Part shown: positions 1 through 64,000 of the stretch, piece by piece
Layout of the letters: each line of letters begins with the position of its first letter
How positions within the stretch are numbered: the first letter of the stretch is position 1
Virus record (IMG/VR): IMGVR_UViG_2654587674_000003
Reading direction: 5' to 3' (one strand)
Length of the DNA: 64,000 nucleotides
Origin: a virus
Lineage: Duplodnaviria; Heunggongvirae; Uroviricota; Caudoviricetes
Translations under genes and position numbers: made by a program
The notes under the pieces: model-generated
What the model was told of the DNA's origin: nothing
What the model saw: the letters and a program-made list of their open reading frames with translations, nothing else
Databases searched by the model: none

Positions 1-401
1 CTACTGAGCTGAACTATCCCTTTTTGTGTCGTGGTTGCATCCTGGGCTGTGTACTTCCCGTTAGCCAGGTCATATGCAGCCTTGACAGCTTTCGGTGTAG
101 CGGCCAGCACTTCAGACGTGCTGTTAGTGGCACTACTGAGCTGAGTGATGCCTTTCGCTGTCAATGAAGCTGTTGGCACACCAGTGATCTGATTCCAGGG
201 ATGTATATGATTGGATGGTGCCTTTCCGGCTGCTAGATCGTATGCAGCTTTAACCGCTTTTGGAGTTGCAGCTAATGTTTCAGAAGTGCTGTTGGTGTCA
301 CTACTGAGCTGAACTATCCCTTTTTGTGTCGTGGTTGCATCCTGGGCTGTGTACTTCCCGTTAGCCAGGTCATATGCAGCCTTGACAGCTTTCGGTGTAG
401 C
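1..401. repeat. Exact 101-bp direct repeat (1-101 = 301-401) inside the tail fiber gene, 300 bp period
   Basis: Positions 1-101 and 301-401 are identical base for base; a third diverged copy lies near 125-236. Confidence 0.9.
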
Positions 402-962
402 CGCTTTTCTTTCTTCTGTACTGCTTATTTCATTAGAGAATTCGACACCAACAGCCCGGTTAACCCGGTATTTAAGCACAATCATTTCTTTAGTCACAGC
501 CGTTGCGCCGCTAGGCACGATAACTCGACATAATTCAATTTGATTCTGCCCAATAGTATTGTCCGTACGCGCGTAAATTCTTGCAGCACTGACAGAAGAT
601 GCGCTATCTACCTGTGTCGTTTTTACACCATGTTCAAAATTGGCTTCCAGCACAATAATGTTGGTAGCCCCTGCCTTTACCGAGACAGTCACATCTTCTA
701 TTTGCTGAACGGATATCTGAACATTATTTACATCTACTGAAGCAGCCCCTTTACCTTCTGAGTTTTCAGAAGTTATGCGGACACTCAACCCTGTGCCGGG
801 AACCGGTTCAAATCCACAGTAAAAGCCAGGCAAAACAATATTTTTTAGTTTTCTGTTAAGAGCCAGACTACTATAGAGTTCGAAATATTGAACATCAGCA
901 AGCAACGACTGTGAGACACCAGAGGATAGTGTCATTATGTTGTTCGTTTTATCAGCCCCCAT
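1..962 (-). CDS. Tail fiber protein, N-terminal ~320 codons; gene runs off the window start
   Basis: Minus-strand frame open from ATG at 960-962 (GAGGG upstream) to position 1 with no stop; three ~50-aa repeats carrying ATPKAVKAAYDLA...KGIVQLSS, a motif I associate with enterobacterial phage tail fibers. Confidence 0.75.
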   Translation of the reverse strand, partial: MGADKTNNIMTLSSGVSQSLLADVQYFELYSSLALNRKLKNIVLPGFYCGFEPVPGTGLSVRITSENSEGKGAASVDVNNVQISVQQIEDVTVSVKAGATNIIVLEANFEHGVKTTQVDSASSVSAARIYARTDNTIGQNQIELCRVIVPSGATAVTKEMIVLKYRVNRAVGVEFSNEISSTEERKAATPKAVKAAYDLANGKYTAQDATTTQKGIVQLSSDTNSTSETLAATPKAVKAAYDLAAGKAPSNHIHPWNQITGVPTASLTAKGITQLSSATNSTSEVLAATPKAVKAAYDLANGKYTAQDATTTQKGIVQLS

Positions 963-964
963 AA

Positions 965-1411
965 TCAACCCTCAACTTGCTCGATTGTCATGAGAATACT
1001 GTAACGTTTACCTTTATAGAGGGTATCTTGCTGGGTGCAAAGCACACCAAAAGCCTGTTCCTCAGCATCAACAAGCACAAGCGTGTTAAAGTCGTAAGGC
1101 GTGTTATCCGGCATTCTTTCTTGAGGGAAGGCTGCATTGATCGTGATAATCCCATCCACGCTGGACAATATCAGATCGGACACAGCAAACTGTTGAGCGC
1201 CACTCAATTTAAAATCGAGCGGAATGTCCGCTATATTCCAGCCTCCTGCACCATTAGCAGTTACCAGACTAGATTTGCACCAATACGCCTTAGAGATAAC
1301 AAAACGCGCACCTTTGCCGATCGCCGACTCTGCGCGGCGTGAATAATAGTAGGAAAGTAATTGCGCCTTATACAGGCGGTTACCATCTCTTGCCTTTAAA
1401 TTATCAGCCAT
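965..1411 (-). CDS. Hypothetical tail-fiber-proximal protein (148 aa)
   Basis: ORF ends 1 nt before the tail fiber start; position suggests baseplate or fiber-attachment role. Confidence 0.5.
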   Translation of the reverse strand: MADNLKARDGNRLYKAQLLSYYYSRRAESAIGKGARFVISKAYWCKSSLVTANGAGGWNIADIPLDFKLSGAQQFAVSDLILSSVDGIITINAAFPQERMPDNTPYDFNTLVLVDAEEQAFGVLCTQQDTLYKGKRYSILMTIEQVEG

Positions 1412-1476
1412 ACGAACATAGCCCCTTCATAAGCAATGAACCAAAGGAGAGTATGCTCAGTTTGTGATTTCCGTTG

Positions 1477-1502
1477 TTCTTCCCCCAAATGCGGGGGAAG
1501 AA
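1477..1502 (-). other. Perfect 10-bp stem hairpin (6-nt loop) just past the stop of the 1506-2351 gene
   Basis: TTCTTCCCCC-AAATGC-GGGGGAAGAA; no U-tract on either strand, so more likely RNA stability or processing element than intrinsic terminator. Confidence 0.4.
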
Positions 1503-1505
1503 TTA

Positions 1506-2351
1506 TTAAACAGATTGAAGGTGGTAATCCAAAGGCCACGCATCGAGTGGGGTTACATCAAGATGTAATTGCTTTTCTGCCGTTCGGTTCGGTATGGCAT
1601 TAAGAGAAATATTGTCTGCCTGGCAGGAGGTATCACTACGGGATAGCATATCAGCCATACTCTCAGTAACATAAACACCTTCAATTACCGAAACATCCGT
1701 AGACAGGTAATTTAATATTTCTGCCACTTCAGGGAATACAGCACTAAGCCGAAACGAGACGCCATCAAAAACAATATGCAATGGCAACAAAGGGGCTATT
1801 ACTGTTTCGAAGTCAGATAACAATTTCTGCACAGCGGCTTCTTTATCCTGCTCTCCATATGAGCGATATAGCTTGTTCTGATCAACAACGACCAGCCCCC
1901 TTGATGTCAGGAAGAGCTCACCGAATTGAGCCTGTGCCGTAGGTATTTCTATTTCGGTCGCAAAATATGAACCATAGGGGTGTTTTTCTATATTTACAGG
2001 TGCATACAGCGGTTCCCAGCTAACAGGAATACAACCGAATTCACGCCAGAATGTCTGCTCAATAGGCAAGATAGTACCTTTAAAGTGCACTTCATCTAAA
2101 CGCTGCGCCAGAAGCATTGGCCTACGGGCATTATCTTTTTCAGTGATAACGAAAAAACGCCCGTATTCAGCAATGCGGGCATCCATATCCTCACTGTCCA
2201 TAGTGAAGAAGGATTTTCTGTTACTTATTCTTGTTAATATTGGTTCTACTGCCTCATTCCAGACATCCTGTAAAGCGTCTATAAATGCACTCCAGAGATG
2301 TGAATCCTGTTTTACTTTAGTTAATCGTTCCTTAAGCCAATTATCTTTCAT
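1506..2351 (-). CDS. Baseplate protein (P2 gpI / Mu gp48-like by order and size)
   Basis: 281-aa ORF in a tape-measure > gp46-like > J-like > this > fiber order; similarity is recollection only. Confidence 0.45.
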   Translation of the reverse strand: MKDNWLKERLTKVKQDSHLWSAFIDALQDVWNEAVEPILTRISNRKSFFTMDSEDMDARIAEYGRFFVITEKDNARRPMLLAQRLDEVHFKGTILPIEQTFWREFGCIPVSWEPLYAPVNIEKHPYGSYFATEIEIPTAQAQFGELFLTSRGLVVVDQNKLYRSYGEQDKEAAVQKLLSDFETVIAPLLPLHIVFDGVSFRLSAVFPEVAEILNYLSTDVSVIEGVYVTESMADMLSRSDTSCQADNISLNAIPNRTAEKQLHLDVTPLDAWPLDYHLQSV

Positions 2352-2361
2352 GCTAACCTCA

Positions 2362-3792
2362 TTACGGGTAAGAAATGCTGAACGTTGAAGATTTTACGTT
2401 AAGATAAATGAAGTCATTAAAGTAAACAGCATCTTTCATATTTTGTATTGTTATGTCGTAAGACAGAAACATATCCAGAGACTCTATTACTCGCCAAATA
2501 TCCTTAACTTTTACCTGTGCATAACATTGCTGGGAATCATCATCACTCTGTAGTAATAAACTGAATGATGACGAATCACGGCCAAAATTATCTTCCAACG
2601 CTGCTTTAATAGCATTTTGAGCATCGTCTATCAGAACATTTTTACGTGCAATACCTATAAAATTTATAGTAAATGGCTGTTCATTTGTATCTACATACTC
2701 GAACCGCTTGTTCAACTCATTTGGAACATTCTCTAGAGCTTTCAGTATTTCTGATTTTAGCTGAGACTGGCTTACACCCGGCTTATGTCCGCAAAAGAAA
2801 ATTTTGTTGATGTTTCGAACGTCAAACCCAGTTATTTTCTCTTGTAACGCTTCGCCCCAAACGTTCAACCATGAAGTTCCATGAACAACATTCTGAATGA
2901 ATTGGCGATAATCACCGCCCCATACCACTTGTTCATCGTATGCAACATAATACTGAGCACGATTTCGAGTTTCTTCTGTAGTTTCCATACCACTACCACC
3001 GGTAATGATCGAATCAGTTTTAAACTCTAGTGACTCCACATATTGAGCGATATTTCCAGCCGGTTCTAACTTTTGTCCTTCAGCCAAAGTATAGTCGCCA
3101 AGGCTAGCCATAACATCGATTCGAACCTGACAGCCTGCTGGAGGCATCATACCCATAGAACCATCACCAAACTTGACTCCAAGTTGTTCTGTAGGTTTAT
3201 ATGCCAATGAATAGTGCTTACTCTTGTCTCTGGACATTCTAAATAATGGGTTATATGTCCATTTTTCTTCTACTCCATCTGTAATAACATAAACATCCAG
3301 GCTAGAGACTTCTTTTGTTAACTCTCTGGAAAGCAACAATGTCAGAAATAAAGTTTCCTTCTCAATATCAAACGTAATGCTAACAGCTTCATGCTGTTTA
3401 GTTTCTACGCCAGAAACAGTTCCTCCAGCAGGAATTACAACACTGTTAATAATTGCCAAAGGTGTTTGGTCATTGGCAAGCAATTCAGCCCCGGCTGGTA
3501 ACGTAATATCCCGATCAGTTTTATTGGTTATAGACGTTGTTCCGTATGAAGCACTAACAAATCGCCCTACGTAGCTACGGTCTTCAGCAACCGCTAAAAT
3601 ACTTGAGCGGCGCGTTGCCGTTGAAATAAGTCCCTCAGTGAGGCCGCGACTTGCAAATGTACGGGCAATATAAATAAGCTGCGATCCGAATATAGCGTGC
3701 ATCTGCACAAACTGACTATTTACAAATCGTGACCACCATGTATTTTCATTTAACTTGGCGTTAAATTTGTCCAGTAATTCTGTAATCGTCAC
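2362..3792 (-). CDS. Baseplate wedge protein (J / Mu gp47-like)
   Basis: 476-aa ORF, 4-bp overlap with upstream gene; gene order. Confidence 0.45.
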   Translation of the reverse strand: MTITELLDKFNAKLNENTWWSRFVNSQFVQMHAIFGSQLIYIARTFASRGLTEGLISTATRRSSILAVAEDRSYVGRFVSASYGTTSITNKTDRDITLPAGAELLANDQTPLAIINSVVIPAGGTVSGVETKQHEAVSITFDIEKETLFLTLLLSRELTKEVSSLDVYVITDGVEEKWTYNPLFRMSRDKSKHYSLAYKPTEQLGVKFGDGSMGMMPPAGCQVRIDVMASLGDYTLAEGQKLEPAGNIAQYVESLEFKTDSIITGGSGMETTEETRNRAQYYVAYDEQVVWGGDYRQFIQNVVHGTSWLNVWGEALQEKITGFDVRNINKIFFCGHKPGVSQSQLKSEILKALENVPNELNKRFEYVDTNEQPFTINFIGIARKNVLIDDAQNAIKAALEDNFGRDSSSFSLLLQSDDDSQQCYAQVKVKDIWRVIESLDMFLSYDITIQNMKDAVYFNDFIYLNVKSSTFSISYP

Positions 3793-4163
3793 GCGCCCAC
3801 CCCACTTGATTTCTGCATAACAATATCCATGCTCCCACCTTTCGCATAAAAACTAATTAATAAAGAATCTTCAGAAATTGATGTGCAACGAATCCCCTGC
3901 ACATCCAAACCTGGCAAGTCTTGTCGTAGTTTTTTCATCATTCTCCCTTCAATAGCCACTTCAACTATGTGCGAAGTTTCAGAGCCGAATGGTTCATGCT
4001 TAAATTCTTCCATTGGACTCCCCCAAGAGGGTAAACCATAAACACTCCCTTCAGGGGTTCGTAGCCACTCGTCAAGTCGGGCCATCCATGCTGCGGTACT
4101 TCCTTCTGCAATAATGACACCGCTCTCATTCGTTTGAAGTCTTGCGTCTATTTCGTAAAGCAT
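3789..4163 (-). CDS. Small baseplate protein (gp46 / W-like)
   Basis: 124-aa ORF directly after the tape-measure gene, translationally coupled to the next gene. Confidence 0.4.
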   Translation of the reverse strand: MLYEIDARLQTNESGVIIAEGSTAAWMARLDEWLRTPEGSVYGLPSWGSPMEEFKHEPFGSETSHIVEVAIEGRMMKKLRQDLPGLDVQGIRCTSISEDSLLISFYAKGGSMDIVMQKSSGVGA

Positions 4164-4168
4164 CAGTA

Positions 4169-7100
4169 TTAATCCTCAAGCAGAGCATCCAGCGACTGGT
4201 CATTAATAGTTGTGCTCGCACGTGGTCGCGGCTGCGGCTGCGATGTTTTGACAACATTATCCGGATCGCCTTTTGTATTGTTCTTGTTCACATTCAGCAG
4301 ATCGTTCAGGATAGAGCAGATGTTATCCAGCGCCTTCAACATAGCAGGATCGTTATTTATAGTGTCAGTAGTTAATGGTTGTCTTATTCCGCTTCGTGCG
4401 AGATCGGTTACAGTAGGGAGTTGTGGCGGCATAGCAAGAAAAGGTTCTTGCACAGCTGAAGCAGAGCCAAATATGGCGTTATTGGCACCAGTTGCTATTC
4501 CCCTAATGCTATTAGCGGTTTGTTGAATCCCCCCATTCAGCCAGTCTCCAACATTTCTTGTTAATGGGCTAATAGCTCGCGCAATCGCACTATTCTGCCC
4601 AGTAGACTGCATTACAAGATCGTTCAATATCCCTGTACTATCAATCCCCCCAACAAGTCGTGAAAGGTTATCGCCAACGGCAGGAATTACTGCGGTTCCT
4701 GCCTGTTTAAGCCCTGACACCGTGGAATCAAATAGCGAACCAAAGAAGCTCTTATCCTCACCTGTAACCACCTTGTAGCCGTTGTCATAAATCTGCACAT
4801 CACTTGGTGCCGTGATAGTTCGTTTTCCAGAGGTAACTACTGGCGCAGCTCCCGACATAGCCTGGTTGATTGCTAGAGCCTGCTCCTGCTGTGGGGGTTT
4901 CGGTGCTGGCGCTGCAGACGAAAAGCCCGCCATAGCCTGGTTGATTGCTAGAGCCTGCTCCTGCTGTGGGGTTTTCGGTGCTGGCGCTGCAGATGAAAAG
5001 CCCGCCATAGCCTGACTGATTGCTAGAGCCTGCTCCTGCTGTGGGGATTTCGGTGCTGGCGCTGCAGACGAAAAGCCCGCCATAGCCTGGTTGATTGCTA
5101 GAGCCTGCTCCTGCTGTGGGGTTTTCGGTGCTGGCGCTGCAGACGAAAAGCCCGCCATAGCCTGACTGATTGCTAGAGCCTGCTCCTGCTGTGGGGTTTT
5201 CGGTGCTGGCGCTGCAGACGAAAAGCCCGCCATAGCCTGGCTGATTGCTAGAGCCTGCTCCTGCTGTGGAGTTTTCGGAGTAGAAGGGGATACTTGATCT
5301 CCCGGAAGTAGATCAATGATTTCTGTATCGTGATTAACAGTGCGTTTTTGTTGTATGGCTGTTGCGATATCAGCCACTTGAGAAGCTTTTTTAAATCCAA
5401 AAGATTTACCGGTTAAGCCGGATATCTTTTCAGTAAGAGCCTGATCCATTCCTTTCGCTTTTTCGGAAAGCGAAGATATAGAACCAAACGAAGTAGCCGA
5501 CGCAAAATCCTTTACCAGGTCCAGACTTGTTCCAGCAAGGCTGGTAGCCGCGCCGCCAAATAAATTACTTGCACCACTGATTCCGCTTTCATTTATTGCG
5601 ATTAACCGCTCAAGCAAACTCGATGGAGAGCCGGTATTAACATCAGCGTTCTCTGGATTAATCGGTTGTGGTTGGTTACCTTTTTTTTGTGGCTTTTTGG
5701 CGGCCTGGGCATGTTGTGCAACTTCAATTGGCTTAGGTGTTGCTGTTGGAACTGCATTCAATACAGGTTGTGCTGGAGATGTACCATCAGCATATTTCAC
5801 CTTGCGACCAACGCTATATTGCGAATCACGAGCAATTAGTTGACCGCCATTCTCTTGCTGAATTTTATTAAGCCGCGCCAATGTTTCATCGGAGAACCGC
5901 CCTTCCCAACGACCAGTATTTGCGTTGAATGCCCCAAGAGCATTCTTTATGAACTCATTGTTAACCGCCGGGTTTCCACCTTCTTTCGTCGCTATTGCAC
6001 GAACTAATTGCGTCATAACCTCTGGGTTGCTGACGTCTATTTTTTCATTAGGCGAGACGCCAAGATATTTACTGACGTTATCAATATATTGATTGGTATT
6101 GTTCTCATTTGGCGGCGCCCATTTGGAAATGATGCTTGATACCGTCTGTAACTTCTGATGTCCTGCTGCGGCACTGGTGCCGTTGTAATAGCTTGACACT
6201 TGGTTTGCCAACGCCCTGATCCCTTCTTCAGGCGTGTTGAATCGAGCAAAACGCTGTTCACCTTTTGCATTCGGTGCTTCCAGCGTCGCCCCTTCCTGAT
6301 TGGCGAAAACAAGGTTCCCGAGATTATTATTCCGATAATTGCGGTTTTTAGCGTTGCTGCCACCAATATTCAGATCCGCAGCAATGGTGTTACTGGTAGG
6401 CGCATTAAATTCAGCCGGGGAAGTATACCCGTGCTCACCAACACCATCTTCACCATCACGCCCGCCTTGTAGCTGTCGGCCCAGGTTATTAATTGCGGTT
6501 ACCGTTTGCTTGGTGCCATCTTCAACGGCTTTCTTAACCTGCGCAGTGCCTTCGCTGCTTGATGAGAACGATTCTTTTAGGCTGCTGAATACGGTTTTTG
6601 TCGTGTCTATAGAACTATTTATGTCACGAGCAATATCTCCAGTGTCAAAATTCTGAAGTTTTTCACCTGCCCCTTCAAAGCCTAACGCAGAAATCCCTTT
6701 GCCTATTAGGTTGGTTGCACCCGACACTAAGCCGCCCATATCAAGCACATTAGCTGCTGCATAAGCGGTTTTTTGCTGTGTGGATACAGCATTATCATCA
6801 CTTAAGCCAAAGGCTGCCTTTTGTGCCTCTGTATCAGTGTAACCGTCTATAGCATCGTATCCTGCCATAGCGATATTGCCGATAATTGGGATTCCTCTGA
6901 CGCCAGCCCTTACGGCTGCACCACCGGCAGCTTTTAATGCGATTTTTCCAGCCTCTTTCTTTGCGAGATTCTCCCCTGTTGCGATAGCTACTTTCTCGGT
7001 AGTTGCTTCAGTTGCAGCTTTGGCTATACCGGTACTAGCCGTTTTTCTGGCCCCTTTATCTGCAACTTTCTCCGTCGTTTTTGAAGCATCACCAATAGCC

Positions 7101-8455
7101 TCTTTTCCGGCGTTGCGGGGTTGGTGATTTTCATTTTTAACGGAATTATTTTTGCTATTTTGTTGTTTTTTCTCAACTTTATCTTTGGGGGTTGATGTTT
7201 CGCCTTTTTCCGTTGTAGTTGTTTTAATTTTGTCCTTTTTGGCTTCAGGTCTTTTATCAGCTCTTCTATCCTTTTTAGACTTGTTTTTGTTTCGATTTGT
7301 TTTATTGCGATTTGAGGTAATGCGATCTCGGTTTCGACTAAAAAGATCACTTAACTTAATTCCATTACCTTTTGTTTTCATAGATTTACGGAGTTTTACT
7401 ATTTCATCTGAAACATTCTCCAACTCATCTATGATTCGAGCGTCATTGGATTGAAGAACTTTGGTTTGTTCTTCAACTACTCGTACTGACTTTGCTTCAA
7501 TCGCGTTGTTAAATGCTGCTGAGGAAGCCGAATTTTTTTCATTTCTAGGCGCAGGATAAGTGATTGCTGCTGGTTTCGATTCAGATGTCGATAAATTGCT
7601 GTCCCCTTTATCACTCCACTCTTTAAGCGATTCTGCTTTCCCGGTGATCTCTTTTGTAATGTCATAAATGCCGCGAGCCGCCATCCATAACGGGCCGCCA
7701 GCGCCAACACCGGCAGCATTTGTTATGGCATCTTCACCTGCAGACTGGTGATTATCCATTCCCATAATTGAGCCAAGCTTTCTGAGAAAGCCGGCTTGTA
7801 ATTTTGCGTCGGCTTTACGTGCGTTCTGCAATTCTTTTTTTCTGGCTACATCCTCATTGCTTTTTTGGGATACAAAACGTCCATTACTATCCCGCAGCGG
7901 GCCTTTTAGACTTTGGGGGGATTGTGGTTCAAGAGGGGCTGAATTAGCAGCTACCGGTATAAAACCGTCCGATTTTCGGATGGTCTGACGTGATTGCACG
8001 GAGCGAACACTTTCTGGTGTGTTCGTTGCAACGATAGAGCGGTCCACGGTTTGGTTTAACGGTGTCCTTTCCTTTTTAGCAGGGAGACGTTTTTTATATG
8101 GGTTAGTTTGGACATCTCTAACGCTATCAGATGTACTTTGCTCGTACTCTTTACGCCTGCGTGATAGTCTGTTGCTAACTCTGCCTTGCCTTTCGGCCTG
8201 TTGAGTTATGGTGCTTGCCCCAGAAAGAATGGCATCTTTGATCTCAGCAAGAGCCTTAAGTTCGTTTGTGCTCGCCCCCTGAATAGCGTCAATTATTGCG
8301 ATACGGTCTTTATTCTCTTTCAAAATAACCTCTCTTTTACCAGCGGCGACAACGTTTCCCGGCTTGAGCTTTGTATTTTTCTTCCAGGGCTTTTGACATA
8401 TGGAGTGCTCGCCATTGTGGCAATTGTTCAACGTCACTAACGGGCTGATATCCAT
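4169..8455 (-). CDS. Tail tape-measure-like / injection protein (1428 aa)
   Basis: Very large ORF upstream of baseplate genes; Ala/Gly-rich helical segments, K/R/N-rich low-complexity tract, tandem 25-aa repeats. Confidence 0.6.
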   Translation of the reverse strand: MDISPLVTLNNCHNGEHSICQKPWKKNTKLKPGNVVAAGKREVILKENKDRIAIIDAIQGASTNELKALAEIKDAILSGASTITQQAERQGRVSNRLSRRRKEYEQSTSDSVRDVQTNPYKKRLPAKKERTPLNQTVDRSIVATNTPESVRSVQSRQTIRKSDGFIPVAANSAPLEPQSPQSLKGPLRDSNGRFVSQKSNEDVARKKELQNARKADAKLQAGFLRKLGSIMGMDNHQSAGEDAITNAAGVGAGGPLWMAARGIYDITKEITGKAESLKEWSDKGDSNLSTSESKPAAITYPAPRNEKNSASSAAFNNAIEAKSVRVVEEQTKVLQSNDARIIDELENVSDEIVKLRKSMKTKGNGIKLSDLFSRNRDRITSNRNKTNRNKNKSKKDRRADKRPEAKKDKIKTTTTEKGETSTPKDKVEKKQQNSKNNSVKNENHQPRNAGKEAIGDASKTTEKVADKGARKTASTGIAKAATEATTEKVAIATGENLAKKEAGKIALKAAGGAAVRAGVRGIPIIGNIAMAGYDAIDGYTDTEAQKAAFGLSDDNAVSTQQKTAYAAANVLDMGGLVSGATNLIGKGISALGFEGAGEKLQNFDTGDIARDINSSIDTTKTVFSSLKESFSSSSEGTAQVKKAVEDGTKQTVTAINNLGRQLQGGRDGEDGVGEHGYTSPAEFNAPTSNTIAADLNIGGSNAKNRNYRNNNLGNLVFANQEGATLEAPNAKGEQRFARFNTPEEGIRALANQVSSYYNGTSAAAGHQKLQTVSSIISKWAPPNENNTNQYIDNVSKYLGVSPNEKIDVSNPEVMTQLVRAIATKEGGNPAVNNEFIKNALGAFNANTGRWEGRFSDETLARLNKIQQENGGQLIARDSQYSVGRKVKYADGTSPAQPVLNAVPTATPKPIEVAQHAQAAKKPQKKGNQPQPINPENADVNTGSPSSLLERLIAINESGISGASNLFGGAATSLAGTSLDLVKDFASATSFGSISSLSEKAKGMDQALTEKISGLTGKSFGFKKASQVADIATAIQQKRTVNHDTEIIDLLPGDQVSPSTPKTPQQEQALAISQAMAGFSSAAPAPKTPQQEQALAISQAMAGFSSAAPAPKTPQQEQALAINQAMAGFSSAAPAPKSPQQEQALAISQAMAGFSSAAPAPKTPQQEQALAINQAMAGFSSAAPAPKPPQQEQALAINQAMSGAAPVVTSGKRTITAPSDVQIYDNGYKVVTGEDKSFFGSLFDSTVSGLKQAGTAVIPAVGDNLSRLVGGIDSTGILNDLVMQSTGQNSAIARAISPLTRNVGDWLNGGIQQTANSIRGIATGANNAIFGSASAVQEPFLAMPPQLPTVTDLARSGIRQPLTTDTINNDPAMLKALDNICSILNDLLNVNKNNTKGDPDNVVKTSQPQPRPRASTTINDQSLDALLED
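4856..5290. repeat. Tandem repeat, about 6 x 75 bp, inside the tape-measure gene
   Basis: Unit CATAGCCTGGTTGATTGCTAGAGCCTGCTCCTGCTGTGGGGTTTTCGGTGCTGGCGCTGCAGACGAAAAGCCCGC restarts at 4856, 4931, 5006, 5081, 5156, 5231 with 1-3 substitutions; encodes PAPKTPQQEQALAISQAMAGFSSAA. Confidence 0.9.
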
Positions 8456-8469
8456 ACAGAGTCAGGTTG

Positions 8470-9291
8470 TTAATAATGGTTAGCCATCCATTCAGATCTA
8501 ATTGATGGGATAAACTCTCTATTGAGAAAGGGGACGTACAGTGTGGTTGTCACATCTGCACCCTCCTTAGCGTTTTTGCAATGTTGCGGAGGCAGGATCA
8601 GTCGGCTTGAGCCTCTCTCAATAGACATTTTCAGGCCGTGGCGTAGGTCTTTTTGCATAAGCTGTATGCGAGCCACAAGCGGGGTAAATTCGGTTTCAAG
8701 CGCCATGCTTTCAATGATGTCAAAGCGTCGGTTAGCGGCCTGCGTGAAGTCCTCCGGATCGTCTTCAAGCGCCGTGCATAAAGCGAGTTCAGCAATTCGC
8801 ATCCGTGCCACGCCAGCACTGTATTCGGGGCTTTTCATATCAGGAAGTGACGCTCGCATTCGTTCAAGGAGTTCCGCGCCTTTCCCGGTTAATGGTTTAA
8901 GTATCCAGTCAGTTGGTACTCCATTTACTGGTACGTTGGTTTTCACGTAAGGAGGTACAGTGAGTATTTCTACTGTTTGGGCCAGGTCGCTCAGGTTAAT
9001 ATCTGCATGATGCGTATTACCGCAGTGACTGCACTCATAGGAGTAGGTCATTACTGCATCGGGGCGCGAATTAACAAATATCCACCAAAGGGCAGTTCTG
9101 CGATCCTGGACTGTCCAGTAAGCACTGTCGTTAATTTCACCATCCTGCATAGAGTTAAGGTACTCTGTAGTAGTTGCCTCATCTTCTGCCGGGTTCAGGT
9201 CAGAATATTTCAGCGCATCCTTCACGGTAGGGGCGTGGAACTGAATTTCTGTCTCAGGACGGGAAGGCAATGGGAATTTTGGAATGTTCAA
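8470..9291 (-). CDS. Hypothetical protein upstream of tape measure (possible tail assembly protein)
   Basis: 273-aa ORF, TTG start with GGAGGA 5 nt upstream; position only. Confidence 0.4.
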   Translation of the reverse strand: MNIPKFPLPSRPETEIQFHAPTVKDALKYSDLNPAEDEATTTEYLNSMQDGEINDSAYWTVQDRRTALWWIFVNSRPDAVMTYSYECSHCGNTHHADINLSDLAQTVEILTVPPYVKTNVPVNGVPTDWILKPLTGKGAELLERMRASLPDMKSPEYSAGVARMRIAELALCTALEDDPEDFTQAANRRFDIIESMALETEFTPLVARIQLMQKDLRHGLKMSIERGSSRLILPPQHCKNAKEGADVTTTLYVPFLNREFIPSIRSEWMANHY

Positions 9292-9433
9292 TTATTCCTC
9301 CGAAAAGCAGGTATCTGTTCATTTTCCAGAGGATAGGGAGTGTGTGATTTGCGATGGGGATTGAATGAAGATCTTTGCCGGTCGAGAAGCGATTATTGAG
9401 GGTGATTTTTACACCTTAAGTGACGCTACTCAC

Positions 9434-9442
9434 ATATCCACA
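9434..9442. promoter_or_regulatory. Candidate DnaA box (ATATCCACA) in the AT-rich region before the iterons
   Basis: 8 of 9 match to TTATCCACA; one GATC (about 9484) in the adjacent AT-rich stretch. Confidence 0.35.
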
Positions 9443-9537
9443 GAGTATTTTTATAAACCTTTTTCCATTTTTAATCCTTTTTAGATCCTTTTTAGGCGTC
9501 GCTGGAGCCAGTAGTGGCGCGGGCTGTAGAGGAGGCT

Positions 9538-9656
9538 GGTGTAAGATTTGCCCTCAATTAAATACGGTCGGTGTAAGATTTGCCCTCAGAAGGTGTAAGA
9601 TTTGCCCTCAAAAGGTGTAGTAATTGCCCTCAAAGTGATGTAAAAATTGCCCTCAC
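9538..9656 (+). repeat. Five direct iterons (about 22-bp period) upstream of repA; origin / incC-like
   Basis: GGTGTAAGATTTGCCCTCA x3, then GGTGTAGTAATTGCCCTCA and GTGATGTAAAAATTGCCCTCA at about 9538, 9570, 9592, 9614, 9636. Confidence 0.85.
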
Positions 9657-9679
9657 CATTTGAAGGATCACACAGGGTT

Positions 9680-10435
9680 ATGAACAGAGCGGAATTAACA
9701 GCAAAAGCCGTCAGCCTGATTGAGTCAGCGACACCTATTAGTCGTAGTTTGGCACAAGCCAATGAGATCACGGAGGCTGCTTATCACCTGACTCGCGACC
9801 AAAAGCGACTGTTGTTTATTGTGGTGGGAAGACTTCGCTATGCTTCTAAGGATGGCGTTCTTGGTTCAGGTGCCTGTGAGTTGACGGTCAACGAATATGC
9901 AGAGATGTATAATTTGCCCTCTGCTGAAGCCAGCAAGGATATTCGTAAGGCCATTTCAGGTCTTAGCGAGAAGAAAGTTACGATATATAACCCTGATGAA
10001 TCGACCGAATCAGAAGACAGTTATGAGTCTTATCCCTGGATGATTAAGGATGCCTATTCACCACGTCGCGGGACTTACATTATTCATCTTAATCCATATC
10101 TCATGCCGTTTTTTACTCTGCTTGATAAGAGATTCACAAGGCTGAATTTTACCGAAGTATCTCGCCTTACAAATCCTTATTCTATGCGGCTTTATGAGTC
10201 CTTATGCCAGTACAGGAAGGATGATGGAAGCGGCTTTGCCATACTTGGCGTCGAATGGATGCGGGAGCGTTATGGGTTACCAAAAAGCTATCAGCGGTAT
10301 GCCGAATTTAAGAGAAGTTTTTTAACGAAGGCTGTAGCAGAGATTGAAAAAAATACAAAAATGAAAATAGTCTTCTCAGAGGTGACGGAAGGCGGCAAAG
10401 TTACCAGGATAAAATTTACCTATCAGCAGTCTTAA
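9680..10435 (+). CDS. repA: Iteron-binding replication initiator RepA
   Basis: ORF flanked by iteron arrays; ATG at 9680 preferred over the TTG at 9647 that lies inside the last iteron. Confidence 0.75.
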   Translation: MNRAELTAKAVSLIESATPISRSLAQANEITEAAYHLTRDQKRLLFIVVGRLRYASKDGVLGSGACELTVNEYAEMYNLPSAEASKDIRKAISGLSEKKVTIYNPDESTESEDSYESYPWMIKDAYSPRRGTYIIHLNPYLMPFFTLLDKRFTRLNFTEVSRLTNPYSMRLYESLCQYRKDDGSGFAILGVEWMRERYGLPKSYQRYAEFKRSFLTKAVAEIEKNTKMKIVFSEVTEGGKVTRIKFTYQQS

Positions 10436-10765
10436 GGGCAATTTTTACACCCCTCTCAAGGTGTAGAATTTGCCCTTAACGATCGGCAATTGAGGGCAAT
10501 TTTTACATCTTAATTGCATGTATCTTGTTATTAGCAAGTTGTGTTTTTATATAACGTATTGATATGTAAGGACTATGTAAAAATCGCCCTCAACCAATAT
10601 CGTGCGTATCGTGCATTCTTATTGCGCTTTTTTATTATCATTCACTGTGTTAACTGATTGATATTATTGAAATGTGTAAAGAATGCCTTCATTACAGATG
10701 AATTGATGATGTAAAAAATGCCCTCAAAATTGCGCTACCTTCCCTACCCGCTATCGTTGAGGGCG
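10435..10765. repeat. Second iteron cluster downstream of repA, both orientations (incA-like copy-control)
   Basis: At least six copies of GTGTA(A/G)AAATTGCCCT(C/T)A-like elements near 10435, 10460, 10491, 10576, 10674, 10708. Confidence 0.7.
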
Positions 10766-10816
10766 TGGGTGCTGACGGGAAATGAGCAACCCTCCAGCAC
10801 ACATAATTAAAGCTAT

Positions 10817-11524
10817 TCAGAATTTGATCACTCCACTCACAGCCCCCTTTAACGCACTTGTAGCCATGCCAGCGGCACCGTTGACCAAAGCAGAAACACC
10901 TGAGCCTGCGGATGTGTATTTCTGGAAAGTGATTGGGTATGACAAGAACTCTGACACCTGATCACGTGAGCGTGTGATTTCCCCAAGTTGCGTAGGAAAT
11001 ACGCGCATTTCTTCTTCCAGTTCTTTTCCGCCGTCCTGAGTCACCCGGTAGACACGGATTTTCATCAGATATTCAGGAGGAAGGTTTATTGTTCCATCAG
11101 GATTTGTTACACGAGAACGACGCTCTTTGAACCAGTCCATGATCTTGCCATCTTCGGTATCCCTCACGGTCATAGTGACCGGTCCAGCGCTAACATAGGT
11201 TGGCTTGCTGAATTCTACGCTGCCGATCACCTTGCTTTCTGTCTCAATGTTTCCACTGCTGTAGGTGATATCCTTCACGAACATATCGAAGCCGTTCAGG
11301 CCATCCACTTCAACGGTCCACTGCCACCCCTGGGCGTAACGGATACGCATAGCGGCAGCAACAATATTTTTCCCGTAGGCAATATCGCTACTGTAATTCC
11401 CGCTTACCCCGCCGCCTGATATGGCTTTATCAAGAATGTCGCTAATGAGGTTGCTGGTGAATGATTTCGTGTTAAATGACAATGCGGTGGTCAACGTTCT
11501 ACCAACGCTGCTGAAAATACTCAC
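10817..11524 (-). CDS. Virion-associated hypothetical protein (235 aa)
   Basis: Last ORF of the minus-strand capsid/sheath cluster. Confidence 0.4.
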   Translation of the reverse strand: MSIFSSVGRTLTTALSFNTKSFTSNLISDILDKAISGGGVSGNYSSDIAYGKNIVAAAMRIRYAQGWQWTVEVDGLNGFDMFVKDITYSSGNIETESKVIGSVEFSKPTYVSAGPVTMTVRDTEDGKIMDWFKERRSRVTNPDGTINLPPEYLMKIRVYRVTQDGGKELEEEMRVFPTQLGEITRSRDQVSEFLSYPITFQKYTSAGSGVSALVNGAAGMATSALKGAVSGVIKF

Positions 11525-11539
11525 TCTGCGCCTCCAGCG

Positions 11540-12091
11540 TTAAAAAATGGTAGCCCCCGGAATAATGGCCCGGTTTGAGGACATTTTTTCCTCAATCTCC
11601 TGCACGCGGGCATATAGCGTGGCTTCATCGGGCAGATCGGAGTAGTCAAATTTCCCGTCGATGGACGCTCTACGCTGCCGGGCGACATTTCTTACATTGA
11701 TAAGCGCCTCCAGATATTCCTCCAGCATTCCAATGATTGCAGGAGGCACTTGCCATTCATCCAGCTCTCTGTCGCGTAGATTAACCAGATACAGCATTCG
11801 AAAAGGCCAGCGTTCTGAACCTGTTAGCTCTAATTCAATAAATCCGGATAATTCATCCGAATAGACCAACAAGCCGTTGTTGTCGGTAACATGAACCAGA
11901 GAGAGATAATCTTCTGGCAACGGGATTGCAGTACCACCAGCTTTTTCAAGTTTTAACGTTTTCACTACCCCTGCCCTGTCCTGATACGTGGTCAGAGCTT
12001 TGATCAGGAATGCTTTCAACGTTTCTTCTTCACGCACAAGCAGCGGATTAAATCGCTCTTTAACGCTTTCTAATAATTCAATTGGTGTCAT
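11540..12091 (-). CDS. Virion-associated hypothetical protein (183 aa)
   Basis: ORF in structural cluster. Confidence 0.4.
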   Translation of the reverse strand: MTPIELLESVKERFNPLLVREEETLKAFLIKALTTYQDRAGVVKTLKLEKAGGTAIPLPEDYLSLVHVTDNNGLLVYSDELSGFIELELTGSERWPFRMLYLVNLRDRELDEWQVPPAIIGMLEEYLEALINVRNVARQRRASIDGKFDYSDLPDEATLYARVQEIEEKMSSNRAIIPGATIF

Positions 12092-12145
12092 TGTTGCCTA
12101 CAACTCAATAACAAGGATGTTCCCGCCACAAGGGCGGGATAGAGA

Positions 12146-12637
12146 TTATTCCGCCCAGTTGTAAACAATGCGCAGGGAAGGTTTAACGACCGCCGTTACG
12201 TCTTCGGATGAGAAGTCCACGGCGTCGGAATACACTTTGCAATGAGAATATGTGCGGATCAGACCTTTATGGTTACCGCTATTCGATTCAGCCGCCGCCT
12301 GTAAGGTAATTTCCAGATATTCTTTTCCGTATACCATCTGTTTTACAGCGGCGAGAACTGCGCCTTCGATAGTTTCCGCGCATGTGACCTGAAATTCACC
12401 AGAGTTGCGTAATGGTCCGTGCTGGTTGAATTTCATGCCACCAGGGGCGTAATCCTCCACATCCTCACGTGTCATTTCTGGTAACTGAGCTGTACGAACT
12501 AGTACAGACAGATGTTCGTAACCCTTAATGGTCATCCAATATTCAGAACCAATAAGTTTTTCGCCTGCAGCCAGGTTTTTATTAAACCGGGATTTTAGAA
12601 AGGCCATATCGGCTTTTGTATTTGCAAAACCGGACAT
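12146..12637 (-). CDS. Putative tail tube-type protein (163 aa)
   Basis: Size and position downstream of the sheath candidate; no motif support. Confidence 0.35.
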   Translation of the reverse strand: MSGFANTKADMAFLKSRFNKNLAAGEKLIGSEYWMTIKGYEHLSVLVRTAQLPEMTREDVEDYAPGGMKFNQHGPLRNSGEFQVTCAETIEGAVLAAVKQMVYGKEYLEITLQAAAESNSGNHKGLIRTYSHCKVYSDAVDFSSEDVTAVVKPSLRIVYNWAE

Positions 12638-12645
12638 AAATACTC

Positions 12646-13236
12646 CTACACAAAAACAGATGAGATATTGCTACGGTTGATCGATGTGTTACCGCTGCAT
12701 TGCAGGGTTACCGTGTTATGAGTGAAATAGCCTTCCGGTGTGCGCGGGGCGTCCAGTTGGTAACTCACGCTTTTGATAACAACGTCGGTAAGGGCTATGT
12801 TCCTACCTATGTTTAACGTTACTGTCTCCGGGCGACGACCGAATGGCGCTACATTGTTCAGTTCCGGCGATTCCATCTTCAGCAATGCTGTAATGGCTGC
12901 GTTCACTTCAAGTTGCGCGTTCGTTGTCGCCATGAAATCAATTACCAGATTAAATTCAGGCGGTTGCTGACCTTCCCAAACAAGCATTGAGTTGAAGAGG
13001 GTTTTTGTTGTTACGCCGGTTGCGGTCTGAAGCGTATCTGCAAGAGAGCCAGCCGCAGCGCTAATACCGCCAAGCAAACCTCCTACTGACTGGTTTTCAA
13101 ATGGTGATTGCCACATTGATGACAGTTCTGCGGTAGATCCTTCACCGATATAACCGACGACCATATCCTCTGAAGAGAGGATATAAACCTTCATTAACGG
13201 ACTTATTCCGTCAGGCATTATCGCGCCGCAAATCAA
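12646..13236 (-). CDS. Virion-associated hypothetical protein (196 aa)
   Basis: TTG start with GGGAG upstream; internal ATGs are alternative starts. Confidence 0.4.
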   Translation of the reverse strand: MICGAIMPDGISPLMKVYILSSEDMVVGYIGEGSTAELSSMWQSPFENQSVGGLLGGISAAAGSLADTLQTATGVTTKTLFNSMLVWEGQQPPEFNLVIDFMATTNAQLEVNAAITALLKMESPELNNVAPFGRRPETVTLNIGRNIALTDVVIKSVSYQLDAPRTPEGYFTHNTVTLQCSGNTSINRSNISSVFV

Positions 13237-13285
13237 ACGCTATTTCTCCCAGGTAGAGGCCACCTTTGCAGACGGCCTATGTCAC

Positions 13286-14026
13286 TTACAAACCGCGTTT
13301 TTTGCGAATGCGCATTGATTTTTTGCGGTTGATATTCGCTACGGATGTATGTGCTTTGCGGCGTGCTTTTTTCAGCGCCTGTTTTTGCAATGACGTCATG
13401 CGGCGAGGACGCGGGCGTTTACGGATGATGGTTACCTTGCCATCACGAACCACTTTTTTACGTACCGCTTCCAGCATTGCGCTATCACCACCAGCAACGG
13501 TGTAAATGGCAATAGCTGTTTCCATCATGTCGGTGTCGCTTTCGGAAAGAGCGTCATAAACACGTTCGGCAGCTGAGTCATCTTCATCGTCGATCATTTC
13601 GGTTACATCATCCTGATCAGCGCCAAGCGCAACAGCTGCATCAGCAAGAGCTGCGAGTGCATCGTTATAAGCATCGATTTGCTCATCGGTGAAATCGGTG
13701 TCTTCATCGATATCAGCCAGGCCAGCCATAGTGATTGCTAATGCATCAAATGAGTCAGCCTCCGGATCACCATCTTCAACCCAACCAGCAAGCATGGACG
13801 CTGCCAGGCTGCGCATATCACCTTGTGCACGGGATTCAACCGCTTCCATCATCGCGGTTTCAATGTCGTCTTTGGGCTTTGGTTGAGTGTCCTTTCCTTT
13901 CTGTCCTGCGCTTTCCAGCATGGCGTTATCATTATTGTCCTGAGTGGATTTATCACCGCTTTCAAAGCAGCCAGAACCGAAAATCGCACGCATAAACGGA
14001 TCAGCAGTATAATTTTTCATATTCAA
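13286..14026 (-). CDS. Acidic virion/scaffold-like protein with basic C-terminal tail (246 aa)
   Basis: D/E-rich body, K/R-rich last 50 residues; lies between sheath and tube candidates. Confidence 0.45.
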   Translation of the reverse strand: MNMKNYTADPFMRAIFGSGCFESGDKSTQDNNDNAMLESAGQKGKDTQPKPKDDIETAMMEAVESRAQGDMRSLAASMLAGWVEDGDPEADSFDALAITMAGLADIDEDTDFTDEQIDAYNDALAALADAAVALGADQDDVTEMIDDEDDSAAERVYDALSESDTDMMETAIAIYTVAGGDSAMLEAVRKKVVRDGKVTIIRKRPRPRRMTSLQKQALKKARRKAHTSVANINRKKSMRIRKKRGL

Positions 14027-14063
14027 ACCTCTCTCCCCCGCATCATTTAGCGGGGGTTATAAA

Positions 14064-15722
14064 TCAGCGCATCAGAATTGGCTTACCGACGATTCGGCGA
14101 GCTGTACCGGTCGGACAAACAGACCAGGCCACTTCCCACAGATCGATGTCCTTTTGGACAACCTGAACAACATATGGATCTTCACCCTGGGACTTGTCAC
14201 GTGGAGTAACCAGCGCACCGGCTGCAACGTAACGGTCAAGCAATTCAGTCATTGCTTTCATTAGCGCTTCTTTGGTAATGCCATCCGGTTCGTGCTTAAT
14301 CGCCTGAGCAACTTCGTAGAAATTGCGTGCGATAGCGTTCATCAGGGACGATACGTGCTGGAATCGCAGATAGTTGTTTTTGCTGTAAGTTGTTAAAGAG
14401 TCGTCAATGTAAACGGACCCGTCAGCAGCAACTGAAACTGGATTAATGCGCGCAAGAACGAACGCTTCACGATCAACTGCACCGATATTTGGAATTCGGG
14501 CAATGTTCTGTCGATCAATAATCGCGCGTGATATACCTGCCGGTGCGTAATGCCAACCACCAACATCCGGTACCAGCGCCACTCCTTTTGCCTTCGCTAC
14601 GAATGCGTCGCAGCTAATGCCATAGACGACATTCATTCCAGTGAAAGTATCTCGGCAGGAGAGCGGGAAGTAGTAACGACTTGGTTGATGTGAGCCGCCA
14701 AAACTATGGCTTTTCGCTTCTGAAATAGCGTTTTCAGGTGTCTGGTTGCCCTTCAGGTCATAGAACATGTCTACGCGAACATCTTCAGCCAGCTTTTTGA
14801 TTGCGGCTAAGGCGGATGCGTCATAACAACCCAATGACAGCAATGCGGTGTAATTAACCTCTGAAGCTTCGAGAACCTTTAATGCTTCCAGATAGTCTGC
14901 AGCGTTAATTTCGGACAGATTTCCATCAGTACCACCTTCAAAAGCTACATCCTCAAAAATGAGTTGAGCAGCGGATGCTTCTGCATTATCTGCCAGTACG
15001 GCACCAATGCGAGAGGACTGGCTTTCAAGCAGTGTCGGAATCCATGCTGGTTGGCCCATGTCGTTGGTGCCTTCTGGATTGAAAGACACTTGGTGGCTTT
15101 CCAGCACCTCAATGGACCCATCGGTTTGTTTTTCTTTCAGCGTCAGCGTAAAGAGTTCGCTTTCTTCATCATCGCGAGTTAGTGATAACGTACGATTTTG
15201 AGATGCATCACCATCTTTGATGAAGAATAATGCCTTCTCTCCACCTTTAATCTGGGGCGTCTCTTTGGGTGTGAAGGTCACTGATTGAGTCGTTGCAGTT
15301 GAAGCAACACCAACGCTTAATGTGTCACCTGGATTTACTGTGGTTTCAGTAGGTTCAACGGAAAGTTCTTTGCTCGCCTTTGCCGCTTTTGCTTTGCCCA
15401 CAACGGAAACAGAAATACCCGGCACCTTCATGTCTTTAGCGCAAACTCGAACGACATATCCAGAGCCGCCTTTTACTGCACGCTCCACGTGGCGATATGG
15501 TTCAAATGCCGCGCCCTGGCGAGGGTGAATCGGTGAACCTAATACGCTTTGATAAGTCGTATCGTCAACTTTCAGTACCTTACCCGGTGCGCCACGACGC
15601 GATATTACAAGCCCAGCAAAGACGGATGCGCCACCGCTGGTATTGGTGAGGGTAGCGTCAGCATTTACTGACATTACAGCAACGCCAGCTGCCTGCCCTA
15701 CCGAAAAACTAATCTTATTCAT
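14064..15722 (-). CDS. Putative contractile tail sheath protein (552 aa)
   Basis: Size and C-terminal sequence pattern reminiscent of sheath proteins; Ig-like insertion in N-terminal third. Confidence 0.5.
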   Translation of the reverse strand: MNKISFSVGQAAGVAVMSVNADATLTNTSGGASVFAGLVISRRGAPGKVLKVDDTTYQSVLGSPIHPRQGAAFEPYRHVERAVKGGSGYVVRVCAKDMKVPGISVSVVGKAKAAKASKELSVEPTETTVNPGDTLSVGVASTATTQSVTFTPKETPQIKGGEKALFFIKDGDASQNRTLSLTRDDEESELFTLTLKEKQTDGSIEVLESHQVSFNPEGTNDMGQPAWIPTLLESQSSRIGAVLADNAEASAAQLIFEDVAFEGGTDGNLSEINAADYLEALKVLEASEVNYTALLSLGCYDASALAAIKKLAEDVRVDMFYDLKGNQTPENAISEAKSHSFGGSHQPSRYYFPLSCRDTFTGMNVVYGISCDAFVAKAKGVALVPDVGGWHYAPAGISRAIIDRQNIARIPNIGAVDREAFVLARINPVSVAADGSVYIDDSLTTYSKNNYLRFQHVSSLMNAIARNFYEVAQAIKHEPDGITKEALMKAMTELLDRYVAAGALVTPRDKSQGEDPYVVQVVQKDIDLWEVAWSVCPTGTARRIVGKPILMR

Positions 15723-15789
15723 GCTGGTTCTTATCCTCTAAAGCGAGAGAACGAGGCAAGGCTACCCACGGTTAATGGGCAGCCTCTGA

Positions 15790-16068
15790 TCAGGATTGGC
15801 TTACCGTGAAGTTATCGCCTACGGTTACTTCTTTCGTAGTTGGTTCAACACTGACGGTGCTTACGCTTTTATGTGCCTCCCTAACAGTGACTGTGCACTG
15901 TGCGGTTTTATTGCCGTCATTTGTTTTGATTGTCAGCACTGCCTGCCCGACCTTAAGAGCGGTACATGTAGTGCCATCAACCCGGACAATATCAGGGTGA
16001 TCTGACTCAACAGTGAAAGATTTGTCTGTTGCGTCAGATGGCGTGATAGTTACTTGAATGTTTGCCAT
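15790..16068 (-). CDS. Ig-like (Big_2-type) domain protein (92 aa)
   Basis: Beta-rich T/V-rich sequence; between capsid and sheath candidates. Confidence 0.5.
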   Translation of the reverse strand: MANIQVTITPSDATDKSFTVESDHPDIVRVDGTTCTALKVGQAVLTIKTNDGNKTAQCTVTVREAHKSVSTVSVEPTTKEVTVGDNFTVSQS

Positions 16069-16215
16069 TTTTTTCTCCTGAACGCCCCTTAATCAGGGGC
16101 GTGTTTTTGCCTTACTTCTGCTTTGTTTTTTTCTGTGCCTTTGAAGTGTTCGCGGCGATAGTTTCACCTTCATCTACGTCAAGTGACGTTGGTGATACCG
16201 ACACGTTCGCCACCA

Positions 16216-17913
16216 TCACTTTTTTTCGTTAACCTTGCCTGTCAGCATGTCGATAGCACCTTCTTTGGCGCGAGTCAGACGCAGGCGGGTGAAGTAGTTT
16301 TCACCGTTGCGAGGATGTACTTCGTTGATGGCACTGCCCCAGAGAGTGGTACGGTTAACGAGAGACGGATTGGTTTCGTGCACGTAAGGGATTGCTGGGA
16401 CTGCATCACCAGCAATCAGACCGGCTTTACCGATGCCTTCGCCACGCCCATAGAAGAAGATGTCATCCAGCCCGAAGTCATATCCCTGTGCCTGGAATTG
16501 CTCACAGACAGGTTGCGGCACTTCGTAAATACGAATCGTGCCAAACAGGGTGCCGATGTACTGTACATACGGCGACTGAACGTAACCTGGTGCGATCTGG
16601 AAGTGCTGTGGAGGCAGAGAGCGCAGGAAGTTCGCGGCGTCACCACCAGCAAAGCCGCCACGAATACCCGTTGTCAGGGTACGATTTGCCATTTCTTGAG
16701 ACAGAGCGTTTACTACGTGACGCAGGAGGCCGACCCAGGACTCATAGTTTTGAGCTTCCGGCAGAGCCACATCAAATTCACGACCATAAACGGTATGGAA
16801 TACCAGGGTGCGCAGACGCATGATGTCGGTTTCATGGGAGATCCAGTTACGCATCGCGGAGAACTGAAGTGCCGCTAATTCAAGGCCGTGCTCACGGCTT
16901 AAATCGGATGCGGACATTACCGTGTGTTCGGAAGCAATTACGTACTGGGACGGACGAACTTCGTACTTACGCATAGCCTGGTTGATCACAGGAATCAGGC
17001 TTGGATTGCGCTCGATGTTAATTTCGACCTGAACAGCAATTTCAGTACCTTCTGGCGGAGCCTGGGTAAATGTAATGTCAATGACACCAGTGTCATAGGC
17101 AACTTTGGCAGTCACTGAGAAAGCTTTACCTTTGCTGTCTTTAGCATTGAAATAAAGGTTGCCATCGCCGTCGTCAACTTTGGACGGTTTGCGGTTGATC
17201 AGCAGTTTGTTATAACCAGCGCGAAGCGGGCAGGATTGTCCCTCAAAATTTTGGATGTCGAACTGGAAGGTTTTGGTGCTGCCATCCCCTTTAGTGGAAA
17301 GGGTATACAGGCGCTTCATTTGAGAATAAACACCAGCTGACTGCATATTCAGTTCGTCACCTTGTTTGAAGGTGCCGAATTTTGTGCCTGCTACGTTGAC
17401 CAGTTCATAAATATTTGACTCGTCACGATCACAAGGAACAAAAGTACAGGCATCACTGGTAGCAGCGCCCAGAGAGGCAGGCAGAATTAGAGCAGCATAT
17501 TGAGCAACTTTCATTACGCCGTCAGAGCTACGCATTGATTGCGCGACAGACTCAAACATTGCCTTACCCGTGCCTTCATGGGTATCACTGGCACATTCAG
17601 TCATCAGGCGCTCAAGAGCCATGTGTGCGTTCGCCAGGATGTCACTTGCCGGGTAATGACCATGTTGACGTTTATACTCATGCAGAGACATAGCCCACCC
17701 ACCAGTGATCTGACGAGCGACCTCTGGATTTACGCCTTCAAACATAGGCACTTTCTGGATTGCTTTATCCAGGTTTTCCATCATTACTGCCTGGTCAGCA
17801 ATCATGTTGCCTGCTGCATCGGTGGTCGGATCGACGGTCATAGCCATGACGCTTGCCGCCCGATTCATAATCTCGCGCTCGCGATCACGAGCTGGCTGAA
17901 TGTTTTTATTCAC
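16216..17913 (-). CDS. Putative major head protein precursor (565 aa, about 62 kDa)
   Basis: First gene of structural operon; size matches what I recall for the processed P1 major head precursor; GTG start, uncertain. Confidence 0.45.
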   Translation of the reverse strand: MNKNIQPARDREREIMNRAASVMAMTVDPTTDAAGNMIADQAVMMENLDKAIQKVPMFEGVNPEVARQITGGWAMSLHEYKRQHGHYPASDILANAHMALERLMTECASDTHEGTGKAMFESVAQSMRSSDGVMKVAQYAALILPASLGAATSDACTFVPCDRDESNIYELVNVAGTKFGTFKQGDELNMQSAGVYSQMKRLYTLSTKGDGSTKTFQFDIQNFEGQSCPLRAGYNKLLINRKPSKVDDGDGNLYFNAKDSKGKAFSVTAKVAYDTGVIDITFTQAPPEGTEIAVQVEINIERNPSLIPVINQAMRKYEVRPSQYVIASEHTVMSASDLSREHGLELAALQFSAMRNWISHETDIMRLRTLVFHTVYGREFDVALPEAQNYESWVGLLRHVVNALSQEMANRTLTTGIRGGFAGGDAANFLRSLPPQHFQIAPGYVQSPYVQYIGTLFGTIRIYEVPQPVCEQFQAQGYDFGLDDIFFYGRGEGIGKAGLIAGDAVPAIPYVHETNPSLVNRTTLWGSAINEVHPRNGENYFTRLRLTRAKEGAIDMLTGKVNEKK

Positions 17914-18040
17914 GGTTAAGCCCTAAATTCGGGCGCGGCGTGAAGGTTCTTTTGACGGGCTAACAATACCTACTTTGTGATTTAGTCAATAGGTTTAGTA
18001 AAATAAAATATATTAACACGCATATTGTTATGTGATTTAA

Positions 18041-18060
18041 TTTTAGTTTTCTAACACAAA
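18041..18060. promoter_or_regulatory. Operator-like motif TTTTCTAACACAAAT (site 1)
   Basis: Core TTTTCTAACA at 18047-18056 in the divergent intergenic region between the capsid gene and the 18072 gene. Confidence 0.5.
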
Positions 18061-18071
18061 TCATTAGAGTT

Positions 18072-18464
18072 ATGGCGTATCGAATCTTTGTTTCGTATAA
18101 AAATGGCGCTAAGAGCCACTCTCTGAACACAACAAGTCGCTTTCTTGTTGAGGCGCAGTTGGCATCAATTCTTGCCGAAAGTGAGATACTCTCGCTCGCT
18201 GAACGGATCGTTATCCAGTTTTCTGGTAGAGATATACTCAATGTCCCCGCTCTCACCCCGGCCTCCGAAGTTATGGAATCAATTAAATGGCCTGTATGCG
18301 GATGTCCTGCCAGGGTTGAAGAACCGGTAACTGCAACGCTCTACATGCCGAAAGCTGTAAGAGATTGGCTTGCTATGGTTGGCAATGGGAAAGTCAGTGC
18401 TGGACTTCGCAAGTTAATTGAAATGGCAGATATTCCTGAGTTAAAAAATGCATGGCGACAATGA
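18072..18464 (+). CDS. Hypothetical protein (130 aa), possible DNA-binding
   Basis: ORF directly downstream of operator-like site 1. Confidence 0.5.
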   Translation: MAYRIFVSYKNGAKSHSLNTTSRFLVEAQLASILAESEILSLAERIVIQFSGRDILNVPALTPASEVMESIKWPVCGCPARVEEPVTATLYMPKAVRDWLAMVGNGKVSAGLRKLIEMADIPELKNAWRQ

Positions 18465-18480
18465 GTAAACAAGGGACAAA

Positions 18481-18939
18481 ATGAGTCACGTTAACCCATC
18501 AAAAACACAATATCGCTTAATGCTGGCGATCGCGTCAGCTATACCAACCAGCCTGAATCCCCCGGCAGGCTATCCCACTGTTGTTGATGATTGTTTTCAG
18601 TATTACGGAGAAGACATCCTGAGCCAGTCAAAAGCGCTCAAGCAGTTATGTAAGGCAGGTATTCTTCACTGTATCGGAGATCCGGACGATTTTGTTGTTA
18701 TGCTGGCGGATCGTGACTCTTTTCTACTGTCCTGGAAAGCTGGTGCGCGCGAAGCACGTTTGGGGAATGGTATTGGTTACATAGACTATAGCGATTGTCC
18801 GCTGGCATTTGCTGGTGGATATATGCATTGGCATGAGCGAAATAGGGGCCGTCAGCGTCAGTATCGTTTGAGTGACTTTAACGTCTGTCACGGTTTCGAA
18901 GAAGCTGACAGCCAGGACATCTGGCTTCAGGAGCCTTGA
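18481..18939 (+). CDS. Hypothetical protein (152 aa)
   Basis: ORF, RBS-spaced after the previous gene. Confidence 0.5.
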   Translation: MSHVNPSKTQYRLMLAIASAIPTSLNPPAGYPTVVDDCFQYYGEDILSQSKALKQLCKAGILHCIGDPDDFVVMLADRDSFLLSWKAGAREARLGNGIGYIDYSDCPLAFAGGYMHWHERNRGRQRQYRLSDFNVCHGFEEADSQDIWLQEP

Positions 18940-19259
18940 TCCCCCTTCCCTTCCCAAATCTCCCTGTTTCTTTGGTTATTCAGTGCGTTTCGTTGGTTGC
19001 ATTCGTCGATCGTGCTGAATAACTGTTCAGCGTATGTCGGATACTTGTTTAACAGCACTGGCGTGTCTTCTGGCACTAAACAAGGGGAGTAATCAATCAG
19101 ATTTGCCTGCGGCTTGCTGGTGGCTTCTACGGTAATTTTCACTGGCACGCTGGTTGATGGCTTTTGCCCGTTCCCGCTGCATCCTGATAACGTCATCAGG
19201 CACACGCACATCGTTAATCCCAGCACGGCGTAACGCATTTTCAAGGCGAGTGATTTCAT
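18927..19259 (-). CDS. o-spanin-like outer-membrane lipoprotein (Rz1-like)
   Basis: Signal peptide plus lipobox LSGC; gene starts inside the i-spanin gene in another frame. Confidence 0.5.
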   Translation of the reverse strand: MKSLALKMRYAVLGLTMCVCLMTLSGCSGNGQKPSTSVPVKITVEATSKPQANLIDYSPCLVPEDTPVLLNKYPTYAEQLFSTIDECNQRNALNNQRNREIWEGKGDQGS

Positions 19260-19551
19260 TATGGCTTTCCTCCCGTTGTTTGATTAGGTTGGCATTCAGT
19301 TCTGCTGTTTTGCGCTGGTACTCCTTTTCCAGTGCTTTAATTCTTTCGTTTTCGGTCAGCATGGCTGAGCGAGCGTTCTCACTTAACTGTAATGCGGTAG
19401 AAAGCGTGTTGTTCGTGCTTTCCAGTTGTGATTTTGAGTCTTCAAGCGATCGGACATACCTGATGTGTTCGATAACTGCCGTCGTTGTTCGGTAAATTCC
19501 AGAAATGGCTAAAAGCGCAATTACAATCAAAATTATCTTTTTCAAAACCAT
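19093..19551 (-). CDS. i-spanin-like protein (Rz-like): N-terminal TM helix plus coiled coil
   Basis: ATG at 19549-19551 with GGAGAGG upstream; hydrophobic N-terminus, charged helical remainder. Confidence 0.6.
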   Translation of the reverse strand: MVLKKIILIVIALLAISGIYRTTTAVIEHIRYVRSLEDSKSQLESTNNTLSTALQLSENARSAMLTENERIKALEKEYQRKTAELNANLIKQREESHNEITRLENALRRAGINDVRVPDDVIRMQRERAKAINQRASENYRRSHQQAAGKSD

Positions 19552-19624
19552 CCTCTCCAGGTTCATTTTTTTTGGTGTTAAACATGTACCAATTTACATC
19601 CTTTTGTGTGCCTAAGTGGTGTTT

Positions 19625-20431
19625 CTATGATTCCTTTTTGGTGTTCTTTTGGAGCGCATCGATAACGCCTTGTGGCATGATTAAACTGATTGCCGGACTC
19701 ATTACTGCATCATCCAGTAGAGAACCAGTTAACGTGATGGCGACAGCGTTCTCTAAACCTTTGGTTGCCTGAGTGGTTGACGTTTTAATGCGACCTGTAA
19801 GGGCTACGACACCCTCACTTGCTGAGTTAATTTCGGAGAGTAAAACTTCGGCGGCTGTCACTGCTTCCCGTAAAGCATCAATTTCATCCTGAGTAATGAC
19901 TGGAGCCTGAGCGCCCCCAGCACCACCCTGTCCACCATTGCTTTCACCACCACCAGCACTTCCGGCAGCTTCAATTTTTGCGTTAATGGCGTTCATGGCG
20001 GTTTTCAGAGCATCAAGTTTTAGCGCCGTCAATGCGTCCGTTAGAGATTGCGGAATGGAAACATTCCCCATTCCCTCAACAAGGGCGAAAGCAGGTATGG
20101 GGGTCAGCTCGTTACCTTTTGCGTAGCATTCCCAGCCAATCTTCATCTGTAACAACTCTGATGGCTTGGTGTATGGGGAAAGAGAATCAGCCAGTAATGA
20201 AGACGCTTTGCTGGCCTCATTGAGCTGTTCAGAAAAGCCAAGCAATTGAGTAGTCCAGGCCGAAACAGAATCAGGATAGGTTTTATCGGCGTGAACTATT
20301 CCCTGTATGGCGCTGGCGAGCGATGAGGCTTTTACAGAAGCTGCCCGGCTTATGGTTATAGATTCTGGTGTAGAGATACCGGCATCTGACAGAATTTTGA
20401 AGGCTTTAACTTCACCTATTGAATCAAGCAT
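19625..20431 (-). CDS. Helical hypothetical protein with Gly-rich linker (268 aa)
   Basis: ATG overlaps the stop of the upstream gene by 1 nt (TAATG). Confidence 0.45.
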   Translation of the reverse strand: MLDSIGEVKAFKILSDAGISTPESITISRAASVKASSLASAIQGIVHADKTYPDSVSAWTTQLLGFSEQLNEASKASSLLADSLSPYTKPSELLQMKIGWECYAKGNELTPIPAFALVEGMGNVSIPQSLTDALTALKLDALKTAMNAINAKIEAAGSAGGGESNGGQGGAGGAQAPVITQDEIDALREAVTAAEVLLSEINSASEGVVALTGRIKTSTTQATKGLENAVAITLTGSLLDDAVMSPAISLIMPQGVIDALQKNTKKES

Positions 20432-20715
20432 TATGCAACCTGAAAAATATCCTCGCCGTTGGCGATAACAGAACCACAAGAAAGCGGATCGCCTACACAG
20501 ACAACTCCCTTTCCACCTATCGAAAACCATACTCGCGTCGATACAACTGCCCCTGGATGTGCACTGTTACCGTCAGTGTGACTGGGAAACATGGCACCAT
20601 CTACAACAACTGGCTTACCGTTAACGGTGAACCAGGGAACAGTTTCAGCTACCAGTCGCGGCGGAAATCCTCCGTGACCAGAGCAAAGGGTGTCGCTGGT
20701 GGCTATTGCGCTCAT
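20431..20715 (-). CDS. PAAR-like small protein (94 aa)
   Basis: Strong RBS AGGAGGTG; CSGHGG...VNGKPVVVDG...IGGKGVVCVGDP...CG pattern resembles PAAR repeats. Confidence 0.4.
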   Translation of the reverse strand: MSAIATSDTLCSGHGGFPPRLVAETVPWFTVNGKPVVVDGAMFPSHTDGNSAHPGAVVSTRVWFSIGGKGVVCVGDPLSCGSVIANGEDIFQVA

Positions 20716-20794
20716 TCTTCACCTCCTGGTTATCCTCCTATTGTCATCACTTTGTTATTTCGTCATTCAAACTGAGAGTTAAATTTCGGAATAT

Positions 20795-20960
20795 TTTTGT
20801 ATTCTCAATTCATTCTCAAATAAATCTCACTGTCAGACCATCATTCATTGGGTGATTAAGATATTCTCAAAATGAACTCAATAAGCGCTCTTTTTATCTC
20901 GTTTGGTGTGGACTTTTGGGTGCTTCTCTTTTAAAATTACATTTTGATTCTCAAATGTGT
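20795..20960 (+). promoter_or_regulatory. parC-like centromere/promoter repeats upstream of parM
   Basis: ATTCTCAA(A/T) repeated at about 20801, 20812, 20863, 20947. Confidence 0.5.
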
Positions 20961-20980
20961 CTCAGAAGTGGAGCAAGAAG

Positions 20981-21937
20981 ATGCGCATTTTTATCGATGA
21001 TGGTTCAACCAATATCAAAATGCTGTGGGAGCACGATGGGGAAACTTGCACTCACATCAGCCCTAACAGCTTTAAGCGCGGATGGTCAGCAACATTTGGT
21101 GCTGGCAAGCCGTTTAACTATGTCATTGACGACGAAAAGTATTCGTATGATTTGATCTCGCCAGATGTTCTGCCGACGAATAACGTGGAATGGCAATACA
21201 GCCCGCTTAACGTCCTGGCTGTTCACCATGCCCTGCTGACAAGTGGCATTGAGCCGCAGGAAGTAGAAATTGTGGTCACGCTGCCTCTGGCGGAGTTTTA
21301 CGACGACGACGCGCAATACAATCTCGATAACATCGAGCGCAAGAAAGCCAGTCTTATGCGCCCCGTCACGCTGAATAAAGGCAATGTGTTCACGATTAAG
21401 AAAGTTACGGTACGACCGGAGTCTATTCCGGCAGGAATTGGCCTGTGCGACAATCTGAACCCTGCCCATTCTGTTCTTATCGTCGATTTGGGTGGAACTA
21501 CCCTTGATGTTTCAATGGTCGCTGGGCAAATGACGGCAGTTTCCCGTGTTTTTGGCGATTCGAATCTTGGTGTATCACTGGTCACCAGGGAAGTAAGGCA
21601 AGCACTTGCAAGGGCCAATACCGAAACGTCAAATTACAATGTTGATCAGCTCATTATTAACCGCCACGATGAAGATTATCTGAACGACAATATCAATGAC
21701 CCATCAGCGATTGGTGATGTGAAAAAGGCCATTGCCGCAAGCATTGACCGTCTGCGTACCCGCGTTCTTGATGTGATTGGCGACTTTAAAGGATATACGC
21801 ATGTCATGGTGATCGGTGGTGGCGCACCGCTGGTGGCAGATGCAATTCGCGAGCAAGTTAATATTCGTGATGACCGTTTCTTCGTGGCGGATGACCCGCA
21901 ACTTGCTCTTGTTCATGGCCTGAAAGCAATCGGTTAA
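20981..21937 (+). CDS. parM: Actin-like segregation ATPase ParM/StbA family
   Basis: Actin-fold motifs DDGSTN, DLGGTTLD, VIGGGA; RBS upstream of ATG 20981. Confidence 0.75.
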   Translation: MRIFIDDGSTNIKMLWEHDGETCTHISPNSFKRGWSATFGAGKPFNYVIDDEKYSYDLISPDVLPTNNVEWQYSPLNVLAVHHALLTSGIEPQEVEIVVTLPLAEFYDDDAQYNLDNIERKKASLMRPVTLNKGNVFTIKKVTVRPESIPAGIGLCDNLNPAHSVLIVDLGGTTLDVSMVAGQMTAVSRVFGDSNLGVSLVTREVRQALARANTETSNYNVDQLIINRHDEDYLNDNINDPSAIGDVKKAIAASIDRLRTRVLDVIGDFKGYTHVMVIGGGAPLVADAIREQVNIRDDRFFVADDPQLALVHGLKAIG

Positions 21938-21944
21938 CGAGGTA

Positions 21945-22289
21945 ATGTCCATGTCTCAGGAACGTAAGAAAGTGATGATTTATCTTCGCCCAGAGGCTTA
22001 TGCCAATGAAAAGGCGGCGAGCGAGAAGATAAAAAAACATAGCGATATGGCAAGAACCGCATTGTTGGCAGGGCTTGCGCTGGGAGAAGTCGATAGCAGG
22101 CTTCCAGGATTACTGGCTTCCCTGCTGACCGAAGACAATAACCCGGAGCTGATCCGAAAAATGCTGGCATCCTTCCTGGAACTACCAGCTGCGGTTGAGG
22201 AGCGCCCTGCCTCCATTGAGCCAGTGAAGGAGCAAGTTGTTGCCAAAAGCGCGTCGGCGCGCAATCTGGCTGACTCTCTACCTGATTGA
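21945..22289 (+). CDS. parR: ParR-like centromere-binding adaptor
   Basis: Follows parM; segment ALLAGLALGEVDSRLPGLLASLLTED resembles R1 ParR as I recall it. Confidence 0.6.
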   Translation: MSMSQERKKVMIYLRPEAYANEKAASEKIKKHSDMARTALLAGLALGEVDSRLPGLLASLLTEDNNPELIRKMLASFLELPAAVEERPASIEPVKEQVVAKSASARNLADSLPD

Positions 22290-22307
22290 CAGAAGATGTG
22301 CTGGTTT

Positions 22308-22332
22308 AAGGCTGCAAATTGCAGCCTTTTTT
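22308..22332 (+). terminator. Rho-independent terminator after parR
   Basis: AAGGCTGC-AAATT-GCAGCCTT followed by TTTTTT. Confidence 0.7.
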
Positions 22333-22576
22333 GTGCCTTAATGGTGTCTAATTAGTGTTGAACTGGCACCAGTTAGGTGCTGTTATGGTGCAATTTTGTA
22401 TCTGGTTCCAATTTAGGGCTGATTTCGTGTTAAATAGGATGCAATATAAGGTGTATTTGGTCTGATTGATGTTATACTTTGCCAAACATTCATGACTCCA
22501 TTATAGAGCCTGTCCCGCATCAAAAAGGCTCTTATCTGGAACCGTTTTGATACCAAAATCACACCGAGGAACGGAT

Positions 22577-23218
22577 ATGATTATATTGGTAGTCAGCCAA
22601 AAAGGTGGCTGTGGAAAATCAACCACAAGCGTAAACATCTGTGCGGAGCTTGCCCGCGCAAATAAGGATGTAGTGTTACTAGATGCAGACAAGCAAGGAA
22701 CAGCTGCCCGCTGGGCAGCTGACCGTAACACGGCAGAGGTTTCTCCTGTAATTCATTGTGTCCAGAAGTTTGGTAATATTCGAGAAACACTTCTCGATCT
22801 GGATAAGCGTTATGAATTTGTTGTTGTTGATACAGCCGGGCGCGATAGCAAAGAGATGCGTACAGGCATAACCGCTGCAGATATTGTGTTGGTCCCATTC
22901 AGACCATCTCAACCAGATTTAGACACGCTGGCACACTTTGTTGAAGTGTTTGAAGAGGCTTTGGACCTGATGCCTAATCCTAGCATTAAGGCGTTCGCAG
23001 TCTTAACAATGGCCCCATCCAATCCGGTTGTGAATGAAACCAATGAGGCCAAAGAGTACCTGGCTGAATATCCGCAACTGAAGTTGCTGAAAACCATCAT
23101 TCGTGATCGTAAGGTTTACCGCGATTGCATGGCTGAAGGGAAGGGCGTTGTTGAGATGGACAACGGGAAAGCTAAAGGTGAAATCCAGATGTTGGTTAAG
23201 GAGTTATTAAGTGATTAA
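22577..23218 (+). CDS. parA: Small ParA-type partition ATPase (type Ib, ParF-like)
   Basis: Deviant Walker A KGGCGKST; ATG 22577 with GAGGAA RBS. Confidence 0.8.
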   Translation: MIILVVSQKGGCGKSTTSVNICAELARANKDVVLLDADKQGTAARWAADRNTAEVSPVIHCVQKFGNIRETLLDLDKRYEFVVVDTAGRDSKEMRTGITAADIVLVPFRPSQPDLDTLAHFVEVFEEALDLMPNPSIKAFAVLTMAPSNPVVNETNEAKEYLAEYPQLKLLKTIIRDRKVYRDCMAEGKGVVEMDNGKAKGEIQMLVKELLSD

Positions 23219-23498
23219 GCCTCGTAAATCGGTAAAAGCCCCCGAAGTAAAAGACCCCGATCTTGAACGCCGAATTGAGGATTTTGCAAGTAAGGCTGAT
23301 TTGGTGCCGGGTGAGCAACCAGAAGACAACAAAGTGCTCGATAAGGACGCTCCACGTGATTTTAAATCTATTCGTGTTGGTTTCAATGAATACGAGTACC
23401 AGGTACTTGATGCGTTGAGCAAAAAGCATAATCGCAGCAAATTGAATATGATCCGCCATGCTATCCTCATGTTAGCGGAGTCTGAGGAAGCAAAATAA
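23211..23498 (+). CDS. ParG-like ribbon-helix-helix centromere-binding protein
   Basis: 95 aa, overlaps parA end; C-terminal RHH-like segment. Confidence 0.6.
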   Translation: MIKPRKSVKAPEVKDPDLERRIEDFASKADLVPGEQPEDNKVLDKDAPRDFKSIRVGFNEYEYQVLDALSKKHNRSKLNMIRHAILMLAESEEAK

Positions 23499-23539
23499 AG
23501 TCTTTCAGGTTTGTTTTAGAACTTAAAAAGTCTTGAACC

Positions 23540-23577
23540 AAAGGTGCACCAATACACCACTAATTTGGTGCACCTTT
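23540..23577. promoter_or_regulatory. Two palindromic GGTGCACC octamers 24 bp apart (candidate partition site or regulator site)
   Basis: AAAGGTGCACC ... GGTGCACCTTT perfect inverted repeat downstream of parG. Confidence 0.4.
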
Positions 23578-23766
23578 ACATCCTTTTTGGTTCCAATTGT
23601 GTACCATTTATCATTAATTTACTTATGCGCAAAAGTGGGCTTCATGAAAAAGCTCATTATTGAAATAACGATAGAAAGTAATTTCTAATCAACTAGTGGT
23701 TGTCAGCCTATTCGGCTTATAAGATCATACGCTGTTATACGTTGTTTACGCTTTGAGGAATCCACA

Positions 23767-25428
23767 ATGAGTGAGGCAGAAGCCCGCCCGACTAACTTTA
23801 TTCGTCAGATCATCGATGAAGATCTGGCCAGTGGTAAGCACACCACAGTACATACCCGTTTCCCGCCGGAACCGAATGGCTATCTGCATATTGGTCATGC
23901 GAAATCTATCTGCCTGAACTTCGGGATCGCCCAGGACTATAAAGGCCAGTGCAACCTGCGTTTCGACGACACTAACCCGGTAAAAGAAGATATCGAGTAC
24001 GTCGAGTCGATTAAAAACGACGTTGAATGGTTAGGTTTTCACTGGTCTGGCGACATCCGTTACTCCTCCGATTATTTTGACAAACTCCATGCCTATGCTG
24101 TTGAACTGATCAACAAAGGCCTGGCGTATGTTGACGAACTGACGCCAGAACAGATCCGCGAATACCGCGGCACCCTGACGCAGCCGGGTAAAAACAGCCC
24201 GTACCGCGACCGCAGCGTTGAAGAGAACCTGGCGCTGTTCGAAAAAATGCGTGCCGGTGGTTTTGAAGAAGGTAAAGCCTGCCTGCGTGCGAAAATCGAC
24301 ATGGCTTCGCCGTTTATCGTGATGCGCGACCCGGTGCTGTACCGTATTAAGTTTGCTGAACACCACCAGACTGGCAACAAGTGGTGCATCTACCCGATGT
24401 ACGACTTCACCCACTGCATCAGCGATGCGCTGGAAGGTATTACGCACTCTCTGTGTACGCTTGAGTTCCAGGACAACCGTCGTCTGTATGACTGGGTACT
24501 GGACAACATCACCATTCCTGTTCACCCGCGCCAGTACGAATTCTCGCGCCTGAATCTGGAATACACCGTGATGTCCAAGCGTAAGCTGAACCTGCTGGTG
24601 ACCGACAAGCACGTTGAAGGCTGGGATGACCCGCGTATGCCGACCATTTCCGGTCTGCGTCGTCGTGGTTACACTGCGGCTTCTATTCGTGAGTTCTGCA
24701 AACGCATCGGCGTGACCAAGCAGGACAACACCATTGAGATGGCGTCGCTGGAATCCTGCATTCGTGAAGATCTCAACGAAAACGCCCCGCGCGCAATGGC
24801 GGTTATCGATCCGGTGAAACTGGTCATCGAAAACTATCAGGGCGAAGGCGAAATGGTCACCATGCCGAACCATCCAAACAAACCGGAAATGGGTAGCCGT
24901 CAGGTGCCGTTTAGCGGTGAGATTTGGATCGACCGCGCCGATTTCCGAGAAGAAGCTAACAAGCAGTACAAACGTCTGGTGCTGGGTAAAGAAGTGCGTC
25001 TGCGTAATGCTTACGTCATTAAGGCTGAACGCGTGGAGAAAGATGCCGAAGGTAATATCACCACCATCTTCTGTACTTATGACGCCGACACCTTAAGCAA
25101 AGATCCGGCAGATGGTCGTAAAGTGAAAGGCGTTATTCACTGGGTGAGCGCGGCACATGCGCTGCCGGTTGAAATCCGCCTGTACGATCGTCTGTTCAAC
25201 GTGCCGAACCCAGGTGCTGCGGATGATTTCCTGTCGGTGATTAACCCGGAATCGCTGGTGATCAAACAAGGCTTTGCTGAACCGTCGCTGAAAGAAGCGG
25301 TAGCGGGTAAAGCATTCCAGTTTGAGCGTGAAGGTTATTTCTGCCTCGACAGCCGCCATTCTACGGCGGAAAAACCGGTATTTAACCGCACCGTTGGACT
25401 GCGTGATACCTGGGCGAAGTTAGGTTAA
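23767..25428 (+). CDS. glnS: Glutaminyl-tRNA synthetase
   Basis: 553 aa; HIGH motif ([12 protein letters not shown]), VMSKR; near-identical to enterobacterial GlnRS as I recall it; own promoter region and terminator. Confidence 0.95.
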
Positions 25429-25452
25429 TAGGTATTTCGCCACATGAAAAAG

Positions 25453-25479
25453 TAAACGCCGCTACTGCGGCGTTTTTTA
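25453..25479. terminator. Bidirectional terminator between convergent glnS and dmt
   Basis: AACGCCGC-TACT-GCGGCGTT plus TTTTTT; T-rich on the opposite strand as well. Confidence 0.75.
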
Positions 25480-28095
25480 CTTCATTATTGCAATTATATC
25501 GTTAGCAACTACACGTGTTGACGCCTTGCAGGAAACCGACCGTCTGGCTGCCATATGATGTACTTTAAACCCGTTTCCTTCATATAGTTCACGGATGTTT
25601 GGTGCACCACTATTTGTAATCACTACCTTAGCGCCGCGCTGGTGGGCTTCCACCAATAGAGATACCAGCCGTTTCTGTTCGTCGAAACGGAAGCTATTTC
25701 CTGAATAACTGGTAAACCCTTCTGTATCCGGCAGCGGTTCATACGGCGGATCGCAAAAAATCACATCGCCTTCACCAGCCGCCTCGATGACGCCAGCAAA
25801 GTCACCTGATACAAAGGACGTGTTTTTGAGTACGTCATCAGCCAAAAATGCCTCCATCTCTGCATGTGGGAAGTAGGGCGCTTTGTATTTGCCATACCCC
25901 ACGTTGAACTCGCCATTTTGGTTGTACCGCGTTACGCCATTAAAACAGTGCCGATTAAGGTACAAAAAGGCGGCAGCATGATGTAGCTGGTCATACTTTC
26001 CTCTGTTAAATGCCTCACGCACTTCGAGGTAAGCGTCAGCGTTGTTGTAATTTTGGAAAAAACTATATGACAGCGTGACGAGCGAATGTCCTTCTCGCTG
26101 CAATGTCTGATAGAAGTTAATCAGGTCACCGTTAATATCATTAAGCAGGTTGTGGCGAAATCCTGCATTCGTAAATACAGAACCGCCACCAACGAACGGT
26201 TCTATTAACCGCTTGCCGTGTGGTAGATGCTCAAGCACTGTAGGCAACTCTGAGAATTTACCGCCTACCCATTTGAAGATCGGACGCTCATATTCATCCG
26301 GAGTCCGGAGTTTTCTTGTGTAGGTAATGGTATTTATTGTTTTTGGCTGTTTAGCTTCCACAGTCGCAAGAATGCGACACCCAATCCATTGCATAACAGG
26401 AACTGCCATGCTGTTGCCAATCGCTTTGTAACGCGGCCCGTCAGCAGCGAGCATCGCGGCCTCTTCTTCGCTTAAATCTGGATAGTGATTGCGAAGGTAT
26501 GCCAGTTCATCTGAGGAAATTGTTTTACGCTTTTCCGTCGGGATCAACGTATGCCCATCAGGAAAACCTTGCAGCCTTTCACATTCGATAGGGGTAAGAC
26601 GGCGAACACTCATCATATGAGGTAAGTAACCATTATCACCTAATTCGCCTTTTTCAATACTTTTCTGCCCCCCAAAAGATAACGCAACGGCGTCAGCTGT
26701 AGCGCGGGAATCAAGAGTGAAACTTATCTCTTTTTGCCACCCTTTACCCTGCGGTCCAGCATCATCTTTTCGCCCAATTTGTGCATGTTGTAGCGAATAC
26801 GCAACAGCTGGTGGGCATCCTGCATTTGGATTGCTATTAACAGTATTACCAGATCGTAAAGTCGGAGAACATTCAATAGAAACATCTTGTCCATAATCTT
26901 TGCAGGAAAAAGCTACGACTGCATTTTCTTGACCATGGTTACGACCAATAGTATGTGCCAATTCACAATTAACATCAGGATCTTGTGTTCCATGAATAGC
27001 CATCACTGCCAGATGTTCGTGACTTTCTTGTGCTCTGGCACGAAGAGTGCCTGCACCTTCACGCCAAATACCAGCACCAGTACTACTGAAAACTGCTAAA
27101 TCGGTTGCATCTTTAAAATCTCTGGCCTTGACAGTAGAAGCAGTCTCATCATCAGCATATTCGCCAAATGCAACCATTCGATAAGCACCAACAAGCCCAC
27201 TTCCGCGCTGCGCAAAAATCTCCTGGTTACTTGCGCCGATCCCGCCAGTATTGTGTGACTGGTTAAGTGTCGGGTGCGGATTTACAGGGTTATCCCAATG
27301 GCTCCCGCTTTTAATGCCATTTCCAACATTTCCGGCAACTTCCTTCCCCTCGCCTCTGCTCGGCGCAATATTCCGGCGCACGCCTTCGAACTCAAAAAGT
27401 ACCGTTGCGGGATCGAGGTCTGTTCGAGCACTTGCGACAACAAACACGCGTCGGCGTCGTTGTGCCACTCCGAAGTATTGGGCATCAAGGATTCTCCAGG
27501 CCACCTTTCGCTGCGGTCCATAAATACAACCACACTGCGGCCACTTTGGAGCATGGCAACCGGTTTTGCCATCCCACCGCCAGAACGCGTTACTTTTTCC
27601 TGATTCAGGTCGATCACCTGGTTCAAATGGCGCATCTTCTCCAGCCAATCCGGCAAGGAAACATCCGAAGGCGTTATCTGCCGATGACAGGACTCCTGGG
27701 ACATTTTCCCAGACGATAACTGTCGGTTTGAGGAAGGACTCAGACCGTTTGTCGTCAATTGCATTTGCAAGCTCCACATACTTCAAAGTTAGCGCGCCGC
27801 GTTCATCATCAAGCCCACCACGTAAGCCCGCGATACTGAATGCCTGACAAGGCGTACCCCCGACGAGCACATCAGGGGATTCGATTTCCCCAGCCAGGAC
27901 TTTTTTGGCAAGTTTTGTCATGTCGCCAAGGTTGGCGACATGGGGCCAGCGGTGCGCAAGAACGGCAGATGGAAAAGGCTCGATTTCAGCAAACCACGCC
28001 GGACGCATACCCAACGGTTCCCAGGCAATGCTCGCTGCTTCAATTCCACTGCAAACTGAACCATATCTAAGGTTAACGTTCTGCTTCACCACCAA
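25477..28095 (-). CDS. dmt: Bifunctional DNA methyltransferase: N-terminal C5-cytosine MTase domain + C-terminal Dam-like N6-adenine MTase domain
   Basis: 872 aa; [12 protein letters not shown] and ENV motifs N-terminal; FVGGGS and DPPY motifs C-terminal; TTG/GTG start with GGAGG. Confidence 0.8.
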
Positions 28096-28978
28096 CGGCC
28101 TCCACTAGCGAAGTGAACATCGCGGATAATTCAGCAGTAAACAGGATAAAGTCAGCGTCAAATCGTTGCGCAACATCCTCTCGATCAATATCGTCGTTCT
28201 GGTCGTACAATTCGTCGCTGAACGACAAAGCCTTGATACTCATATCGTCATTCAGTCTGAAAAATGCACGGTCTTGCCAGTTAACCGCAACTGTGGTTGC
28301 AACCTTACCAGCTTCTATATGACTCATGATCTCGTCGGATAGCAGGTCCACTTTTTTGCAGCGGACCGCGCCGCCATCATCAAGCAATGCTTTTAAGGTC
28401 GCTTCCTCACCGGCACGGAAACCGTTCGGGAAGCCATTTTTAATCCAGCCAGTGATGGTCAGTTCTAATGGGTCTTTCGGAGAGAAGGGGACCACTGGCA
28501 AGCTGCCAAGCGATTTCCGTAACAAAGCCAGCTGATCCTCTGCTTTTTTAGCACTGCTGGCCTCGACAAAAACCAGATGATTGCTTCGGTCTATCAGGAT
28601 TTTAGCGACTGATTTTCTCGTGAAAGCACGAGGAAGAAGAGAGTGAAGCACTTCATCCTTCAGCGAATCTTTTTCGGTCTTCTTCAGCTTTCTGTCTTGC
28701 TCTTCTTCAAGTGTCAGGATTTTTTTCTGTAACTCTTCTTTGAGCACTTGAGAAGGTAGGATTTTTTCCTCTCGTTTATGCTGTATCAGAAGAAAACCCT
28801 GGTATTCATGGGTGAGGTTGTCACCAAGAACGGGGGTCCAACCAGCTTTAGTCATATCCTGAGAACCGCATGGGGTAAACACAAACTTGCTAAGGGCTGC
28901 ATTTACTTCTGCAGTATCCCAGCTAACTTCGCGTGAAAGACGATAGATGAAGATATTTTTGAAAGCGACTGATCTCAT
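28073..28978 (-). CDS. rdgC: Recombination-associated protein RdgC homolog
   Basis: 301 aa; extended colinear similarity to E. coli RdgC (e.g. [38 protein letters not shown]). Confidence 0.8.
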
Positions 28979-28984
28979 GTCTCA

Positions 28985-29027
28985 CCATTTGTGTTAGAAA
29001 ATACATATTAATTATCTAACACAAATG
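28985..29027. promoter_or_regulatory. Palindromic operator pair (CATTTGTGTTAGA ... TCTAACACAAATG) immediately upstream of rdgC
   Basis: Perfect 13-bp inverted repeats 17 bp apart; each contains the TGTTAGAAAA/TTTTCTAACA family core. Confidence 0.6.
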
Positions 29028-29037
29028 GGTGCATTTT

Positions 29038-29691
29038 CTATCCTTTCTTGAAATCGAAGTTGCCAGCAGTGGCCTGAAAGGTTCCTCCTGCCTTGAAAGC
29101 TATGTCTCCGTTAGCGGTGACAGCAATATTTTCCCCATTAACATTGATGTTGTTGGCTGATTTGACGTTAACACTCCCTCCTGCATTCACGATTACATCA
29201 GCCGGACCAATGATATATATCTGCCCAGACTCATTTATGCCAATCCTTGAGCCTGCTGCCGTATTGGCAATTTCATAGCCGCCACCAGCAGTTCGTACTT
29301 CAAGAATATTGTTGCGGTGAATAACGAAGTCTTTCGTTGCTGAGATTTGGGGGCGGGGAGGTGCTCCATCTACTTCCGGCGGCGTCCAGCCGTTGCCTTT
29401 GCCAGATGCTTCTGGTGCAACGTTTGGAATTCCTCCCGGTGCATCCTGAGCGGCACCAACTATCATTGGGCGTCTGGTGTCTATTCGACCGTTAACATCT
29501 AAATAAGGAAACTCCACCCAGACCAGGTCACCTTTGACTGTAGGTACAAAAGCGTTCCCGATGGGTAACTGGTATTCCGCCCAGGGTAGATCGTCATCAG
29601 GAACGCCATTCCAGTCAGGTAAAACACGGACTTGAGCACGCATAAGCCCTGCCGGGTGCACAGTTCCAACAATTTGCGCTCTACGCTTCAT
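29038..29691 (-). CDS. Baseplate spike protein (gpV / Mu gp45-like)
   Basis: N-terminal OB-like region then G/N/V-rich beta-helix-like repeats. Confidence 0.55.
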   Translation of the reverse strand: MKRRAQIVGTVHPAGLMRAQVRVLPDWNGVPDDDLPWAEYQLPIGNAFVPTVKGDLVWVEFPYLDVNGRIDTRRPMIVGAAQDAPGGIPNVAPEASGKGNGWTPPEVDGAPPRPQISATKDFVIHRNNILEVRTAGGGYEIANTAAGSRIGINESGQIYIIGPADVIVNAGGSVNVKSANNINVNGENIAVTANGDIAFKAGGTFQATAGNFDFKKG

Positions 29692-30668
29692 TTGTTCGGC
29701 ACTCCCAATATCATTCGTGTTGTGTAGCCTACGCGGTCCTCAAAGTGCGCAACATTTTTTACTATCAGCTTACGGGGCATTGATTCATCAATGCGGTTTT
29801 CCTGGTCATAGCGGTATACGATAATCTCTATCACCATTCCCGGTTTTATATCAGGATTGCCTGCGACTTCTATATCCATTTTGGGGACGAGAGACAGCTG
29901 CATATTGCGAAGAGTTTCCATATCAGAGTCGGATATATAACGCACTGGGAGTGAGCTATCGCCATATTCGACGTAGCCATCGGTCATGGAATACCCAACA
30001 AAACGATATTGATTCTTTGCTGTTGTCGCATGTTCCTGTTGGAGTAGGCGCATTTTTGACAAAGTGTATTCTGCTTTAGGGTTATTCCCCTCGTAGGTAA
30101 ATGATGGCGTTTGCTTCATCAGATCAGCCAGGGTGTAAAAGTTAAATTCCCCCCGACATACCCAACACAATGCACCTTTGTCTCGCGCTATCTCCGAAAG
30201 CATTTTTGACGGTTTGTCACCGGCATTCAGATGATATGTAACTGCGCGTTTTAGCACGCTGCTGGTAATTTTAAGTTTGCCGGAATATGCCTTGAATATA
30301 GCGTCTGGTGTTTTGTTGGTATGTAAATTTGTGCGCGGGGAGGGGATCTTAAACCTGCGCACGTCTTCACTGACAGCAATAACGGTAACAACATCACCAG
30401 CCAGCATTGCAGACGTAACAAAGAAATCTGTTTTAAAAGTGCCTGCATTACCGTTTGGATCGCCCATTTCAGCCACCAGCGATGCACCGTATTTGGCTTT
30501 CCAGTCATCAATTACGGTGCCGGTAGCGTCATGAATTTCCAGTTTTAGCAAAGGGGCTTTGAGGCTGGTTTTTTCTACATATACTGCGGTAAAAATCCAG
30601 TCTCGTGGCACTTTGTTATCGTTAATGAGCACTGACTGTAGAAAATATTGTTGTAACTCCTGGGCCAC
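29688..30668 (-). CDS. Baseplate/tail hypothetical protein (326 aa)
   Basis: Translationally coupled within baseplate cluster. Confidence 0.4.
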   Translation of the reverse strand: MAQELQQYFLQSVLINDNKVPRDWIFTAVYVEKTSLKAPLLKLEIHDATGTVIDDWKAKYGASLVAEMGDPNGNAGTFKTDFFVTSAMLAGDVVTVIAVSEDVRRFKIPSPRTNLHTNKTPDAIFKAYSGKLKITSSVLKRAVTYHLNAGDKPSKMLSEIARDKGALCWVCRGEFNFYTLADLMKQTPSFTYEGNNPKAEYTLSKMRLLQQEHATTAKNQYRFVGYSMTDGYVEYGDSSLPVRYISDSDMETLRNMQLSLVPKMDIEVAGNPDIKPGMVIEIIVYRYDQENRIDESMPRKLIVKNVAHFEDRVGYTTRMILGVPNK

Positions 30669-30671
30669 TTA

Positions 30672-31439
30672 TCACCCCATAGATATCGAGGTTTCGGTAA
30701 TAATACGTTTTGCGTCCAACTCCCATGCTGTGATCACGTCTGCAATCACACTTATCGGCGCTTGTGTGGCATAAATACGCTCTTCTCCAATTGGTGCTGA
30801 AACATCCGTAAAGCCGACTTCTTTGGCATCCTGTATCGAGCAAATCAGCGGGACCGGGACACGAACAAGGTGAGTGGTTGCTTCAAATTGTGTACCTGTC
30901 ATCAGGCGAAGCCGTGCGCCCAGCGAATTACACATCAGACTCATGGTCGCTTTATCAGTTGCCATTAACGTAACGTCATACGTCAGAATGGCCTGGGTGT
31001 ATTCCAGTTCTGCTAAAGGCATTCCGGTATCCGGTTCGCAAAAACTGGCTACTTTTTTGCGGTCAATCTGCTGATCATCGTTGATATAATTGATATCCAT
31101 AGTGCGTGAGATATTGACCAGGGGGAGAGCATCCCGGTTAATGTTCTGGTTTTCAGGTTTTCTCCCTTGCCCGGCATTTGCGCGACGAACTGCTTTAAGA
31201 AACTCGATCGCATTGTCGAAACGGGCCACATAGACACGCTCTGCTGGTGGACGATTCAGGAATGACGCAAAGCGTTTTTCTTCCGGCGCGGGGGCCACCA
31301 GTAAGATATCAGAAAAAATGTTGCTGATTAGCGTCGCAAACGCGTTATCCACGTTTTCAAAGCCCGTGGTCTGGAATTTTCCTGTGCGTGAGGTTTGCCA
31401 TTCACCTGTTCGCGCCAGGAGGGTTTTATTTGAAGTCAT
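30672..31439 (-). CDS. Baseplate/tail hypothetical protein (255 aa)
   Basis: ORF in cluster. Confidence 0.4.
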   Translation of the reverse strand: MTSNKTLLARTGEWQTSRTGKFQTTGFENVDNAFATLISNIFSDILLVAPAPEEKRFASFLNRPPAERVYVARFDNAIEFLKAVRRANAGQGRKPENQNINRDALPLVNISRTMDINYINDDQQIDRKKVASFCEPDTGMPLAELEYTQAILTYDVTLMATDKATMSLMCNSLGARLRLMTGTQFEATTHLVRVPVPLICSIQDAKEVGFTDVSAPIGEERIYATQAPISVIADVITAWELDAKRIITETSISMG

Positions 31440-32239
31440 TCGATCACTCCGTTTTGAGTCGTATCAAAATTCCTGGCAGGTATGCAGTAGTAAAGCGAAC
31501 CAACATGCTGTGTGCCGTAGCTAAAAATACGGTGCACGTACCACCAGCGGCGCGCTACGCCGTTTACCATCTCTTCATTCCATTCAAGAATTGAGCCGAC
31601 GGGGACGTTATTTGCTGCAATACGCAGAATCAGAACATCATCGGTTAAGCCATCCTGCTCACCGTCTGCGTCAATCGCATGGAAAGAGTCACGCCCGTCA
31701 GGGTTATCCAGCACATAAACGATTTCAGGTTCCTGGTAAGTCAGTTCGCGTTGGTTGTTATCCAGTTCAGTGAATGACTCTTCTCCTGTTTCGTCGCTGA
31801 CTACCCCATATGTGCCAACATCTGGTCGATATAAGAGAGCCTGAAACGCGTCTGGGCTGGATTCAATAATCAGCATCCAGTCTGCGCGGATTTGGTCGTT
31901 AAAGGCTTTATGCCCGTTATAGCGTGCTTTTAACTGTGGAGTCGGTTCTCTGCCAGCCAGGGAAGATGGAAGTATGGCTATATCTGATTCGCCAGCATCC
32001 GGAGTAAGGCCACCGTTGCTATCAGCAAAATTATCATGGCTATCAGCTTTGGCGGCGGGTTGCTCTTCCAGAATGCTGAATGAATCCGAACCGGTATTGC
32101 CATGTTCCGGCGCGCCTCCTGCATTCGCTTCAATCGGCGCTGGCGTTTCTCTCTGCGTGCTGTCATGTTCTGACTCCTTACTTGCCAGGTTTGCATCGTC
32201 AGCAAACCATTCGTCAAAACGGCCCATAAGCATCCTCAA
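31436..32239 (-). CDS. Baseplate/tail hypothetical protein, acidic N-terminal region
   Basis: TTG at 32239; more likely start is ATG at 32227 with GAGGA upstream. Confidence 0.4.
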   Translation of the reverse strand: MRMLMGRFDEWFADDANLASKESEHDSTQRETPAPIEANAGGAPEHGNTGSDSFSILEEQPAAKADSHDNFADSNGGLTPDAGESDIAILPSSLAGREPTPQLKARYNGHKAFNDQIRADWMLIIESSPDAFQALLYRPDVGTYGVVSDETGEESFTELDNNQRELTYQEPEIVYVLDNPDGRDSFHAIDADGEQDGLTDDVLILRIAANNVPVGSILEWNEEMVNGVARRWWYVHRIFSYGTQHVGSLYYCIPARNFDTTQNGVIE

Positions 32240-32389
32240 AGGTCGATCTGTCAGGTATCGAAAGGAAGATTTTCGGGAGATTGTGATTTTGGATGAAGGA
32301 GGGGGAATTCATAAAATGCACTTGCGCACAGTGCAACGGTGCGCTATAGTTATGGCATTCGGTAATCATCACGGAGGATCAAATGACTA

Positions 32390-32692
32390 ATGACCAAAAA
32401 AATTAACATAAAGGATTTCAGGGATGCGTGGCTTGATGATTTTTTTGAATTTTCAACACCACATAGAAAGATACCTCCTGATATTCATATGACATTGTCA
32501 CGGAAGTTGGACATTATCAATGCCGCAACTACCTGTAAGGATTTAAGATCACCACCAGGTAATCGGTATGAGGAACTGTCAGGGAAGCTAAATGGCTATT
32601 CATCAGTAAGGGTGAATAAGCAATATAGGTTAATTTTTAAGTGGGTTAACGGAAAGGCCGAGGACTTGTATCTCGACCCTCACAAATACTAA
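32390..32692 (+). CDS. higB: HigB-type toxin (plasmid-killer / RelE-ParE superfamily)
   Basis: 100 aa; C-terminal RVNKQYRLIFKWVNGKAEDLYLDPHKY pattern; toxin-first order; GGAGG RBS. Confidence 0.7.
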   Translation: MTKKINIKDFRDAWLDDFFEFSTPHRKIPPDIHMTLSRKLDIINAATTCKDLRSPPGNRYEELSGKLNGYSSVRVNKQYRLIFKWVNGKAEDLYLDPHKY

Positions 32693-32762
32693 AACAGATA
32701 CCCGGTTACGGACCGGGTTCTGACCAGAGTCCACTTAATACGCACGCTAGTAAGGGCAAAAA

Positions 32763-33101
32763 ATGAAACAGGCAACCAGAAAACCGACGACCGTAGGTGA
32801 TATCCTGCTGTACGAATACCTGGAGCCGTTAGAGCTGAAGATCAACGAGTTAGCAGAAATACTTCATGTTCATCGTAACACCGTAAGCGCTCTTGTTAAT
32901 AACAATCGTAAGCTAACGATGGATATGGCATATCGCCTGGCAAAAGCATTCGATACTTCTGTAGATTTTTGGATTAATCTTCAGACCGCAGTAGATCTGT
33001 GGGAAGTCGAAAATGATATGCGCGTCCAGGAAGAGTTAAGTCGTATCAATACTGCTGAAAAATTTATTTCTCAGCGGAACCTGAATAAAAAAGCAGCCTG
33101 A
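32763..33101 (+). CDS. higA: HigA-type HTH (XRE) antitoxin
   Basis: 112 aa with HTH segment LKINELAEILHVHRNTVSALVNN. Confidence 0.7.
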   Translation: MKQATRKPTTVGDILLYEYLEPLELKINELAEILHVHRNTVSALVNNNRKLTMDMAYRLAKAFDTSVDFWINLQTAVDLWEVENDMRVQEELSRINTAEKFISQRNLNKKAA

Positions 33102-33118
33102 TATAGTAAAACACATAC

Positions 33119-33150
33119 AAAAAGCCCACTTAGCAAGTGGGCTTTCCTTT
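33119..33150 (+). terminator. Rho-independent terminator after higA
   Basis: AAAGCCCAC-TTAGCAA-GTGGGCTTT then T-rich. Confidence 0.65.
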
Positions 33151-33157
33151 GTAATTA

Positions 33158-33358
33158 ATGAACATTAAACCTATCCGTACAGAACAAGATTATGAGGCCG
33201 CACTGCGTGCGGTCGAACCGATGTTCGATAACGAACCGGAAATGAATACTCCGGAAGGTGATTTCTTTGAGGTTATGAGTCTTCTCATTGAGGAGTACGA
33301 GAAGAAACATTACCCAATTCAACCACCATCACCTGTTGAATCTTTTAACTATCCATAA
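33158..33358 (+). CDS. 66-aa protein resembling the N-terminal (non-HTH) domain of E. coli-type HigA; no HTH
   Basis: Pattern I-x-x-E-x-x-Y-x-x-A-L-x-x-V...N-E-P-E shared with the HigA N-domain as recalled; ORF ends at the boundary of AT-rich DNA. Confidence 0.4.
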   Translation: MNIKPIRTEQDYEAALRAVEPMFDNEPEMNTPEGDFFEVMSLLIEEYEKKHYPIQPPSPVESFNYP

Positions 33359-33379
33359 TAAAAGTAATCAGGATAAGCT

Positions 33380-34108
33380 ATGATGTCAGAAAAAGTTAAA
33401 GATAATCCGTCTATAAATGAAACAGAACTAAAATCATTTTCTGAAATAATAAAAGATAAAATATTTAACAAGGTTTTTGCATATGTTGTCATTTCTTTTC
33501 TAATTTTTAACTGGAAGGATATTTTAATTATATTAAAGTCAAAGGACGACATCCTATATACATTATCTATTGTTTCTGTTGGTGGTAATGTCCCGTTCAT
33601 TGATAATTGGATTGTATCCCCGTGGGTTTATCACGTTGTAATCCCATTTATTTATGGAGTATTTGCATCTGTGTTAGCTCCTGTTCTCACACTGAAGATA
33701 TCTAAGCTAACAAGTAAATTATACACTGAAATAAGATATTTAGATGAAGTTGCTGATTATGATAAAAGAATAGAATTGCAAAGAAAGAAAACAAAGTTAA
33801 ATCAAGCAACCAATGACGCTAAATATTCAAAACAAATCTTAGATGAAAATGAAAATAAACTTAATGACTTGGTTACGAAACAGCGAGAAATTTGTGGCGC
33901 GATAAAACTATTGCATACTGATGTTGGCAGTATTATTGAACTATATAAAAATAAGGGGGTTAGCATTGAATCTCCGCAAGATTTATGTGATTTTATAGTC
34001 GCTATAAAAAGCACATCATTCTATAATGATGACAAGCATTTTAATAAATTGGTGTCTGATATTTCCAGTTTGTTTGATAATACTGGAATTGATCTTTCAA
34101 AAAAATGA
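33380..34108 (+). CDS. Multi-TM membrane protein with coiled-coil-like cytoplasmic C-terminal half (242 aa); AT-rich cargo gene
   Basis: Hydrophobic helices about residues 32-52 and 85-110; markedly AT-rich codons versus neighbours; own terminator. Confidence 0.6.
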   Translation: MMSEKVKDNPSINETELKSFSEIIKDKIFNKVFAYVVISFLIFNWKDILIILKSKDDILYTLSIVSVGGNVPFIDNWIVSPWVYHVVIPFIYGVFASVLAPVLTLKISKLTSKLYTEIRYLDEVADYDKRIELQRKKTKLNQATNDAKYSKQILDENENKLNDLVTKQREICGAIKLLHTDVGSIIELYKNKGVSIESPQDLCDFIVAIKSTSFYNDDKHFNKLVSDISSLFDNTGIDLSKK

Positions 34109-34114
34109 AAGCCC

Positions 34115-34155
34115 AGCATAAACTACTAGGCTATGTGTGGTTTATGCTTTTTTTA
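34115..34155 (+). terminator. Terminator after the membrane-protein gene
   Basis: AGCATAAAC ... GTTTATGCT stem followed by TTTTTTT. Confidence 0.55.
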
Positions 34156-35335
34156 CATACTCCATGAACATTTTTTCAGCTTGTGCTGGTGGTGTTCCAG
34201 CCATGACAAGCGCATCAATGAACGCCTGCTTCTTCAGTGCGAACTGATCGGCAAGGCGTTGCTGAAGCTCCTTGTTTTTCTGTTTCTCACGTTGCAAGGC
34301 CGCTTCTTTTGCTGCCGCCCGTTTTTTCTGTGCATCTGACAACTTTCTGGCCTTGGTCAATTGGTCACGTAGTTTGTCGATCTTGCCGTTGTCCTTTGCC
34401 AGTTTTGTACTTAAAGCTGCCTGGCGCTTCTGATAGAGCCTCCATTCGCGTTTGGCGGCTTCAACGTTCGTTTTACTGCTACGATTGCGATTAAACTCCT
34501 TCTCGTCTTCTTTTGAGAAGTGTTTGGTTGTACGGCGGCGATCGTCACCAAATGCAATTTGCGTTGCAGCCTTTTGTAGCGCACGAGCAATACTCATTTG
34601 CCAACTGGCGGACTGTAACCGCGTCATTGAGTGGATCACGTGTTTACAGGCGACGCCTTGCAGCTTCGGGTTGCGAACTTTTGGATAGGCGTATTCTTTT
34701 GGCGGTGCCAGGGCAAAGTTACCCGCAGTGGCGATGTAACGATACCAGTATTGATGACGACCACAGTCACAATCGAAAGACACTCGCCCGGCGCACAGTG
34801 ATTTAGTGATTTTGAGAGCTGATTTATCGTCTTCTGCGATGTCATCAACCATCTGATCCCATTCTTCAAAGCGTATCCGGACGATATGGTGCTGGTGGAC
34901 GGATATATCCGATGCTTCTACGCGGATATTAATCACATTGTGGCGAAGAGATACGGGTGTAGCTCTTTTGATACCAGATCCGTCATCCACGGCGTTATTT
35001 GCACGCTTAATATCGATTGCCTGGCTGGATGCCACCAGCTGGGCGTATGTGATGCCAGCCGTCTTGCTGTCATATTTTTCGCGCGTTTTACTCCGTAGCT
35101 TTTCGAAACCTTTCAGGTCGTCTCGCGTGAAGAACGTGCCGCCTTTTTTCTTCCCTAACTTGAGAATATCTTCGGCGGATTTGTTCCTCAGTCTACCTGG
35201 CGTCAGCGTCCGGTGAGCTTGTCGGCGCTTACGGGTTTGTTCTTTCCTGATAAGGTCGAATAAACGCGTGAAGTCCTTAGAGGACAGGCCGTCAGTGATA
35301 TAGCGCCCGTCCTGGTTTTTCAGGAAATCAGGCAT
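34142..35335 (-). CDS. Hypothetical protein with CxC...CxH Zn-finger-like motif and basic coiled-coil C-terminus (397 aa)
   Basis: FDCDCGRH ... ACKHVIH; K/R/E/Q-rich helical tail. Confidence 0.5.
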   Translation of the reverse strand: MPDFLKNQDGRYITDGLSSKDFTRLFDLIRKEQTRKRRQAHRTLTPGRLRNKSAEDILKLGKKKGGTFFTRDDLKGFEKLRSKTREKYDSKTAGITYAQLVASSQAIDIKRANNAVDDGSGIKRATPVSLRHNVINIRVEASDISVHQHHIVRIRFEEWDQMVDDIAEDDKSALKITKSLCAGRVSFDCDCGRHQYWYRYIATAGNFALAPPKEYAYPKVRNPKLQGVACKHVIHSMTRLQSASWQMSIARALQKAATQIAFGDDRRRTTKHFSKEDEKEFNRNRSSKTNVEAAKREWRLYQKRQAALSTKLAKDNGKIDKLRDQLTKARKLSDAQKKRAAAKEAALQREKQKNKELQQRLADQFALKKQAFIDALVMAGTPPAQAEKMFMEYVKKA

Positions 35336-35657
35336 TTTCTATCTCCGGTTCCGCGCTTGCGTAATCACGGATCTTGTTCCTCAGCCATGCCACATCAGGA
35401 AGAGTTAACGTGGTCCCTGCGGGCATTTCTTCAATTTCTGACTCATGGCCCACCAGCACCCGGAATACCCAGCGCAAATCTGCATTGCCATACGCCCTGT
35501 AGGCTGCAAGGTCTGAACGATATACTTCATCAATCTTTATCGTGTACTGGAAATTATCAGAGTGATACTCCGATACCCGCTTAATCATTTCCTGGTGAAA
35601 CAGCGCACGAAAAATATCGTCTTCAATGTACCTATCGTCGAGTCTGCTATAGCCCAT
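35328..35657 (-). CDS. Hypothetical protein (109 aa)
   Basis: ORF overlapping the start of the downstream gene. Confidence 0.5.
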   Translation of the reverse strand: MGYSRLDDRYIEDDIFRALFHQEMIKRVSEYHSDNFQYTIKIDEVYRSDLAAYRAYGNADLRWVFRVLVGHESEIEEMPAGTTLTLPDVAWLRNKIRDYASAEPEIENA

Positions 35658-35850
35658 AACAAAGCCTCTCAGTCATAACCTGGGGGAAACTGTATGCAGG
35701 GTGTGAAATGCGAGAAACAGACAGGCCACCAGTTCAGGGGGATGTGGTTCATAAATCCCCTCACTGGTGACAAGTGACTTTCATTAATCTTTATGCGGGG
35801 GCCAGCTTCATTTGCTGGCATTAGATTAAAAATCAAACGGAGTAAATGAC

Positions 35851-35985
35851 ATGGATGTTATCTTCGAATTATTAATGCTAATTGATCTGTTTATGAACGC
35901 TTCATTGACCACTCAAATACTCGCGTCAATATTTTTGTTACTCTTCTACCTGGTATTGAGGGAGTTAACAAAGCTACTAATGTGA
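35851..35985 (+). CDS. 44-aa hydrophobic peptide (candidate small membrane or type-I-toxin-like protein)
   Basis: ATG 35851 with GGAG 8 nt upstream; sequence MDVIFELLMLIDLFMNASLTTQILASIFLLLFYLVLRELTKLLM; lies antisense within an intergenic gap of a minus-strand operon; below track size cutoff. Confidence 0.3.
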   Translation: MDVIFELLMLIDLFMNASLTTQILASIFLLLFYLVLRELTKLLM

Positions 35986-36639
35986 TCAAAGTATCACGGT
36001 ATCTTCATCAACTTCTTTCCCAGTCAGCGACTTTGGCTGGGAGGTGCCTGCTTTAACTTTTTCATGCCCAATAATGGACAGGAACGAAGCGAGTATGCCT
36101 GTTTTTTGCTCTTTCTCGACTGTACCGGTCATCTGCTCTACGTAATCCGCACTGGCAACATTGTGGTATACGGTCGCGTAGCAACACAGGATCATCAAAA
36201 TATGTTCCGGCCTGATATCCTGCCAGTTCACCCGGTAAACTTCTTCTCCGTTACCGTTGTATTCGGTGTCAACGATGGAGTCGGGAATTTCGAAAGCACC
36301 TTTATTGTTTTGCGGCAGGGATAATAGCTTCTGGAGTTTTAGCTCTCTGTATCTTTCCATCCCTACGATGATCGCAGCTCTGCCGTCGGCATGACGTGTC
36401 TTGAGTGTTACCTGGCTTGCTCCGGTGCCAGCGGAGATCGTTGGCGTAATTTCGTCTACCAGCACCTTAAATTTGCTTTTCCGCAGGGCTGCTATAGCTG
36501 GAGGAATCTTTTGCTTTTGTTCCAATGCTGACGCGGGAAGGGGTTTTACTTCGTTAATCACGAGAGCACCGTCTTTCAGTATTGCAGTGAGCATTTGCGG
36601 TTTGCTGGTGGTCAGGCTGAATATTGCTATCTTCTCCAT
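35986..36639 (-). CDS. Hypothetical protein (217 aa)
   Basis: ATG at 36637-36639 with strong RBS GGAGGAAGG; the track GTG at 36681 lies inside a hairpin and is rejected. Confidence 0.5.
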   Translation of the reverse strand: MEKIAIFSLTTSKPQMLTAILKDGALVINEVKPLPASALEQKQKIPPAIAALRKSKFKVLVDEITPTISAGTGASQVTLKTRHADGRAAIIVGMERYRELKLQKLLSLPQNNKGAFEIPDSIVDTEYNGNGEEVYRVNWQDIRPEHILMILCCYATVYHNVASADYVEQMTGTVEKEQKTGILASFLSIIGHEKVKAGTSQPKSLTGKEVDEDTVIL

Positions 36640-36666
36640 TGTCCTTCCTCCACGGATGACGGATAC

Positions 36667-36690
36667 AAAAAAAGGCCGCACATGGCGGCC
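36667..36690 (-). terminator. Terminator-like hairpin (GGCCGC-n5-GCGGCC plus T7 on minus strand) 30-50 nt upstream of the 36639 start
   Basis: Stem and U-tract read on the minus strand; purpose unclear (attenuator or end of an upstream small transcript). Confidence 0.4.
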
Positions 36691-36907
36691 TGCTTTGGCG
36701 TTATGACTCCCTACCGCGCTTCGGCTGAAAGTTAATCGTCAAAAGAACCTTCAACGGGAGCCGTTAGCGCGATGGATTATGTGCAGTTTGTGATTTCCAG
36801 AATAGTGTCAACCACTTTTTGAGGATTTTATTATTTGACCGAAACTTGGCCTAAATCATGTTGATGTAGTTGATTGTTTTTATAACATAAAACTTCATTT
36901 TGTTTAC

Positions 36908-37531
36908 ATGAAGGATGGTGTAGTGAAGTTAAGGGTTTTAGGGGCCGCGCTCGCGGCTATGTTGGGATGCGTATCTGCTAATACTGCCAATGCAACTGCG
37001 TTACCTGCACAATTCAGGGCAGGGCAGCAGGTTATGAATAACGCTGTTGGGGATCATTCACAAGCGGCCATTATGGACTTTTGCAAGAGGGAGGGCATTC
37101 CATTACGGCCTGTTGGAACTCAGTTTATTGGTAAAACTGACTTTTGCGTTTTTGCATATACAGCATATCTGACGGACAAAGCTATAACAAAAACAGGTTA
37201 TTCAACCAAAGATACTCTTTCCAGATTAAGTCAGGGATGGCAGCAATTCGAAGTGTATCGCCAGCAAGGATTAGGTGAGTTATTGCAACCACTTTTTATG
37301 CTTGCGTTGGTGCCAGAGGGGCAGCAATTTTTGGTTAAAAAGGGAATGCTTCGCCAAAGTGATATTGCCGGGTTCGATAGCATGATGGCTTATGAGCGCA
37401 AACTAACCGAGCAGCGAAATAAAAAACCATCTGCTTCATGTGTGCAAAGTAAAACAGCAGAATACAGTGCAGTAGCCGGGCCTTTAGCCAAACAAATGGC
37501 AGAGCAATGGTGTAAAAAATACGGGCAATAA
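36908..37531 (+). CDS. Secreted/periplasmic protein (207 aa) with N-terminal signal peptide
   Basis: Hydrophobic N-terminus LGAALAAMLGCVSANTANA; exclusion-type role is speculative. Confidence 0.5.
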   Translation: MKDGVVKLRVLGAALAAMLGCVSANTANATALPAQFRAGQQVMNNAVGDHSQAAIMDFCKREGIPLRPVGTQFIGKTDFCVFAYTAYLTDKAITKTGYSTKDTLSRLSQGWQQFEVYRQQGLGELLQPLFMLALVPEGQQFLVKKGMLRQSDIAGFDSMMAYERKLTEQRNKKPSASCVQSKTAEYSAVAGPLAKQMAEQWCKKYGQ

Positions 37532-37551
37532 GTTACGCAGCGGAGGCAGAA

Positions 37552-37944
37552 TTGAACAGATTGGCTATTGCTTTACTGGCGTCTTTCCCTTTGATCGCGA
37601 GCGCCGGAAATTTACAAGTTAAGTGCGGTCGGTTTGATATAAAAATCTATCCAGATGCCATATTTCTGAATGGGAATAAGGTTGATAACGCACACCGAAA
37701 AACTGAATCTGACGTAATGAGCTATGTGTTCCAGGAGTATGCGGAGATGGGGGGAACTTACACGCTGTACTCGCTGGATGTTCCTTCTCGCGGTGATATG
37801 ACATTATCCCATCAATGGCAGAACGCCGATGGCGAAGCTCTGCGCGAGGTTAAAACAGAAAAATGTGGCACTTTCCATTCTTTTAAAGGGAAAGCGCCAA
37901 ATGTTAAATCTGTGCTTGAAAAACAGCGCGCAGGTGAGCTTTAA
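37552..37944 (+). CDS. Secreted/periplasmic protein (130 aa) with signal peptide
   Basis: MNRLAIALLASFPLIASA signal-like N-terminus. Confidence 0.5.
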   Translation: MNRLAIALLASFPLIASAGNLQVKCGRFDIKIYPDAIFLNGNKVDNAHRKTESDVMSYVFQEYAEMGGTYTLYSLDVPSRGDMTLSHQWQNADGEALREVKTEKCGTFHSFKGKAPNVKSVLEKQRAGEL

Positions 37945-38252
37945 ACACCTTTAACCACGGAGATGCCGTTCCCTGCACGATAGCTGCGGGGAACGGAATT
38001 CTCCATCAGGTCACGAATTACTCCCGCCTCATGTAGTTCCTCTGTTTCCCAGTATCTGTTTGTCACCAGATCCAGGCTGGCTATGACCTTGTGCCGGTCA
38101 TTCGGCATAGCCAATTTTTCTGCTATAACCATCAGTGAAAACTCTTCATCCAGTAGGATTTGATACCAGACTTTTGCCAGTTCCAACTCTCTAATGAGGG
38201 TGAAGCGCCGCTCAAGTGTGGCGGCAGAATAAGTGAAATCTATTTTTTTCAT
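37941..38252 (-). CDS. Hypothetical protein (103 aa)
   Basis: ORF downstream of ant-like gene. Confidence 0.45.
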   Translation of the reverse strand: MKKIDFTYSAATLERRFTLIRELELAKVWYQILLDEEFSLMVIAEKLAMPNDRHKVIASLDLVTNRYWETEELHEAGVIRDLMENSVPRSYRAGNGISVVKGV

Positions 38253-38311
38253 CGTGCGGATAATCCGATTATTTGGCAGTTAAATCCCCGGCGTCGCCGG
38301 GGATGCAGCAT

Positions 38312-39253
38312 TTAACTAACAATCCAGTCCATAGCAATAACATCCTCTGGAGCTAAATCAATAGCATGGATTTTCCCGTCACGGATGGTGCGCCAGTGCT
38401 TTCGTGATCCACCTTCGGGCCACACCCATATACCTTCAGGCCAGGAAGAACGACGACACACTGTTGCGTATCCAGTCCTGATCTTCTCTCTGACGGTATG
38501 TAGTGACAGATTATCCTTTGGGCTTTCAGGCACAGGATGGTGGATTGCCTGAAACATCCCCATCTTTGGATGATACCAGCGTTTATTGCGTGGTTCTGCC
38601 TCCGACATCACCTGCTTAAAGGCTTTCCGGAAGGGGGCCAGGGCCACAATGGAACGTCGCGCAAGCAAACCGTCGGGAGTTAAAAACTCATGCGTATCTG
38701 TGGGGATCCGGTAAGCGTTGACCAGGTTGCGGCATTTGGCTTCAGTCAGGCCGCATTTCGCCGCTAACTGGCGATAGCCAATGTAGCCTTCCGGAATATT
38801 GCCTTTCTTTATTTGCTCGACGGTTTCAGCGACTTTGGTCACTTGTGCCGATACTTCGGCTACCTGGGCATTAACGGCGTTGATCCGGCGTTCATGCTCA
38901 AGATGCATTTGCGCCATTTCAGCCAGAATTTCGGCTTTTGATTTTAACTGTACCCGGGCATTCTCCAGTTCGCGCCAGCGGTCCACCAGCCGGGCGGTGA
39001 ATTCGGGAGAGAGCTGCGCGACGACGACAATACTATCGCGCTTGCCTTGCTCGCCTTCGAAGAAATAGGCTTTTGTGTATTTATTAGGGCTAAGTGATTG
39101 ATTATTCTCAACTGTAGCCAATGGCGTATGTTGGATAACTCCTTTAGCAACAAGTCTTTCGATGCTGCGTTTAACATCAGAGTGACGACTTCCCACCAGT
39201 TCCGCGATCTCAATGCTGGTCATTGTCGCTTTTTGAGAGATGGACAGATTCAT
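38312..39253 (-). CDS. Rha-family phage regulatory protein / antirepressor-like (Ant-like)
   Basis: N-terminal SIEIAELVGSRHSDVKRSIERL matches the Rha N-domain as recalled; follows icd-like gene. Confidence 0.65.
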   Translation of the reverse strand: MNLSISQKATMTSIEIAELVGSRHSDVKRSIERLVAKGVIQHTPLATVENNQSLSPNKYTKAYFFEGEQGKRDSIVVVAQLSPEFTARLVDRWRELENARVQLKSKAEILAEMAQMHLEHERRINAVNAQVAEVSAQVTKVAETVEQIKKGNIPEGYIGYRQLAAKCGLTEAKCRNLVNAYRIPTDTHEFLTPDGLLARRSIVALAPFRKAFKQVMSEAEPRNKRWYHPKMGMFQAIHHPVPESPKDNLSLHTVREKIRTGYATVCRRSSWPEGIWVWPEGGSRKHWRTIRDGKIHAIDLAPEDVIAMDWIVS

Positions 39254-39468
39254 CAGTGCACCTCCACGCAGTTCATTGGCAGATTCCAGTAATTGAGGAT
39301 CTCCATCGCATCAAGAGTGAAGCGAGCAGCAAAAATGCAGGGTTCTTCGGGAAGGTATGAGCGCGCCTCTGCTTCGGTAGCAGCCATTACGCAGATATAA
39401 AGGTGTTTTTGGCAGGAATAGAAACGCCAGATAAATTCAGAATGAGTTGGGGTAGGGATAGTAGCCAT
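39253..39468 (-). CDS. icd: Icd-like host cell-division inhibitor family small protein
   Basis: 71 aa; AATEAEARSYLP...IFAARFT resembles the Icd-like family signature as recalled; position before ant. Confidence 0.5.
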   Translation of the reverse strand: MATIPTPTHSEFIWRFYSCQKHLYICVMAATEAEARSYLPEEPCIFAARFTLDAMEILNYWNLPMNCVEVH

Positions 39469-39652
39469 ATTGGCAGCCTCCTTTGACTAAGTTAAGGAGC
39501 TACCGCGTGAGGTTCCAATCTCAATGGCGGTAGCACTGACTGGGTTGGAACTACCGGCGTCAAAGGGAACCGGCCTGCCTTTCGGCAGCCCAGCCAGCAC
39601 TACCATTGATCTCTGAGCTAAACGCTAAGTATGGCTGTGCGATGGCATGACA
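39469..39652 (-). ncRNA. Structured leader upstream of icd; candidate c4-like regulatory RNA region
   Basis: Several stem-loops (GCTACCGC...GCGGTAGC; CTGCC-TTTC-GGCAG) between a terminator and icd; analogy to the P1 immunity-I layout is inference. Confidence 0.3.
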
Positions 39653-39676
39653 CAAAAAAAGACGCGTTCGGCGTCT
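39653..39676 (-). terminator. Intrinsic terminator on minus strand within the icd leader
   Basis: AGACGC-CGAAC-GCGTCT followed by TTTTTTT (minus strand). Confidence 0.55.
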
Positions 39677-39780
39677 GTGTCGCCTTTGACATTATCCGGG
39701 GTTCCAATCCCGGCACCCGTTTTTCTAAGGTGCCGTAGAAATATACCCCACGATAATGCCATGGCGCAACAGTCAGTATT

Positions 39781-39948
39781 TTATGCTTTGGCGGATTTCT
39801 TCCGGGCTTGCTTGCAGGCGTAGGCCATTGCTTTAGCTTTCACTTCATCCAGCTTCCCGGTGATCACTTCTTTTCCGAGAGTGACAAACCAGTCATAGCA
39901 ACCGCCAGTAATGTTCTTGATTTGAAAGTTGAGGTAGCGAACAGTCAT
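39781..39948 (-). CDS. 55-aa small protein ORF upstream of the icd leader
   Basis: ATG 39946-39948 with GGGGG 8 nt upstream; below track size cutoff; competes with plus-strand ORF 39808-40026. Confidence 0.3.
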   Translation of the reverse strand: MTVRYLNFQIKNITGGCYDWFVTLGKEVITGKLDEVKAKAMAYACKQARKKSAKA

Positions 39949-40269
39949 TTTGACACCCCCAGCGCGAGTAAAGAATGCAGATTATCGCGTGAGTGGTGGA
40001 CGACGAGTGATGGGAAAAGACTGTAGTTGTTCATAGTGTAGTGACTCCTTGCTTTCGGAGCCGCCATTGACTGTTCCACGGTCTGGTGGCGGCGCAATAA
40101 AGGCTGGAACACCGTGAGTCAACGGGGGCTTTTCAGCCACCTATATTGCACCGCCATAGGTATAGCGGCGGCAATAATACGAAAAACTAAACAGTTTGTC
40201 TCAAAAAGTTGACCGGTGTGCCAATCGGTAGTGAATGTACATCGGGGAAATTTACAATTCAACTTAAAA

Positions 40270-40280
40270 TGTTAGAAAAC
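40270..40280. promoter_or_regulatory. Operator-like motif TGTTAGAAAAC (site 3)
   Basis: Family core overlapping the stop of the Ref-like gene. Confidence 0.45.
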
Positions 40281-40858
40281 TAATTTATCAATTCAATCGC
40301 CATCTGATACAACGCCATTTCATCGGCATTGTGCCGTATGAAATCTGCTTTTCCGCCTATTTTTCCATCAGCATGAACAGGGACCAGCCAGGGATATTGT
40401 TCTCGGACCTCGGCTGGCGCTGCGTACTGGTGGTGCCATTTACACAAAGGGAGGACATATTTATGCGCGTTCTCTGCCGTTCTCCCGAAGATATGGTGCA
40501 GGGATACTACTGGGCTATGTTGCCCGTGAATATGGCAGGCAATGCAGGGGAGAGTACCGATAGCGGTCTGTATCCGGCGTTCATCGGCTGTGAGTGATCT
40601 GCCCTTCAGGCCGCGTGACGTGCGTGTTTTTTTGGGCGGAGCGGATACAGCTTTATCTTTTCTCCGCTGTTCATATTGCTTTGCTTTTTCAATTTTCTTT
40701 TGCCGATATTCAGGCGATGCGGCTTTTTCTCTCGCTCGCTGCTGCTGGCGTTGAGCTTGTTGAAGGCGCTTTGCCCTTTGTTCCTCTCGCCAGGCCGGGT
40801 CAGCCAATTTTTGCATGGCTTTTTGTCTCTGTTTCTCCCAATAACTCTGTTTCTGCAT
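40280..40858 (-). CDS. Ref-like HNH-type endonuclease: disordered basic N-terminus + Cys/His-rich C-terminal core
   Basis: 192 aa; K/R/Q-rich first 90 residues; CIACHIHGQH...HHIFGR...CKWHH; operator-like sites upstream. Confidence 0.5.
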   Translation of the reverse strand: MQKQSYWEKQRQKAMQKLADPAWREEQRAKRLQQAQRQQQRAREKAASPEYRQKKIEKAKQYEQRRKDKAVSAPPKKTRTSRGLKGRSLTADERRIQTAIGTLPCIACHIHGQHSPVVSLHHIFGRTAENAHKYVLPLCKWHHQYAAPAEVREQYPWLVPVHADGKIGGKADFIRHNADEMALYQMAIELIN

Positions 40859-40907
40859 GATGGCAGTCTCTTACTTTTCAACGATTTTTCTATGATTGAT
40901 CAAAATG

Positions 40908-40936
40908 GTTAGATATTCAAAATTGATTTTCTAACA
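40908..40936. promoter_or_regulatory. Operator pair GTTAGA-n16-TCTAAC upstream of the Ref-like gene
   Basis: Inverted half-sites with the same spacing as at 28985-29027 and 46161-46188. Confidence 0.5.
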
Positions 40937-40978
40937 TAAAACATTAATATCATTCCTGATAACTGTTTGGAGGACATG

Positions 40979-41131
40979 ATGCTTATAGCTTTAAGTGCGA
41001 TCCACCAGCCATCTGTGAATGAGATTGGCCTGTTCTATGTGTTGGTTTTCGGGGCGTTGGCGCTACTTGAGCTTGGTATTGAGCTTTTCGCAGTGCTTAT
41101 GTTTTGCGTCACGATTCTGGGGAAATTTTGA
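40979..41131 (+). CDS. 50-aa hydrophobic membrane peptide
   Basis: GGAGG 5 nt upstream; stop overlaps the next ATG (TGATG); sequence MLIALSAIHQPSVNEIGLFYVLVFGALALLELGIELFAVLMFCVTILGKF. Confidence 0.35.
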   Translation: MLIALSAIHQPSVNEIGLFYVLVFGALALLELGIELFAVLMFCVTILGKF

Positions 41132-41754
41132 TGGTGAAACGTGTTTTGAAAATTTACATCGCGGGGCCGATGACTGGTTATCCAGATTACAACCGTGCGG
41201 CGTTTAATGCGAAAGCGAGCGAGCTGATGTCTGAAGGGCATATCGTTCTGAATCCAGCTGTGTTACCTGGTGGCCTTTGCCAGAGTGAATACATGGATAT
41301 TTGCCTGGCAATGGTGCGTTCTGCTGATGCGATCTATCTGCTCAATCAATGGGAAGAATCGGTTGGTGCTCGCGCAGAGCACGCGCTGGCTGAAAAGCTG
41401 GGGCTGACTGTAATTTATGAGTCACAAACCAACATTGAATGCCAGGTTGCTCCGCATATTTACCGTGAACTGGTAAATGCGTTACGTGATGTTGCTATTG
41501 AATGTCACGGCACGGATCAGCTTCGCGCCCGCTTAAGCAAAACCCTTTCCAGTTACCTGTCTTTGGCTGAAGGATACAACCTCCGGCAGCGGAGAATGGT
41601 CAAATTAATCACGCGTTTATCTCAATCCCTGGCAAATGCCGAACCAACTAATCCGCTACCTAATGACGCAATGAATTACCTGAAGTCATGCGGCGTTGTT
41701 TCTGAAGATGCAGTTCGTTTTGTGGAGTTTATGTCTCAGAGGATGTCAGCGTGA
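41131..41754 (+). CDS. Nucleoside 2-deoxyribosyltransferase-like (DUF4406-type) protein with C-terminal extension
   Basis: N-terminal KIYIAGPMTGYPDYN pattern; C-terminal motif PHIYRELVNALRDVAIECHGTDQLRARLS shared with the 538-aa protein at 49697. Confidence 0.5.
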   Translation: MVKRVLKIYIAGPMTGYPDYNRAAFNAKASELMSEGHIVLNPAVLPGGLCQSEYMDICLAMVRSADAIYLLNQWEESVGARAEHALAEKLGLTVIYESQTNIECQVAPHIYRELVNALRDVAIECHGTDQLRARLSKTLSSYLSLAEGYNLRQRRMVKLITRLSQSLANAEPTNPLPNDAMNYLKSCGVVSEDAVRFVEFMSQRMSA

Positions 41755-42068
41755 GCTGGCGGGGATGGGGAAGGGCGGAAATCATGATACTCCGCCAGTG
41801 CGCCGGGACTATGACAGTCGTGAGTATTGGGAGGCTGATCGGGCGTACCGGTAGTGCTGTCAGAACCAAAGCGCGGCAACTGCGGATCTGCATGATTCTG
41901 AAAGGAGACTTTCACCCGTCAGCCAAATACCGGCAGGGCGATATAGAACTGGCACGGCAGCTTCATCGGTGTGGTGTTCCCCGCCGTGAGATCGCAGAAA
42001 AACTCGAAATGCCCTTGAGCATGATTAATCAGTACGTTTATTTCGAAAGGAGAGTACATGAAGTCTGA
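41751..42068 (+). CDS. Small DNA-binding protein with two HTH-like segments
   Basis: GTG start overlapping upstream stop; 105 aa. Confidence 0.45.
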   Translation: MSWRGWGRAEIMILRQCAGTMTVVSIGRLIGRTGSAVRTKARQLRICMILKGDFHPSAKYRQGDIELARQLHRCGVPRREIAEKLEMPLSMINQYVYFERRVHEV

Positions 42069-42561
42069 AGGTTTAACGCCAGCACAACTGGCAGAGCGTA
42101 ACGCTGAGTATGTAACGGAAATTTCCCGACTTGAGAAAGAACGCTCGGCGCTGGCGGCGGAGAATGAACTGGCTCGTAAGGCAGTTCAGGCATTCTGCGA
42201 TGTTGTTGGCGACAACACCGAGGTTATCGCTGAGGAGGTTGGGCGAGATGGCGTTCTGGTTATTTTGGAGGCCATGAAGGCAACAGGAAATATGCCAGCC
42301 ACCGATGCTTTCCTGGCTGAAATTCGTGCGGAGGCTCGCAACGAGGGGATTAACTATACCGCAAGCCGTCTTGCTGCTGCTTTCAACCACGGATTTATCA
42401 ATAAGTCTTTACGTGAAGTTTTCGACGTTACACGCATGATTCTGTCAGCGAAAGAAGAGTTGGCTAATGAACCGCACCCGATTGATGGCCTGTCCGGTGA
42501 ATATGCGGAGAAATCCCTTGAAGAATGGGCGGAACAGATTCGCAAAGGAGCTGACAAGTGA
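42058..42561 (+). CDS. Mosaic paralog family member 1 (Ea22-like type), coiled coil + conserved C-terminal module
   Basis: LAAENELARK coiled coil; C-terminal ATDAFLAEIRAEARNEG...AEQIRKGADK. Confidence 0.5.
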   Translation: MKSEGLTPAQLAERNAEYVTEISRLEKERSALAAENELARKAVQAFCDVVGDNTEVIAEEVGRDGVLVILEAMKATGNMPATDAFLAEIRAEARNEGINYTASRLAAAFNHGFINKSLREVFDVTRMILSAKEELANEPHPIDGLSGEYAEKSLEEWAEQIRKGADK

Positions 42562-42968
42562 AGAAGATGATTTTTGTCGCGGCATTGTTGGTGAATATCC
42601 AACAAGTGCATGCTTCAGCAGCTATTGTAGCCTCTACCGCCGCGACTACGGCTGCTGTAGCTGCTGCGAACTCTGCGAATATCGCAAACCAACAGGCACA
42701 GCGTGCTGCTAATGCATCAGCCAGCGTTCACTCAATCACCATTAAGAGCAGTAAGCAAAATCTGGGATTCATAACGTGCGGCACGCGTTCTAATGAAGCT
42801 GTAGGTTCACTTGGATGTACGGTATATGGGGGTAGTGAGAATAGAGAAATTCCATGGAAAACGTGGCCCGGATACGTTCTTGGCTCGAAGCTCCCGGCCA
42901 GTTATGAAGTAAACGCCGTATCGTTTGATCACTATAACGGCGTGGCAACGGTCTATTTTGCATATTGA
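42558..42968 (+). CDS. Small secreted protein (136 aa) with signal peptide and two Cys
   Basis: MKKMIFVAALLVNIQQVHA signal; embedded within the paralog array. Confidence 0.5.
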   Translation: MKKMIFVAALLVNIQQVHASAAIVASTAATTAAVAAANSANIANQQAQRAANASASVHSITIKSSKQNLGFITCGTRSNEAVGSLGCTVYGGSENREIPWKTWPGYVLGSKLPASYEVNAVSFDHYNGVATVYFAY

Positions 42969-42976
42969 GGCTCCGC

Positions 42977-43762
42977 ATGAAATTCTCCAAATTTTCTGAG
43001 TTGGTGAATCGTATTTTGTCCAACAACCACAGCCATCGTCGCGATATGGATGTAACGATCGTTGTTCATTCGCCTGGCAGCATTGGTTCAACACCCTCAG
43101 TTGAGGTTCAGTCAATTCACGCTGGTTTTGATTGGGATTCCGGGAAAGTGCTGATTTTCCCAGCACAGCCACTGACCACGCTAACACCAGAACAGATTAC
43201 TGATATTACTGATAGTGTGCGCAAAGGTCAGTCCTGGCACGCATATCAGGAATACAAGAAGCATAAAGAGCAGTTGGAAAAATTATCGATTGAACTTGAT
43301 ACCGCAAAACAGCGCATTGCAGAGCTGGAGGGTAATCGCGCGGCGCTGGCTGCGGAGAATGCGAGACTGAAGGCGATATGTGAGGATCGCCGCACGTTCA
43401 TTATGAATGGCGTGCAGCTTGGTTTTATCAAGGTGCCAACAGTGGAAATAGATCCAGCTCTTGAAACAATTCGTATCGCCCTATCACCACAAAAAACCAC
43501 TCCTGCGACCGACACTTTCCTAGATGAAGTGAAGACTGAAGCACGCAAGGAGGGCGCTTACTTTGTGGCGAATAGAATGCTGGCTGCCTGGGAAGCTGGT
43601 TTTATTGATGATACTGCGAAGAACGCCGCGGATATTGCCCGGATGATTCTTACCTCTACTGAGTTTATGGCTAATGCGCGGGAAGGCGATTTTGACCGCT
43701 CATTCTCTGATGGTGTTCTCGAAGATATCGCTGAACAGCTTCGCAAAGGAGGCAGCCAGTGA
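42977..43762 (+). CDS. Mosaic paralog family member 2
   Basis: ALAAENARLK; C-terminal ATDTFLDEVKTEARKEG...AEQLRKGGSQ; ATG 42977 preferred. Confidence 0.5.
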   Translation: MKFSKFSELVNRILSNNHSHRRDMDVTIVVHSPGSIGSTPSVEVQSIHAGFDWDSGKVLIFPAQPLTTLTPEQITDITDSVRKGQSWHAYQEYKKHKEQLEKLSIELDTAKQRIAELEGNRAALAAENARLKAICEDRRTFIMNGVQLGFIKVPTVEIDPALETIRIALSPQKTTPATDTFLDEVKTEARKEGAYFVANRMLAAWEAGFIDDTAKNAADIARMILTSTEFMANAREGDFDRSFSDGVLEDIAEQLRKGGSQ

Positions 43763-44400
43763 GCGAGCTTTACTATCAGACGTTACGTGAACGTTTTTCA
43801 CCGAAACCAGCGCCTAAATGCTCTGTTTGTGGCGAGGAAATGTCAATGCAGCGCATATCTGGATCACATGTTGTTTATGCCTGTTCCGGCATGGAGGACG
43901 ACGGATGCTTCAAAACTGGACGAACTTATGCTGACGAGCATTACAAAAAATCGCGCATAACAGTAGTTGATGATAGCGATCCTGATGTGATTGAACTGCT
44001 GGAAGAGAACATGGAGATGGCTCTAACGCTTGAGAAGCTGCGTGTTGAGCTGGAGGCTGCTAAACAGCGTATTGCCGAATATGAAAGCAATTGCGGGGCG
44101 ATGGTGGCGGAATGCCAAAGCAAAAAAGCAGCTCTTGAGGCAATTCTTAGCCATTGCCCAATTAATCATCCAGATATAGACATCGCATGTATAGCGAACA
44201 TCGCTCATAACGAATTAGGCGGGGCGAAAAGCACTACATCTAAGGCATACCTTGTAGAAATACAGGCACAAGGGGTGGAGGCATTCGCTTTGACGATGCG
44301 CGATACCGGAGATGATCCATTTTTTGATTCCGTTGCTTCTGCTTGCGCGGATGCAGCTGATAGGTTCGCTGCCCAGCTTCGAAAAGGAGGCAAACAGTGA
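43759..44400 (+). CDS. Mosaic paralog family member 3 with N-terminal Cys4 ribbon
   Basis: GTG start overlapping upstream stop; CSVCGEEM...YACSG; ends AAQLRKGGKQ. Confidence 0.5.
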   Translation: MSELYYQTLRERFSPKPAPKCSVCGEEMSMQRISGSHVVYACSGMEDDGCFKTGRTYADEHYKKSRITVVDDSDPDVIELLEENMEMALTLEKLRVELEAAKQRIAEYESNCGAMVAECQSKKAALEAILSHCPINHPDIDIACIANIAHNELGGAKSTTSKAYLVEIQAQGVEAFALTMRDTGDDPFFDSVASACADAADRFAAQLRKGGKQ

Positions 44401-44645
44401 GTAATACCGCACGACTACAGCTTGGTTTTTTACCGCTATCAAAAACCATCGTGTTGGCAAAAATGCGTGACTTAGGGGATGGAACAAAACGTCGTGTCGG
44501 CAATGATCGCGGTCGTGATGTAACCAACGAGGCCGCACAACTCGTTTGGCATCTAGTCATGGCTGAAGGCGGTGAAATTAATTGGGAGCTGGATGATGGT
44601 TCTCGCATGGTATTAAAGGCAGAAAAGCAGGAGCCACCACAGTGA
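44397..44645 (+). CDS. Hypothetical protein (82 aa)
   Basis: GTG start overlapping upstream stop. Confidence 0.4.
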   Translation: MSNTARLQLGFLPLSKTIVLAKMRDLGDGTKRRVGNDRGRDVTNEAAQLVWHLVMAEGGEINWELDDGSRMVLKAEKQEPPQ

Positions 44646-44935
44646 ATATCGACACCACGATAACGATTGATACGGCCCTAAATACCGGTCTGGCACTTCT
44701 CGGTTGGCTTTACATCATGTCCAGTACATGGCGATGGCTGGGTTCCATTTTCCTGAAACAGTGGAAAAAACGGCGCAAACAGGAATTACGCCAGAAGGCA
44801 TTAGAAGCGTTCTATGACGCATTTGAACTTAGCCGCATTGAACCAGGCACAACAGCCAGGATAGCGACAAAAGGCGACCTGATGATAGTGATGTTCCGAC
44901 AGGAGAAAGCAAATGGCAGCAAAGCGAATGACTAA
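44642..44935 (+). CDS. Hypothetical small membrane protein (97 aa, one TM)
   Basis: GTG start; hydrophobic segment LALLGWLYIMSSTW. Confidence 0.4.
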   Translation: MNIDTTITIDTALNTGLALLGWLYIMSSTWRWLGSIFLKQWKKRRKQELRQKALEAFYDAFELSRIEPGTTARIATKGDLMIVMFRQEKANGSKAND

Positions 44936-45137
44936 TCGCGAACTTGTTGATGCCGCGATTGAACTTGCTGGCGATTTTTATTCCATGATGGGGTACACGC
45001 ATCGCCCCGGCTTCAAATATTGGGAGTCTCCGCACCCGCAAGAGCAACGGGTATTTCAAATGGCCTGTCGCGCTTTTGAAGTTATTCGCGGTTCTGATGT
45101 GATGGACGCGGTTGCTGATTTGGAGGATGAAGAGTGA
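44913..45137 (+). CDS. Hypothetical acidic protein (74 aa)
   Basis: ORF overlapping neighbours. Confidence 0.4.
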   Translation: MAAKRMTNRELVDAAIELAGDFYSMMGYTHRPGFKYWESPHPQEQRVFQMACRAFEVIRGSDVMDAVADLEDEE

Positions 45138-45445
45138 ACACAATTAAAGAAATGCCGGTAGAACGTGATGAATATGGCTGCTGGACACATCCGGAGTATG
45201 AAAAGTTTTGCGCAGGTCGTGAATATATATCCACTGAGGAATTTGACGCCTGGATGAAGGAAAATAATCTTCAGTGGACTATTCGCAGTATGGATGAAGA
45301 TGATTTTGGTCTGGACGCAGCTGGTCCCGATATTGCCGCCTGGGAACCGGAGCGACCAGAGGGTGAAGGCTGGTTTGTTGGCTCTATTCATGACACTGAA
45401 GATGGTCCGGTTTGTATCTGGCTGCGGGAGAAGGTTGCCGCATGA
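45134..45445 (+). CDS. Hypothetical protein (103 aa)
   Basis: GTG start; ATGA overlap with phosphatase start. Confidence 0.45.
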
Positions 45446-46134
45446 TCCAGGCTATGCATGAAATGAATTTATATAGCCGTATTGATGGTTCTGGCTACAG
45501 AAACATATGGGTTGTTGGTGATCTGCATGGTTGCTACACCAGACTGATGTCCGAACTCCATCGTGTGGATTTTGACCCGACGCAGGATTTACTGATATCG
45601 GTTGGCGACCTTATCGATCGCGGTACTGAAAATGTCGAATGTCTGGAACTATTGCAGATGCCCTGGTTCAGGGCAGTAATGGGGAACCATGAGCGGTTGA
45701 TGCTTGATGCGTTAAGTCCTGATGGCAACGTGAATAACTGGCTAATGAATGGCGGACAATGGTTCTTCATGCTGGACACTGATCAGGAAATATTAGCCAA
45801 GGCGCTGGTGGAGCTGGTAAAGCGTCTGCCATATATCATTGAGTTGAACACCGGGCATGAAACTATCGTTATAGCCCATGCCGACTATCCAGGTGGAGAG
45901 TACCAGTTCGGTAAGGATGTGTCGTTTTTTGATGTTGTCTGGTCGCGCAGTCGCGTCGGTGATTCGATAGATGGCATTGGTGGAGAAATCACAGGCGCAG
46001 ATCGCTTTATCTTTGGGCACACACCGGTACGAAGACCAAAAGCATACTGGAATCAGCACTACATAGACACGGGCGCGGTTTTTTGCGGAAATCTGACGCT
46101 AATGCAGGTGAAGGGAGGGCAGCTTAAAGTCTGA
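45442..46134 (+). CDS. Ser/Thr protein phosphatase (lambda-PPase / PrpA-like metallophosphatase)
   Basis: GDLHG, GDLIDRG, GNHE motifs. Confidence 0.8.
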
Positions 46135-46160
46135 TCAAATCATTTACGCACTCAAAATGC

Positions 46161-46188
46161 GTTAGAACATTGATTTTAGTTTTCTAAC
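46161..46188. promoter_or_regulatory. Operator pair GTTAGAAC-n15-TTCTAACA upstream of the 46232 gene
   Basis: Same half-site family and spacing as sites at 28985 and 40908. Confidence 0.5.
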
Positions 46189-46231
46189 ATATTATTTTAC
46201 CGCTCGGAACAAAACAGAGTCGGTATACATT

Positions 46232-47227
46232 ATGAGTGCAATAATCACACCTCATTTCGTGAACGGAGCTGGTGTGGCTGTCTTTCCGGTAGACAAGCCC
46301 ACCAGTAACTACATTGGCGCAGGCCGCCGTTTCATTATCTCCCCACTTCCGCGTGAACAGGCTGAAAACACGCCAGATGGCGTAGTGGATCTGAACTATT
46401 CGCTGGTTGCCAACCAGTCTCTGAAACCGTTTTTTCAAAGCGAGCGCGTATTTAACGCGTTGGGCGGTGAAGATTCGCTTGTTCATTGGGTAAGTTCCAA
46501 TATCCACGATTGCCAGGCGCACGATAAGCGCGATTGCAGCCACCAGCTAACCACTCATTTCTATAACGGCTCTGCCGTTCGCCTGTGCTGGAAGCATGAT
46601 GCGGAATACATGATGAAGGGGTACAGCAAGCTGGACGACCAGTTATCCCTGAATCGTGCCAACTGGGTTATGAACTGGGCTGCGAGCGAGTTAAAACTAC
46701 CGCCAGAACGCGATCTGAGCATGGTTGAACTCACTTTTTGGGCCATTCGCCGGAATCTGAAAGATGAGCTGCCAGATGAAGCCGGTCGCATTGCATTTTG
46801 TCAGCCAAAAACTGAAATCCCTACCGGTACGCTGAAAGAATCAGATATCACCTGGGAGCACAGTACCCGCGAGCTGGTGGACATAACCGCAGAGCAGATC
46901 GTCAACCTGTCTGTAGATGAGGATTCCGGCCTGCTTTATATGCGCCGACCAAAAGCGGTCCTCGGTAAAAGCCCGGCTTATCTCCGGTTTGTGGTTTCTC
47001 GTCCGTGCATCGGATGCGGTGGCAAAGTTAACCACCCGTTCATGTACCGCGCCCGCTCGTTAAACGAACACGACCGCTGGGCTGTTCCTCTTTGCGATGA
47101 CTGCGCCAGAAGCGCAGAAAACGATGTCCGGGCATGGGAAAAAGCACATGGCATACGCCTTTACGTAGCCGCTAACCAGCTTTTTGACTTCGCCATCGAG
47201 CGCGGAGTGATCACTTTCAATAACTGA
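46232..47227 (+). CDS. Hypothetical phage protein with C-terminal Cys-rich Zn-binding module (331 aa)
   Basis: CIGCGG...CDDCARS. Confidence 0.5.
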   Translation: MSAIITPHFVNGAGVAVFPVDKPTSNYIGAGRRFIISPLPREQAENTPDGVVDLNYSLVANQSLKPFFQSERVFNALGGEDSLVHWVSSNIHDCQAHDKRDCSHQLTTHFYNGSAVRLCWKHDAEYMMKGYSKLDDQLSLNRANWVMNWAASELKLPPERDLSMVELTFWAIRRNLKDELPDEAGRIAFCQPKTEIPTGTLKESDITWEHSTRELVDITAEQIVNLSVDEDSGLLYMRRPKAVLGKSPAYLRFVVSRPCIGCGGKVNHPFMYRARSLNEHDRWAVPLCDDCARSAENDVRAWEKAHGIRLYVAANQLFDFAIERGVITFNN

Positions 47228-47243
47228 TGAGGTGGATCAAAAA

Positions 47244-47933
47244 ATGAAAGAACGCGGGATGATTTTTAACGATGAGATGGTCAGGGCCATCCTCGAAGGA
47301 AGGAAGACGCAGACTCGCCGACCTGTAAAAAATGTCAGGGCCGATAACTGCCTGGTTATCCGTAAACCGACAAAGAAACGCAATGGTATCTATACCCACG
47401 TTATGGATGCACCTGAACATGGTTTATGCCCGTTCGGTAACGTTGGTGATCGCATATGGGTCCGTGAGGCGTGGGCGATATTAGGCAATGAGGATGGTTG
47501 CAGTGTGGACTGGAACGACAACCTTTGTCGTGGCGATGAGAAGAACGCAGCAAGGATTTATCGGGCCAGTTGTGAGCAAAAGCCGGGTGATTACGGCTTG
47601 TGGTCGATACCCGATGATGCCGACTGGAAACCTCACACTGTGAATGAAAAATTTGATGGCGGGTGGTGTCCATCAATTCACATGCCGCGCTGGGCATCGC
47701 GCATTCTTCTGGAAATTACCAACGTGCGCGTTGAGCGGTTGAACGATATCAGCGAATGCGATGCAAGGGCTGAGGGCGCACCAACAGAATCGACCCTCAT
47801 TGGCGATAAGCATTACCCAAGTTTCCGTAGCCTATGGAAATCAATTTATGGCGAAGATAGTTGGAACGCTAATCCTTGGGTGTGGGTAATCGAGTTTAAG
47901 CGTATTCAGGGGGCAACCAGTGAGCAAAATTAA
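47244..47933 (+). CDS. ASCH/PUA-like domain phage protein
   Basis: ATG 47244 with GAGGTGG RBS; N-terminal MIFNDEMVRAILEGRKTQTRRP pattern. Confidence 0.45.
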   Translation: MKERGMIFNDEMVRAILEGRKTQTRRPVKNVRADNCLVIRKPTKKRNGIYTHVMDAPEHGLCPFGNVGDRIWVREAWAILGNEDGCSVDWNDNLCRGDEKNAARIYRASCEQKPGDYGLWSIPDDADWKPHTVNEKFDGGWCPSIHMPRWASRILLEITNVRVERLNDISECDARAEGAPTESTLIGDKHYPSFRSLWKSIYGEDSWNANPWVWVIEFKRIQGATSEQN

Positions 47934-48102
47934 CTATCAAGAACTGCGCGAGGCGGCGGAACAGGCAACGCAAGATGAATGGGTAGCATATATTTTGCCG
48001 GTCATAACGGCATTTATCCTGCGCGCACGTCTGAGGGTAGGCATTGCGGATACTTTATTGACTGGCCTGGCGTCTGTCAGGGGCGGGAGAGCATCAGCAT
48101 GA
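47920..48102 (+). CDS. Short ORF (60 aa) whose N-terminus parallels that of the 48509 gene; possible remnant
   Basis: MSKINYQELREAAE versus MSKIDYQKLREIAE; translationally coupled both sides. Confidence 0.3.
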   Translation: MSKINYQELREAAEQATQDEWVAYILPVITAFILRARLRVGIADTLLTGLASVRGGRASA

Positions 48103-48512
48103 GCATCAGAACCTACGCAGTGAATTGCAATGACGCATGGCTAAACACCGAAGGTGATGACATCTCCGGCTCATACGTTAAGTACAAAGACCATCAGGAA
48201 GTGGTTGCCGCTCTTGAGGCCAGGTGCGCGGCGCTGGCAGCGGAGAATGCGGCGCTTAAACAGTCGGAGAAGGAATTTAATAACTTCTGTCGTCAGGAGT
48301 ACTACGGTTGGGAGGACAACTTCACGGAAACCCCAGCTACCGACGCTCTCCTGGCTGAAGTACGTGCGCAGGGGGTGGATATGGCTCGTAACGCGATGAT
48401 TGATTTTGTTGATGGTGAAGTTGGGCCAAACAAGAACGTTCCGGGGCTGATTAGAGGCGCAGAGATATGCGTAAGTATTGCTGAACAGCTTCGCGAAGGA
48501 GGCAACCAGTGA
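48099..48512 (+). CDS. Mosaic paralog family member 4
   Basis: ATG 48099 with GGGAGAG; AALAAENAALK; C-terminal ATDALLAEVRAQG...AEQLREGGNQ. Confidence 0.5.
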   Translation: MSIRTYAVNCNDAWLNTEGDDISGSYVKYKDHQEVVAALEARCAALAAENAALKQSEKEFNNFCRQEYYGWEDNFTETPATDALLAEVRAQGVDMARNAMIDFVDGEVGPNKNVPGLIRGAEICVSIAEQLREGGNQ

Positions 48513-48955
48513 GCAAGATTGATTATCAAAAGCTTCGTGAAATCGCTGAAAAAACAAAAATTGCTGGTGAAGCACCTGTAATGCCTTTCGATCAGCGAAT
48601 TAATGCGCTTAACGATTTTATGAAGCACTTTTCGCCAGATATCGCGCTGGCATTGTTGGATGAACGGGAAAGAAACCAGCAATACATCAAACGCCGCGAC
48701 CAGGAGAACGAGGATATTGCGCTAACGGTAGGGAAGTTGCGCGTTGAGCTTGAGGCAGAAAAACAGCGGGCAAAGGATCTGTTTATGGAAAATACTCGGC
48801 TTAAGTCAGGTATAGCCGGTCTGATACACCTCGGTATTCGATATGCAGATGTTGATGTCATGAAAATTGCTGGAGATGCCCAGCTTTCTACCCCATGCAC
48901 TGACAGCATCATAAACAGCATTGCAACAGGCATTCGCATCAACGGAGGTGAGTAG
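48509..48955 (+). CDS. Coiled-coil protein sharing helical segments with the paralog family (148 aa)
   Basis: GTG start overlapping upstream stop; LTVGKLRVELEAEKQRAKD. Confidence 0.45.
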   Translation: MSKIDYQKLREIAEKTKIAGEAPVMPFDQRINALNDFMKHFSPDIALALLDERERNQQYIKRRDQENEDIALTVGKLRVELEAEKQRAKDLFMENTRLKSGIAGLIHLGIRYADVDVMKIAGDAQLSTPCTDSIINSIATGIRINGGE

Positions 48956-49127
48956 TGCGTGTGGCATGTATTGGCTTGTTACCGTACCCGACTCGTTTTT
49001 GGGCTTCTGCGCTAATTGCAAAGCCGTATGTCCTGATGGCTGACAACATCATCCCGGCACCAAAGCGCCGCCATACCGGTATTGCAGCGGCACGACGAGC
49101 AGCAAAGAGACGCAGGAGAGCAAAGCG

Positions 49128-49304
49128 ATGAAAAACCGTAAGGCAAAACGACTTTTTTTACAGCGACCTGTGCGTGTGGTGGAGCTGGTTATTAGCAACC
49201 ATAAGATAGCGGTACTCCATCCATTTGGTCAGGTGGCTTTTGCCGCAAAGCGTAAGCCTACTGCGTCACAGAACAGGCGGAAGAAAGGGTACGCTGTAAG
49301 ATGA
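49128..49304 (+). CDS. 58-aa basic small protein (MKNRKAK...)
   Basis: Start sequence ATGAAAAACCGTAAGGCAAAA duplicated at 49301; stop overlaps next ATG; below track cutoff. Confidence 0.25.
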   Translation: MKNRKAKRLFLQRPVRVVELVISNHKIAVLHPFGQVAFAAKRKPTASQNRRKKGYAVR

Positions 49305-49489
49305 AAAACCGTAAAGCAAAGATTCTGTTAGTTCGTAGAAACGCTCCTGGCGTCTGGCAGTGGGTGAGACTCAGCAACCGACGGATGGGGTTGATGAAAT
49401 ATTACGGGATGATGGATTGTGGTTTTTGCAAAAAGCCCAGCGCGGCGCAAAACCGCTGGAAAAACCACTTGCGCACTAAAGGAGAGTGA
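49301..49489 (+). CDS. 62-aa basic small protein (MKNRKAK... paralog)
   Basis: Tandem paralog of the preceding ORF. Confidence 0.3.
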   Translation: MKNRKAKILLVRRNAPGVWQWVRLSNRRMGLMKYYGMMDCGFCKKPSAAQNRWKNHLRTKGE

Positions 49490-49490
49490 T

Positions 49491-49700
49491 ATGGCTATTG
49501 CCGCAAGTTACACAATGCATCTCTATTGTGACTGCCGCCAGTGTACGGAAGGTGTATATCCAGTGCCAGACTTCGGTGAGTATATAGGTACGTCATGGGC
49601 TGGCTGTGCAAAAGAGGCGCGCAAGGATGGCTGGCGAATAAGCAAAGACAAAACGCGTGCTTTTGCGCCCGGGCATAAAGTTTTGAGGATTAACAAATGA
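49491..49700 (+). CDS. Cys-rich small protein (69 aa)
   Basis: ATG 49491 with GGAGAG RBS; ATGA overlap with the next gene. Confidence 0.35.
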   Translation: MAIAASYTMHLYCDCRQCTEGVYPVPDFGEYIGTSWAGCAKEARKDGWRISKDKTRAFAPGHKVLRINK

Positions 49701-51313
49701 CCACTATTACCAGAGAACAAGCTCTGAAAATTATTGAGGCAGCCGATGAGGTTATTAGTGCGCTTGCCGGAACTAACGAGGATGTTCACCCTGGTAGCGA
49801 TAACATGCTACGCCTGTGGGATGACCTGAATGACCGTTACGCGCCGCCGGAAGTTGTGCGTGAGCTGGCACGAATTGCACTGGCATCGCTGGAAGCAGAA
49901 CCAGTTAAACGAGTTAACTCAGATCAGATGCGCCGAGTCTGCTTAGAAGCTAATCGCCATTTAGATAAATATGACGCGATGGCGAAAGAGGTAAATAAGT
50001 TGCTTGGACGCATCGCCCCGCCAGCACCGGTAGTGCCTGAAGAAGCAACTCCGGAAAACGTAGAAATGCTCTCTGGCTATGTTTCAACGTACAAATTAAC
50101 CGATAGCGAGCGCGATATTGCTGCCGAAATATGGAACGCCTGCCGCGCCGCCATGCTTCAGTCCGGAAACTTTCGGGAAAACAAGAATTCGTCAACCAAT
50201 AATTTTCGGGAAATCGCGGAAACGTCAACCAGCTATCCGGCAATTCCTAGTGAGGTGTTGTCCGCAATCCTGAAGGTTGCCAGGATTCGTGCCGATTTCG
50301 ATGATTTTGACGGTGACAGGCGAGGTATCGGTGATTGTCTGGATGAGGCCGAGCAAGAGCTTATCGTTACCATTAACAAATATGCCAGTCAGTTGGCAGC
50401 AGAACCGATAGCGGCTAATGACGTTCGAGAGCAGCAGACAGCCGTTCCGCCAGTTCCAGAAATACAGGCTGATGTCGCGCAAGCAATTGAAAATCTCAAG
50501 CAGAAGTTAGTGGAATGCAATCGCTATAACTACTGCGCAGATGCAGTTAAAGGCGTAGAGGATGCCAGCCGCGTCTTGGCACTCCAAAATCAAAATATGT
50601 CAGCACCGGTAACGCCGGAGGCCATTGAAAACGCAATTGAATATATCCGCAGTATCGCTTTTCACATCGATGAAGACGATTACCACGGCAAGCATATTGC
50701 GTATTTCATGCGACAAGCATTGGCCTGGCTGGAAGGGCATTCATGCAGCGACGACAGGCTGGGTAAGGCCGACAATCAACCCGCATCTGGTAACCAGGCT
50801 GCCGAATCCAATCGCGGTAATGAGTGGACCGGCAATCCTGATATTGATAACGCCATCATCATGCTCGACCGCATAGATACGGCGGAAAGTTGCGATGATG
50901 ACCGTATTGAGGCCGTTAAGGCTGTGTTGCGTAGACTGGCAGGCAACTATCCGGATATTCCGGATAGTTCGGTGCCAGCGCCAGGAAAGGGCGTCACCGG
51001 TGAACGTATCCGCATTAAGCCGCATGTTTATCGCGAACTGGTTAACCGTCTCCACGATACAGCGATCAAGTGTGCTGGCACCCAGCAATTACGAGAAAGA
51101 ATTAGCCGTGTTTTGGGCGACGTTATTACACCAGATCATCATAAACAAGCCGAGAAAAGTGGCCTGGAAAGGTGTCGCCTTGAGGCGGCATTAAACATTA
51201 AGCCGGGGCATACGCTTGGCATTATTGATGCACTATTGGTTCATAAGATGGCCAGGGCTTTATTGCCGCTGGTGGCTGAAAAGCATGAGGTGGACCATGC
51301 CAACGAAAGCTGA
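49697..51313 (+). CDS. Large hypothetical protein (538 aa)
   Basis: C-terminal PHVYRELVNRLHDTAIKCAGTQQLRERIS shared with the DUF4406-like protein. Confidence 0.5.
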   Translation: MTTITREQALKIIEAADEVISALAGTNEDVHPGSDNMLRLWDDLNDRYAPPEVVRELARIALASLEAEPVKRVNSDQMRRVCLEANRHLDKYDAMAKEVNKLLGRIAPPAPVVPEEATPENVEMLSGYVSTYKLTDSERDIAAEIWNACRAAMLQSGNFRENKNSSTNNFREIAETSTSYPAIPSEVLSAILKVARIRADFDDFDGDRRGIGDCLDEAEQELIVTINKYASQLAAEPIAANDVREQQTAVPPVPEIQADVAQAIENLKQKLVECNRYNYCADAVKGVEDASRVLALQNQNMSAPVTPEAIENAIEYIRSIAFHIDEDDYHGKHIAYFMRQALAWLEGHSCSDDRLGKADNQPASGNQAAESNRGNEWTGNPDIDNAIIMLDRIDTAESCDDDRIEAVKAVLRRLAGNYPDIPDSSVPAPGKGVTGERIRIKPHVYRELVNRLHDTAIKCAGTQQLRERISRVLGDVITPDHHKQAEKSGLERCRLEAALNIKPGHTLGIIDALLVHKMARALLPLVAEKHEVDHANES

Positions 51314-51581
51314 ATTACAGGTGCGCGTAGATGAGCTTGAAAAAGAGAACGCGAGCCTCAAAAAAATGCTGTCGCGGGCGGAAAGGGAATTATCAGGCAA
51401 ATTATTGCCAGAAGAACTGCCACCAGCAGATATACCTGATCGAGTGTCCTGGTGGATGAAGTATTTCCGTGCACCGTGGGAGGCGTTTTGGTGCTACGAC
51501 CATCGCAGATGGTGTGATGAACTTGATAGCAATTTTCCCTACTTTGCGGAAGGGAACACCTGCCCTCAATGCAGGGGATAG
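51297..51581 (+). CDS. Small coiled-coil protein with C-terminal CPQC motif (94 aa)
   Basis: ATG 51297 with GAGGTGG RBS. Confidence 0.4.
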   Translation: MPTKAELQVRVDELEKENASLKKMLSRAERELSGKLLPEELPPADIPDRVSWWMKYFRAPWEAFWCYDHRRWCDELDSNFPYFAEGNTCPQCRG

Positions 51582-51948
51582 CATTTGACGAAATCGATCA
51601 CCCTATCCTGAACTTCAGAAAGAAGGTCTTTTTCACGCGCCAGGACGTCAGGATATTGACGTTCTGGCCTTACCAGATGCCGGAGCTTCCCATTAAGCAG
51701 AATGGCCTCAGAAAACACTTTTACGCTGTGCTTTATCCCCTCTGTTTCACTTTTCAGCGTCAAAATAAAGCGCAATTGCTTATTAGCCTGATTCGGATTC
51801 AATACACGAATTTGCAGTTCGTCTATGCTGTTTCGCAATGGGATTGATGCCACCACACTGGTGCAGTCTCTGATTGTCTGAATTGAACGGCTAACATTGA
51901 GAACGTTATTGTGCATGTGCCTGATCCACTAACTCCTGGAGGTTTCTT

Positions 51949-52200
51949 GTGTCAGATCGAAATATAGCAGCTAAAAGCCAGGAAGAGCGAGACAAGGTGA
52001 ACGTAGACCTTGCCGCCAGCGGCGTTGCTTACAAAGAACGGCTGAATATACCTGTGATTGCAGAGCAGGTGGCCCGTGAGCAACCGGAAAACCTGCGCGC
52101 CTATTTCATGGAACGGCTACGGCACTACCGGCAGTTAAGCCTCCAGTTGCCAAAAGGGAGCGATCCGGTGTATCAGAACGAGGATGCACCAAAAAAATAA
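51949..52200 (+). CDS. hot: Hot: homolog of DNA polymerase III theta subunit (HolE-like)
   Basis: [43 protein letters not shown] aligns with E. coli theta as recalled; GTG start with GGAGG. Confidence 0.7.
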
Positions 52201-52285
52201 CGGCAAGATGGGGGAGAAATGTGATTAGCCCCCAGCGTGGCGCGCCTACAAACCCCGCTTTCACAAACTATGCCTTTTCAATGTA

Positions 52286-52305
52286 TACTGTATGAATAAA
52301 CAGTA
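52286..52305 (+). promoter_or_regulatory. LexA (SOS) box upstream of humD
   Basis: TACTGTATGAATAAACAGTA fits CTGT-N8-ACAG. Confidence 0.75.
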
Positions 52306-52323
52306 TCATTGAGGTAAAACGCT

Positions 52324-52713
52324 ATGGGCTTCCCTTCTCCTGCGGCGGATTATGTTGAAAGCCGAATTTCTCTTGATCAGCAGATAATTAGACATCCTTC
52401 AGCGACCTACTTCATGCGGGCAGCTGATAGCCATCACCGTGAGGGAATATTGCAGGGTGCTTTGCTGGTGGTTGATTCCTCGCTTACTCCGGTTGATGGT
52501 TCTCTGCTTGTGTGCGCTATGGAGGGTGAATATCGCATAAAGAGATACAGGAAGTATCCGCGCCAGCACCTGGAGGACTTAAGCACCGGGAAGAAAGAGG
52601 CGTTACCAGTAGATGACGATGGATACACGGGCAGTAATGCTGTTTTTGGTGTGATCACTCATGTCATCAATGATGCCCGAAGTGGGGAATTTGATGATTG
52701 TCCGGTTATTTAA
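52324..52713 (+). CDS. humD: HumD: UmuD'-like protein
   Basis: GFPSPAADYVE...HPSATYF matches UmuD without the N-terminal arm. Confidence 0.75.
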   Translation: MGFPSPAADYVESRISLDQQIIRHPSATYFMRAADSHHREGILQGALLVVDSSLTPVDGSLLVCAMEGEYRIKRYRKYPRQHLEDLSTGKKEALPVDDDGYTGSNAVFGVITHVINDARSGEFDDCPVI

Positions 52714-52755
52714 GCTGCAAAGTGCTGGTGCTTTATGCCTGTGAAGTTTATAATT

Positions 52756-52776
52756 GTGTACACATAACGAGTACAC
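52756..52776 (+). promoter_or_regulatory. phd-doc operator palindromes (GTGTACAC ... GAGTACAC)
   Basis: Palindromic octamers just upstream of the phd RBS. Confidence 0.6.
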
Positions 52777-52785
52777 GAGGTGTTT

Positions 52786-53007
52786 ATGCAATCCATTAAC
52801 TTCCGTACCGCGCGTGGCAACCTTTCTGAAGTGCTCAACAATGTTGAAGCCGGGGAAGAGGTTGAAATCACCCGCAGAGGCCGTGAGCCAGCAGTAATTG
52901 TCAGCAAGGCTACTTTTGAAGCCTACAAAAAAGCGGCGCTGGATGCCGAATTTGCATCCCTGTTTGACACCCTGGACTCCACCAACAAGGAACTGGTTAA
53001 CCGATAA
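52786..53007 (+). CDS. phd: Phd antitoxin
   Basis: [49 protein letters not shown]... matches P1 Phd as recalled. Confidence 0.85.
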
Positions 53008-53387
53008 TGAGGCATATATCACCGGAAGAACTTATTGCGCTTCATGATGCGAATATAAGCCGCTACGGCGGCCTGCCGGGAATGTCAGATCCGGGTAGGG
53101 CAGAGGCCATTATCGGGAGAGTTCAGGCCAGAGTTGCCTACGAAGAGATCACCGACCTTTTCGAAGTCTCCGCCACCTACCTGGTGGCTACGGCGAGAGG
53201 GCATATATTCAATGATGCCAATAAGCGTACCGCGCTAAACAGTGCGCTGCTATTTCTACGCCGTAACGGTATACAGGTATATGATTCTCCCGTGCTGGTG
53301 GAACTTGCGGTGGGGGCCGCAACTGGTGAAATCCCCGTATCTTCAGTAGCGGAAAAACTACGTGAATTATTTGGTTCCAATATTTGA
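53007..53387 (+). CDS. doc: Doc toxin (Fic-family kinase)
   Basis: 126 aa; Fic-type motif HIFNDANKR; TAATG overlap with phd. Confidence 0.85.
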
Positions 53388-53390
53388 AAA

Positions 53391-53416
53391 GAAGCCCGCT
53401 CAACCAGGCGGGCTTC
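53391..53416. terminator. Hairpin between convergent doc and the minus-strand operon
   Basis: GAAGCCCGC-n8-GCGGGCTTC; T-rich on the minus-strand side. Confidence 0.6.
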
Positions 53417-53422
53417 CTACTA

Positions 53423-54517
53423 TCACTCAATGATTTTTTCTGCTGTCAGCCAGCTAATTTCTTGCCTGTCTTTCGGCGGTTTTAGCATGTGGGCGTATTC
53501 AGCGACATTCTCCCACGAAATTGTTTTTGCCCACTCAACGATAGCATTGTGATCTGCAGTGAAGAGTGGAATGGTGTGCGATTTCAACCATTCTAATGTC
53601 GTGACGCCATGTTTTTTGGCGTGGTGCTGCGCATGATGCCGGGCTATCACTCGTAATGGTATTGTCCATTCACTACCATCAGGCATCGAAAAGCGCATTG
53701 TCTTCGGCATATCTGATTCAAGAACAGCCTCCCTAATACCAGGGAACTCACCAAGAATCATACGACGATAGTCATCACTATTTCGCCCGCCATACCTTTC
53801 GGCAAAATGATCAAGATATTCTTGGGTAATAAATGGTGAATCCTCCGCACTCAGCTTAATGGCTTTATATACACCACTCGGATTATCTTCAGCTAAAGCA
53901 CGTCCATGATGTGAATCATAAAAAAAGCCTATTTCCTCTGGTGACGGAATTGAAGTGAGCAATATGCGTGAATCACCACTAGTCATGCTTGCCCACACAA
54001 TGCTGTATGCCTGATCGCTGATATGTGCGGAATCCACAATAATGAATAAAAGATGGTCGGCGTAGTGACCTGCAATGCTATCTTCATAGTTAAGGCGGAA
54101 GTTACAAAAGCACATTCCCCAAAATTCATTGAACATCAGACCGCTATCACCGACCTTAAAATACTCAATGATAAAAGGTTGTTTTTTCAGCAATGCCTCC
54201 CAACATTGCCACACATATGCAACAATTCCTCTTTTGCAAACATTTGATTTTGGATAAACAATTACTGTCCGGGAATCAGGATACATAATCGTATAAAGGG
54301 TACTAATAACAGCAAGCACTTGCGGTCGTCCGATCCCATACGGAGTGGTGACAGTAGCTTTTGCATTATTGGGCTGTATAGCTTCAACAATTTGTTGTTG
54401 CTGGTGGCTTAAATCAATATCAAACAATTCTTTTGCTGCCAGTACCCAATTGTCTTTATATTTCTCCACCAGCGACAGCCAGCGCGGATCTTTATAAATA
54501 TTGCTCTTAGTCGCCAT
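53423..54517 (-). CDS. Terminase-large-subunit ATPase-domain paralog with degenerate Walker A/B; no nuclease domain
   Basis: Colinear similarity to the pacB product (HQQQQI, FYDSHH, YGGR, GxFP) but SGHGTGKS is replaced by TPYGIGRP and LILDEASG by FIIVDSAH; ATG 54515-54517 with AAGGAAG RBS. Confidence 0.55.
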   Translation of the reverse strand: MATKSNIYKDPRWLSLVEKYKDNWVLAAKELFDIDLSHQQQQIVEAIQPNNAKATVTTPYGIGRPQVLAVISTLYTIMYPDSRTVIVYPKSNVCKRGIVAYVWQCWEALLKKQPFIIEYFKVGDSGLMFNEFWGMCFCNFRLNYEDSIAGHYADHLLFIIVDSAHISDQAYSIVWASMTSGDSRILLTSIPSPEEIGFFYDSHHGRALAEDNPSGVYKAIKLSAEDSPFITQEYLDHFAERYGGRNSDDYRRMILGEFPGIREAVLESDMPKTMRFSMPDGSEWTIPLRVIARHHAQHHAKKHGVTTLEWLKSHTIPLFTADHNAIVEWAKTISWENVAEYAHMLKPPKDRQEISWLTAEKIIE

Positions 54518-55274
54518 CTGCCACTTCCTTAACTTCTTCTTTGGCCTGTTCTGCAATCGCCGCACGGCATTTCGCCCTGGCTGTAGCGATTGCTTCAGCT
54601 CGCACATCGTCTGGAATCGTTGACGTGATATACATATCCAGTTCTTCGGCACGGAATACTGTTTGGTCCAGATATTCGCGTAGCATCCAGGTAAATTCGA
54701 AATCACACGCGATAATCTCTGCGCTACCTTCTGCACCATTTGGGAAATGAATAAATGCCTGTTTAGCCAAACCGATAACACGACATGCGGTTGCCAAAAC
54801 AGCGACAACCAGGTTTACATTTTCACACGCTACGGGCTGGTTAACGCCGGAGATTACTCCATTTAACTGTCGGTTATATGGAAGGTAGTTTGAGATGCGT
54901 TCTACGCGCCATGTGCCAGTCAGGCTGCCATTTTTAAATATAATTGGTGTAACGGATAGCCCAAGCTCGCGTATAAGTCGTTGCGCTATAGCAGGATCAT
55001 TAAACAGGTCTAATGCTACACATTCGAAAGACTGCGCAAGGGCAAACAGTTCTTCCAGAGAGTAGTCTTTGCCCCTGGCGGTGATGTAACGACGAACGCC
55101 GCTGTCTGCATCACTCCATATAGCTACGCCATGCTCTTCATTCAGCTCTTCATTAAAGCCGAGATACGTCATGATAGTGCGTTCAATCGTGTCAAACGGC
55201 AGTGACATGTCGGCGTTAACAGCCACCAGCAGGCCATTACGCAAGCGGTATTGAATTGTTTTAGTGCTTTCCAT
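54507..55274 (-). CDS. Hypothetical protein (255 aa)
   Basis: ORF in tightly packed operon. Confidence 0.5.
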   Translation of the reverse strand: MESTKTIQYRLRNGLLVAVNADMSLPFDTIERTIMTYLGFNEELNEEHGVAIWSDADSGVRRYITARGKDYSLEELFALAQSFECVALDLFNDPAIAQRLIRELGLSVTPIIFKNGSLTGTWRVERISNYLPYNRQLNGVISGVNQPVACENVNLVVAVLATACRVIGLAKQAFIHFPNGAEGSAEIIACDFEFTWMLREYLDQTVFRAEELDMYITSTIPDDVRAEAIATARAKCRAAIAEQAKEEVKEVADGD

Positions 55275-55280
55275 GTCAAA

Positions 55281-55721
55281 TCACTCCACAACAAACCAGT
55301 CACAGGCCAGCAGGTCGCCAACTGAAGGCACCCACGGAACAACTACACCTTGTGCATTTTTTAAGGCGAAATAAGCACCATACGGAACGAGGTCGCCGGG
55401 GAAATATCCCTTAATGGCTTCCATTCGTGCCGGGTACTGTCCTTCAGGAACCAGCCAGCAGAATTGGTTTTCGCCGTTCCACCCGCGTCGAGCAACTTTC
55501 TTGCCTTCCTTCAGCCACATCAGCGCGTCTGAAAAGTCGGCTGCTTCAAGGTCGATTTCTTCTTGCTGGGTGGTGATGCCACCAGCAGAAATAGTTACGC
55601 TCCCGGTAAGATTAATCATCACGCCGTTGTCATCCGTAATGATGACCGTGGTTCCATTTTTTTTGTGAGCTTTGTATTTGGGACGGAACTTAAAAAGCTC
55701 TTTCGTTGCCATGTTATTCAT
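55281..55721 (-). CDS. Hypothetical protein (146 aa)
   Basis: ORF in operon. Confidence 0.5.
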   Translation of the reverse strand: MNNMATKELFKFRPKYKAHKKNGTTVIITDDNGVMINLTGSVTISAGGITTQQEEIDLEAADFSDALMWLKEGKKVARRGWNGENQFCWLVPEGQYPARMEAIKGYFPGDLVPYGAYFALKNAQGVVVPWVPSVGDLLACDWFVVE

Positions 55722-55735
55722 AGTCTTTTCTCTGC

Positions 55736-56230
55736 TTATAACTTTTCGTACTGAAGCGGTGAACGCTTAATTTCAAAGTGGCCTTCCGATGTGCTACCAA
55801 AGCCACCAGCACCACGCTCCGTTTCGTTGAGTTCCTCAACCTCGACTAGTGAGACTTGTTCAACACGCTCAAAAATTCCTTGCATGACAGCCATTCCAGG
55901 CTTGAGACAAACGCCTTCCCCGCCTGGATCAGTAATCAGTTTTGCCATGATTTCGCCGCGATAATCGGAGTCGATAATTCCTACGCAGTTAGCCAGGCGA
56001 GTATGTTTTTTGCAGCCCAATCCTGATCGCGGATAGAGTTTCAGACACCAGCCGGGCGGGATCTCCATAGCCAGTCCGGTATACACCCACCAGCTTGAGG
56101 AAATTGCACCATTGCTATCGACGCATGGTTTTATTTCAACAGCCTCAAAATCCATCGCCGCCGATCCGGAGGTGGCATAAGCTGGAAGTTTTGCTGCCGG
56201 ATGTAGGCGTTTCACTTTTACGTAAATCAT
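55736..56230 (-). CDS. dut: dUTP diphosphatase (dUTPase)
   Basis: Motif III GIIDSDYRGE and C-terminal RGxGGFGSTS. Confidence 0.7.
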   Translation of the reverse strand: MIYVKVKRLHPAAKLPAYATSGSAAMDFEAVEIKPCVDSNGAISSSWWVYTGLAMEIPPGWCLKLYPRSGLGCKKHTRLANCVGIIDSDYRGEIMAKLITDPGGEGVCLKPGMAVMQGIFERVEQVSLVEVEELNETERGAGGFGSTSEGHFEIKRSPLQYEKL

Positions 56231-56703
56231 TGTTTTTTAGCTCTCTGCGTGAAGGTGTAAACCCGACGTTTGATATGTGGAACGGTAGGAACAGGAAGAC
56301 AGGAACTTTCAATAACTCCTTGCTCCTCCAGCGATCGCACCGCCCGCAAGAACTGCGACGTGTCGCCGCCAAACTGGCGGGCATAGGTGCTGCCGTTATG
56401 AAGTATTTGAGCTATTACCCGAGCTTTTGTCTGGCTGTCACGATATGCGAATAGCCGCACGGCCTCTTCTGGCGCAATCGCTAACTGATAGCCTTTCCCG
56501 GCACGGTGTCGAATGAATCCATGCGCCAGTAGGTTTTTGAGTTCGTTACGAGTGCGAACAGATCCGTAACCCAGGAAGTGTGGATTGATAACGACTGGCT
56601 TAAACCATTCCGTAGGTGCTTTAGCTAATAGAGCTAACAGCTTCCCGGATAATTCTGGATAGGAAGACGGGTAACAATTCAGAGATGGGTAATAAGTTTT
56701 CAC
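56227..56703 (-). CDS. Hypothetical protein, possible winged-helix (158 aa)
   Basis: 4-bp overlaps on both sides. Confidence 0.5.
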   Translation of the reverse strand: MKTYYPSLNCYPSSYPELSGKLLALLAKAPTEWFKPVVINPHFLGYGSVRTRNELKNLLAHGFIRHRAGKGYQLAIAPEEAVRLFAYRDSQTKARVIAQILHNGSTYARQFGGDTSQFLRAVRSLEEQGVIESSCLPVPTVPHIKRRVYTFTQRAKKQ

Positions 56704-57044
56704 CGACGCCCCCTTGCAGGATATCGACCGGCATTAGTATCCGGTGCAATAAAGCCGGTAGTGGGGCGAGTGAAAGCGAGATTAATCTTCTCGACCATAG
56801 TGCGATAATTTTCCTGATAGTGGGCCAGGAGTTTTTCGGCGGCAATGATGGTTACTTTCCGGACGTAGCTTTCTGCTTCCTCCAGATTTCGCCAGTTTTT
56901 TTCGAGGGTAAACACAGGGACGGCCTCAAGCCCGGTCATGATGCCGAACACAACGACAGCATGACTGTTCTTAACACCAGCGGCGAAGGTTACGGTGTAA
57001 CCATCCACCTTGAAGCGTCTTGATTCCGTGATTTGACTCTGCAA
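56700..57044 (-). CDS. Hypothetical protein (114 aa), first gene after the recombinase
   Basis: TTG start with GGAGGG RBS; operator-like site upstream. Confidence 0.5.
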   Translation of the reverse strand: MQSQITESRRFKVDGYTVTFAAGVKNSHAVVVFGIMTGLEAVPVFTLEKNWRNLEEAESYVRKVTIIAAEKLLAHYQENYRTMVEKINLAFTRPTTGFIAPDTNAGRYPARGRR

Positions 57045-57090
57045 AGCACCCTCCTAAATAGGCGAGGGTACTTTACAGCAAAGGCGTTAA

Positions 57091-57112
57091 TCTAAAAAGA
57101 TGTGTTAGAATT
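57091..57112. promoter_or_regulatory. Operator-like inverted motif TCTAAAAA-GATG-TGTTAGAA
   Basis: Family core between the recombinase stop and the next gene. Confidence 0.45.
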
Positions 57113-57117
57113 TTAAT

Positions 57118-58146
57118 TTACGAATCCATCAGGCGGCTATTAGCCCCCACAGACACGCCGCCACGGCGAAGATACCGCATAAGTGTTTCCGGTTTCTTCC
57201 AGGTTCCTTCCTGCATGATCTCCACCATAGACACCTGCTTTTCAGCCATATCAATAGCGGCCCCGACGCGTGCACTATGCCCAGTCCACGTCCGGTATCT
57301 TCCTTTGTTTGGCGTAGCATCTCTTTTATTCAGCAACACCCAGGCGTCGCTGAATATTTTCTCCATTGCAGGTGCAGTAAGGGGCGTTGTCGTAATCCTG
57401 GCCTTATTGCTACGGTGTATCGGCGGGAACAGCACCGCGTCAGGATGTTCACGAAGCCCGGAAACATCCAGCCAGTCATTCAGCACAGCAGTAGTGCGAC
57501 GGGAAAGCACCTTATCAAGCCCGGCGGCGGTCGTTATTGTCTTCGTGTGTGAAATATGTAGCGTGACAGTGTCACCTGTTTGGTCCAGATCTCCTACACG
57601 AATACGCGAGATTTCCGACATACGCATCAGCGTATTGTATGCAACAAAGAGAAAAGCCCGGTTGCGCTGGTCCACCAGCCGTTCTGACCTGGACAGCAGG
57701 ACGTCGAGCAGTTTCAGGTCGTCCCACCGCAACGGTATAGCCTGGCCTGTTCGCTCGCCTTTTTCCGTTGCCGCTTCACGCCGGATGCGCCGCATGGCCA
57801 GAGACACACTTTTATCGTCCGACAGCGGCGGGAGGCCACATTGCGAAAGCAGCATGTTAAGCATGGCATAGTGCTTATCAATGGTGGTCGAAGCCAGATC
57901 AGCATCATGCAGCTGAAGAAAATACTCGCGGGCCATCTCTGGTGAGATCGGGAACCAGGCGAGCTGGCGAGCGTGACACCATCTCGCCCAGGAGTGAAAC
58001 ACTAACCGGAGATCGCGCAAAGTATTCGGCGCGTAAGCCCCCTGGTCATTCATGAACCGCATAAAGTTTTCTGCGGCCTCCTGGTACTCTTTGCCAATGT
58101 TGCGCAGAAAACCACCGGAGCTGCCAGAGATAATTAATTTACTCAT
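57118..58146 (-). CDS. dre: Cre-like tyrosine site-specific recombinase (Dre-type)
   Basis: 342 aa colinear with P1 Cre as recalled (WFP...NMLLSQCGLPPLSDDKSVSLAMRRIR, C-terminal WTGHSARVGAAIDMA); adjacent rox-like site. Confidence 0.9.
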   Translation of the reverse strand: MSKLIISGSSGGFLRNIGKEYQEAAENFMRFMNDQGAYAPNTLRDLRLVFHSWARWCHARQLAWFPISPEMAREYFLQLHDADLASTTIDKHYAMLNMLLSQCGLPPLSDDKSVSLAMRRIRREAATEKGERTGQAIPLRWDDLKLLDVLLSRSERLVDQRNRAFLFVAYNTLMRMSEISRIRVGDLDQTGDTVTLHISHTKTITTAAGLDKVLSRRTTAVLNDWLDVSGLREHPDAVLFPPIHRSNKARITTTPLTAPAMEKIFSDAWVLLNKRDATPNKGRYRTWTGHSARVGAAIDMAEKQVSMVEIMQEGTWKKPETLMRYLRRGGVSVGANSRLMDS

Positions 58147-58298
58147 GAAACTATTTAACCTCTATATACAGATGACGCTACGCGAAAAATATAAAAATGA
58201 CAGGGTAGCTATAAGTTAATTTTCAAGATTCAAGCCTTTGATCCGAGGCACGTATTTTCAGTGATGTCAACACTGATCATCTACCCATGATTATAGCC

Positions 58299-58330
58299 TA
58301 ACTTTAAATAATGCCAATTATTTAAAGTTA
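58299..58330. other. rox-like recombination target site (14-bp inverted arms, 4-bp spacer)
   Basis: TAACTTTAAATAAT-GCCA-ATTATTTAAAGTTA, 150 bp upstream of the recombinase gene; matches my recollection of rox. Confidence 0.8.
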
Positions 58331-58429
58331 TAAAATGCCGATTTTTTTTAATCCATCATAGATTGATGATGACCAGTAACACGTTGCCTTCATGGTCTTT
58401 AATTTGCGAAGTGTGGTTTCTACGGTTGG

Positions 58430-58523
58430 TTTTCTAAAATTGATGACAAAAAATCACAGTTCGATCCTTTACTCACTCTGTTATTCGACATAAATTTGTC
58501 ATAGTAATTTTATGTTAGAAAAC
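58430..58523. promoter_or_regulatory. Two operator-like sites (TTTTCTAAAA at 58430-58439; TGTTAGAAAAC at 58513-58523) upstream of the 58541 gene
   Basis: Family core motifs in the rox-to-58541 intergenic region. Confidence 0.5.
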
Positions 58524-58540
58524 TAAATCGAGTAGGAATA

Positions 58541-59578
58541 ATGAGTAAGAAGTCGATCGAGAAAGAGTACAAACGGTTCCTGCAAACCGCTGAACGGTGG
58601 AAAGAGCTGGTGGTCGCAAACTCTGTTTTCCATGATACCAGTTATGCTGGCGAGGAATTCCGCCATGTTGCATTAACGCATGACCAAAACATATTAGAAG
58701 AAGCTGAAAAATGTCTTGCTGAATGGAAAGCCTTCGTTGACATGTGCCGCGATGCCGACGGCAAAGCGTCGAACATTGTTGAGTCTGTATATTCTCCGAT
58801 CCCATTCATCATTGAGGACACCAATCAAAGCACGCATGTCGTTGTGCAAAGCGCTACAACAACACGTACATTTACACGTGAACAATTGCTAAAAAAATAC
58901 GACAAAATCATAAAGAAAAGCCTTAAAAATAGGGTTTTTTCTCAAATCGTAGGTGATCTTGAAGAAGAACAGCGCTTCTTTGAAGCTGAGCCTGAAGGCG
59001 AGATCTACCGGGCGCGTAAAGAGGCATATACAGATGTTGTGCTGACAACAAACATCGAAGGCAGCAATGCCCTTTCTCGCTTTAGAGTTGGCGCACATGG
59101 TGCATTGGTTTTCGCAAGACTACCGAAGACAACGATCCCCGTTGTCAATAATGTTGGTGAACGCCGGAGCATTACAATTTATTCTGGCGTCGAATCGGTA
59201 CCTTGCAGCCTTCTCGGCGATTTTAACTTATATCGTGTTCGTGACCTGGAAAAACACCAGCCAAGCTATGTTGCGAAGTCGTACATCTTAAGGAACATCG
59301 ATATTCGCAATGAAAGCCTTAAGCAGAAATCCGCTAAGATGCTGGAGGATGCCGATCCGGCTATTCGCCATATCATTGAGCGTAAGATACGTACATCACG
59401 TGAAGCAATGGCAAGGCTGGATAAAATGGATCTGGAATTGTTAGACGTAATGATGGCCTCTGGAGACGACCTGACCGGCATTAAACTGAATGAAGCTCGT
59501 AAAAAATACGGCAAAGCAATCGAAGAACGTTACGGATACACATTCCCCCAAACGCAGTACGCCGCGAAGCTCTGGTAA
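58541..59578 (+). CDS. Hypothetical protein (345 aa); candidate immunity repressor by position and operator context
   Basis: Divergent from the recombinase, convergent with pacB, preceded by two operator-like sites; no sequence-level support for repressor identity. Confidence 0.55.
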   Translation: MSKKSIEKEYKRFLQTAERWKELVVANSVFHDTSYAGEEFRHVALTHDQNILEEAEKCLAEWKAFVDMCRDADGKASNIVESVYSPIPFIIEDTNQSTHVVVQSATTTRTFTREQLLKKYDKIIKKSLKNRVFSQIVGDLEEEQRFFEAEPEGEIYRARKEAYTDVVLTTNIEGSNALSRFRVGAHGALVFARLPKTTIPVVNNVGERRSITIYSGVESVPCSLLGDFNLYRVRDLEKHQPSYVAKSYILRNIDIRNESLKQKSAKMLEDADPAIRHIIERKIRTSREAMARLDKMDLELLDVMMASGDDLTGIKLNEARKKYGKAIEERYGYTFPQTQYAAKLW

Positions 59579-59605
59579 TCACAACCGGCCCCGCATCGCG
59601 GGGCT

Positions 59606-61114
59606 TTATATATCCAGATCCGGCATTTCGATATCCGCCAGAACCTGATCTCGGAAAGTTGCCATTTCGGCACCAATATCTTCATTAGCAGGCACATAGT
59701 CCACCAGCATAGTGAAGCAGTAGGTATCCCATCGGTCAGGCGATTTGATGTTTAGCTTTTGCCGCATGTGCTCTTTGCGCATCATCGCCATTTTCCCTTC
59801 TTCATTCAGTAAAAAGGGGATTTTTGACGCTTGCTCTGCCGTTTTAGGGTCACTGTCTATCCGCATACGCCCTGACTTTATGGCATCACGCGCCATAATG
59901 TTTGCGTAGGCACGCTGATTAACAAATCGCTCCCTGTCTTTGTTCGCAAACATGGGTTTTCCCCACCGAATACGTACCGGGTTCGCACCACGACGCACCA
60001 ACTGCGCACACGTATCAGAACCAAAACCATCAGCATCAACCGCGATTGTTATATTCGGGTATTTTTCCGGCGTACATTCGTTATATATGAAGTCAGCAAA
60101 GGCCAATGGGTCCATAGTGCCAGGCATCTCCATTACCTTAAAGTTAACAACGCGCCGCTTATCCCTGTGACCTGATACCTTGCAGATGTTGAGGACCGAC
60201 TTATCTCGCCCATTACCAACGTCAGCCGTTGCCACCCATCCCCAGTTTTTCTCCAACAACACCTTGCGGCGAGCAGAGCGATCGCATTCATCACGACCAA
60301 GCAAATAGCCGTTAATTTCTCGTGGGAACTGACCAAGCACCTTGACCATGTACTCAATAGAATCGCGCCCACCATATTCCAGAAGCTTCTCCTTGATGAA
60401 TTGTGGTGTGACGAACGGTGATTCTTCCGAGTTAAGAACAATTGCTGTCCAGATCCCTTTCGGGTTGTCTGGGGTTTTTGCTCGAGAATGGTGCGAATCG
60501 TAGAAATAACCACTTGGCCTTGTTGGCTGGGATAGCATCAACATCCGGTTATCTTCTTCAGTAAGAGCACCGGTCATTACGCCGATCGCCTTATCAGATA
60601 TACCAGATGCTTCATCCAGAATTAGAAGCAAATGTGCCGCGTGTTCCCCCGCCAGCGCTTCTTCGTTGCCGAGTCGATAACCTTTGCAGAGAACTTCCCA
60701 AATCCCCTTACGGGAGCGCTCATAAAACATGGTGTCAGAGAGGACAAAATAGGTCTGCAACCACCCATGACGCTTAACTGCATTCGCCCAATACTGTTTA
60801 ACGTATTTGAATACGCCTGTTTTTACCTGGCCTATCTTGTTAGCAACAATGATGACACGGGCATCGGGGAACAGGATCATAAAAATCAACAGCAACATCG
60901 CGGTAAGGGACGACTTCCCCGTTCCGTGTCCGGACGTGACGGTCGTCCTACTCCCCGTTTCCTGCACTGACTGAATGATCTGCTGCTGCTGGTGGGAGGG
61001 GAACATCCCAAAAATATCGACTACAGCCTGGGTAAAGTTGTAGCGGTATTTGATTACCATATCGCGCCAGCGTGGATCGCTGGTGACGCATTTAATCTTG
61101 CGCCCGCCAGCCAT
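59606..61114 (-). CDS. pacB: Terminase large subunit PacB-like
   Basis: 502 aa; Walker A TSGHGTGKSS, Walker B LLLILDEASG; coupled to pacA. Confidence 0.8.
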   Translation of the reverse strand: MAGGRKIKCVTSDPRWRDMVIKYRYNFTQAVVDIFGMFPSHQQQQIIQSVQETGSRTTVTSGHGTGKSSLTAMLLLIFMILFPDARVIIVANKIGQVKTGVFKYVKQYWANAVKRHGWLQTYFVLSDTMFYERSRKGIWEVLCKGYRLGNEEALAGEHAAHLLLILDEASGISDKAIGVMTGALTEEDNRMLMLSQPTRPSGYFYDSHHSRAKTPDNPKGIWTAIVLNSEESPFVTPQFIKEKLLEYGGRDSIEYMVKVLGQFPREINGYLLGRDECDRSARRKVLLEKNWGWVATADVGNGRDKSVLNICKVSGHRDKRRVVNFKVMEMPGTMDPLAFADFIYNECTPEKYPNITIAVDADGFGSDTCAQLVRRGANPVRIRWGKPMFANKDRERFVNQRAYANIMARDAIKSGRMRIDSDPKTAEQASKIPFLLNEEGKMAMMRKEHMRQKLNIKSPDRWDTYCFTMLVDYVPANEDIGAEMATFRDQVLADIEMPDLDI

Positions 61115-62478
61115 TAATCATCCTCCGGCGGTTCTATCGCGATATCATCATCTCCGGCGTCATACCCTGCATCAGATGCATCATAATCACCGTAAATTTC
61201 AGCCGTTGCCGAAGGGTCAATATCCAGCTCTTCGTCGTTGGCCTCGAATTCTCCAGCTTTACGCTCGCCATTGCGGTCGTAATCTCCGCACCCCAATTCT
61301 TCAACAATGGTTGCCACATCCGCCCGGCGCTCTGCCAGCCATTGCGGATGGTTAGCCTGAAGCGTTGCAAACTCCCTTGCCTCTTTGTCCAGCTGTTCAT
61401 CATCAACATCATTGACGTCAGAAACAGGTGGTTCGAGAAGAGTGATAGCTTTCGCCGCGCGCGCCGCGAGGATAGCCGGGACGCTGACACCCTGGCGCTC
61501 GATGTATTCAGCAACACCGATATCATCCAGTTCCTCGCGCTCACGCATACGTATAGCGGCGGCGATAACTCTGGCTGCGCGTGCGTCAGCGCCAATGCGA
61601 TATTCAATCTCTTTGCCACGCTGTTCGGCCTGTAGGCGTGCTAATTCGAGTTTTTCTCTGGCCTCAGCCTCTTTGAATGCTTGCTGGCGAGCGCTCTGAC
61701 GAAGCTTTTCATCCCCCTGTCGCAGCTTTTGTTCGGACTGATATATAGCTGCCAACCTACTGATAAAATCATTCATGTAGTAGGCCGCGTCACTGATTAG
61801 ACCGAGAAGGCGCTGCCCAGGGTGCATTCCTTCTGGCTCTTTATCGCCCAAGGCGTCTATTTCCGCCTGTAGACGTTCGGCCTCCTGATCAACAATGCTT
61901 TGATACTGAAGTGCGCGCTCTTGCGCCATTTGAATTGCTAACCGCAGGTGTTCTTCTGCGCCGTTCTTCATCATATCGCGAGCCACATTCGTAGTTGGCA
62001 ATGTGGCACGCTGCACAGCACCGTCAGGGATCATTGCAGAAGATCCCTCAATTTTTGGGGCGTTTTTATCTTCTTCGGGGATCATTTTCGCCATTTTTTC
62101 GCGCAATGATCTCCTGACAGATTCTTTTATCTCATTGTTATTATTTGAATTATTTTCATGATCCGAAGTTTTCTTTCTCGGCATACTTCGGAAAGAACCT
62201 GCGCCCTGCGAATTGTCAATTTCTGTAAATTTTGTTTTTTCTGCACCCTCTTCCAGCTTTTTTGTTGCTCTTCCCGCCCGTTTTTTTTCAGGTGATTTGG
62301 TGCTTTTTTTTGTTGTCTTTACCTGCGACCGCACCTCATTTTTTTTCATATTGAGATGCTTTCTGGCTGTATTGAAGCTAAGGCCATGCTCCTCACAGTA
62401 TTCCTTTACAGTGATCCCTTTTTCTTCACGCAACGCTATAAAGCGGGCGCGGTGCTCCTCCCAATTAACCAGACTCAT
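61114..62478 (-). CDS. pacA: Terminase small / pac-recognition subunit PacA-like
   Basis: N-terminal HTH (ITVKEYCEEHGLSFNTARKHL), coiled-coil middle, acidic C-terminus. Confidence 0.7.
   Translation of the reverse strand: MSLVNWEEHRARFIALREEKGITVKEYCEEHGLSFNTARKHLNMKKNEVRSQVKTTKKSTKSPEKKRAGRATKKLEEGAEKTKFTEIDNSQGAGSFRSMPRKKTSDHENNSNNNNEIKESVRRSLREKMAKMIPEEDKNAPKIEGSSAMIPDGAVQRATLPTTNVARDMMKNGAEEHLRLAIQMAQERALQYQSIVDQEAERLQAEIDALGDKEPEGMHPGQRLLGLISDAAYYMNDFISRLAAIYQSEQKLRQGDEKLRQSARQQAFKEAEAREKLELARLQAEQRGKEIEYRIGADARAARVIAAAIRMREREELDDIGVAEYIERQGVSVPAILAARAAKAITLLEPPVSDVNDVDDEQLDKEAREFATLQANHPQWLAERRADVATIVEELGCGDYDRNGERKAGEFEANDEELDIDPSATAEIYGDYDASDAGYDAGDDDIAIEPPEDD
61887..62163. other. 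GATC-rich segment inside pacA; candidate pac cleavage site
   Basis: Six GATC in about 277 bp (61887, 62029, 62042, 62080, 62108, 62160), five of them in 135 bp. Confidence 0.35.
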
Positions 62479-62867
62479 AAAGCAACACCACGCTTTTTAA
62501 CGGCGGCATTCCACAGCTTATTCGCCATGTCCACCAGCTCTCGTTGCTCTTTTCGCGCCTGTTCGACTGATTTCCTGCTACAGTTTTTAACCAGTAAACT
62601 GCCATATTCAGGGGTTCGCCCACGCACCTTGAACTGATATCCGTTCAGGCCATGCAACCAGTATTTTCGTGGGTAAACACGATCATCAAGCTCACAGATT
62701 GCCCTGCTTGAACGAACAAAATGACGAATGATGTTAGTTACACTTACTCGTGAAACATGGAGATGAGGGTATTTTTCTTTGGCGAGAGTGGTAATTTCAG
62801 TGACTGTCAGATAGCAGTCAGCCCTGATCATGATATCCGCAATTTCTGCGCTGCTGATTTGTTCCAT
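62475..62867 (-). CDS. Small protein upstream of pacA; possible late-promoter-activator-like
   Basis: ATGA overlap with pacA; assignment by position only. Confidence 0.4.
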   Translation of the reverse strand: MEQISSAEIADIMIRADCYLTVTEITTLAKEKYPHLHVSRVSVTNIIRHFVRSSRAICELDDRVYPRKYWLHGLNGYQFKVRGRTPEYGSLLVKNCSRKSVEQARKEQRELVDMANKLWNAAVKKRGVAL

Positions 62868-62975
62868 TAATCCCCCGGGCAGGAAATGACCGAGGGGATG
62901 ATAATGAGAATGTTAAAACTGTATAGACTGGTAAAAAGATGATTGTATTAGAAAATTAATACTAAATATCTAATG

Positions 62976-63368
62976 CTACCAGCGAGACAAACGAACAACA
63001 TGTTTCACTTTTGCGATCCACTGTCCGCGATAACTATTGATTACGGCCTGTGCCAGCTTCAAATTGGCTTCAAAATCAGCCTTACTACCATCAGACTCCA
63101 CCAGCATTCCTCCATCTATTTCTGGTAAACATAGATAATCCTGCTCAACCTGCAGCGGCATTGATGGCTCTCTGAATGGGGTTACTTGCTCTGCTTTCCA
63201 GCGAAATCTAACCCTTATCCCCCTGGTGGTCATTACTAGATAGCCTGTTATAGTGCTTTTATGGCCCACATCAGTACGCGTGGCATTGCATGACACGATC
63301 TTACAGTTAGCGATAGACCACTCCATATTGGTGGCCTGTTGAGTGCTTAATTTGGTAGTCCCGTACAT
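62976..63368 (-). CDS. Hypothetical protein (130 aa)
   Basis: ORF upstream of the lpa-like gene. Confidence 0.45.
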   Translation of the reverse strand: MYGTTKLSTQQATNMEWSIANCKIVSCNATRTDVGHKSTITGYLVMTTRGIRVRFRWKAEQVTPFREPSMPLQVEQDYLCLPEIDGGMLVESDGSKADFEANLKLAQAVINSYRGQWIAKVKHVVRLSRW

Positions 63369-63943
63369 CAGAAAGCCTCCCAGTCAGTCGCGATAATATC
63401 CACACCAGTTGCAAACCAGTCTGTCTGCGCCTGTAAATCCCCATTCATCATTACCAGGCGAGGCATCACCATCACATCGCACCCTTCCACAATATCGAAT
63501 GCCTCTTCCGGCAAGAATTCGAAGAGCTTTTCTTTGCTGCCAATACTGCCACGGAACATCGATATATAGCTCCCTTTGGGCCATGATGTCCGCCGGGCAT
63601 CAAGCCCTTTCATCATCCAGTAAAAAGCCGAGGAAAAAGGGATATTCTTTTTGCCAATGATTACATTATTCGCTTCTGTGTACTTCAGGAACTTAACTAA
63701 CCTTACCATTGACTCGGATAACGCAACGTATGGCTCATGATTGATTGCTGACACGCTTACACCGTGCAATCCAACGCTTACCACTGTCATATCGCCGCTC
63801 TGTGCGGTTTCGATATTGACGCCTTTGCGAACTAATGAGGCGTAAAGTTCCTCTCGCTTTTGGGTCCAGCGTTCCCGCTTCCCTATGAAGTCACTCAAAA
63901 TGAGATCTTCTTCTGCATATGCGTTATCGTTCGCCATTAACAT
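63368..63943 (-). CDS. Hypothetical protein (191 aa)
   Basis: 1-nt overlap with downstream gene. Confidence 0.45.
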   Translation of the reverse strand: MLMANDNAYAEEDLILSDFIGKRERWTQKREELYASLVRKGVNIETAQSGDMTVVSVGLHGVSVSAINHEPYVALSESMVRLVKFLKYTEANNVIIGKKNIPFSSAFYWMMKGLDARRTSWPKGSYISMFRGSIGSKEKLFEFLPEEAFDIVEGCDVMVMPRLVMMNGDLQAQTDWFATGVDIIATDWEAF

Positions 63944-64000
63944 AACGTCTCCTTTTTACACGCGCGACCATCTCTCGGTTAAACCGATAGAGATGTCGAA

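Follow-up and report, generated by a model that had tools for sequence, protein, structure and literature searches.

The short sites repeated through the intergenic DNA of the stretch analysed here (the window; 64,000 nucleotides) are most probably operators of the C1 repressor encoded by the element itself, a reading that we put at about 80% and that rests on comparative sequence analysis. Judged from these comparisons, sites and repressor form a P1-type C1 operator network that has its own specificity and contains no homologue of Coi or Lxc. We infer that C1 is the binding protein, that its binding amounts to repression, and that paired sites are bound cooperatively.

The window is related to Escherichia phage D6, a plasmid prophage like P1, and has a mosaic make-up. 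Over long stretches it shares 94-98% identity with D6 (MF356679, AY753669), and in some modules ~95% with P1, P7 or RCS47; none of the PLSDB plasmids matches it from end to end. With the D6 record AY753669 as guide, the immC gene order dre, rox, c1, pacB, pacA, lpa was located at 57118-62867. The genes and RNAs relevant to the analysis are:

38312-39253, minus strand: gene for an Ant homologue (by homology; same unit as icd)
39253-39468, minus strand: gene for an Icd homologue (by homology)
39523-39610, minus strand: C4 antisense RNA (Rfam match, 77 bits)
39655-39733, minus strand: isrK-like sRNA (Rfam match, 61 bits)
57118-58146, minus strand: dre, Cre-like recombinase gene (D6 immC record)
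58541-59578, plus strand: c1, gene for the D6-type C1 repressor, 345 aa (annotated as c1 in D6 record AY753669)
59606-61114, minus strand: pacB (D6 immC record)
61114-62478, minus strand: pacA (D6 immC record)
62475-62867, minus strand: lpa, late-promoter activator gene (D6 immC record)

The isrK-like RNA and the C4 RNA, which lie upstream of icd and of the gene for an Ant-type antirepressor, constitute an immI module; in D6 another icd-antirepressor module is found in DNA that the window does not cover. Other sequence features were recorded along the same stretch. A near-consensus sigma70 promoter, TTGGCA-16-TATAAT (11 of 12 matches; 58290-58317, minus strand), overlaps rox and faces dre. Iterons of 19 bp, GGTGTAAGATTTGCCCTCA, are found at 9396-9415, 9537-9654, 9903-9921 and 10432-10727: five tandem copies, with 22-23-bp spacing, stand upstream of a repA-like gene (9647-10435), and more copies, in both orientations, stand downstream of it, a layout like that of P1 oriR with incC and incA. 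There are 40 copies of the Chi sequence GCTGGTGG in the whole window, against 1.9 expected, and the same excess is seen in P1 (50 copies of CCACCAGC/GCTGGTGG per 94.8 kb).

The first-pass annotation had described a 10-mer core at about nine positions, all of them intergenic. Exact copies of TTTTCTAACA are found six times in the window (18047+, 28992-, 40270-, 40927+, 46180+ and 58513-), against 0.24 expected from dinucleotide shuffles, and none of 100 shuffles reached six. Copies with one mismatch are present at 29012+, 58430+ and 62946-, and the copy at 57103 reads AATTCTAACA on the minus strand. The figure of about nine places is borne out, and most of the positions given were right, but the 10-mer starts at 46180 and not at 46183, and at 62946 and not at 62948. 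Further one-mismatch matches lie at 24236, 33384 and 36878, of which the two at 24236 and 33384 are coding and look like noise. The intergenic placement was upheld as well: 10 of the 17 copies of TCTAAC in the window fall within the ~8% of it that lies outside ORFs, and TGTTAGAA is intergenic in 7 of 7 cases and TTAGAAAA in 9 of 10.

Motif discovery on the intergenic regions and a scan with the resulting matrix had been proposed as checks, and both returned the motif. In an unbiased ranking, in which all 7- and 8-mers were compared with an order-2 model of the same intergenic DNA, the motif words came first among the intergenic-enriched words (P ~1e-8), followed by the plasmid iteron words and then by AAATCACA. 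As a positive control, the same k-mer method was applied to P1 and returned the known, experimentally defined C1 operator words. A position matrix was trained solely on sites from three relatives and then applied to the window. It gave 10 matches, with scores of 17.5-34 bits, each of them intergenic or touching a gene edge; the next best match scored 8.4 bits, and first-order random sequences gave 0-2 matches that scored 12 bits or more, the highest being 16.4. By this matrix the window has 10 strong and 3 weak sites, and the complete D6 genome has 17 strong sites. The copy near 62948, which had been taken for a weak variant, is in fact a strong site (26.7 bits). The consensus from 44 non-redundant sites in relatives is AAATTA(G/A)TTTTCTAACA(C/T)A, so that a site consists of a near-invariant 8-9-bp core and a moderately conserved A/T arm 5′ of the core, and is asymmetric and ~17 bp long. 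The core TTCTAACA is absent from P1 (0 copies). The putative operators of the window, with their matrix scores, are:

18040-18056, plus strand: monovalent site, 28.1 bits; 15 nt upstream of the orf52 ATG (18072)
28985-29028, halves 28992-29008 (minus strand) and 29005-29021 (plus strand): bivalent rdgC site, 25.6 and 17.7 bits
36880-36887, plus strand: doubtful weak site TTTTATAACA, 8.4 bits, within the random range; upstream of the 36908 gene
40270-40286, minus strand: monovalent site, 27.7 bits; abuts the ref stop codon
40907-40936, weak half 40907-40923 (minus strand) and strong half 40920-40936 (plus strand): bivalent ref/orf88 site, 7.5 and 28.7 bits
46160-46189, halves 46160-46176 (minus strand) and 46173-46189 (plus strand): bivalent site, 17.5 and 34.1 bits
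57103-57119, minus strand: monovalent site, 26.7 bits; just past the dre stop codon and 58 nt upstream of the orf117-dut operon
58423-58439, plus strand: second, degenerate c1 site TTTTCTAAAA, 3.5 bits; 83 bp from the 58513 site and convergent with it
58513-58529, minus strand: c1 site, 27.8 bits; 18 nt upstream of the c1 ATG, with the core TTCTAACA at 58513-58520
62946-62975, strong half 62946-62962 (minus strand) and weak half 62959-62975 (plus strand): bivalent lpa site, 26.7 and 2.4 bits

The two sites upstream of c1 are conserved beyond their surroundings. At the 58513 site, TTTTATGTTAGAAAA is invariant in five relatives, whereas the neighbouring spacer is scrambled (alignment A1), and the site recurs in loci with a C1 of 51% and 44% identity to that of the window. 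At the 58423 site, TTTTCTAA is an invariant island in ~100 nt of unalignable DNA, the rox-c1 spacer, and loci L012 and L013 have the full TTTTCTAACA at this position. Upstream of lpa both halves of the bivalent site are conserved (alignment A3), and P1 has Olpa in the same place. Directly before the lpa start there is also a conserved hairpin, CCCCTCGG...CCGGGGGA (~62868-62897, minus strand). Its 3′ arm contains the Shine-Dalgarno sequence, and compensatory changes are seen in L012 and L013 (CCCTCCGG...CCGGAGG), which suggests translational control of the late activator.

The site at 28985-29028 lies between gene 5 and rdgC, with a core 13 nt upstream of the rdgC ATG (28978). It is an inverted repeat with 18-nt arms that are 94% complementary, it is identical in D6, and its syntenic counterpart in P1 is Odmt, which precedes uhr-hrdC-dmt; a sigma70-like -10 element, GATAAT (29016-29011), overlaps its right half. 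The site at 40907-40936 occupies a divergent region, in which the weak half faces ref and the strong half faces the 40979 early operon that includes ppp. Its spacing is kept in D6, L005, L006 and L007, and P1 has Oref upstream of ref. The 40270 site stands at the head of the minus-strand operon of the isrK-like RNA, c4 RNA, icd and ant (immI), and in P1 its counterparts are Omat, at the ref 3′ end, and Oc4, which precedes c4-icd-ant. The right half of 46160-46189 has the best matrix score in the window. This site, which is found between ppp and the 46232 operon (a DUF968/HNH pdcB-like gene, then a pmgT-like gene), is conserved in D6, L005, L006 and L007, is present in L013, and corresponds to P1 OpmgR/OpmgT. 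The 18040 site lies in a region divergent from the major capsid gene 23 and has a D6 counterpart at 54210; the genes downstream of the site match PHROGs of unknown function. The 57103 site is kept in the same place in L005-L008, L012 and L013. At the place of the doubtful 36880 site D6 has a similar weak match (8.9 bits).

Three inverted pairs with a spacing of 16 or 17 nt had been noted by the first-pass annotation. All three are real, but the spacing is 16 nt in each of them, and a fourth pair is present at lpa (62946/62968), so that the four bivalent sites (28985-29028, 40907-40936, 46160-46189 and 62946-62975) share the arrangement GTTAGA-N16-TCTAAC. Among the opposed core pairs that lie at most 60 bp apart in seven D6-type genomes, 18 of 25 have exactly this offset. 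One dominant offset suggests that the spacing is under selection, as would be the case for two proteins bound side by side.

The product of the gene at 58541 had been named as a candidate binder, and what was found about it is consistent with that proposal. Its gene is annotated as c1 in D6, and by sequence the product is a distant homologue of P1 C1: the two proteins are 21% identical (pairwise E 1e-8), the window C1 matches phrog_1678 with an E of 5e-170, and P1 C1 belongs to the same PHROG. The family PF27008 (Phage_P7_repressor_C1), to which P1 C1 belongs as well, is recorded for homologues of the window C1, which scores 25.9 bits against the NCBIfam C1 equivalog, for which the cut-off is 500. 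A C1 of the window (D6) type is encoded by 149 PLSDB plasmids. The gene sits in an immC neighbourhood of the P1 type, next to a Cre-type recombinase gene and the rox site, convergent with pacA-pacB and with lpa upstream of pac. An exhaustive representative search yielded 84 C1-family clusters, most of which match only profile positions ~5-245; the extra C-terminal helical region of the window C1 is absent from most of them. When P1 Coi and Lxc were compared by tblastn with the window and D6, at E up to 1, only one 12-residue chance match was obtained. The c1 gene adjoins rox directly, with no coi or imc genes in between, and Lxc is likewise undetected in a D6-like plasmid (PMC6799933).

P1 has 22 C1 operators with a 17-bp asymmetric consensus (PMC8546580). 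We extracted the P1 C1 operators and late promoters from the annotated record AF234172, in which the operators lie at c1/coi, at Olpa, Oref, Omat, Oc4, Odmt and OrepL (kilA-repL), and, several of them, in the ppp-pmgT region. The sites of the window match these places at c1, lpa, ref, the 3′ end of ref with c4-icd-ant, rdgC-dmt and the ppp-pmgT region, and outside the window D6 has sites before repL (22467) and before the second icd-ant module (21269). The system thus resembles those of P1 and P7 in having a homologous repressor, a dozen or more scattered A+T-rich asymmetric operators of ~17 bp, the same controlled genes (c1, lpa, ref, hrdC-dmt, c4-icd-ant, repL and the ppp-pmgT region), a mixture of monovalent and inverted bivalent sites, and the pentamer TCTAA in both. 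A network like that of P1 C1, as suggested earlier, is supported by the presence of a C1 homologue and by the location of the sites at P1 operator places.

The operator itself is different, as had also been supposed. The P1 consensus ATTGCTCTAATAAATTT has no match in the window with up to 3 mismatches, and one with 4. The best-conserved part is TTTTCTAACA here and TGCTCTAATA in P1, and the A/T arm precedes TCTAA (5′) here and follows it (3′) in P1. Since the arms are on opposite sides, the register and orientation of the homology between P1 and D6 operators are ambiguous: TCTAA is common to both in one orientation, and the polarity of core and A/T arm is common to both in the other. The cores of the bivalent sites are 21-22 bp apart here, with the 17-mers barely overlapping, whereas the P1 Op72ab sites overlap by 6 bp. 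Unlike P1 C1, the window C1 has ~60-100 extra C-terminal residues. Coi and Lxc homologues are lacking and c1 stands directly beside rox, so that the circuit is no copy of that of P1.

The motif was then followed through loci whose C1 is 90, 80, 70, 68, 51 and 44% identical to that of the window. The core TTCTAACA persists at syntenic places over the whole range of C1 identities from 44 to 100%. A third C1 clade is represented by the Citrobacter/Leclercia plasmids L010 and L011 (NZ_CP042508, NZ_CP099368), with a protein of 344 aa that shares 29-30% identity with the D6 type and 22-24% with P1 C1. These plasmids are like the window in their neighbourhood of recombinase, c1, pacB and pacA and in their syntenic site places. 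Their top intergenic words are ATTCTAAG and CCTTAGAA, with the core (A/T)TTCTAAGG and a T-rich 3′ arm, and TTCTAAGG sites are found before rdgC, before ref, after the recombinase gene and before c1; the one at L011:18378 is at the place equivalent to 57103. The three cores are mutually exclusive between genomes: P1 has GCTCTAAT, D6-type elements have TTCTAACA and the third clade has TTCTAAGG, and TGCTCTAAT has 14 copies in P1 and 0-1 in D6-type loci. It follows from this exclusivity that the motif tracks the C1 lineage and not the host. An operator swap was also sought within DNA ~95% identical to P1; the P1 homology ends at 46115 (ppp) and resumes at 47242 (pmgT), and includes no operator.

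A different box marks the late operons. AAATCACA(A/C) has 14 copies, against 3.7 expected, and in the window the following were located:

1463-1470, minus strand: AAATCACA box
9343-9350, minus strand: AAATCACA box
17976-17983, minus strand: AAATCACA box
32282-32289, minus strand: AAATCACA box
36789-36796, minus strand: AAATCACA box

These boxes are upstream of the R/S tail fibres, pmgB-sit, gene 23, 7-24-6-5 and mat; in D6 they are also found before prt-pro, ddrB-darA and a lysozyme-like gene, which are the places of P1 LP promoters. The P1 late promoter consists of a -22 box AAGTGACTT, N4 and TAnAAT (AF234172). It is likely that the AAATCACA box is the D6-type Lpa-dependent late promoter and that it replaces the P1 AAGTGACTT box. 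A single exact P1-type late box AAGTGACTT is found at 35772-35780; it is nearly palindromic (AAGTCACTT on the other strand), and its position, between gene 26 and mat, is that of the shared LP26/LPpmgL box of P1.

Other explanations of the TTCTAACA sites were weighed against the C1 operator reading. That the repeats arose by chance in A+T-rich intergenic DNA would agree with the one-mismatch count, which at 12 against 5.8 expected is a marginal excess; it is at odds with the exact-copy count and the order-2 enrichment given above and with the conservation of the sites in diverged relatives, and on these grounds a chance origin was rejected as having next to no probability. The sites might instead be the Lpa-dependent late-promoter box, the D6 counterpart of the P1 -22 box. 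Like P1 late promoters, they are short conserved boxes repeated upstream of operons, and many copies face the downstream gene and have a TAnnnT-like hexamer after them, e.g., TCTAACATAAAAT and TCTAACATATTAT. Moreover, Lpa (PF25716) is just 31% identical to P1 Lpa, so that a different box would be expected. However, it is the AAATCACA(A/C) box, followed by ~6 nt and TAnnnT, that precedes the late operons, whereas the TTCTAACA sites are a separate family that precedes early and immunity genes, lpa and c1 included, and some of them point away from the adjacent gene (58513; 10324 and 21269 in D6). With a separate box at the late operons, the late-promoter identity of the TTCTAACA sites was rejected as highly improbable.

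It is very unlikely that the repeats are simply the early promoters, conserved for promoter function and containing no repressor site. Three of the pairs do place their cores at -35/-10 spacing, as TTAGA(A/T)-17 nt-TAACAT, but the hexamers are a poor fit to the consensus (3/6 and 4/6) and were missed by the promoter scan, the monovalent sites have no -35 partner, and several cores end in C, so that position 6 of the -10 element is not T (TAACAC). In addition, sigma70 promoters in the same hosts would not have TTCTAACA in one clade and TTCTAAGG or GCTCTAAT in another. The promoter-like spacing is compatible with operators that overlap promoter hexamers, and need not be read as an alternative to them. 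We also regard as unlikely that the sites are bound by a host factor or by a clade-specific phage protein other than C1. The element does encode other putative DNA-binding proteins, namely HigA-type HTH proteins, an early-operon 'DNA-binding protein' and Ant/Rha-type proteins, and co-variation with clade cannot pick out one protein, because the clades differ across whole genomes and any other clade-specific DNA-binding protein would co-vary likewise. Against a host factor, each of the P1, D6-type and Citrobacter-type elements has a motif of its own, although enterobacterial hosts are common to them all. Against any binder other than C1, the sites replace the P1 C1 operators place for place, and in pK91, a partial D6-like element with dre, c1 and some neighbours, two sites flank the c1 promoter region.

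If the sites are C1 operators, the circuit can be pictured by analogy with P1. In the prophage, C1 would occupy about a dozen asymmetric 17-bp sites at or just downstream of early promoters and would silence lpa, the c4-icd-ant antirepressor operon, ref and rdgC-dmt, as well as the early operons from ~40979 and 46232, orf52-53 and the post-dre operon. It would also limit its own expression through the two sites upstream of c1. Repression of lpa, of the antirepressor, of the recombination and methylation genes and of the early operons, together with c1 autoregulation, is what we infer from this likeness and from the placement of the sites. At the bivalent sites (TGTTAGAA-N14-TTCTAACA) two C1 molecules would lie side by side and probably bind cooperatively; more speculatively, occupancy of a pair could cover both hexamers of a weak TTAGA(A/T)-N17-TAACAT promoter. 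Inactivation of C1 by the Ant-type antirepressor, as in P1, would let the early operons and lpa fire, and Lpa would in turn activate the late operons by way of a different box, AAATCACA. Scans for the sigma70 consensus around the sites performed no better than on shuffled controls, and hence do not fix the geometry of operator and promoter. By the sole predicted promoter, the lpa site would be ~55-65 nt upstream of the transcription start, a distance that counts against the proposed placement.

A weak structural lead suggests that the C1 proteins may be Tus-like. Tus of E. coli binds as a monomer to the asymmetric 23-bp Ter site, and the sites of C1, that of P1 included, are likewise asymmetric; the functions differ, being fork arrest for Tus and transcriptional repression for C1. 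Read as its reverse complement, TGTTAGAAAACTAA, the D6 operator resembles TerB AATAAGTATGTTGTAACTAAAGT and the Ter core TGTTGTAACTAA. The TM-scores of a C1 model against Tus were low (~0.3; model from 8 sequences, pLDDT 79). An 81-member C1 profile was co-linear with Tus over 131-138 columns (P ~0.004), with an hhalign probability of ~9%. Every Tus homologue retrieved had an identity of 81% or more, so that no better Tus profile could be built; a profile search enlarged the C1 alignment by one sequence, and BFVD and PDB sequence searches with C1 returned nothing. It is possible, but rather doubtful, that the C1 family of P1, D6 and Citrobacter has the Tus fold, with at least three orthogonal specificities built around TCTAA, and that the likeness of operator and Ter reflects common ancestry.

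Neither of the two D6 GenBank records has operator features at these sites, and a full-text literature search for the motif or for a 'D6-like operator' returned nothing relevant; the sites may nevertheless have been described before. For the D6 group of plasmid prophages, common residents of E. coli, Salmonella and Shigella, the sites are likely to be the immunity 'address code', and their placement predicts which genes the prophage keeps silent. The mutually exclusive operator sets predict that D6-, P1- and Citrobacter-type elements are heteroimmune and can co-reside, and one protein family would provide three natural, probably orthogonal repressor/operator pairs. The D6-type circuit apparently works without Coi and Lxc, and may offer a simpler version in which to study C1-type switches.

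Follow-up and report, generated by a model that had tools for sequence, protein, structure and literature searches.

A moron slot in the tail operon of D6-type phage-plasmids holds exchangeable alleles of a rare membrane protein, a candidate for phage exclusion or abortive infection

The DNA stretch analysed here (64,000 nucleotides; hereafter the window) has a D6-like E. coli phage-plasmid as its source element. We found that it contains a moron slot of D6-type phage-plasmids, and that the payload of this slot is mem, a gene with 29% GC (33380..34108, + strand) for a 242-aa membrane-anchored coiled-coil protein. Our preferred reading, to which we give a probability of about 0.4, is that Mem is an autonomous membrane protein expressed in lysogeny and probably serving phage exclusion or abortive infection (Abi). 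This reading draws on the orientation of the gene, on its terminators and on the contexts in which its relatives occur. The element and its genes are already present in databases, labelled as 'hypothetical'. What is new is the view of the locus as a fixed slot whose alleles, drawn from a rare membrane-protein family, are exchangeable, together with a decay series of an associated HigBA and a recurrent adjacency to toxin–antitoxin (TA) modules.

The island occupies a fixed slot between tail genes

The open reading frames (ORFs) that flank the island are counterparts of P1 tail/baseplate genes 5, 6, 24 and 7 on one side and of P1 genes 25, 26 and mat on the other. Its left border is formed by a gene-7-like tail gene (31436..32239, – strand; PHROG 1906 tail protein, E 2e-116; annotated in D6 as 'similar to P1 gene 7') and its right border by a gene-25-like tail gene (34142..35335, – strand; PHROG 1722, E 4e-197; annotated in D6 as 'similar to P1 gene 25'). 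P1 itself has no insert here: its genes 25 and 7 are separated by 3 nt and belong to a single late operon under LP26. D6-type elements hold about 1.9 kb on the opposite strand at this junction, in the middle of the tail operon. The label 'cargo island', given in the initial annotation, is therefore correct. The content of the island is higBA plus the membrane-protein gene, all reversed relative to tail genes 7 and 25. A TA module had been reported next to the membrane-protein gene, and we confirmed it at 32390-33101. It comprises higB, coding for a Rts1-type HigB-like toxin (32390..32692, + strand; Pfam PF05015, E 4e-35; PHROG 3066), and higA, coding for the cognate 112-aa HTH antitoxin (32763..33101, + strand; TIGR02607, E 8e-30; HTH_3). 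The sole hit in a search for the P1 late-promoter –22/–10 motif upstream of gene 7 was a 9-mer that matched by coincidence and lay on the wrong strand.

The 1.9 kb around mem are 100% identical to the E. coli plasmid pKY1497_2. When 5,426 complete E. coli genomes were searched, this region was found on 95 plasmids and on 0 chromosomes, and the mem gene was present in 74 of the 5,426 genomes. In PLSDB, mem occurs on 148 plasmids, with Escherichia, Klebsiella, Salmonella, Enterobacter and Shigella represented. The plasmid-prophage D6 is the sole sequenced phage that carries the region (89% identity). A scan of genome contigs gave a single locus.

The GC content of the mem ORF (29.1% versus 47.2% for the window; mean 0.472, sd 0.037 over the window) is the lowest of any 729-bp stretch in all 64 kb. 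The GC profile thus bears out the AT-richness that had been noticed at about 33360-34110. The hairpins that had been said to bracket this segment are also in place. On the left, 3' of higA, an 11-bp perfect stem (33121..33145; dG –17.9, z –4.8) resembles a terminator whichever strand is read, and its T-run is better on the – strand. It lies upstream of a 66-codon ORF that precedes mem, so both ORFs are bracketed. On the right, convergent terminators overlap at 34110..34155, involving both strands. The + strand hairpin, with a 12-bp stem (34115-34126/34137-34148) followed by U7, serves mem; the – strand hairpin (34132-34110), located after gene 25 and terminator-like with its 9-bp stem and T-run, serves gene 25. 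An AGGA ribosome-binding site of mem (33370..33373, + strand), read directly from the letters, stands 6 nt before the ATG, and a sigma-70 promoter could not be recognised in the part of the window that precedes mem. Absence from P1, opposite orientation, flanking hairpins and a GC content of 29% versus 47% are the features by which mem qualifies as a moron.

Mem is an intact member of a rare family

The Mem sequence matches PHROG 8191 over its full length (1-242 of 242, E 5e-121). Two to three N-terminal transmembrane (TM) helices had been proposed for it, in line with the two hydrophobic segments (residues ~32-52 and ~82-106) that we found by hydropathy. An AlphaFold model computed from a 35-sequence alignment (pLDDT 87.5; an earlier 4-sequence run gave pLDDT 54) has short helices at 11-66, a continuous helix at 81-192 (112 residues) and a small helical C-terminal domain at 199-235. 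The remainder of the protein had been described as a coiled-coil-like cytoplasmic half with no catalytic motif. The long helix is indeed modelled and no catalytic domain was found; the cytoplasmic side we infer from hydropathy and charge counts. Across the family, the segment preceding TM1 has a net charge of +1.0, the loop one of –0.3 and the segment following TM2 one of +1.6. Combined with hydropathy, these counts suggest that Mem lies in the membrane with both termini inside (N-in/C-in), which would place the stalk and the head in the cytoplasm.

Conservation of Mem peaks in the N-terminal membrane region. The invariant residues, which include D26, K27, N30, K31, Y35, S39, N44, W45, H85, P89, G93 and P101, all fall within positions 1-122, and the N-terminal motifs are kept across 35 distant relatives. 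The C-terminal head still shows a recognisable pattern, and variability is highest in the stalk. We do not claim diversifying selection, since this variability fits a coiled coil under low constraint as well as it fits an arms race. Within the window's class, 16 copies represent 9 distinct nucleotide alleles; all of them (16/16) are intact, and pN/pS is 0.31. Hence mem is an intact gene on which purifying selection acts within the allele class; its family is rare and uncharacterised.

The rarity of the family became evident when 1.84 billion cluster representatives were searched exhaustively with HMMER, as 50 proteins were returned at E <= 1e-3 (a word-indexed homologue search yielded 7, then 19 Mem proteins). 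Family members connect PHROGs 8191, 4780, 13369, 22645 and 35327, all of them PHROG-labelled as being of unknown function, and mem is called 'hypothetical protein' everywhere in databases. A literature search by accession and keyword found no description of Mem. The initial annotation did not recognise the membrane protein as belonging to a named family, and our searches agree. The Mem of the window had no match in Pfam, in NCBIfam or in the models of the defence-system scanner PADLOC. A set of 8 Mem alleles and 35 distant relatives returned only coiled-coil noise (ZapB, BRE1, LmuB, JetC) from Pfam, NCBIfam and PADLOC, and with PADLOC-DB 2.0.0 the 8 alleles gave only coiled-coil or 2TM noise, each hit from a single member. 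A sequence-profile search of the PDB retrieved coiled coils only (E >= 0.007), and no fold relatives of Mem were found in the PDB.

Mem alleles are exchanged as cassettes

We surveyed the architecture of 45 related loci by tblastn. At the gene 7/gene 25 slot, type A loci encode HigB (PF09907), a 119-aa HigA-like protein (HigA') and Mem, in this order. Type B loci, exemplified by D6, encode a HigB-like toxin (PF05015), the 112-aa HigA, an orphan 119-aa HigA' and Mem. Type C, which comprises the window and 15 other loci, differs from type B in that HigA' is truncated at codon 65/66. This class is the commonest one, and its truncated HigA' always accompanies the Mem allele of the window and never another. 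The higB promoter of type A carries two TCCCA-N3-TGGGA palindromes around a TTTACA –35 element; the palindromes occur in 11/11 type A loci and in 0 type B or C loci. Type A higA' also has a GGAG Shine-Dalgarno sequence inside the end of higB. The A-to-B junction lies at most 10 nt from the higA' ATG, and the Shine-Dalgarno sequence is removed by it. All type A and B loci have a hairpin with a T-run between higA' and mem, which in the window was removed by exchange.

Over the same loci, the identity of genes 7 and 25 is in most cases 96-100%, with a few divergent elements at 68-82%. Between these near-identical flanks we found at least 6 alleles of mem, and the identities of Mem between allele classes are 60, 45, 44, 40, 38 and 35%. 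One and the same Mem allele can stand behind a left half of type A or of type B, which shows that the alleles are reassorted in the form of cassettes. Across loci, HigA' is 93-100% identical versus 33-60% for the adjacent Mem, and thus HigA' and Mem do not co-vary.

The closest described counterpart of the locus is that of phage D6 (NC_050154), where orf72 (YP_009914749) and orf73 (YP_009914750) likewise lie in the slot between P1-like genes 7 and 25, with higBA upstream and the same gene order. Unlike the window, D6 keeps an intact 119-aa HigA' (orf72) at the same position with the hairpin behind it, and its orf73 product is 60% identical to the Mem of the window. The difference traces to a replaced allele cassette (33320..34141, unstranded), inside which identity to D6 is ~68% and outside which it is ~100%. 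The cassette ends lie at ~33320 within higA' and at ~34141 within the terminator. The island had been considered recently acquired. A replacement of the allele cassette (~33320-34141) did occur here, but the slot is always occupied and low GC is common to every allele. Because every mem allele is GC-poor versus its host locus, the low GC characterises the family and does not point to a recent arrival.

A possible role in phage exclusion or abortive infection

In the reading that we prefer, Mem would insert into the inner membrane as a helical hairpin in the N-in/C-in orientation, and a stalk of ~85 residues with a small helical head would project into the cytoplasm. The gene would be made in the lysogen, as we infer from its orientation against the late tail operon and its insulation by terminators, and its product may protect the lysogen against other phages. 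Mem might interfere with phage genome entry at the membrane (exclusion). Alternatively, the stalk and head might sense a phage product, upon which the conserved hairpin, which bears polar residues, would disturb the membrane (abortive infection). The neighbouring higBA would then be an independent addiction or defence module that may stabilise the cassette and may supply read-through transcription.

The contexts of Mem relatives are in keeping with autonomy. P2-like prophages have a 216-aa relative, P0018, inserted between gpS and gpV and encoded on the other strand. Other relatives reside inside a Mu-like Flavobacterium prophage, beside a WYL regulator, in an accessory region with H-NS and DUF4942 genes, and in a setting flanked by IS elements and resolvases. 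One stands by itself in an Enterobacter chromosome, and another is at the gene-25 junction of a phage-plasmid that has a decayed UmuC-like pseudogene upstream and no TA module. One relative adjoins a bona fide Pycsar system (PycC, E 6e-209; PycTM). In total, Mem lacks a HigA-like neighbour in at least 6 contexts; the Enterobacter chromosome, the P2 S/V slot, the Mu-like prophage and the TA-less phage-plasmid speak for its autonomy. A recognised defence system was adjacent in 1 of ~12 independent Mem contexts. Since the relatives sit in moron slots and accessory regions, and once beside Pycsar, a role in exclusion, Abi or lysogenic conversion fits. The layout had been likened to that of abortive-infection or exclusion systems. 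The cargo island, the unnamed membrane protein and the relatives in prophage and accessory regions agree with this comparison, but the antitoxin-like partner that it included does not hold.

Membrane-anchored exclusion and Abi proteins include T4 Imm, P22 SieB, RexB and the 2TM effectors of CBASS, Pycsar and retrons. Mem resembles such proteins in being small, encoded by prophages or other mobile elements, predicted to lie at the inner membrane and devoid of an enzymatic domain. It differs from them in that we found no similarity of sequence or fold (Pfam and PADLOC; single-member noise only), and a long stalk with a head is not known as a feature of those proteins. The slot itself also has a parallel. 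Phage P2 has moron slots at orf30 (between S and V), at Z/fun and at tin/old, and the S/V position is thus one of three moron regions (PMC6823313). At S/V, P0018 is, like mem, a GC-poor, reverse-oriented insert inside tail genes; the documented anti-phage genes of P2 sit at the other two slots and not at S/V.

Phage-plasmids of the D6/P1 type occur commonly in Enterobacteriaceae from clinical and animal sources. A fixed tail-operon slot that holds a TA module and one of many mem alleles is a compact and easily cloned candidate for exclusion or Abi. If such a function were confirmed, the defence repertoire would gain a new protein family, and the P2 S/V slot and the D6 7/25 slot would be flagged as defence hotspots. 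The intact trio, the orphan antitoxin and the truncated antitoxin would in addition provide a natural series for the study of TA/cargo decay and reassortment. Should no phenotype be seen, mem would be an ordinary hypothetical moron.

Alternatively, Mem may have a role unrelated to phage defence, either in the life cycle of the element itself (membrane anchoring, lysis timing, entry or exit) or as a fitness trait of the host. The lack of detectable similarity between Mem and defence families is compatible with this, as is the fact that most Mem neighbourhoods are generic accessory regions of mobile elements. However, Mem occurs neither in P1 nor in any other sequenced phage except D6, which argues against a core life-cycle function. 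Moreover, mem is GC-poor and runs against the late operon, it is multi-allelic at a fixed slot, and its relatives are found at a recognised P2 moron slot. We consider a non-defence role somewhat unlikely.

Association with toxin–antitoxin modules

Mem repeatedly follows TA modules of unrelated families, so a TA-coupled system of three genes stays under consideration. Large Klebsiella plasmids of the IncFIB group again carry HigB (PF09907), HigA and Mem in this order, with identities to the E. coli type of 26% (HigB), 28% (HigA) and 43% (Mem). Two HigB(PF09907)/HigA pairs with a mutual identity of only 26-28%, one from D6-like phage-plasmids and one from the Klebsiella plasmids, thus stand directly 5' of Mem alleles. 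The Klebsiella-type trio also fills the 7/25 slot of a divergent phage-plasmid; its three genes have thus been transferred together between this element and an IncFIB plasmid. In addition, a TacA-GNAT (TacAT) pair is immediately followed by a distant Mem relative. Mem could accordingly be the third component of a higB-higA-mem system, in which the TA promoter and antitoxin would control mem, or Mem would act as membrane sensor or effector for the TA module, and the window would represent a degraded derivative that has kept mem alone.

Three-component HigBA-like defence systems have precedents in PD-lambda-2 (PMC9519451) and in TAC (PMC11980606). PD-lambda-2 consists of HigB-like and HigA-like proteins and an essential third gene, whose product resembles the P4 antitoxin and not a membrane protein (PMC9519451). 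HigA' matches positions 1-119 of the 402 positions of the PD-Lambda-2_B profile (E 4e-43); the C-terminal peptidase domain that PD-lambda-2B carries is not encoded in the island, and Mem had no match among the PADLOC PD-Lambda-2 models. In the HigBAC/CmdTAC (toxin–antitoxin–chaperone) systems, a TA pair is followed by a third gene in one orientation, as it is here, but that gene encodes a soluble SecB-like chaperone, to which Mem has no such similarity.

Several observations weigh against a tripartite system. The hairpin with T-run between higA' and mem is conserved in all type A and B loci. The HigA' operator was searched for near mem and is absent there. Mem alleles reassort freely against a near-invariant HigA'. 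In the window's class, which has neither the HTH of HigA' nor the PF09907 toxin, mem is still under purifying selection, and many Mem relatives have no TA neighbour at all. A tripartite system is in our opinion unlikely. With the same reserve we put forward a broader and doubtful proposition: Mem may found a new membrane-anchored anti-phage family that has repeatedly paired with type II TA modules (two deep PF09907 HigB/HigA lineages and TacAT) into three-gene defence cassettes. Such cassettes would travel among phage-plasmids, conjugative and virulence plasmids and prophage moron slots, and the window would represent a late stage in which Mem acts alone.

The 66-codon ORF is a truncated higA'

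The small ORF in front of mem (33158..33358, + strand) is a truncated higA', that is, a relic or pseudogene. Its ~61 opening codons are those of a 119-aa E. coli-type HigA, after which ~5 codons from the junction run into a stop. Its residues 1-61 are identical or near-identical to the N-terminal part of the 119-aa HigA', and it matches positions 1-65 of the PADLOC model PD-Lambda-2_B (E 2.5e-16). Full-length HigA' aligns over both domains with the structures of E. coli K-12 HigA (PDB 5IFG and 5YCL; E 8e-8). The initial annotation held that the ORF resembles only the non-HTH N-domain of E. coli-type HigA, and the alignment confirms this: the C-terminal Xre-type HTH/dimerisation domain is absent and HigA' columns 62-119 are gone. 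PGAP annotates the ORF as a pseudogene, 'missing C-terminus'.

Aligned with D6 orf72, the window is identical from upstream of the higA' start to ~33320; beyond this point it diverges, and the frame closes after 66 codons. An origin by simple deletion was rejected, as the D6 alignment reveals a replacement from ~33320 and no clean deletion. Type A HigA' is comparable to the K-12 system in that it follows a PF09907 HigB and has two promoter palindromes. The window differs from that system in that ~61 N-terminal codons are left, with no HTH, PF09907 toxin or operators. Indeed, tblastn found no PF09907 HigB anywhere in the 64 kb, and the HigA' operator TCCCA-N3-TGGGA is not in the window, where a single site with 1 mismatch, at chance level, was recovered. 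The ORF has also lost the GGAG Shine-Dalgarno sequence of type A higA', and its ATG lies 13 nt after the terminator hairpin. As judged from these sequence features, the ORF is debris of cassette exchange, an orphaned HigA remnant devoid of HTH, toxin, operators and ribosome-binding site.

The 66-aa product had been proposed as a small dedicated partner of Mem, and the two could be imagined as an abortive-infection pair in which an antitoxin-like protein neutralises a toxic membrane effector. The ORFs are 21 nt apart within the same two hairpins, and the smaller one is open in 16/16 copies, among which there are just 3 variable sites. The N-terminal domain of E. coli HigA is, by established knowledge, the toxin-binding part (PDB 5IFG). 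We nevertheless consider such a pair very improbable. The ORF is the truncated 5' part of an orphaned 119-aa gene, made at a cassette junction and called a pseudogene by PGAP, and its translation start has lost its Shine-Dalgarno sequence and follows a terminator. The truncated form is confined to one Mem allele class, the pairing is not conserved among homologues, HigA' and Mem show no co-variation, and there are Mem relatives without any such partner. Finally, the chance that mem itself is a spurious or non-functional AT-rich ORF, as its absence from annotated libraries and the ubiquitous 'hypothetical protein' label might suggest, is very small in view of its pN/pS of 0.31 with all copies intact, the motifs common to 35 distant homologues, the pLDDT of 87.5 for the AlphaFold (AF2) model, and its good ribosome-binding site and terminator.

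The island and the tail operon

In P1, genes 26-25-7-24-6-5 form one late operon driven from LP26. In the window the same operon is split by the island, which also separates gene 25 from gene 7 by two terminator-like hairpins on the minus strand (33119-33147 and 34110-34132). A separate promoter for gene 7 and everything beyond it must therefore lie within the 150 bp upstream of 32239. We searched this interval (32240-32389) for a gene 7 promoter and identified none.

Remnants of gene 25 are also found next to Mem homologues in two related loci that are in other respects not phage-plasmids. The last 20-28 C-terminal codons of a P1-type gene 25, with 61-75% amino acid identity, are retained immediately downstream of the Mem homologue (L056:4707-4790 and L058:4806-4865, both on the minus strand). 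These remnants suggest that both Mem cassettes are captures from a P1/D6-like element.

Toxin-antitoxin modules preceding Mem

In type A loci, where higB (PF09907) and higA' precede mem, the palindrome TCCCA-N3-TGGGA occurs twice around the –35 element of the higB promoter, at L004:3136-3179 and likewise in 10 further loci of this type. We consider these palindromes candidate HigA' operators; they are absent from type B (D6) and type C (window) elements. On a plasmid-like contig (L063/L064:3781-5714), the gene for a 237-aa Mem relative follows directly after a pair of genes that encode the antitoxin TacA1 and an acetyltransferase of the GNAT family. This pair is a TA module of the TacAT type, a second TA family preceding a Mem gene and unrelated to the first.

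Variation and damage of Mem

Within the allele class of the window's mem (33380-34108), 9 of the 15 variable amino acid positions fall in the membrane region (residues 43-106), where pN/pS is 0.57 versus 0.17 in the C-terminal part, both ratios being based on small numbers. The substitutions are largely conservative. Between allele classes, in contrast, residues 43-106 are the most conserved part of Mem.

Several copies of the slot are damaged. An IS interrupts Mem and splits the gene in a Klebsiella plasmid (L008), Mem is present as two pieces in L029, and in L032 it is a chimera of different allele classes. In L030, HigA' is broken and ~850 bp of additional DNA separates Mem from gene 25.

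Other genes

In P2-like prophages, the S/V moron slot carries beside the Mem relative a second gene, encoding a 247-aa PHROG 10503 protein (L053:4833-5576, minus strand). A PADLOC search with this protein gave no match; its gene probably corresponds to a 741-bp ORF that has been described in phage R18C.

On the phage-plasmid of the window itself, ~3.6-8 kb left of the island (L001:1-4679), genes for a glutaminyl-tRNA synthetase (glnS) and a large methyltransferase of the Dam family, together with rdgC, lie beside baseplate genes. That D6-like elements have glnS has been called intriguing (PMC6799933). To the right are dcd, a Rha-family regulator gene that is truncated, and a gene resembling Icd.

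Follow-up and report, generated by a model that had tools for sequence, protein, structure and literature searches.

Probable P1/P7-type immunity-I module with a C4 antisense RNA in a D6-like phage-plasmid

In phages P1 and P7, the immunity-I (immI) operon runs in the order P51b - a1 b1 - c4 - a2 b2 - icd - ant1/2. The C4 RNA of these phages is a substrate of RNase P (PMC2190699) and blocks ant through pairing around the ribosome-binding site (PMC12197685). A related arrangement, isrK - STnc1160/orf45 - anrP, has been described for Gifsy-1 in Salmonella. Experiments in Salmonella showed Hfq binding by IsrK and trans-activation of the read-through mRNA, and translation of the coupled antirepressor is turned on when IsrK is supplied in trans (PMC4825925). 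Pairing between the middle hairpin of IsrK and a sequence about 130 nt downstream is supported by compensatory mutants, G28A/C162U and G31A/C159U (PMC4825925). The emphasis of that work is on activation by IsrK and not on repression by the C4-like RNA, and over-expression of STnc1160/orf45 left growth arrest unrelieved (PMC4825925). Hershko-Shalev et al. (2016) regarded IsrK as a structural homologue of seqA of the satellite phage P4, and likened the C4-like STnc1160 to CI (PMC4825925).

We analyzed a locus in a 64-kb stretch of DNA (hereafter the window), which is a D6-like E. coli phage-plasmid. In D6 itself this locus is present with 95% nucleotide identity, orf83 being annotated as Icd-like and orf82 as anti-repressor Ant; the D6 record contains no RNA genes here and places an antisense ORF (orf84) over the leader. 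The locus is very probably a P1/P7-type immI module with a C4 antisense RNA. There is nothing unusual about the immI-like element as a representative of a system known for a long time, and the c4-icd region of D6-like plasmids has been reported previously, in a passage that itself gives no target sites, specificity alleles or IsrK identity of the 5' leader. A first reading of the letters alone (the sequence-only reading) had proposed a layout consisting of a 55-aa ORF, about 105 nt, an intrinsic terminator, a leader of about 185 nt, an icd-like gene and a Rha-type antirepressor; all of these elements are found in their proposed places on the minus strand. The features of the main module are as follows.

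39769-39740, minus strand: candidate sigma-70 promoter of the immI-like operon, aligned with the annotated P1 P1c4/P51b hexamers
39769-39764, minus strand: promoter -35, TTGCGC, with an 18-nt spacer to the -10
39745-39740, minus strand: promoter -10, TATATT, with a predicted start near G39733
39733-39655, minus strand: IsrK-type small RNA (Rfam RF01394, isrK), equivalent of the P1 a1/b1 leader
39708-39701, minus strand: a1, AUUGGAAC, in the loop of hairpin 2 (after hairpin 1) of the IsrK-type RNA
39690-39683, minus strand: b1, GUCAAAGG, single-stranded in the IsrK-type RNA
39676-39654, minus strand: intrinsic terminator from the terminator scan, stem AGACGC/GCGUCU, 5-nt loop, U7
39610-39523, minus strand: C4 antisense RNA (Rfam RF01695)
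39604-39526, minus strand: predicted mature C4 of 79 nt, its ends placed by alignment to the annotated 77-nt P1 c4
39566-39559, minus strand: b', CCUUUGAC, exposed in the loop of C4 hairpin 2
39551-39545, minus strand: a', GUUCCAA, exposed in the C4 junction
39519-39477, minus strand: target region in the icd 5' UTR, with exact complements of a' and b'
39519-39512, minus strand: a2, AUUGGAAC, complement of a', in the loop of a small hairpin
39487-39477, minus strand: b2, GUCAAAGGAGG, complement of b', containing the icd Shine-Dalgarno sequence (SD)
39468-39253, minus strand: icd homologue, 71 aa, 63% identity to P1 Icd
39253-38312, minus strand: Rha-type antirepressor gene (ant), 313 aa, with PF09669 Phage_pRha and phrog_63 matches

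The covariance-model search for a c4-type RNA, proposed as a check in the sequence-only reading, recovered the Rfam C4 family at full length (model positions 1-87 of 87) with 77.1 bits against a threshold of 45 (E=2.4e-13). The predicted C4 consists of a long closing stem, hairpin 1, hairpin 2, a junction and a tRNA-like 3' tail, GCCA. Its minimum free energy (MFE) is -46.7 kcal/mol (z=-5.5), 0/200 shuffles were as good, and the MFE structure is the Rfam consensus fold; together with the C4 and isrK models scoring above threshold, this bears out the earlier description of the leader as structured. All co-variation counts were made on 55 related leaders (alignment A1). In this alignment the C4 closing stem is paired in 99.8% of cells with compensatory changes in 9/16 pairs, hairpin 1 has compensatory changes in 4/5 pairs, and the stem is conserved together with an NCCA tail as an excisable unit. 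C4 is probably excised from the read-through transcript by RNase P, at the tRNA-like stem with its GCCA tail.

Upstream of C4, the Rfam covariance model for isrK is matched over its full length (positions 1-77 of 77) with 61.3 bits, for a threshold of 50. The fold of this IsrK-type RNA has a z-score of -2.5 and its helices co-vary. We rejected the leader as a member of the Rfam c4-a1b1 family (RF03163): it obtained 22.4 bits at 39746-39693, against a threshold of 46.7 that is passed by P1, P7 and the other D6 module. This region is the functional equivalent of c4-a1b1, but it fits the isrK model, which also matches the a1/b1 region of P1 and P7 below threshold. A scan of viral contigs with a pattern for IsrK hairpin 2 recovered five true loci among mostly chance matches in GC-rich DNA. 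The leader had been called internally terminated; the intrinsic terminator is indeed present, but it forms the 3' end of the IsrK-type a1/b1 RNA, upstream of C4. The distance between the 55-aa ORF and the terminator is 104 nt (39780-39677), in agreement with the 105 nt or so first estimated. However, this interval is not a 3' UTR: it holds a candidate promoter and the separate small RNA that owns the terminator. Between the U-run and the icd ATG the leader measures 185 nt (39653-39469), as proposed.

The candidate promoter was not flagged by a simple consensus scan, because its -35 is weak. Nevertheless, the -35 TT and the -10 TA are invariant in the 55 leaders, where the hexamers are conserved and the spacer is variable. 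No match to the P1-type C1 operator ATTGCTCTAATAAATTT with up to 3 mismatches was found near the promoter or anywhere in the window; GCTCTAATAAATT is present upstream in the P1-like relatives of the alignment. Control by the primary repressor, as in the P1 scheme, is therefore unsupported at the D6-like locus. An operator for the D6 repressor could have a different sequence.

Pairing of the leader RNA with sites upstream of icd, the second check proposed at the outset, was found and co-varies across relatives. The a' sequence is an exact 7-nt complement of a1 and a2, and b' an exact 8-nt complement of b1 and b2; the four complementary sites were jointly reached in 0/2000 dinucleotide shuffles. 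Across the 55 leaders, 97.8% of cells are paired in a1:a' plus b1:b' (compensatory changes in 13/15 pairs), compared with at most 57% in slid controls, and 95.2% in a':a2 plus b':b2 (12/15 pairs). For the intramolecular helices the figures are 98% of cells and 23/45 pairs. Unconstrained RNAduplex energies were uninformative, because C4 is fully unfolded in them. One could propose that the leader is an inactive relic or that its complementarity is fortuitous, icd and ant being expressed or silenced in some other way, and the lack of a C1 operator in the window and the promoter missed by the consensus scan would fit this proposal. It is nevertheless very hard to credit: it is contradicted by the three-way compensatory evolution of 15 + 15 intermolecular and 45 intramolecular pairs, besides the 2000 shuffles that never reproduced the four sites and the promoter hexamers conserved next to a varying spacer.

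We scored 14 a/b specificities among the relatives: cognate combinations were fully complementary in 14/14 cases and non-cognate ones in 0/182, and a fifteenth specificity, outside this set, was read by eye. Two a alleles and two b alleles occur in all four combinations, and a natural alternative b' allele reads CCUUUUGC instead of CCUUUGAC. From these alignments, the a and b sites appear to behave as independently exchangeable specificity modules, and the natural set would comprise at least 15 mutually orthogonal antisense/target pairs. In one relative (L039), a1 is mismatched to its own a', so that a1 pairing must be dispensable at least sometimes.

In all 14 scored specificities b2 sits exactly on the SD. 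This points to translational control, and bears on a P4-type scheme in which C4 would pair with nascent a1/b1 and a2/b2 and enforce termination of leader transcription at the internal terminator. We consider such a scheme improbable. The C4 and a1/b1 target motif do belong to one Rfam clan (CL00128), the terminator is located directly 3' of b1, and Hershko-Shalev et al. suggested that the C4-like STnc1160 might modulate termination at the IsrK terminator (PMC4825925). However, their co-expression test did not support this idea (PMC4825925), and the terminator found here is a self-sufficient GC stem with U7 that overlaps neither a1 nor b1. Of the premature termination by an antisense RNA put forward in the sequence-only reading, the C4 module thus stands, but the intrinsic terminator is not the stop that C4 controls.

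Both genes called downstream of the leader were confirmed. The icd product aligns with P1 Icd at 63% identity over 59 aa (E=6e-28); the gene has tblastn matches in P1, P7, D6 and others, and belongs to phrog_1426. The antirepressor has the Phage_pRha domain (PF09669) at its N-terminus (residues 11-98; 32.8 bits, cutoff 29.9), and its PHROGs match is phrog_63, 'anti-repressor Ant' (E=1.8e-61). BLASTP against P1 Ant1/2 gave no real alignment (best E=0.19); we assume that this protein of a different family plays the same role as P1 Ant. The start of ant overlaps the icd stop by 1 nt as UGAUG, and not as AUGA. No second icd copy was found within the window, and the other icd/ant module of D6, near repL, is absent from it or lies outside it. 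The first 80 nt or so of icd are rich in C (31%) and poor in G (9%), a composition similar to that of a Rho-loading site. With the C4 match, the co-varying pairing, the Icd homologue and the Rha-type antirepressor, the parallel originally drawn with P1 immunity I and its leader-derived antisense RNA holds. What the present analysis directly supports is the assignment of the RNAs to their families, their folds, the complementarity and co-evolution of the four sites, and the identification of icd and ant.

By analogy with the work on P1/P7 and Gifsy-1, from which we take RNA processing, the block of translation, polarity through Rho and the function of a1/b1 as decoys, an immI-type circuit would operate as follows. 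A constitutive promoter at about 39769-39740 would drive transcription from about 39733, and the intrinsic terminator would stop most transcripts, producing an IsrK-type RNA of about 79 nt with the decoy sites a1 and b1. In read-through transcripts C4 would probably be excised by RNase P as an antisense RNA of about 79 nt, whose a' and b' could pair with a2 and b2 of the same or another operon transcript. As b2 includes the icd SD, such pairing would leave icd untranslated. Translation of ant would be coupled to that of icd through UGAUG, and untranslated icd would expose its C-rich, G-poor stretch; lost coupling and Rho-dependent polarity would then prevent antirepressor synthesis, and lysogeny and superinfection immunity would be kept. 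In P1, the premature termination caused by C4 is reportedly Rho-dependent and located inside untranslated icd (Biere, Citron and Schuster 1992). Finally, a1 and b1 may compete for C4, whether they are carried by the short RNA or act in cis within the read-through transcript; this would set a threshold and could allow ant to be switched on.

Positive control of the Gifsy-1/IsrK type could instead be the main logic of the locus. IsrK acting in trans would open an inactive read-through mRNA and turn on the coupled ORFs; the IsrK segment would pair in cis with C4, itself mainly a part of the mRNA and not a free repressor. We regard this as possible, though not the likelier option. The 5' RNA passes the isrK threshold, the whole-leader MFE structure pairs the IsrK middle with the C4 interior, like 'structure A' (PMC4825925), and in Gifsy-1 IsrK in trans raises anrP translation at least 100-fold (PMC4825925). 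By position mapping, the pairing of the Gifsy-1 IsrK middle hairpin appears to correspond to a1:a'. Moreover, an orf45-like ORF (39606-39487, minus strand) begins at a conserved AUG at the 5' end of C4. However, this ORF ends before the icd SD and is coupled to nothing, and the equivalent frame of P1 has 14 codons in our own reading of the sequence, so that the ORF is not conserved. No IsrK-type downstream ORF read through C4 and AUGA-coupled to the antirepressor was found, the coupling here being between icd and ant, and icd has its own SD, inside b2. Conservation of the C4 stem and NCCA tail as an excisable unit also speaks against C4 as mere mRNA, and a purely structural cis role of C4, with IsrK as the sole regulator, would leave the a2/b2 co-variation, as strong as that of a1/b1, unexplained. 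Positive control is compatible with the C4 repression circuit outlined above, the sole difference being which RNA is limiting.

A separate mini-operon, upstream of the icd/ant leader and not part of it, has the 55-aa ORF as its distal gene. The features of this mini-operon are as follows.

40161-40082, minus strand: C4-2, a divergent C4-like RNA (Rfam C4, sub-threshold)
40122-40116, minus strand: C4-2 hairpin-2 loop, UUGACUC; the 3' tail of C4-2 is ACCA
40111-40105, minus strand: C4-2 junction, UGUUCCA
40078-40072, minus strand: UGGAACA, complement downstream of C4-2, in a hairpin loop
40047-40042, minus strand: GAGUCA, complement downstream of C4-2, in the SD of the 29-aa ORF
40034-39945, minus strand: 29-aa leader ORF (MNNYSLFPSLVVHHSRDNLHSLLALGVSK), read from the sequence
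39948-39781, minus strand: 55-aa ORF, phrog_7786 (unnamed family)

The 29-aa ORF is preceded by the SD AAGGAG (40050-40045) and its stop overlaps the start of the 55-aa ORF (AUGA), an overlap kept in relatives with in-frame indels. In one relative (L110), a 61-aa ORF replaces the 29-aa ORF and contains a stretch, ..EAETEKEARRLV..CFFAG.., that looks Icd-like by eye. The 55-aa protein has no Pfam match and only an unnamed family in PHROGs. A search of 5.8 billion proteins retrieved only 16 near-identical homologues, on D6-like plasmids of about 90 kb, and a scan of genome contigs just two spurious 12-residue matches. Its AF2 model is confident (pLDDT 85.7) and contains four strands and a helix, with no fold match at E<=0.001 by Foldseek against PDB and BFVD. 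As a candidate Coi-like C1 inactivator it was rejected, having no similarity to P1-type Coi.

C4-2 obtains 40.2 bits, short of the Rfam C4 threshold of 45 (window-wide E=3.4e-4); it is C4-like, below Rfam membership, and the evidence for it is weaker than that for the main module. Its MFE is -35.7 kcal/mol (z=-5.6) and its consensus fold shows the same architecture; in two relatives (L109/L112), C-G replaces a U.U mismatch of the stem. Both downstream complements were jointly reached in 7/2000 shuffles. We tentatively suggest, as a somewhat doubtful possibility, that D6-like phage-plasmids carry two back-to-back C4-type riboregulators, C4-2 gating the 29-aa ORF, to which the gene of the 55-aa protein is coupled through AUGA. 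Judging by its position, this protein would be a new small effector of the lysogeny or antirepressor type. Both C4 RNAs share the a-site core GUUCCA:UGGAAC in this allele combination, and cross-talk could occur.

The D6-like locus should be annotated with two to three RNA genes (IsrK-type, C4 and possibly the second C4-like RNA), and antisense calls of the 'orf84' type should be removed. The data connect the literatures on P1 c4, a repressor, and Gifsy-1 IsrK, an activator, which describe one module from opposite ends. With 15 co-evolved, mutually exclusive a/b specificities and free recombination between a and b, heteroimmunity groups could be predicted among P1-, D6- and Stx-type phages, and the catalogue could supply orthogonal antisense parts.

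Among known systems, the satellite phage P4 (CI RNA, seqA/seqC) also has a leader-processed RNA with complementary sites both upstream and downstream. However, P4 CI causes transcription termination and P4 has no icd/ant, whereas the downstream site of the D6-like locus is a ribosome-binding site. Gifsy-1 likewise has an IsrK-type sRNA that ends at a terminator of its own and is partly read through (PMC4825925), a C4-like RNA directly downstream, pairing of the IsrK middle hairpin with the C4 region and a small ORF translationally coupled to the antirepressor. In Gifsy-1, which has no icd, the reading frame of orf45 (first AUG at transcript position 107) appears to run through the C4 region itself, whereas the D6-like locus has a separate icd with its own SD after C4. 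The Gifsy-1 study also dealt with IsrK activation and its downstream effect on the antiterminator AntQ (PMC4825925); no antQ equivalent lies beside the D6-like locus, whose upstream neighbour is a Ref-like nuclease. In contrast to P1, the D6-like locus lacks a P1-type C1 operator and a downstream kilA-repL, its Rha-type antirepressor is unrelated to Ant1/2, icd and ant overlap as UGAUG instead of AUGA, and its 5' leader fits the isrK model (61.3 bits) better than the P1-derived c4-a1b1 model (22.4 bits). The a/b sequences are UUGGAAC/GUCAAAGG here and UUGACAG/GUUAGUGA in P1, and the D6-like specificity is therefore probably heteroimmune. Nevertheless, the element order and the C4 fold are identical to those of P1/P7 immI, and the annotated P1 record carries a1, b1, c4, a2, b2, icd and ant in the same layout. 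As in P1/P7, b' lies in the hairpin-2 loop, a' in the junction and b2 on the icd SD, the promoter hexamers align, and a homologous icd (63%) provides the small ORF coupled to the antirepressor.

On the minus strand, the icd-like region of the window carries the following genes and signals:

40858-40280, minus: upstream neighbour, a Ref-like RecA-dependent nuclease gene (PF16786, E=1.3e-34)
39948-39781, minus: 55-aa ORF, by ORF reading
39676-39654, minus: intrinsic terminator (AGACGC-CGAAC-GCGUCU then U7), 104 nt 3' of the 55-aa ORF
39468-39253, minus: 71-aa ORF, icd homologue (63% identity to P1 Icd, E=6e-28)
39253-38312, minus: 313-aa ORF, antirepressor (Phage_pRha domain and phrog_63)

The layout proposed by the sequence-only reading (55-aa ORF, gap, terminator, leader of about 185 nt, icd-like gene and Rha-type antirepressor) is accurate and every element lies where it had been placed; the distance from the U-run to the ATG of the 71-aa ORF is 185 nt. 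The stop codon of this ORF overlaps the start of the 313-aa ORF (UGAUG). The 313-aa protein has a Phage_pRha domain at its N-terminus that exceeds the Pfam cutoff and matches phrog_63 ('anti-repressor Ant', E=1.8e-61). Both gene assignments of that reading hold.

Escherichia phage D6, a plasmid prophage of the P1-like kind, shares 95% identity with the segment 39200-40000, and E. coli plasmids of about 92 kb match the surrounding 20 kb at 97%. The D6 record labels the orthologues of the two genes orf83 ('Icd-like') and orf82 ('anti-repressor Ant') and annotates no RNA genes. D6 RefSeq orf84 is a protein ORF called antisense to the leader (window 39647-39823, plus; D6 locus L001 3178-3477, minus), and this call is probably spurious because the RNA genes sit on the opposite strand. 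Elsewhere in the D6 sequence (L137), outside the window, the tRNA genes for Ser, Thr and Asn (6084-7850) are on the minus strand according to ARAGORN and Rfam and on the plus strand in the record, and a tRNA-Met (6084-6159) is missing from its annotation.

An Rfam scan of the whole window gave exactly two above-threshold matches, isrK and C4, both inside the icd leader; they are listed here together with a candidate promoter:

39769-39764 (TTGCGC) and 39745-39740 (TATATT), minus: candidate promoter upstream of the IsrK start, from conservation and P1 alignment
39733-39655, minus: IsrK-type small RNA (Rfam isrK, 61.3 bits, threshold 50, full length)
39610-39523, minus: C4 antisense RNA (Rfam, 77.1 bits, threshold 45, E=2.4e-13, full length)

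The covariance search that had been suggested for a c4-type RNA is thus positive, and the 'several stem-loops' of the leader are mainly the C4 RNA, whose fold is stable (-46.7 kcal/mol, z=-5.5; z=-2.5 for the IsrK part). From the isrK match, the intrinsic terminator is the 3' end of the IsrK-type RNA. None of the 55 related leaders departs from the TT of TTGCGC or the TA of TATATT, and both hexamers line up with P1c4/P51b, the promoter annotated in P1. Since these hexamers and the isrK match occupy the 104 nt 3' of the 55-aa ORF, this stretch is promoter and small RNA rather than a 3' UTR. From an alignment with the 77-nt c4 annotated in P1, the mature C4 is predicted to span 39604-39526. Its stem ends in a tRNA-like GCCA tail, consistent with the RNase P processing known for the P1/P7 C4 precursor, a substrate of this enzyme (PMC2190699).

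Pairing sites were named after P1, using the annotated P1 record and sequence:

39708-39701, minus: a1, in the loop of IsrK hairpin 2, AUUGGAAC
39690-39683, minus: b1, in the single-stranded stretch 5' of the terminator, GUCAAAGG
39566-39559, minus: b', C4 hairpin-2 loop, CCUUUGAC
39551-39545, minus: a', C4 junction, GUUCCAA
39519-39512, minus: a2, in the loop of a small hairpin immediately 3' of C4, AUUGGAAC
39487-39477, minus: b2, including the icd Shine-Dalgarno sequence, GUCAAAGGAGG

When the flanks were dinucleotide-shuffled, a single site was matched in 1-4% of trials and all four jointly in 0/2000.

We then aligned 55 distinct leader sequences. Their sources were IMG/VR loci with a gene for an Icd relative, the phages P1 and P7, an Stx2 phage, and three further pattern-scan loci. 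The intramolecular helices are paired in 98.0% of cells, with both-side changes in 23 of 45 pairs (0/500 shuffles match; slid controls reach 35-44%). The long-range pairs a1:a' and b1:b' are 97.8% paired and compensatory in 13/15 pairs; for a':a2 and b':b2, the pairing upstream of icd that the sequence-only reading had proposed to check, the values are 95.2% and 12/15. Complementarity is complete for each of the 14 C4 specificities against its own four sites (14/14) and for none against any other set (0/182). This co-variation and specificity matching across relatives are strong evidence that C4 pairing with its sites is functional, and the co-variation contradicts and excludes the view of the leader as a relic. 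Control at the leader terminator, as in P4, is disfavoured by the position of b2 on the Shine-Dalgarno sequence in every allele scored.

The a and b sites recombine freely: with GGAAC or GAGAC as a and GUCAAAGG or GCAAAAGG as b, each of the four possible combinations occurs. The sole exception to matching is the P1-like locus L039 (IMG/VR), apparently a recombinant, where a1 is of the GAGAC type and mismatched to its own C4 a' and a2 (GGAAC type); this suggests that upstream a1 pairing is not essential. A fifteenth allele was read by eye in the more distant relative L140 (JGI, 1380-1680), in which the 55-aa gene has its own Shine-Dalgarno sequence, lacks the C4-like RNA and is followed by an IsrK/C4/icd module whose b allele, CCACUAAAG, differs again. 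Locus L110 (IMG/VR, 1133-1668) carries Ref, a C4-like RNA, a 61-aa leader ORF that resembles Icd by eye and then the 55-aa gene; the main icd/ant module is absent. L110 and L140 show that the module is mosaic. The Stx2 phage F039 (L002, 2521-3410) has an IsrK and C4 leader before a 215-aa ORF whose opening codons, MATI, are those of Icd, which suggests icd fusion or replacement in Stx2 phages.

While the present data show the RNA identities, the pairing sites and their co-evolution, C4 processing, translational block, polarity and the decoy role are inferred parts of the mechanism that we favour. The promoter would fire and most transcripts would finish as IsrK-type RNA; read-through transcripts would supply C4, which would then be excised and pair with a2 and b2, blocking icd translation. 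Expression of ant would rely on icd translation, through the UGAUG coupling and through a Rho-suited stretch exposed when icd is untranslated; this stretch is C-rich and G-poor (C 31%, G 9%). Dependence of ant on Rho when icd is untranslated is reportedly the P1 model of Biere et al. (1992). The sites a1 and b1 would serve as decoys, either in cis or as part of the short RNA, and would fix the switch point.

Upstream lies C4-2, a C4-like RNA that is divergent and the second one of this locus:

40161-40082, minus: C4-2, between the Ref-like nuclease gene and the 55-aa ORF (Rfam C4 40.2 bits, sub-threshold, E=3.4e-4 for the window)
40034-39945, minus: 29-aa ORF, whose stop overlaps the 55-aa ORF start (AUGA)

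C4-2 folds in the same architecture as C4, at -35.7 kcal/mol (z=-5.6), with ACCA at its 3' end. The junction of C4-2, UGUUCCA, has a complement in UGGAACA (40078-40072), part of a hairpin loop a short way downstream; its loop, UUGACUC, has one in GAGUCA (within 40050-40042), which lies in the Shine-Dalgarno sequence of the 29-aa ORF. Both complements arose jointly in 7/2000 shuffles. It shares the a-site core GUUCCA with the main C4 and is kept in D6-like loci, a stem U.U mismatch becoming C-G in two variants. A C4-2 module is plausible, but the support for it is much weaker than for the main one. Promoter-like sites precede it (40262-40234 and 40202-40174, minus; TTGAAT-17-TACATT and GAGACA-17-TATTAT), with hexamers conserved in relatives and variable spacers; a weak hairpin with U5 between them (40229-40203, minus) looks like a degenerate a1/b1-type element. 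The 55-aa protein is found only on D6-like plasmids of about 90 kb and is without family annotation. Its AF2 model, four strands followed by a C-terminal helix, is confident, and neither PDB nor BFVD yielded a structural neighbour. In some D6-like plasmids (L141/L142, 1672-2898) this gene carries at its 3' end an insertion of the IS200/IS605 type (TnpB, Y1 transposase), which alters the protein C-terminus and occupies the expected immI promoter position.

D6 carries another module, with no counterpart within the 64-kb window:

L137 21170-19986, minus: complete c4-a1b1/C4/icd/Roi-type ant, adjoining repL and a lysozyme gene

The a allele of this module is that of P1 (UUGACAG), whereas its b allele (ACUUACG) is new. 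The D6 paper puts ImmI beside a predicted peptidoglycan hydrolase gene, and because of this we infer that the window locus is the 'second region' of that paper; on this match, the c4-icd region of D6-like plasmids was already known.

The interpretation of the sequence-only reading, a parallel with P1 immunity I, is supported, with the internal terminator reassigned to the IsrK-type RNA. In P1 and P7, C4 pairs around the ribosome-binding site, which blocks ant, and it also sets heteroimmunity (PMC12197685); the specificity of the window differs from both. In contrast to P1, where ref is located elsewhere in the genome, a Ref-like gene lies just upstream; no P1-type C1 operator was found near the promoter or across the window; the Rha-type antirepressor is unrelated to that of P1 (no similarity to Ant1); and a pmgF-like gene takes the downstream place of kilA-repL. 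The Rfam isrK model gives sub-threshold matches in the P1 and P7 leaders, exactly over a1/b1 and the terminator-like hairpin, and a P1-derived c4-a1b1 model matches the window weakly (22.4 bits); from these reciprocal matches, IsrK and 'a1/b1' are the same part of the module. In Gifsy-1, IsrK ends at its own terminator with part of the transcripts reading through, and its middle hairpin pairs with sequence about 130 nt downstream, as supported by the compensatory mutants G28A/C162U and G31A/C159U (Hershko-Shalev et al., PMC4825925); judged by position, the mutated sites are a1 and a'. The stable processed RNA STnc1160, in a system that its authors compare to P4 seqA/CI (PMC4825925), occupies the place of C4. 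There, a small ORF to which the antirepressor AnrP is coupled has its translation switched on by IsrK in trans (PMC4825925), and an emphasis on IsrK as activator is compatible with the C4 mechanism.

Follow-up and report, generated by a model that had tools for sequence, protein, structure and literature searches.

What does a 50-residue hydrophobic peptide do directly in front of a protein related to nucleoside-processing enzymes, and do the two belong together? This question is raised by a locus in a 64,000-nt stretch of viral DNA, the whole of which is referred to here as the window. In this locus the stop codon of a small open reading frame (ORF) overlaps the start codon of a gene for a DUF4406-type protein. 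The question can be divided into three parts: whether the small ORF is a gene, what the DUF4406 protein is likely to do, and whether the two products act as a unit.

The element and its operon

Sequence comparison identifies the window as a phage-plasmid of E. coli that is D6-like and belongs to the P1 family. Over the 901 bases surrounding the locus, identity to orf88/orf89 of Escherichia phage D6, itself a plasmid prophage resembling P1, is 90%. In 112 plasmid records, from E. coli, Salmonella, and Shigella, this stretch is matched with up to 99.3% identity; these plasmids are ~90 kb long and non-mobilizable. Annotations of both genes exist in many plasmids, one as a DUF4406 domain-containing protein and the other as a hypothetical protein. 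Several toxin-antitoxin pairs are annotated on the element as well.

In the annotations of D6 and of a RefSeq plasmid, the locus adjoins a divergent ref-like gene and heads a long rightward operon. Later genes of the operon code for a helix-turn-helix (HTH) protein, an Ea22-like protein, a Ppp-like phosphatase, a PdcB-like protein, and a PmgU-like protein. Packing is tight throughout. After the junction between peptide and DUF4406 gene come five more with overlaps of 4-11 nt, so that six out of six consecutive junctions are overlapping. Homologues of the HTH protein (72-74% identical) are found directly 5' of DUF4406 genes in some lambdoid prophages. Just past ref, Rfam places a P1-type C4 antisense RNA and isrK. 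The features of the locus are listed in Table 1.

Table 1. Features of the locus and of the second gene that holds the shared module; positions are those of the window.
Feature	Position	Strand	Remarks
ref-like gene (RecA-dependent nuclease)	40280..40858	-	Pfam RecA_dep_nuc, E 1.3e-34; Ref-like in phage D6 and RefSeq plasmids; regulatory region common with the operon
Operator-like inverted repeat GTTAGATATTCAA-aa-TTGATTTTCTAAC	40908..40935	.	Between ref and the small ORF; arms of 13 nt, 85% complementary
Shine-Dalgarno sequence GGAGG	40969..40973	+	5 nt ahead of the ATG at 40979
Gene of the 50-aa hydrophobic peptide, product MLIALSAIHQPSVNEIGLFYVLVFGALALLELGIELFAVLMFCVTILGKF	40979..41131	+	50 codons and stop; phrog_8890, E 1e-34, end to end
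DUF4406 ORF	41131..41754	+	207 aa
DUF4406 domain, residues 1-97	41131..41421	+	Predicted minimal NDT-superfamily fold
Y9 codon	41155-41157	+	DUF4406 domain
C58 codon	41302-41304	+	DUF4406 domain
S77 codon	41359-41361	+	DUF4406 domain
G79 codon	41365-41367	+	DUF4406 domain
E83 codon	41377-41379	+	DUF4406 domain
C-terminal half, predicted all-helical, residues 98-207	41422..41754 (including stop codon)	+	pLDDT 44-61, low-confidence model; absent from stand-alone homologues
40-aa module, copy 1, residues 105-144 of 207	41443..41562	+	BLASTP, tblastn
HTH DNA-binding protein gene	41751..42068	+	phrog_323, E 3e-24; GTG start overlaps the DUF4406 stop codon
538-aa mosaic PmgU-like protein	49697..51313	+	Holds the second module copy; P1 pmgU matched by the module
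40-aa module, copy 2, residues 439-478 of the 538-aa protein	51011..51130	+	tblastn, E 1e-10

Expression

The ref gene and the peptide gene are separated by a region of 120 bp, and the inverted repeat sits within it. In two related elements (L002 and L029) the palindrome is perfect. The window contains 12 copies of the half-site where 2.5 are expected, a count that none of 100 shuffled sequences reached. Checked against the ORF list, nearly all of the 12 copies are intergenic.

A parallel is provided by phage P1, whose lytic gene ref has a promoter covered by a C1 site (PMC4713147). The inverted repeat is a candidate operator, probably the binding site of a prophage repressor of the C1 type, and the operon is probably repressed by C1 in the prophage and switched on by induction. 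Because the operator is common to the operon and the lytic gene ref, lytic rather than lysogen expression is suggested. A promoter scan returned zero sigma-70-like sites above threshold. By eye, a weak candidate, TTGATT-16-TAATAT, can be found with 8 of 12 matches, and it overlaps the operator.

A short, predicted membrane peptide

Evidence that the small ORF is a gene can be obtained by comparing its diverged copies. Against the copy in NZ_CP029365, 34 of the 50 residues are identical, there are no indels, and the TGATG junction is kept. The corresponding values are 0.16 for pN and 0.72 for pS, giving a dN/dS of about 0.08, and the nucleotide differences number 14, 7, and 24 at the three codon positions. 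Against the more distant L029 copy, 29 of the 50 residues are identical and dN/dS is about 0.25. The ORF is therefore under purifying selection, with dN/dS between 0.08 and 0.25. Given this low ratio, the distribution of differences over the codon positions, and the lack of indels, it is a real protein-coding gene. Nor is it a known small RNA, since a search of positions 40860-41760 against Rfam returned zero RNA families.

The product had been described from the outset as hydrophobic, and this description holds. From residue 12 onwards, Kyte-Doolittle means over 19 residues stay above the usual threshold for membrane segments, at 1.6 or more, with a peak of 2.3. AlphaFold2 returns one helix for residues 13-49, with a pLDDT of 90-98 there and an overall mean of 87.5. 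The peptide is predicted to be a single-pass membrane helix, and the segment is long enough to cross a bilayer. Its core, LAL-x-ELGIELFA, is invariant in three diverged versions and carries two Glu residues one helical turn apart.

The family of this peptide is limited to D6-like elements. Among 50,697 phage records it is found in phage D6 alone; it also occurs in 111 plasmids, and in a large protein collection it makes up five clusters.

A minimal NDT-like domain

The protein encoded downstream consists of two parts, of which the first is readily recognized. Residues 7-96 match the Pfam family DUF4406 (PF14359) with an E-value of 8.9e-34 and 116.2 bits, where the cut-off is 22, and the match covers positions 2-91 of the 91 in the profile. 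Likewise, the protein matches phrog_355, named “nucleoside 2-deoxyribosyltransferase”, with an E-value of 4e-43.

A structural model points the same way. From an alignment of 50 sequences, AlphaFold2 places residues 1-100 in a four-stranded alpha/beta domain with a pLDDT of 83-98. The predicted domain has the Rossmann-like alpha/beta fold with a parallel sheet that is known from the solved structures of NDT, DNPH1, and MilB. The best Foldseek match is 2a0k (E 2.5e-4), and 2a0k is also the best profile match (E 1e-3). Matches to NDT, MilB, and DUF1937 outscore those to TIR domains, and neither TIR nor SLOG is the closest fold. With the single protein sequence as query, a search of the PDB gave no match (E >0.7), and the NDT of T. 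brucei was reached by the family profile only. The original prediction of a DUF4406-type, NDT-like protein in an accessory (early) operon of a phage is supported.

The putative active site

In human DNPH1, residues Y24, D80, and E104 form the catalytic triad, while S98, the backbone amides of the strand-1 loop, and a Gly bind the 5'-phosphate; MilB keeps the Ser as S97 (PMC10603095; PMC3834327). The third triad residue is Asp in DNPH1 and NDT, and Asn in TbPDT and DmtZ. In addition, NDTs that act on nucleosides have an Asp or Asn that binds the 5'-OH, a residue that is absent from the hydrolases and from the phage enzyme DmtZ (PMC12884076).

Two alignments relate these residues to the DUF4406 domain. 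In the first, between the family profile and T. brucei NDT (E 1e-3), IYIAGP and GAxxE are aligned to the enzyme's own motifs. In the second, made by hhalign with a DNPH1 sequence that had been checked against the PDB, the similarity is statistically weak (E 0.03-0.07) but consistent, and the pairs are Y9 with Y24, C58 with D80, S77 with S98, G79 with G100, and E83 with E104. The same alignment sets the loop G12-P-M-T-G16 against G27-S-I-R-G31 of DNPH1, with Thr15 at the position of R30 in DNPH1 and R23 in MilB.

Most of these positions hardly vary among 195 diverse members of the family. S77 is present in all of them, G79 in 193, E83 in 191, and Y9 in 171, with Phe in 21 others. The G-P-M-T-G loop is kept in 182-191 members (G12 in 191, M14 in 187, G16 in 187, T or S at position 15), and P42 in 193. 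Position 58 is more variable, with Cys in 113 members (58%) and Asp in 46.

Two of the three triad residues can be assigned. The Tyr at the end of strand 1 is Y9, and the nucleophilic Glu of the G-x-x-x-E motif is E83, which corresponds to the catalytic Glu of T. brucei NDT as well as to E104 of DNPH1. The Asp or Asn that would complete the triad is replaced by Cys58 in both alignments. Positions 56 and 58 covary, such that Asp56 tends to accompany Cys58 and most members have an Asp at one of the two positions. Asp56 may thus compensate for Cys58.

The substrate site shows a similar mixture. Six residues before the Glu, where NDTs have the Asp or Asn that binds the 5'-OH, the family has the invariant Ser77, and this replacement argues for a phosphorylated substrate. 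As far as sequence can tell, S77, G79, and the G12-G16 loop together match the 5'-phosphate site of DNPH1 and MilB. The segments that complete the site of a partner subunit have no counterpart in the domain. The domain ends near residue 97, without the C-terminal helix that in DNPH1 brings Ser128' to the partner site, and Thr15 takes the position of the Arg that serves as R23 in MilB. NDT and DNPH1 use a C-terminal strand and helix to complete the neighbouring site; the domain lacks both, and its substrate recognition must therefore differ from theirs.

One possible outcome of this comparison was that the catalytic residues would turn out to be absent. This is not the case, since two of the three triad residues are conserved together with the Ser-x-Gly motif; the third residue is Cys, and for this reason activity cannot be assumed. 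A domain that has lost or changed its catalysis could still serve as a nucleotide-binding module, for instance in sensing, in regulation, or as a sponge, and the helical modules would be its output. Such a role would fit the Cys at the general-acid position here and in 58% of relatives, the missing C-terminal segment that completes the active site in NDT and DNPH1, and the fusion of the domain to many unrelated, unannotated extensions. It is nevertheless unlikely, because a conserved Tyr, a Glu in 191 of 195 members, and a Ser in every member are typical of an active enzyme. Moreover, active enzymes of the NDT family already differ at the third triad position, some having Asp and others Asn, and most DUF4406 members have the Asp at 56 or 58.

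Related enzymes

Among the closest known systems, DNPH1 (also called Rcl), a 2'-deoxynucleoside 5'-phosphate N-hydrolase, and the CMP N-glycosidases MilB and BcmB have 120-160 residues, compared with ~97 in the DUF4406 domain. Apart from the Cys in place of the catalytic Asp, the domain differs from DNPH1 and MilB by invariant residues of its own, namely N21, F25, N41-P42-A43, and W74.

Classical NDTs, such as the NDT and PDT of Lactobacillus and the enzymes of T. brucei and Leishmania, have the IYxAGP and G-[AT]-x-x-E motifs in common with the DUF4406 domain. They differ from it by the Asp that bonds the 5'-OH, in place of Ser77, and by the C-terminal residues that complete the site.

Another relative is DmtZ, an NDT-like dAMP N-glycosidase and deoxyribose-5-phosphate transferase of Z-genome phages (PMC12884076). 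Like the DUF4406 domain, it is a phage-borne member of the NDT superfamily, with an uncharged residue at the site of the 5'-OH-binding Asp and a Pro after strand 2 (here P42). DmtZ acts on dNMPs. DmtZ differs from the DUF4406 domain in its length of ~145 residues, its five strands, its sequence family, and its association with dutZ, purZ0, and a modified genome. At the locus there is no sign of a modified genome, as the annotations of D6 and of the closest plasmid show no gene of this kind in its neighbourhood; a dut gene lies ~15 kb from the locus on the other strand.

DUF1937 (PDB 1t1j, a hypothetical protein) is also among the closest systems, and it adds no functional information because it is itself uncharacterised.

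Distribution of the DUF4406 family

The family is large, with 25,572 clusters (50% identity) at an E-value of at most 0.001 and members in 723 phage records. Most members are stand-alone proteins of 95-120 aa. Their genes in phage records often neighbour those for replication and nucleotide functions. The lambdoid prophages of E. coli, for example, have the DUF4406 gene directly 3' of O/P-like replication genes in the early-right operon.

Fusions provide a further clue. Two relatives carry a fused dNMP kinase domain (Pfam DNMK, E ~1e-20), and a Pfam scan of 40 other long relatives found zero recognisable partner domains. Record names also suggested fusions to MazG and dCMP deaminase in actinophages. 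These turned out to be stand-alone DUF4406 genes of 120-126 aa, and they were dropped as evidence of fusion because they are simply misnamed. Names are inconsistent in databases generally, where DUF4406 proteins are called deoxyribosyltransferase, hydrolase, MazG-like, or dCMP deaminase. In the literature DUF4406 is mentioned by three papers, and no functional characterisation or assay of any member was found there.

Of the small unannotated domains in phage replication and early regions, DUF4406 is one of the commoner ones. The fit of its conserved residues to the monophosphate-acting branch (DNPH1, MilB, DmtZ), and not to the nucleoside transferases, offers a concrete and cheaply testable biochemical hypothesis as well as a better annotation. 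At the locus itself the gain is modest, since its genes are annotated already and nothing shows a new mechanism.

The helical C-terminal half

The second part of the protein appears to have a separate history. The homologue in L029 has 97 aa and ends without it, and most relatives are no longer than 95-120 aa, so the helical half can be regarded as an add-on built from shuffled early-protein modules. When this half was used as the query for homologues, the matches were all fragments from the same lineage and thus told nothing independent about it.

One stretch of it does recur. The original prediction placed a repeat of the C-terminal 35 residues at the C-terminus of the 538-aa protein encoded further along the operon strand. 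The shared stretch is instead an internal one of 40 aa, followed by ~60 residues in both proteins. The two copies are identical at 21 of 40 residues (53%; BLASTP E 2e-12), and a tblastn search of the whole 64-kb window found the second copy at its one position only. At the DNA level just 59 of 120 bases are identical, which indicates old homology at the protein level and not a recent duplication.

The same 40-aa module is found in 85 phage records and several PHROGs, including PmgU of P1, EaA of P22-like phages, and proteins of Klebsiella phages encoded beside primase or helicase, among others. In PmgU, EaA, and the Ea22-type mosaic early proteins, this two-helix module stands amid other, unrelated segments and is accompanied by no DUF4406 domain.

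A proposed role

The DUF4406 domain is most likely a (d)NMP N-glycosidase or a base-exchange enzyme (transferase). This reading is favoured because of the residue pattern, the two fusions to dNMP kinase, and the frequent neighbourhood of replication and nucleotide genes, and by analogy to DNPH1, MilB, and DmtZ.

A model of the whole locus can be built around it. The locus heads an early accessory operon of a D6-like phage-plasmid, probably held off by the C1-type repressor of the prophage. Its first gene would give the 50-residue single-pass membrane peptide, and its second the two-part protein, translated in tandem with the peptide because the stop codon of one overlaps the start codon of the other. 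The N-terminal 97 residues form a stripped-down NDT domain with the catalytic Tyr, the Glu nucleophile, and a putatively phosphate-holding Ser-x-Gly and glycine-rich loop. Such a domain would most likely bind a (deoxy)nucleoside 5'-monophosphate and break its N-glycosidic bond through a covalent Glu-sugar intermediate, ending in hydrolysis or base exchange. In this way the nucleotide pool could be adjusted or cleaned during lytic replication. The helical half, with its modules that recombine among PmgU, EaA, and Ea22-like early proteins, would probably serve in oligomerisation or in binding a partner. The reality of the genes, the fold, the conserved residues, the distribution, and the context are shown by the analysis. 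In this model we infer the substrate, the chemistry, the timing of expression, and any functional link between peptide and enzyme; taken as a whole, it has an even chance of being right.

The original prediction had named two possible roles, the manipulation of nucleotide pools and the degradation of signal nucleotides. The first is the most reasonable reading of the evidence above. The second would make the protein an anti-defence factor that destroys or sequesters a nucleotide immune signal, such as cyclic oligonucleotides or the ADPR-derived signals of Thoeris. Two features would suit such a factor: the gene sits in a temperate phage's early accessory operon, and the protein is small, as many sponge proteins are. 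The invariant Ser-x-Gly and Glu, in contrast, are the signature of enzymes of free 5'-monophosphates, and the site fits these rather than a cyclic nucleotide. TIR domains are outscored by NDT, MilB, and DUF1937, and members of the family usually lie among replication and nucleotide genes. PADLOC found no meaningful match to defence or anti-defence systems (best E 0.003 and 0.02), and the literature offers nothing in favour of signal degradation. An anti-defence role is thus distinctly improbable.

The PADLOC result bears equally on the suggestion that peptide and protein together make up a toxic or abortive module, in which an NDT-like glycohydrolase of NAD+ or nucleotides acts with a membrane-disrupting peptide. 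Small hydrophobic peptides with charges embedded in the membrane can be toxic, and the element carries several toxin-antitoxin pairs. NDT-like effectors are known in defence systems, such as the retron effectors mentioned in PMC12405507. PADLOC gave no hit, however, the operator that is common with the lytic gene ref suggests lytic and not lysogen expression, and DUF4406 genes often occur on their own in strictly phage replication modules. A toxic module is very unlikely for these reasons, and action on nucleotide pools is preferred.

Peptide and enzyme as a possible unit

The claim that the peptide is coupled to the enzyme has two sides. The overlap between the genes is real, with one base common to the TGA at 41129-41131 and the ATG at 41131-41133. 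As a sign of special pairing it counts for little, being the usual packing of this operon and confined to the D6-like lineage.

The distribution of the two families allows a simpler reading, in which peptide and DUF4406 protein are functionally unrelated neighbours, held together by gene packing and common descent. The peptide would then have a job of its own, for instance exclusion or an action on some membrane protein of the host. Consistent with this, the peptide occurs in D6-like elements only, whereas DUF4406 occurs in its ~25,000 clusters and 723 phage records, and overlap is the rule at all six consecutive junctions. Among 80 viral loci, the 5' peptide was found in the D6-like set only (L010-L029). 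In the 60 lambdoid loci, no homologue of the peptide lies upstream, and three of these loci have an unrelated hydrophobic ORF downstream. A family-wide rule that joins DUF4406 to small membrane ORFs was therefore rejected. The odds between a functional link and mere adjacency are roughly even, and the reading as unrelated neighbours is itself evenly poised.

A far more ambitious reading would make DUF4406 a very large phage-borne class of minimal NDT-fold enzymes with a distinct chemistry, defined by the Cys or migrating Asp and by the lack of a partner-subunit lid. In D6-like elements the enzyme would form one unit with a dedicated acidic membrane peptide, for example as a membrane-tethered dNMP glycosidase or transferase that remodels or guards the nucleotide pool, or that counters a nucleotide-based defence of the host, at the onset of lytic growth. 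This combination is doubtful, with only a small chance of being correct.

Two observations speak against reducing the pair to unrelated neighbours. L029, the most divergent relative, lacks the C-terminal half as well as the HTH and Ea22-like genes, yet it retains the operator, the peptide, and the DUF4406 gene joined to it by TGATG. In some lambdoid prophages, moreover, a different hydrophobic ORF, of 49 aa, abuts the DUF4406 gene.

Operator-like half-sites and the immunity region

The 13-nt half-site TTRRTTTTCTAAC is repeated in the window. When up to 2 mismatches are allowed, it occurs 12 times, compared with 2.5 expected. A comparison with the window's ORF list places nearly all of these half-sites in intergenic DNA or just 5' of an ORF. 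They probably make up the operator set for the D6-type C1 repressor. If so, they would define the early regulon of the element.

In the region adjoining the ref-like gene, Rfam detects the P1 immunity C4 antisense RNA at 77 bits and isrK at 61 bits, together with a second C4-like match that is sub-threshold at 40 bits. The C4 and isrK matches mark this region as immI (c4-icd-ant).

Features discussed in the text, with positions in the window unless a locus number (L) is given
Feature	Position	Strand	Basis or remark
TTRRTTTTCTAAC half-sites	18043, 28993, 29008, 36874, 40271, 40908, 40923, 46176, 58426, 58514, 61930, 62947		motif scan
Immunity RNA matches	39523-39610, 39655-39733, 40082-40161	-	Rfam
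HTH gene	41751-42068
HTH-gene homologues	L031 2600-2998; L089 2594-2998; L074 29-199
136-aa ORF, DUF4406 operon	42558-42968	+	N-terminal segment MKKMIFVAALLVNIQQVHASAA, signal-peptide-like
Predicted dUTPase ORF	55736-56230	-	compared with dut of D6 and NZ_CP032875
49-aa hydrophobic ORF	L007 5294-5443; also L074, L077, L086		MPILWFQEVWEKEMWEGLVIVAETVLILWSVIACIFMIYCEWCESRGGH
Stand-alone DUF4406 gene	L004 1474-1854		Mycobacterium phage Optimus gp161
Stand-alone DUF4406 gene	L005 1480-1842		Arthrobacter phage Andrew gp55

Neighbors of the DUF4406 gene

In the window, the HTH gene lies 3' of the DUF4406 gene, whereas in some lambdoid prophages its homologues (72-74% identical) lie directly 5' of a DUF4406 gene. 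Thus, the two genes travel together in either order. Homology of the HTH gene reaches 5' beyond the ATG chosen by RefSeq in related plasmids, and this favors a start at the GTG at 41751 instead.

The DUF4406 protein itself has two C-terminal versions, which differ over the last ~15 residues (window 41700-41754 versus homologues P0022 and P0046). The 207-aa form ends …VSEDAVRFVEFMSQRMSA and the 203-aa form …VSEDGVLLVRRSSA; this suggests a shift of reading frame, or a recombination joint, where the gene meets the HTH gene.

In some lambdoid prophages, a 116-aa DUF4406 gene is overlapped at its 3' end by a 49-aa hydrophobic ORF that has no sequence relation to the window's 50-aa peptide. Of the 60 lambdoid loci in the viral-contig sample, only three carry this ORF (L074, L077, and L086).

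Other genes of the element

The 136-aa ORF has no Pfam match, and its product, judged by its N-terminal segment, may be secreted or located in the envelope. Another ORF, on the strand opposite to the DUF4406 gene and ~15 kb away from it, is a predicted dUTPase, assigned from synteny and a length identical to that of the annotated dut genes. If the assignment holds, the element would carry a second nucleotide-pool gene besides DUF4406.

Gene names in phage records

The stand-alone DUF4406 genes of phages Optimus and Andrew, 120-126 aa long, bear the names “MazG-like pyrophosphatase” and “deoxycytidylate deaminase” in GenBank. These labels look wrong, and they could mislead inference from gene context.
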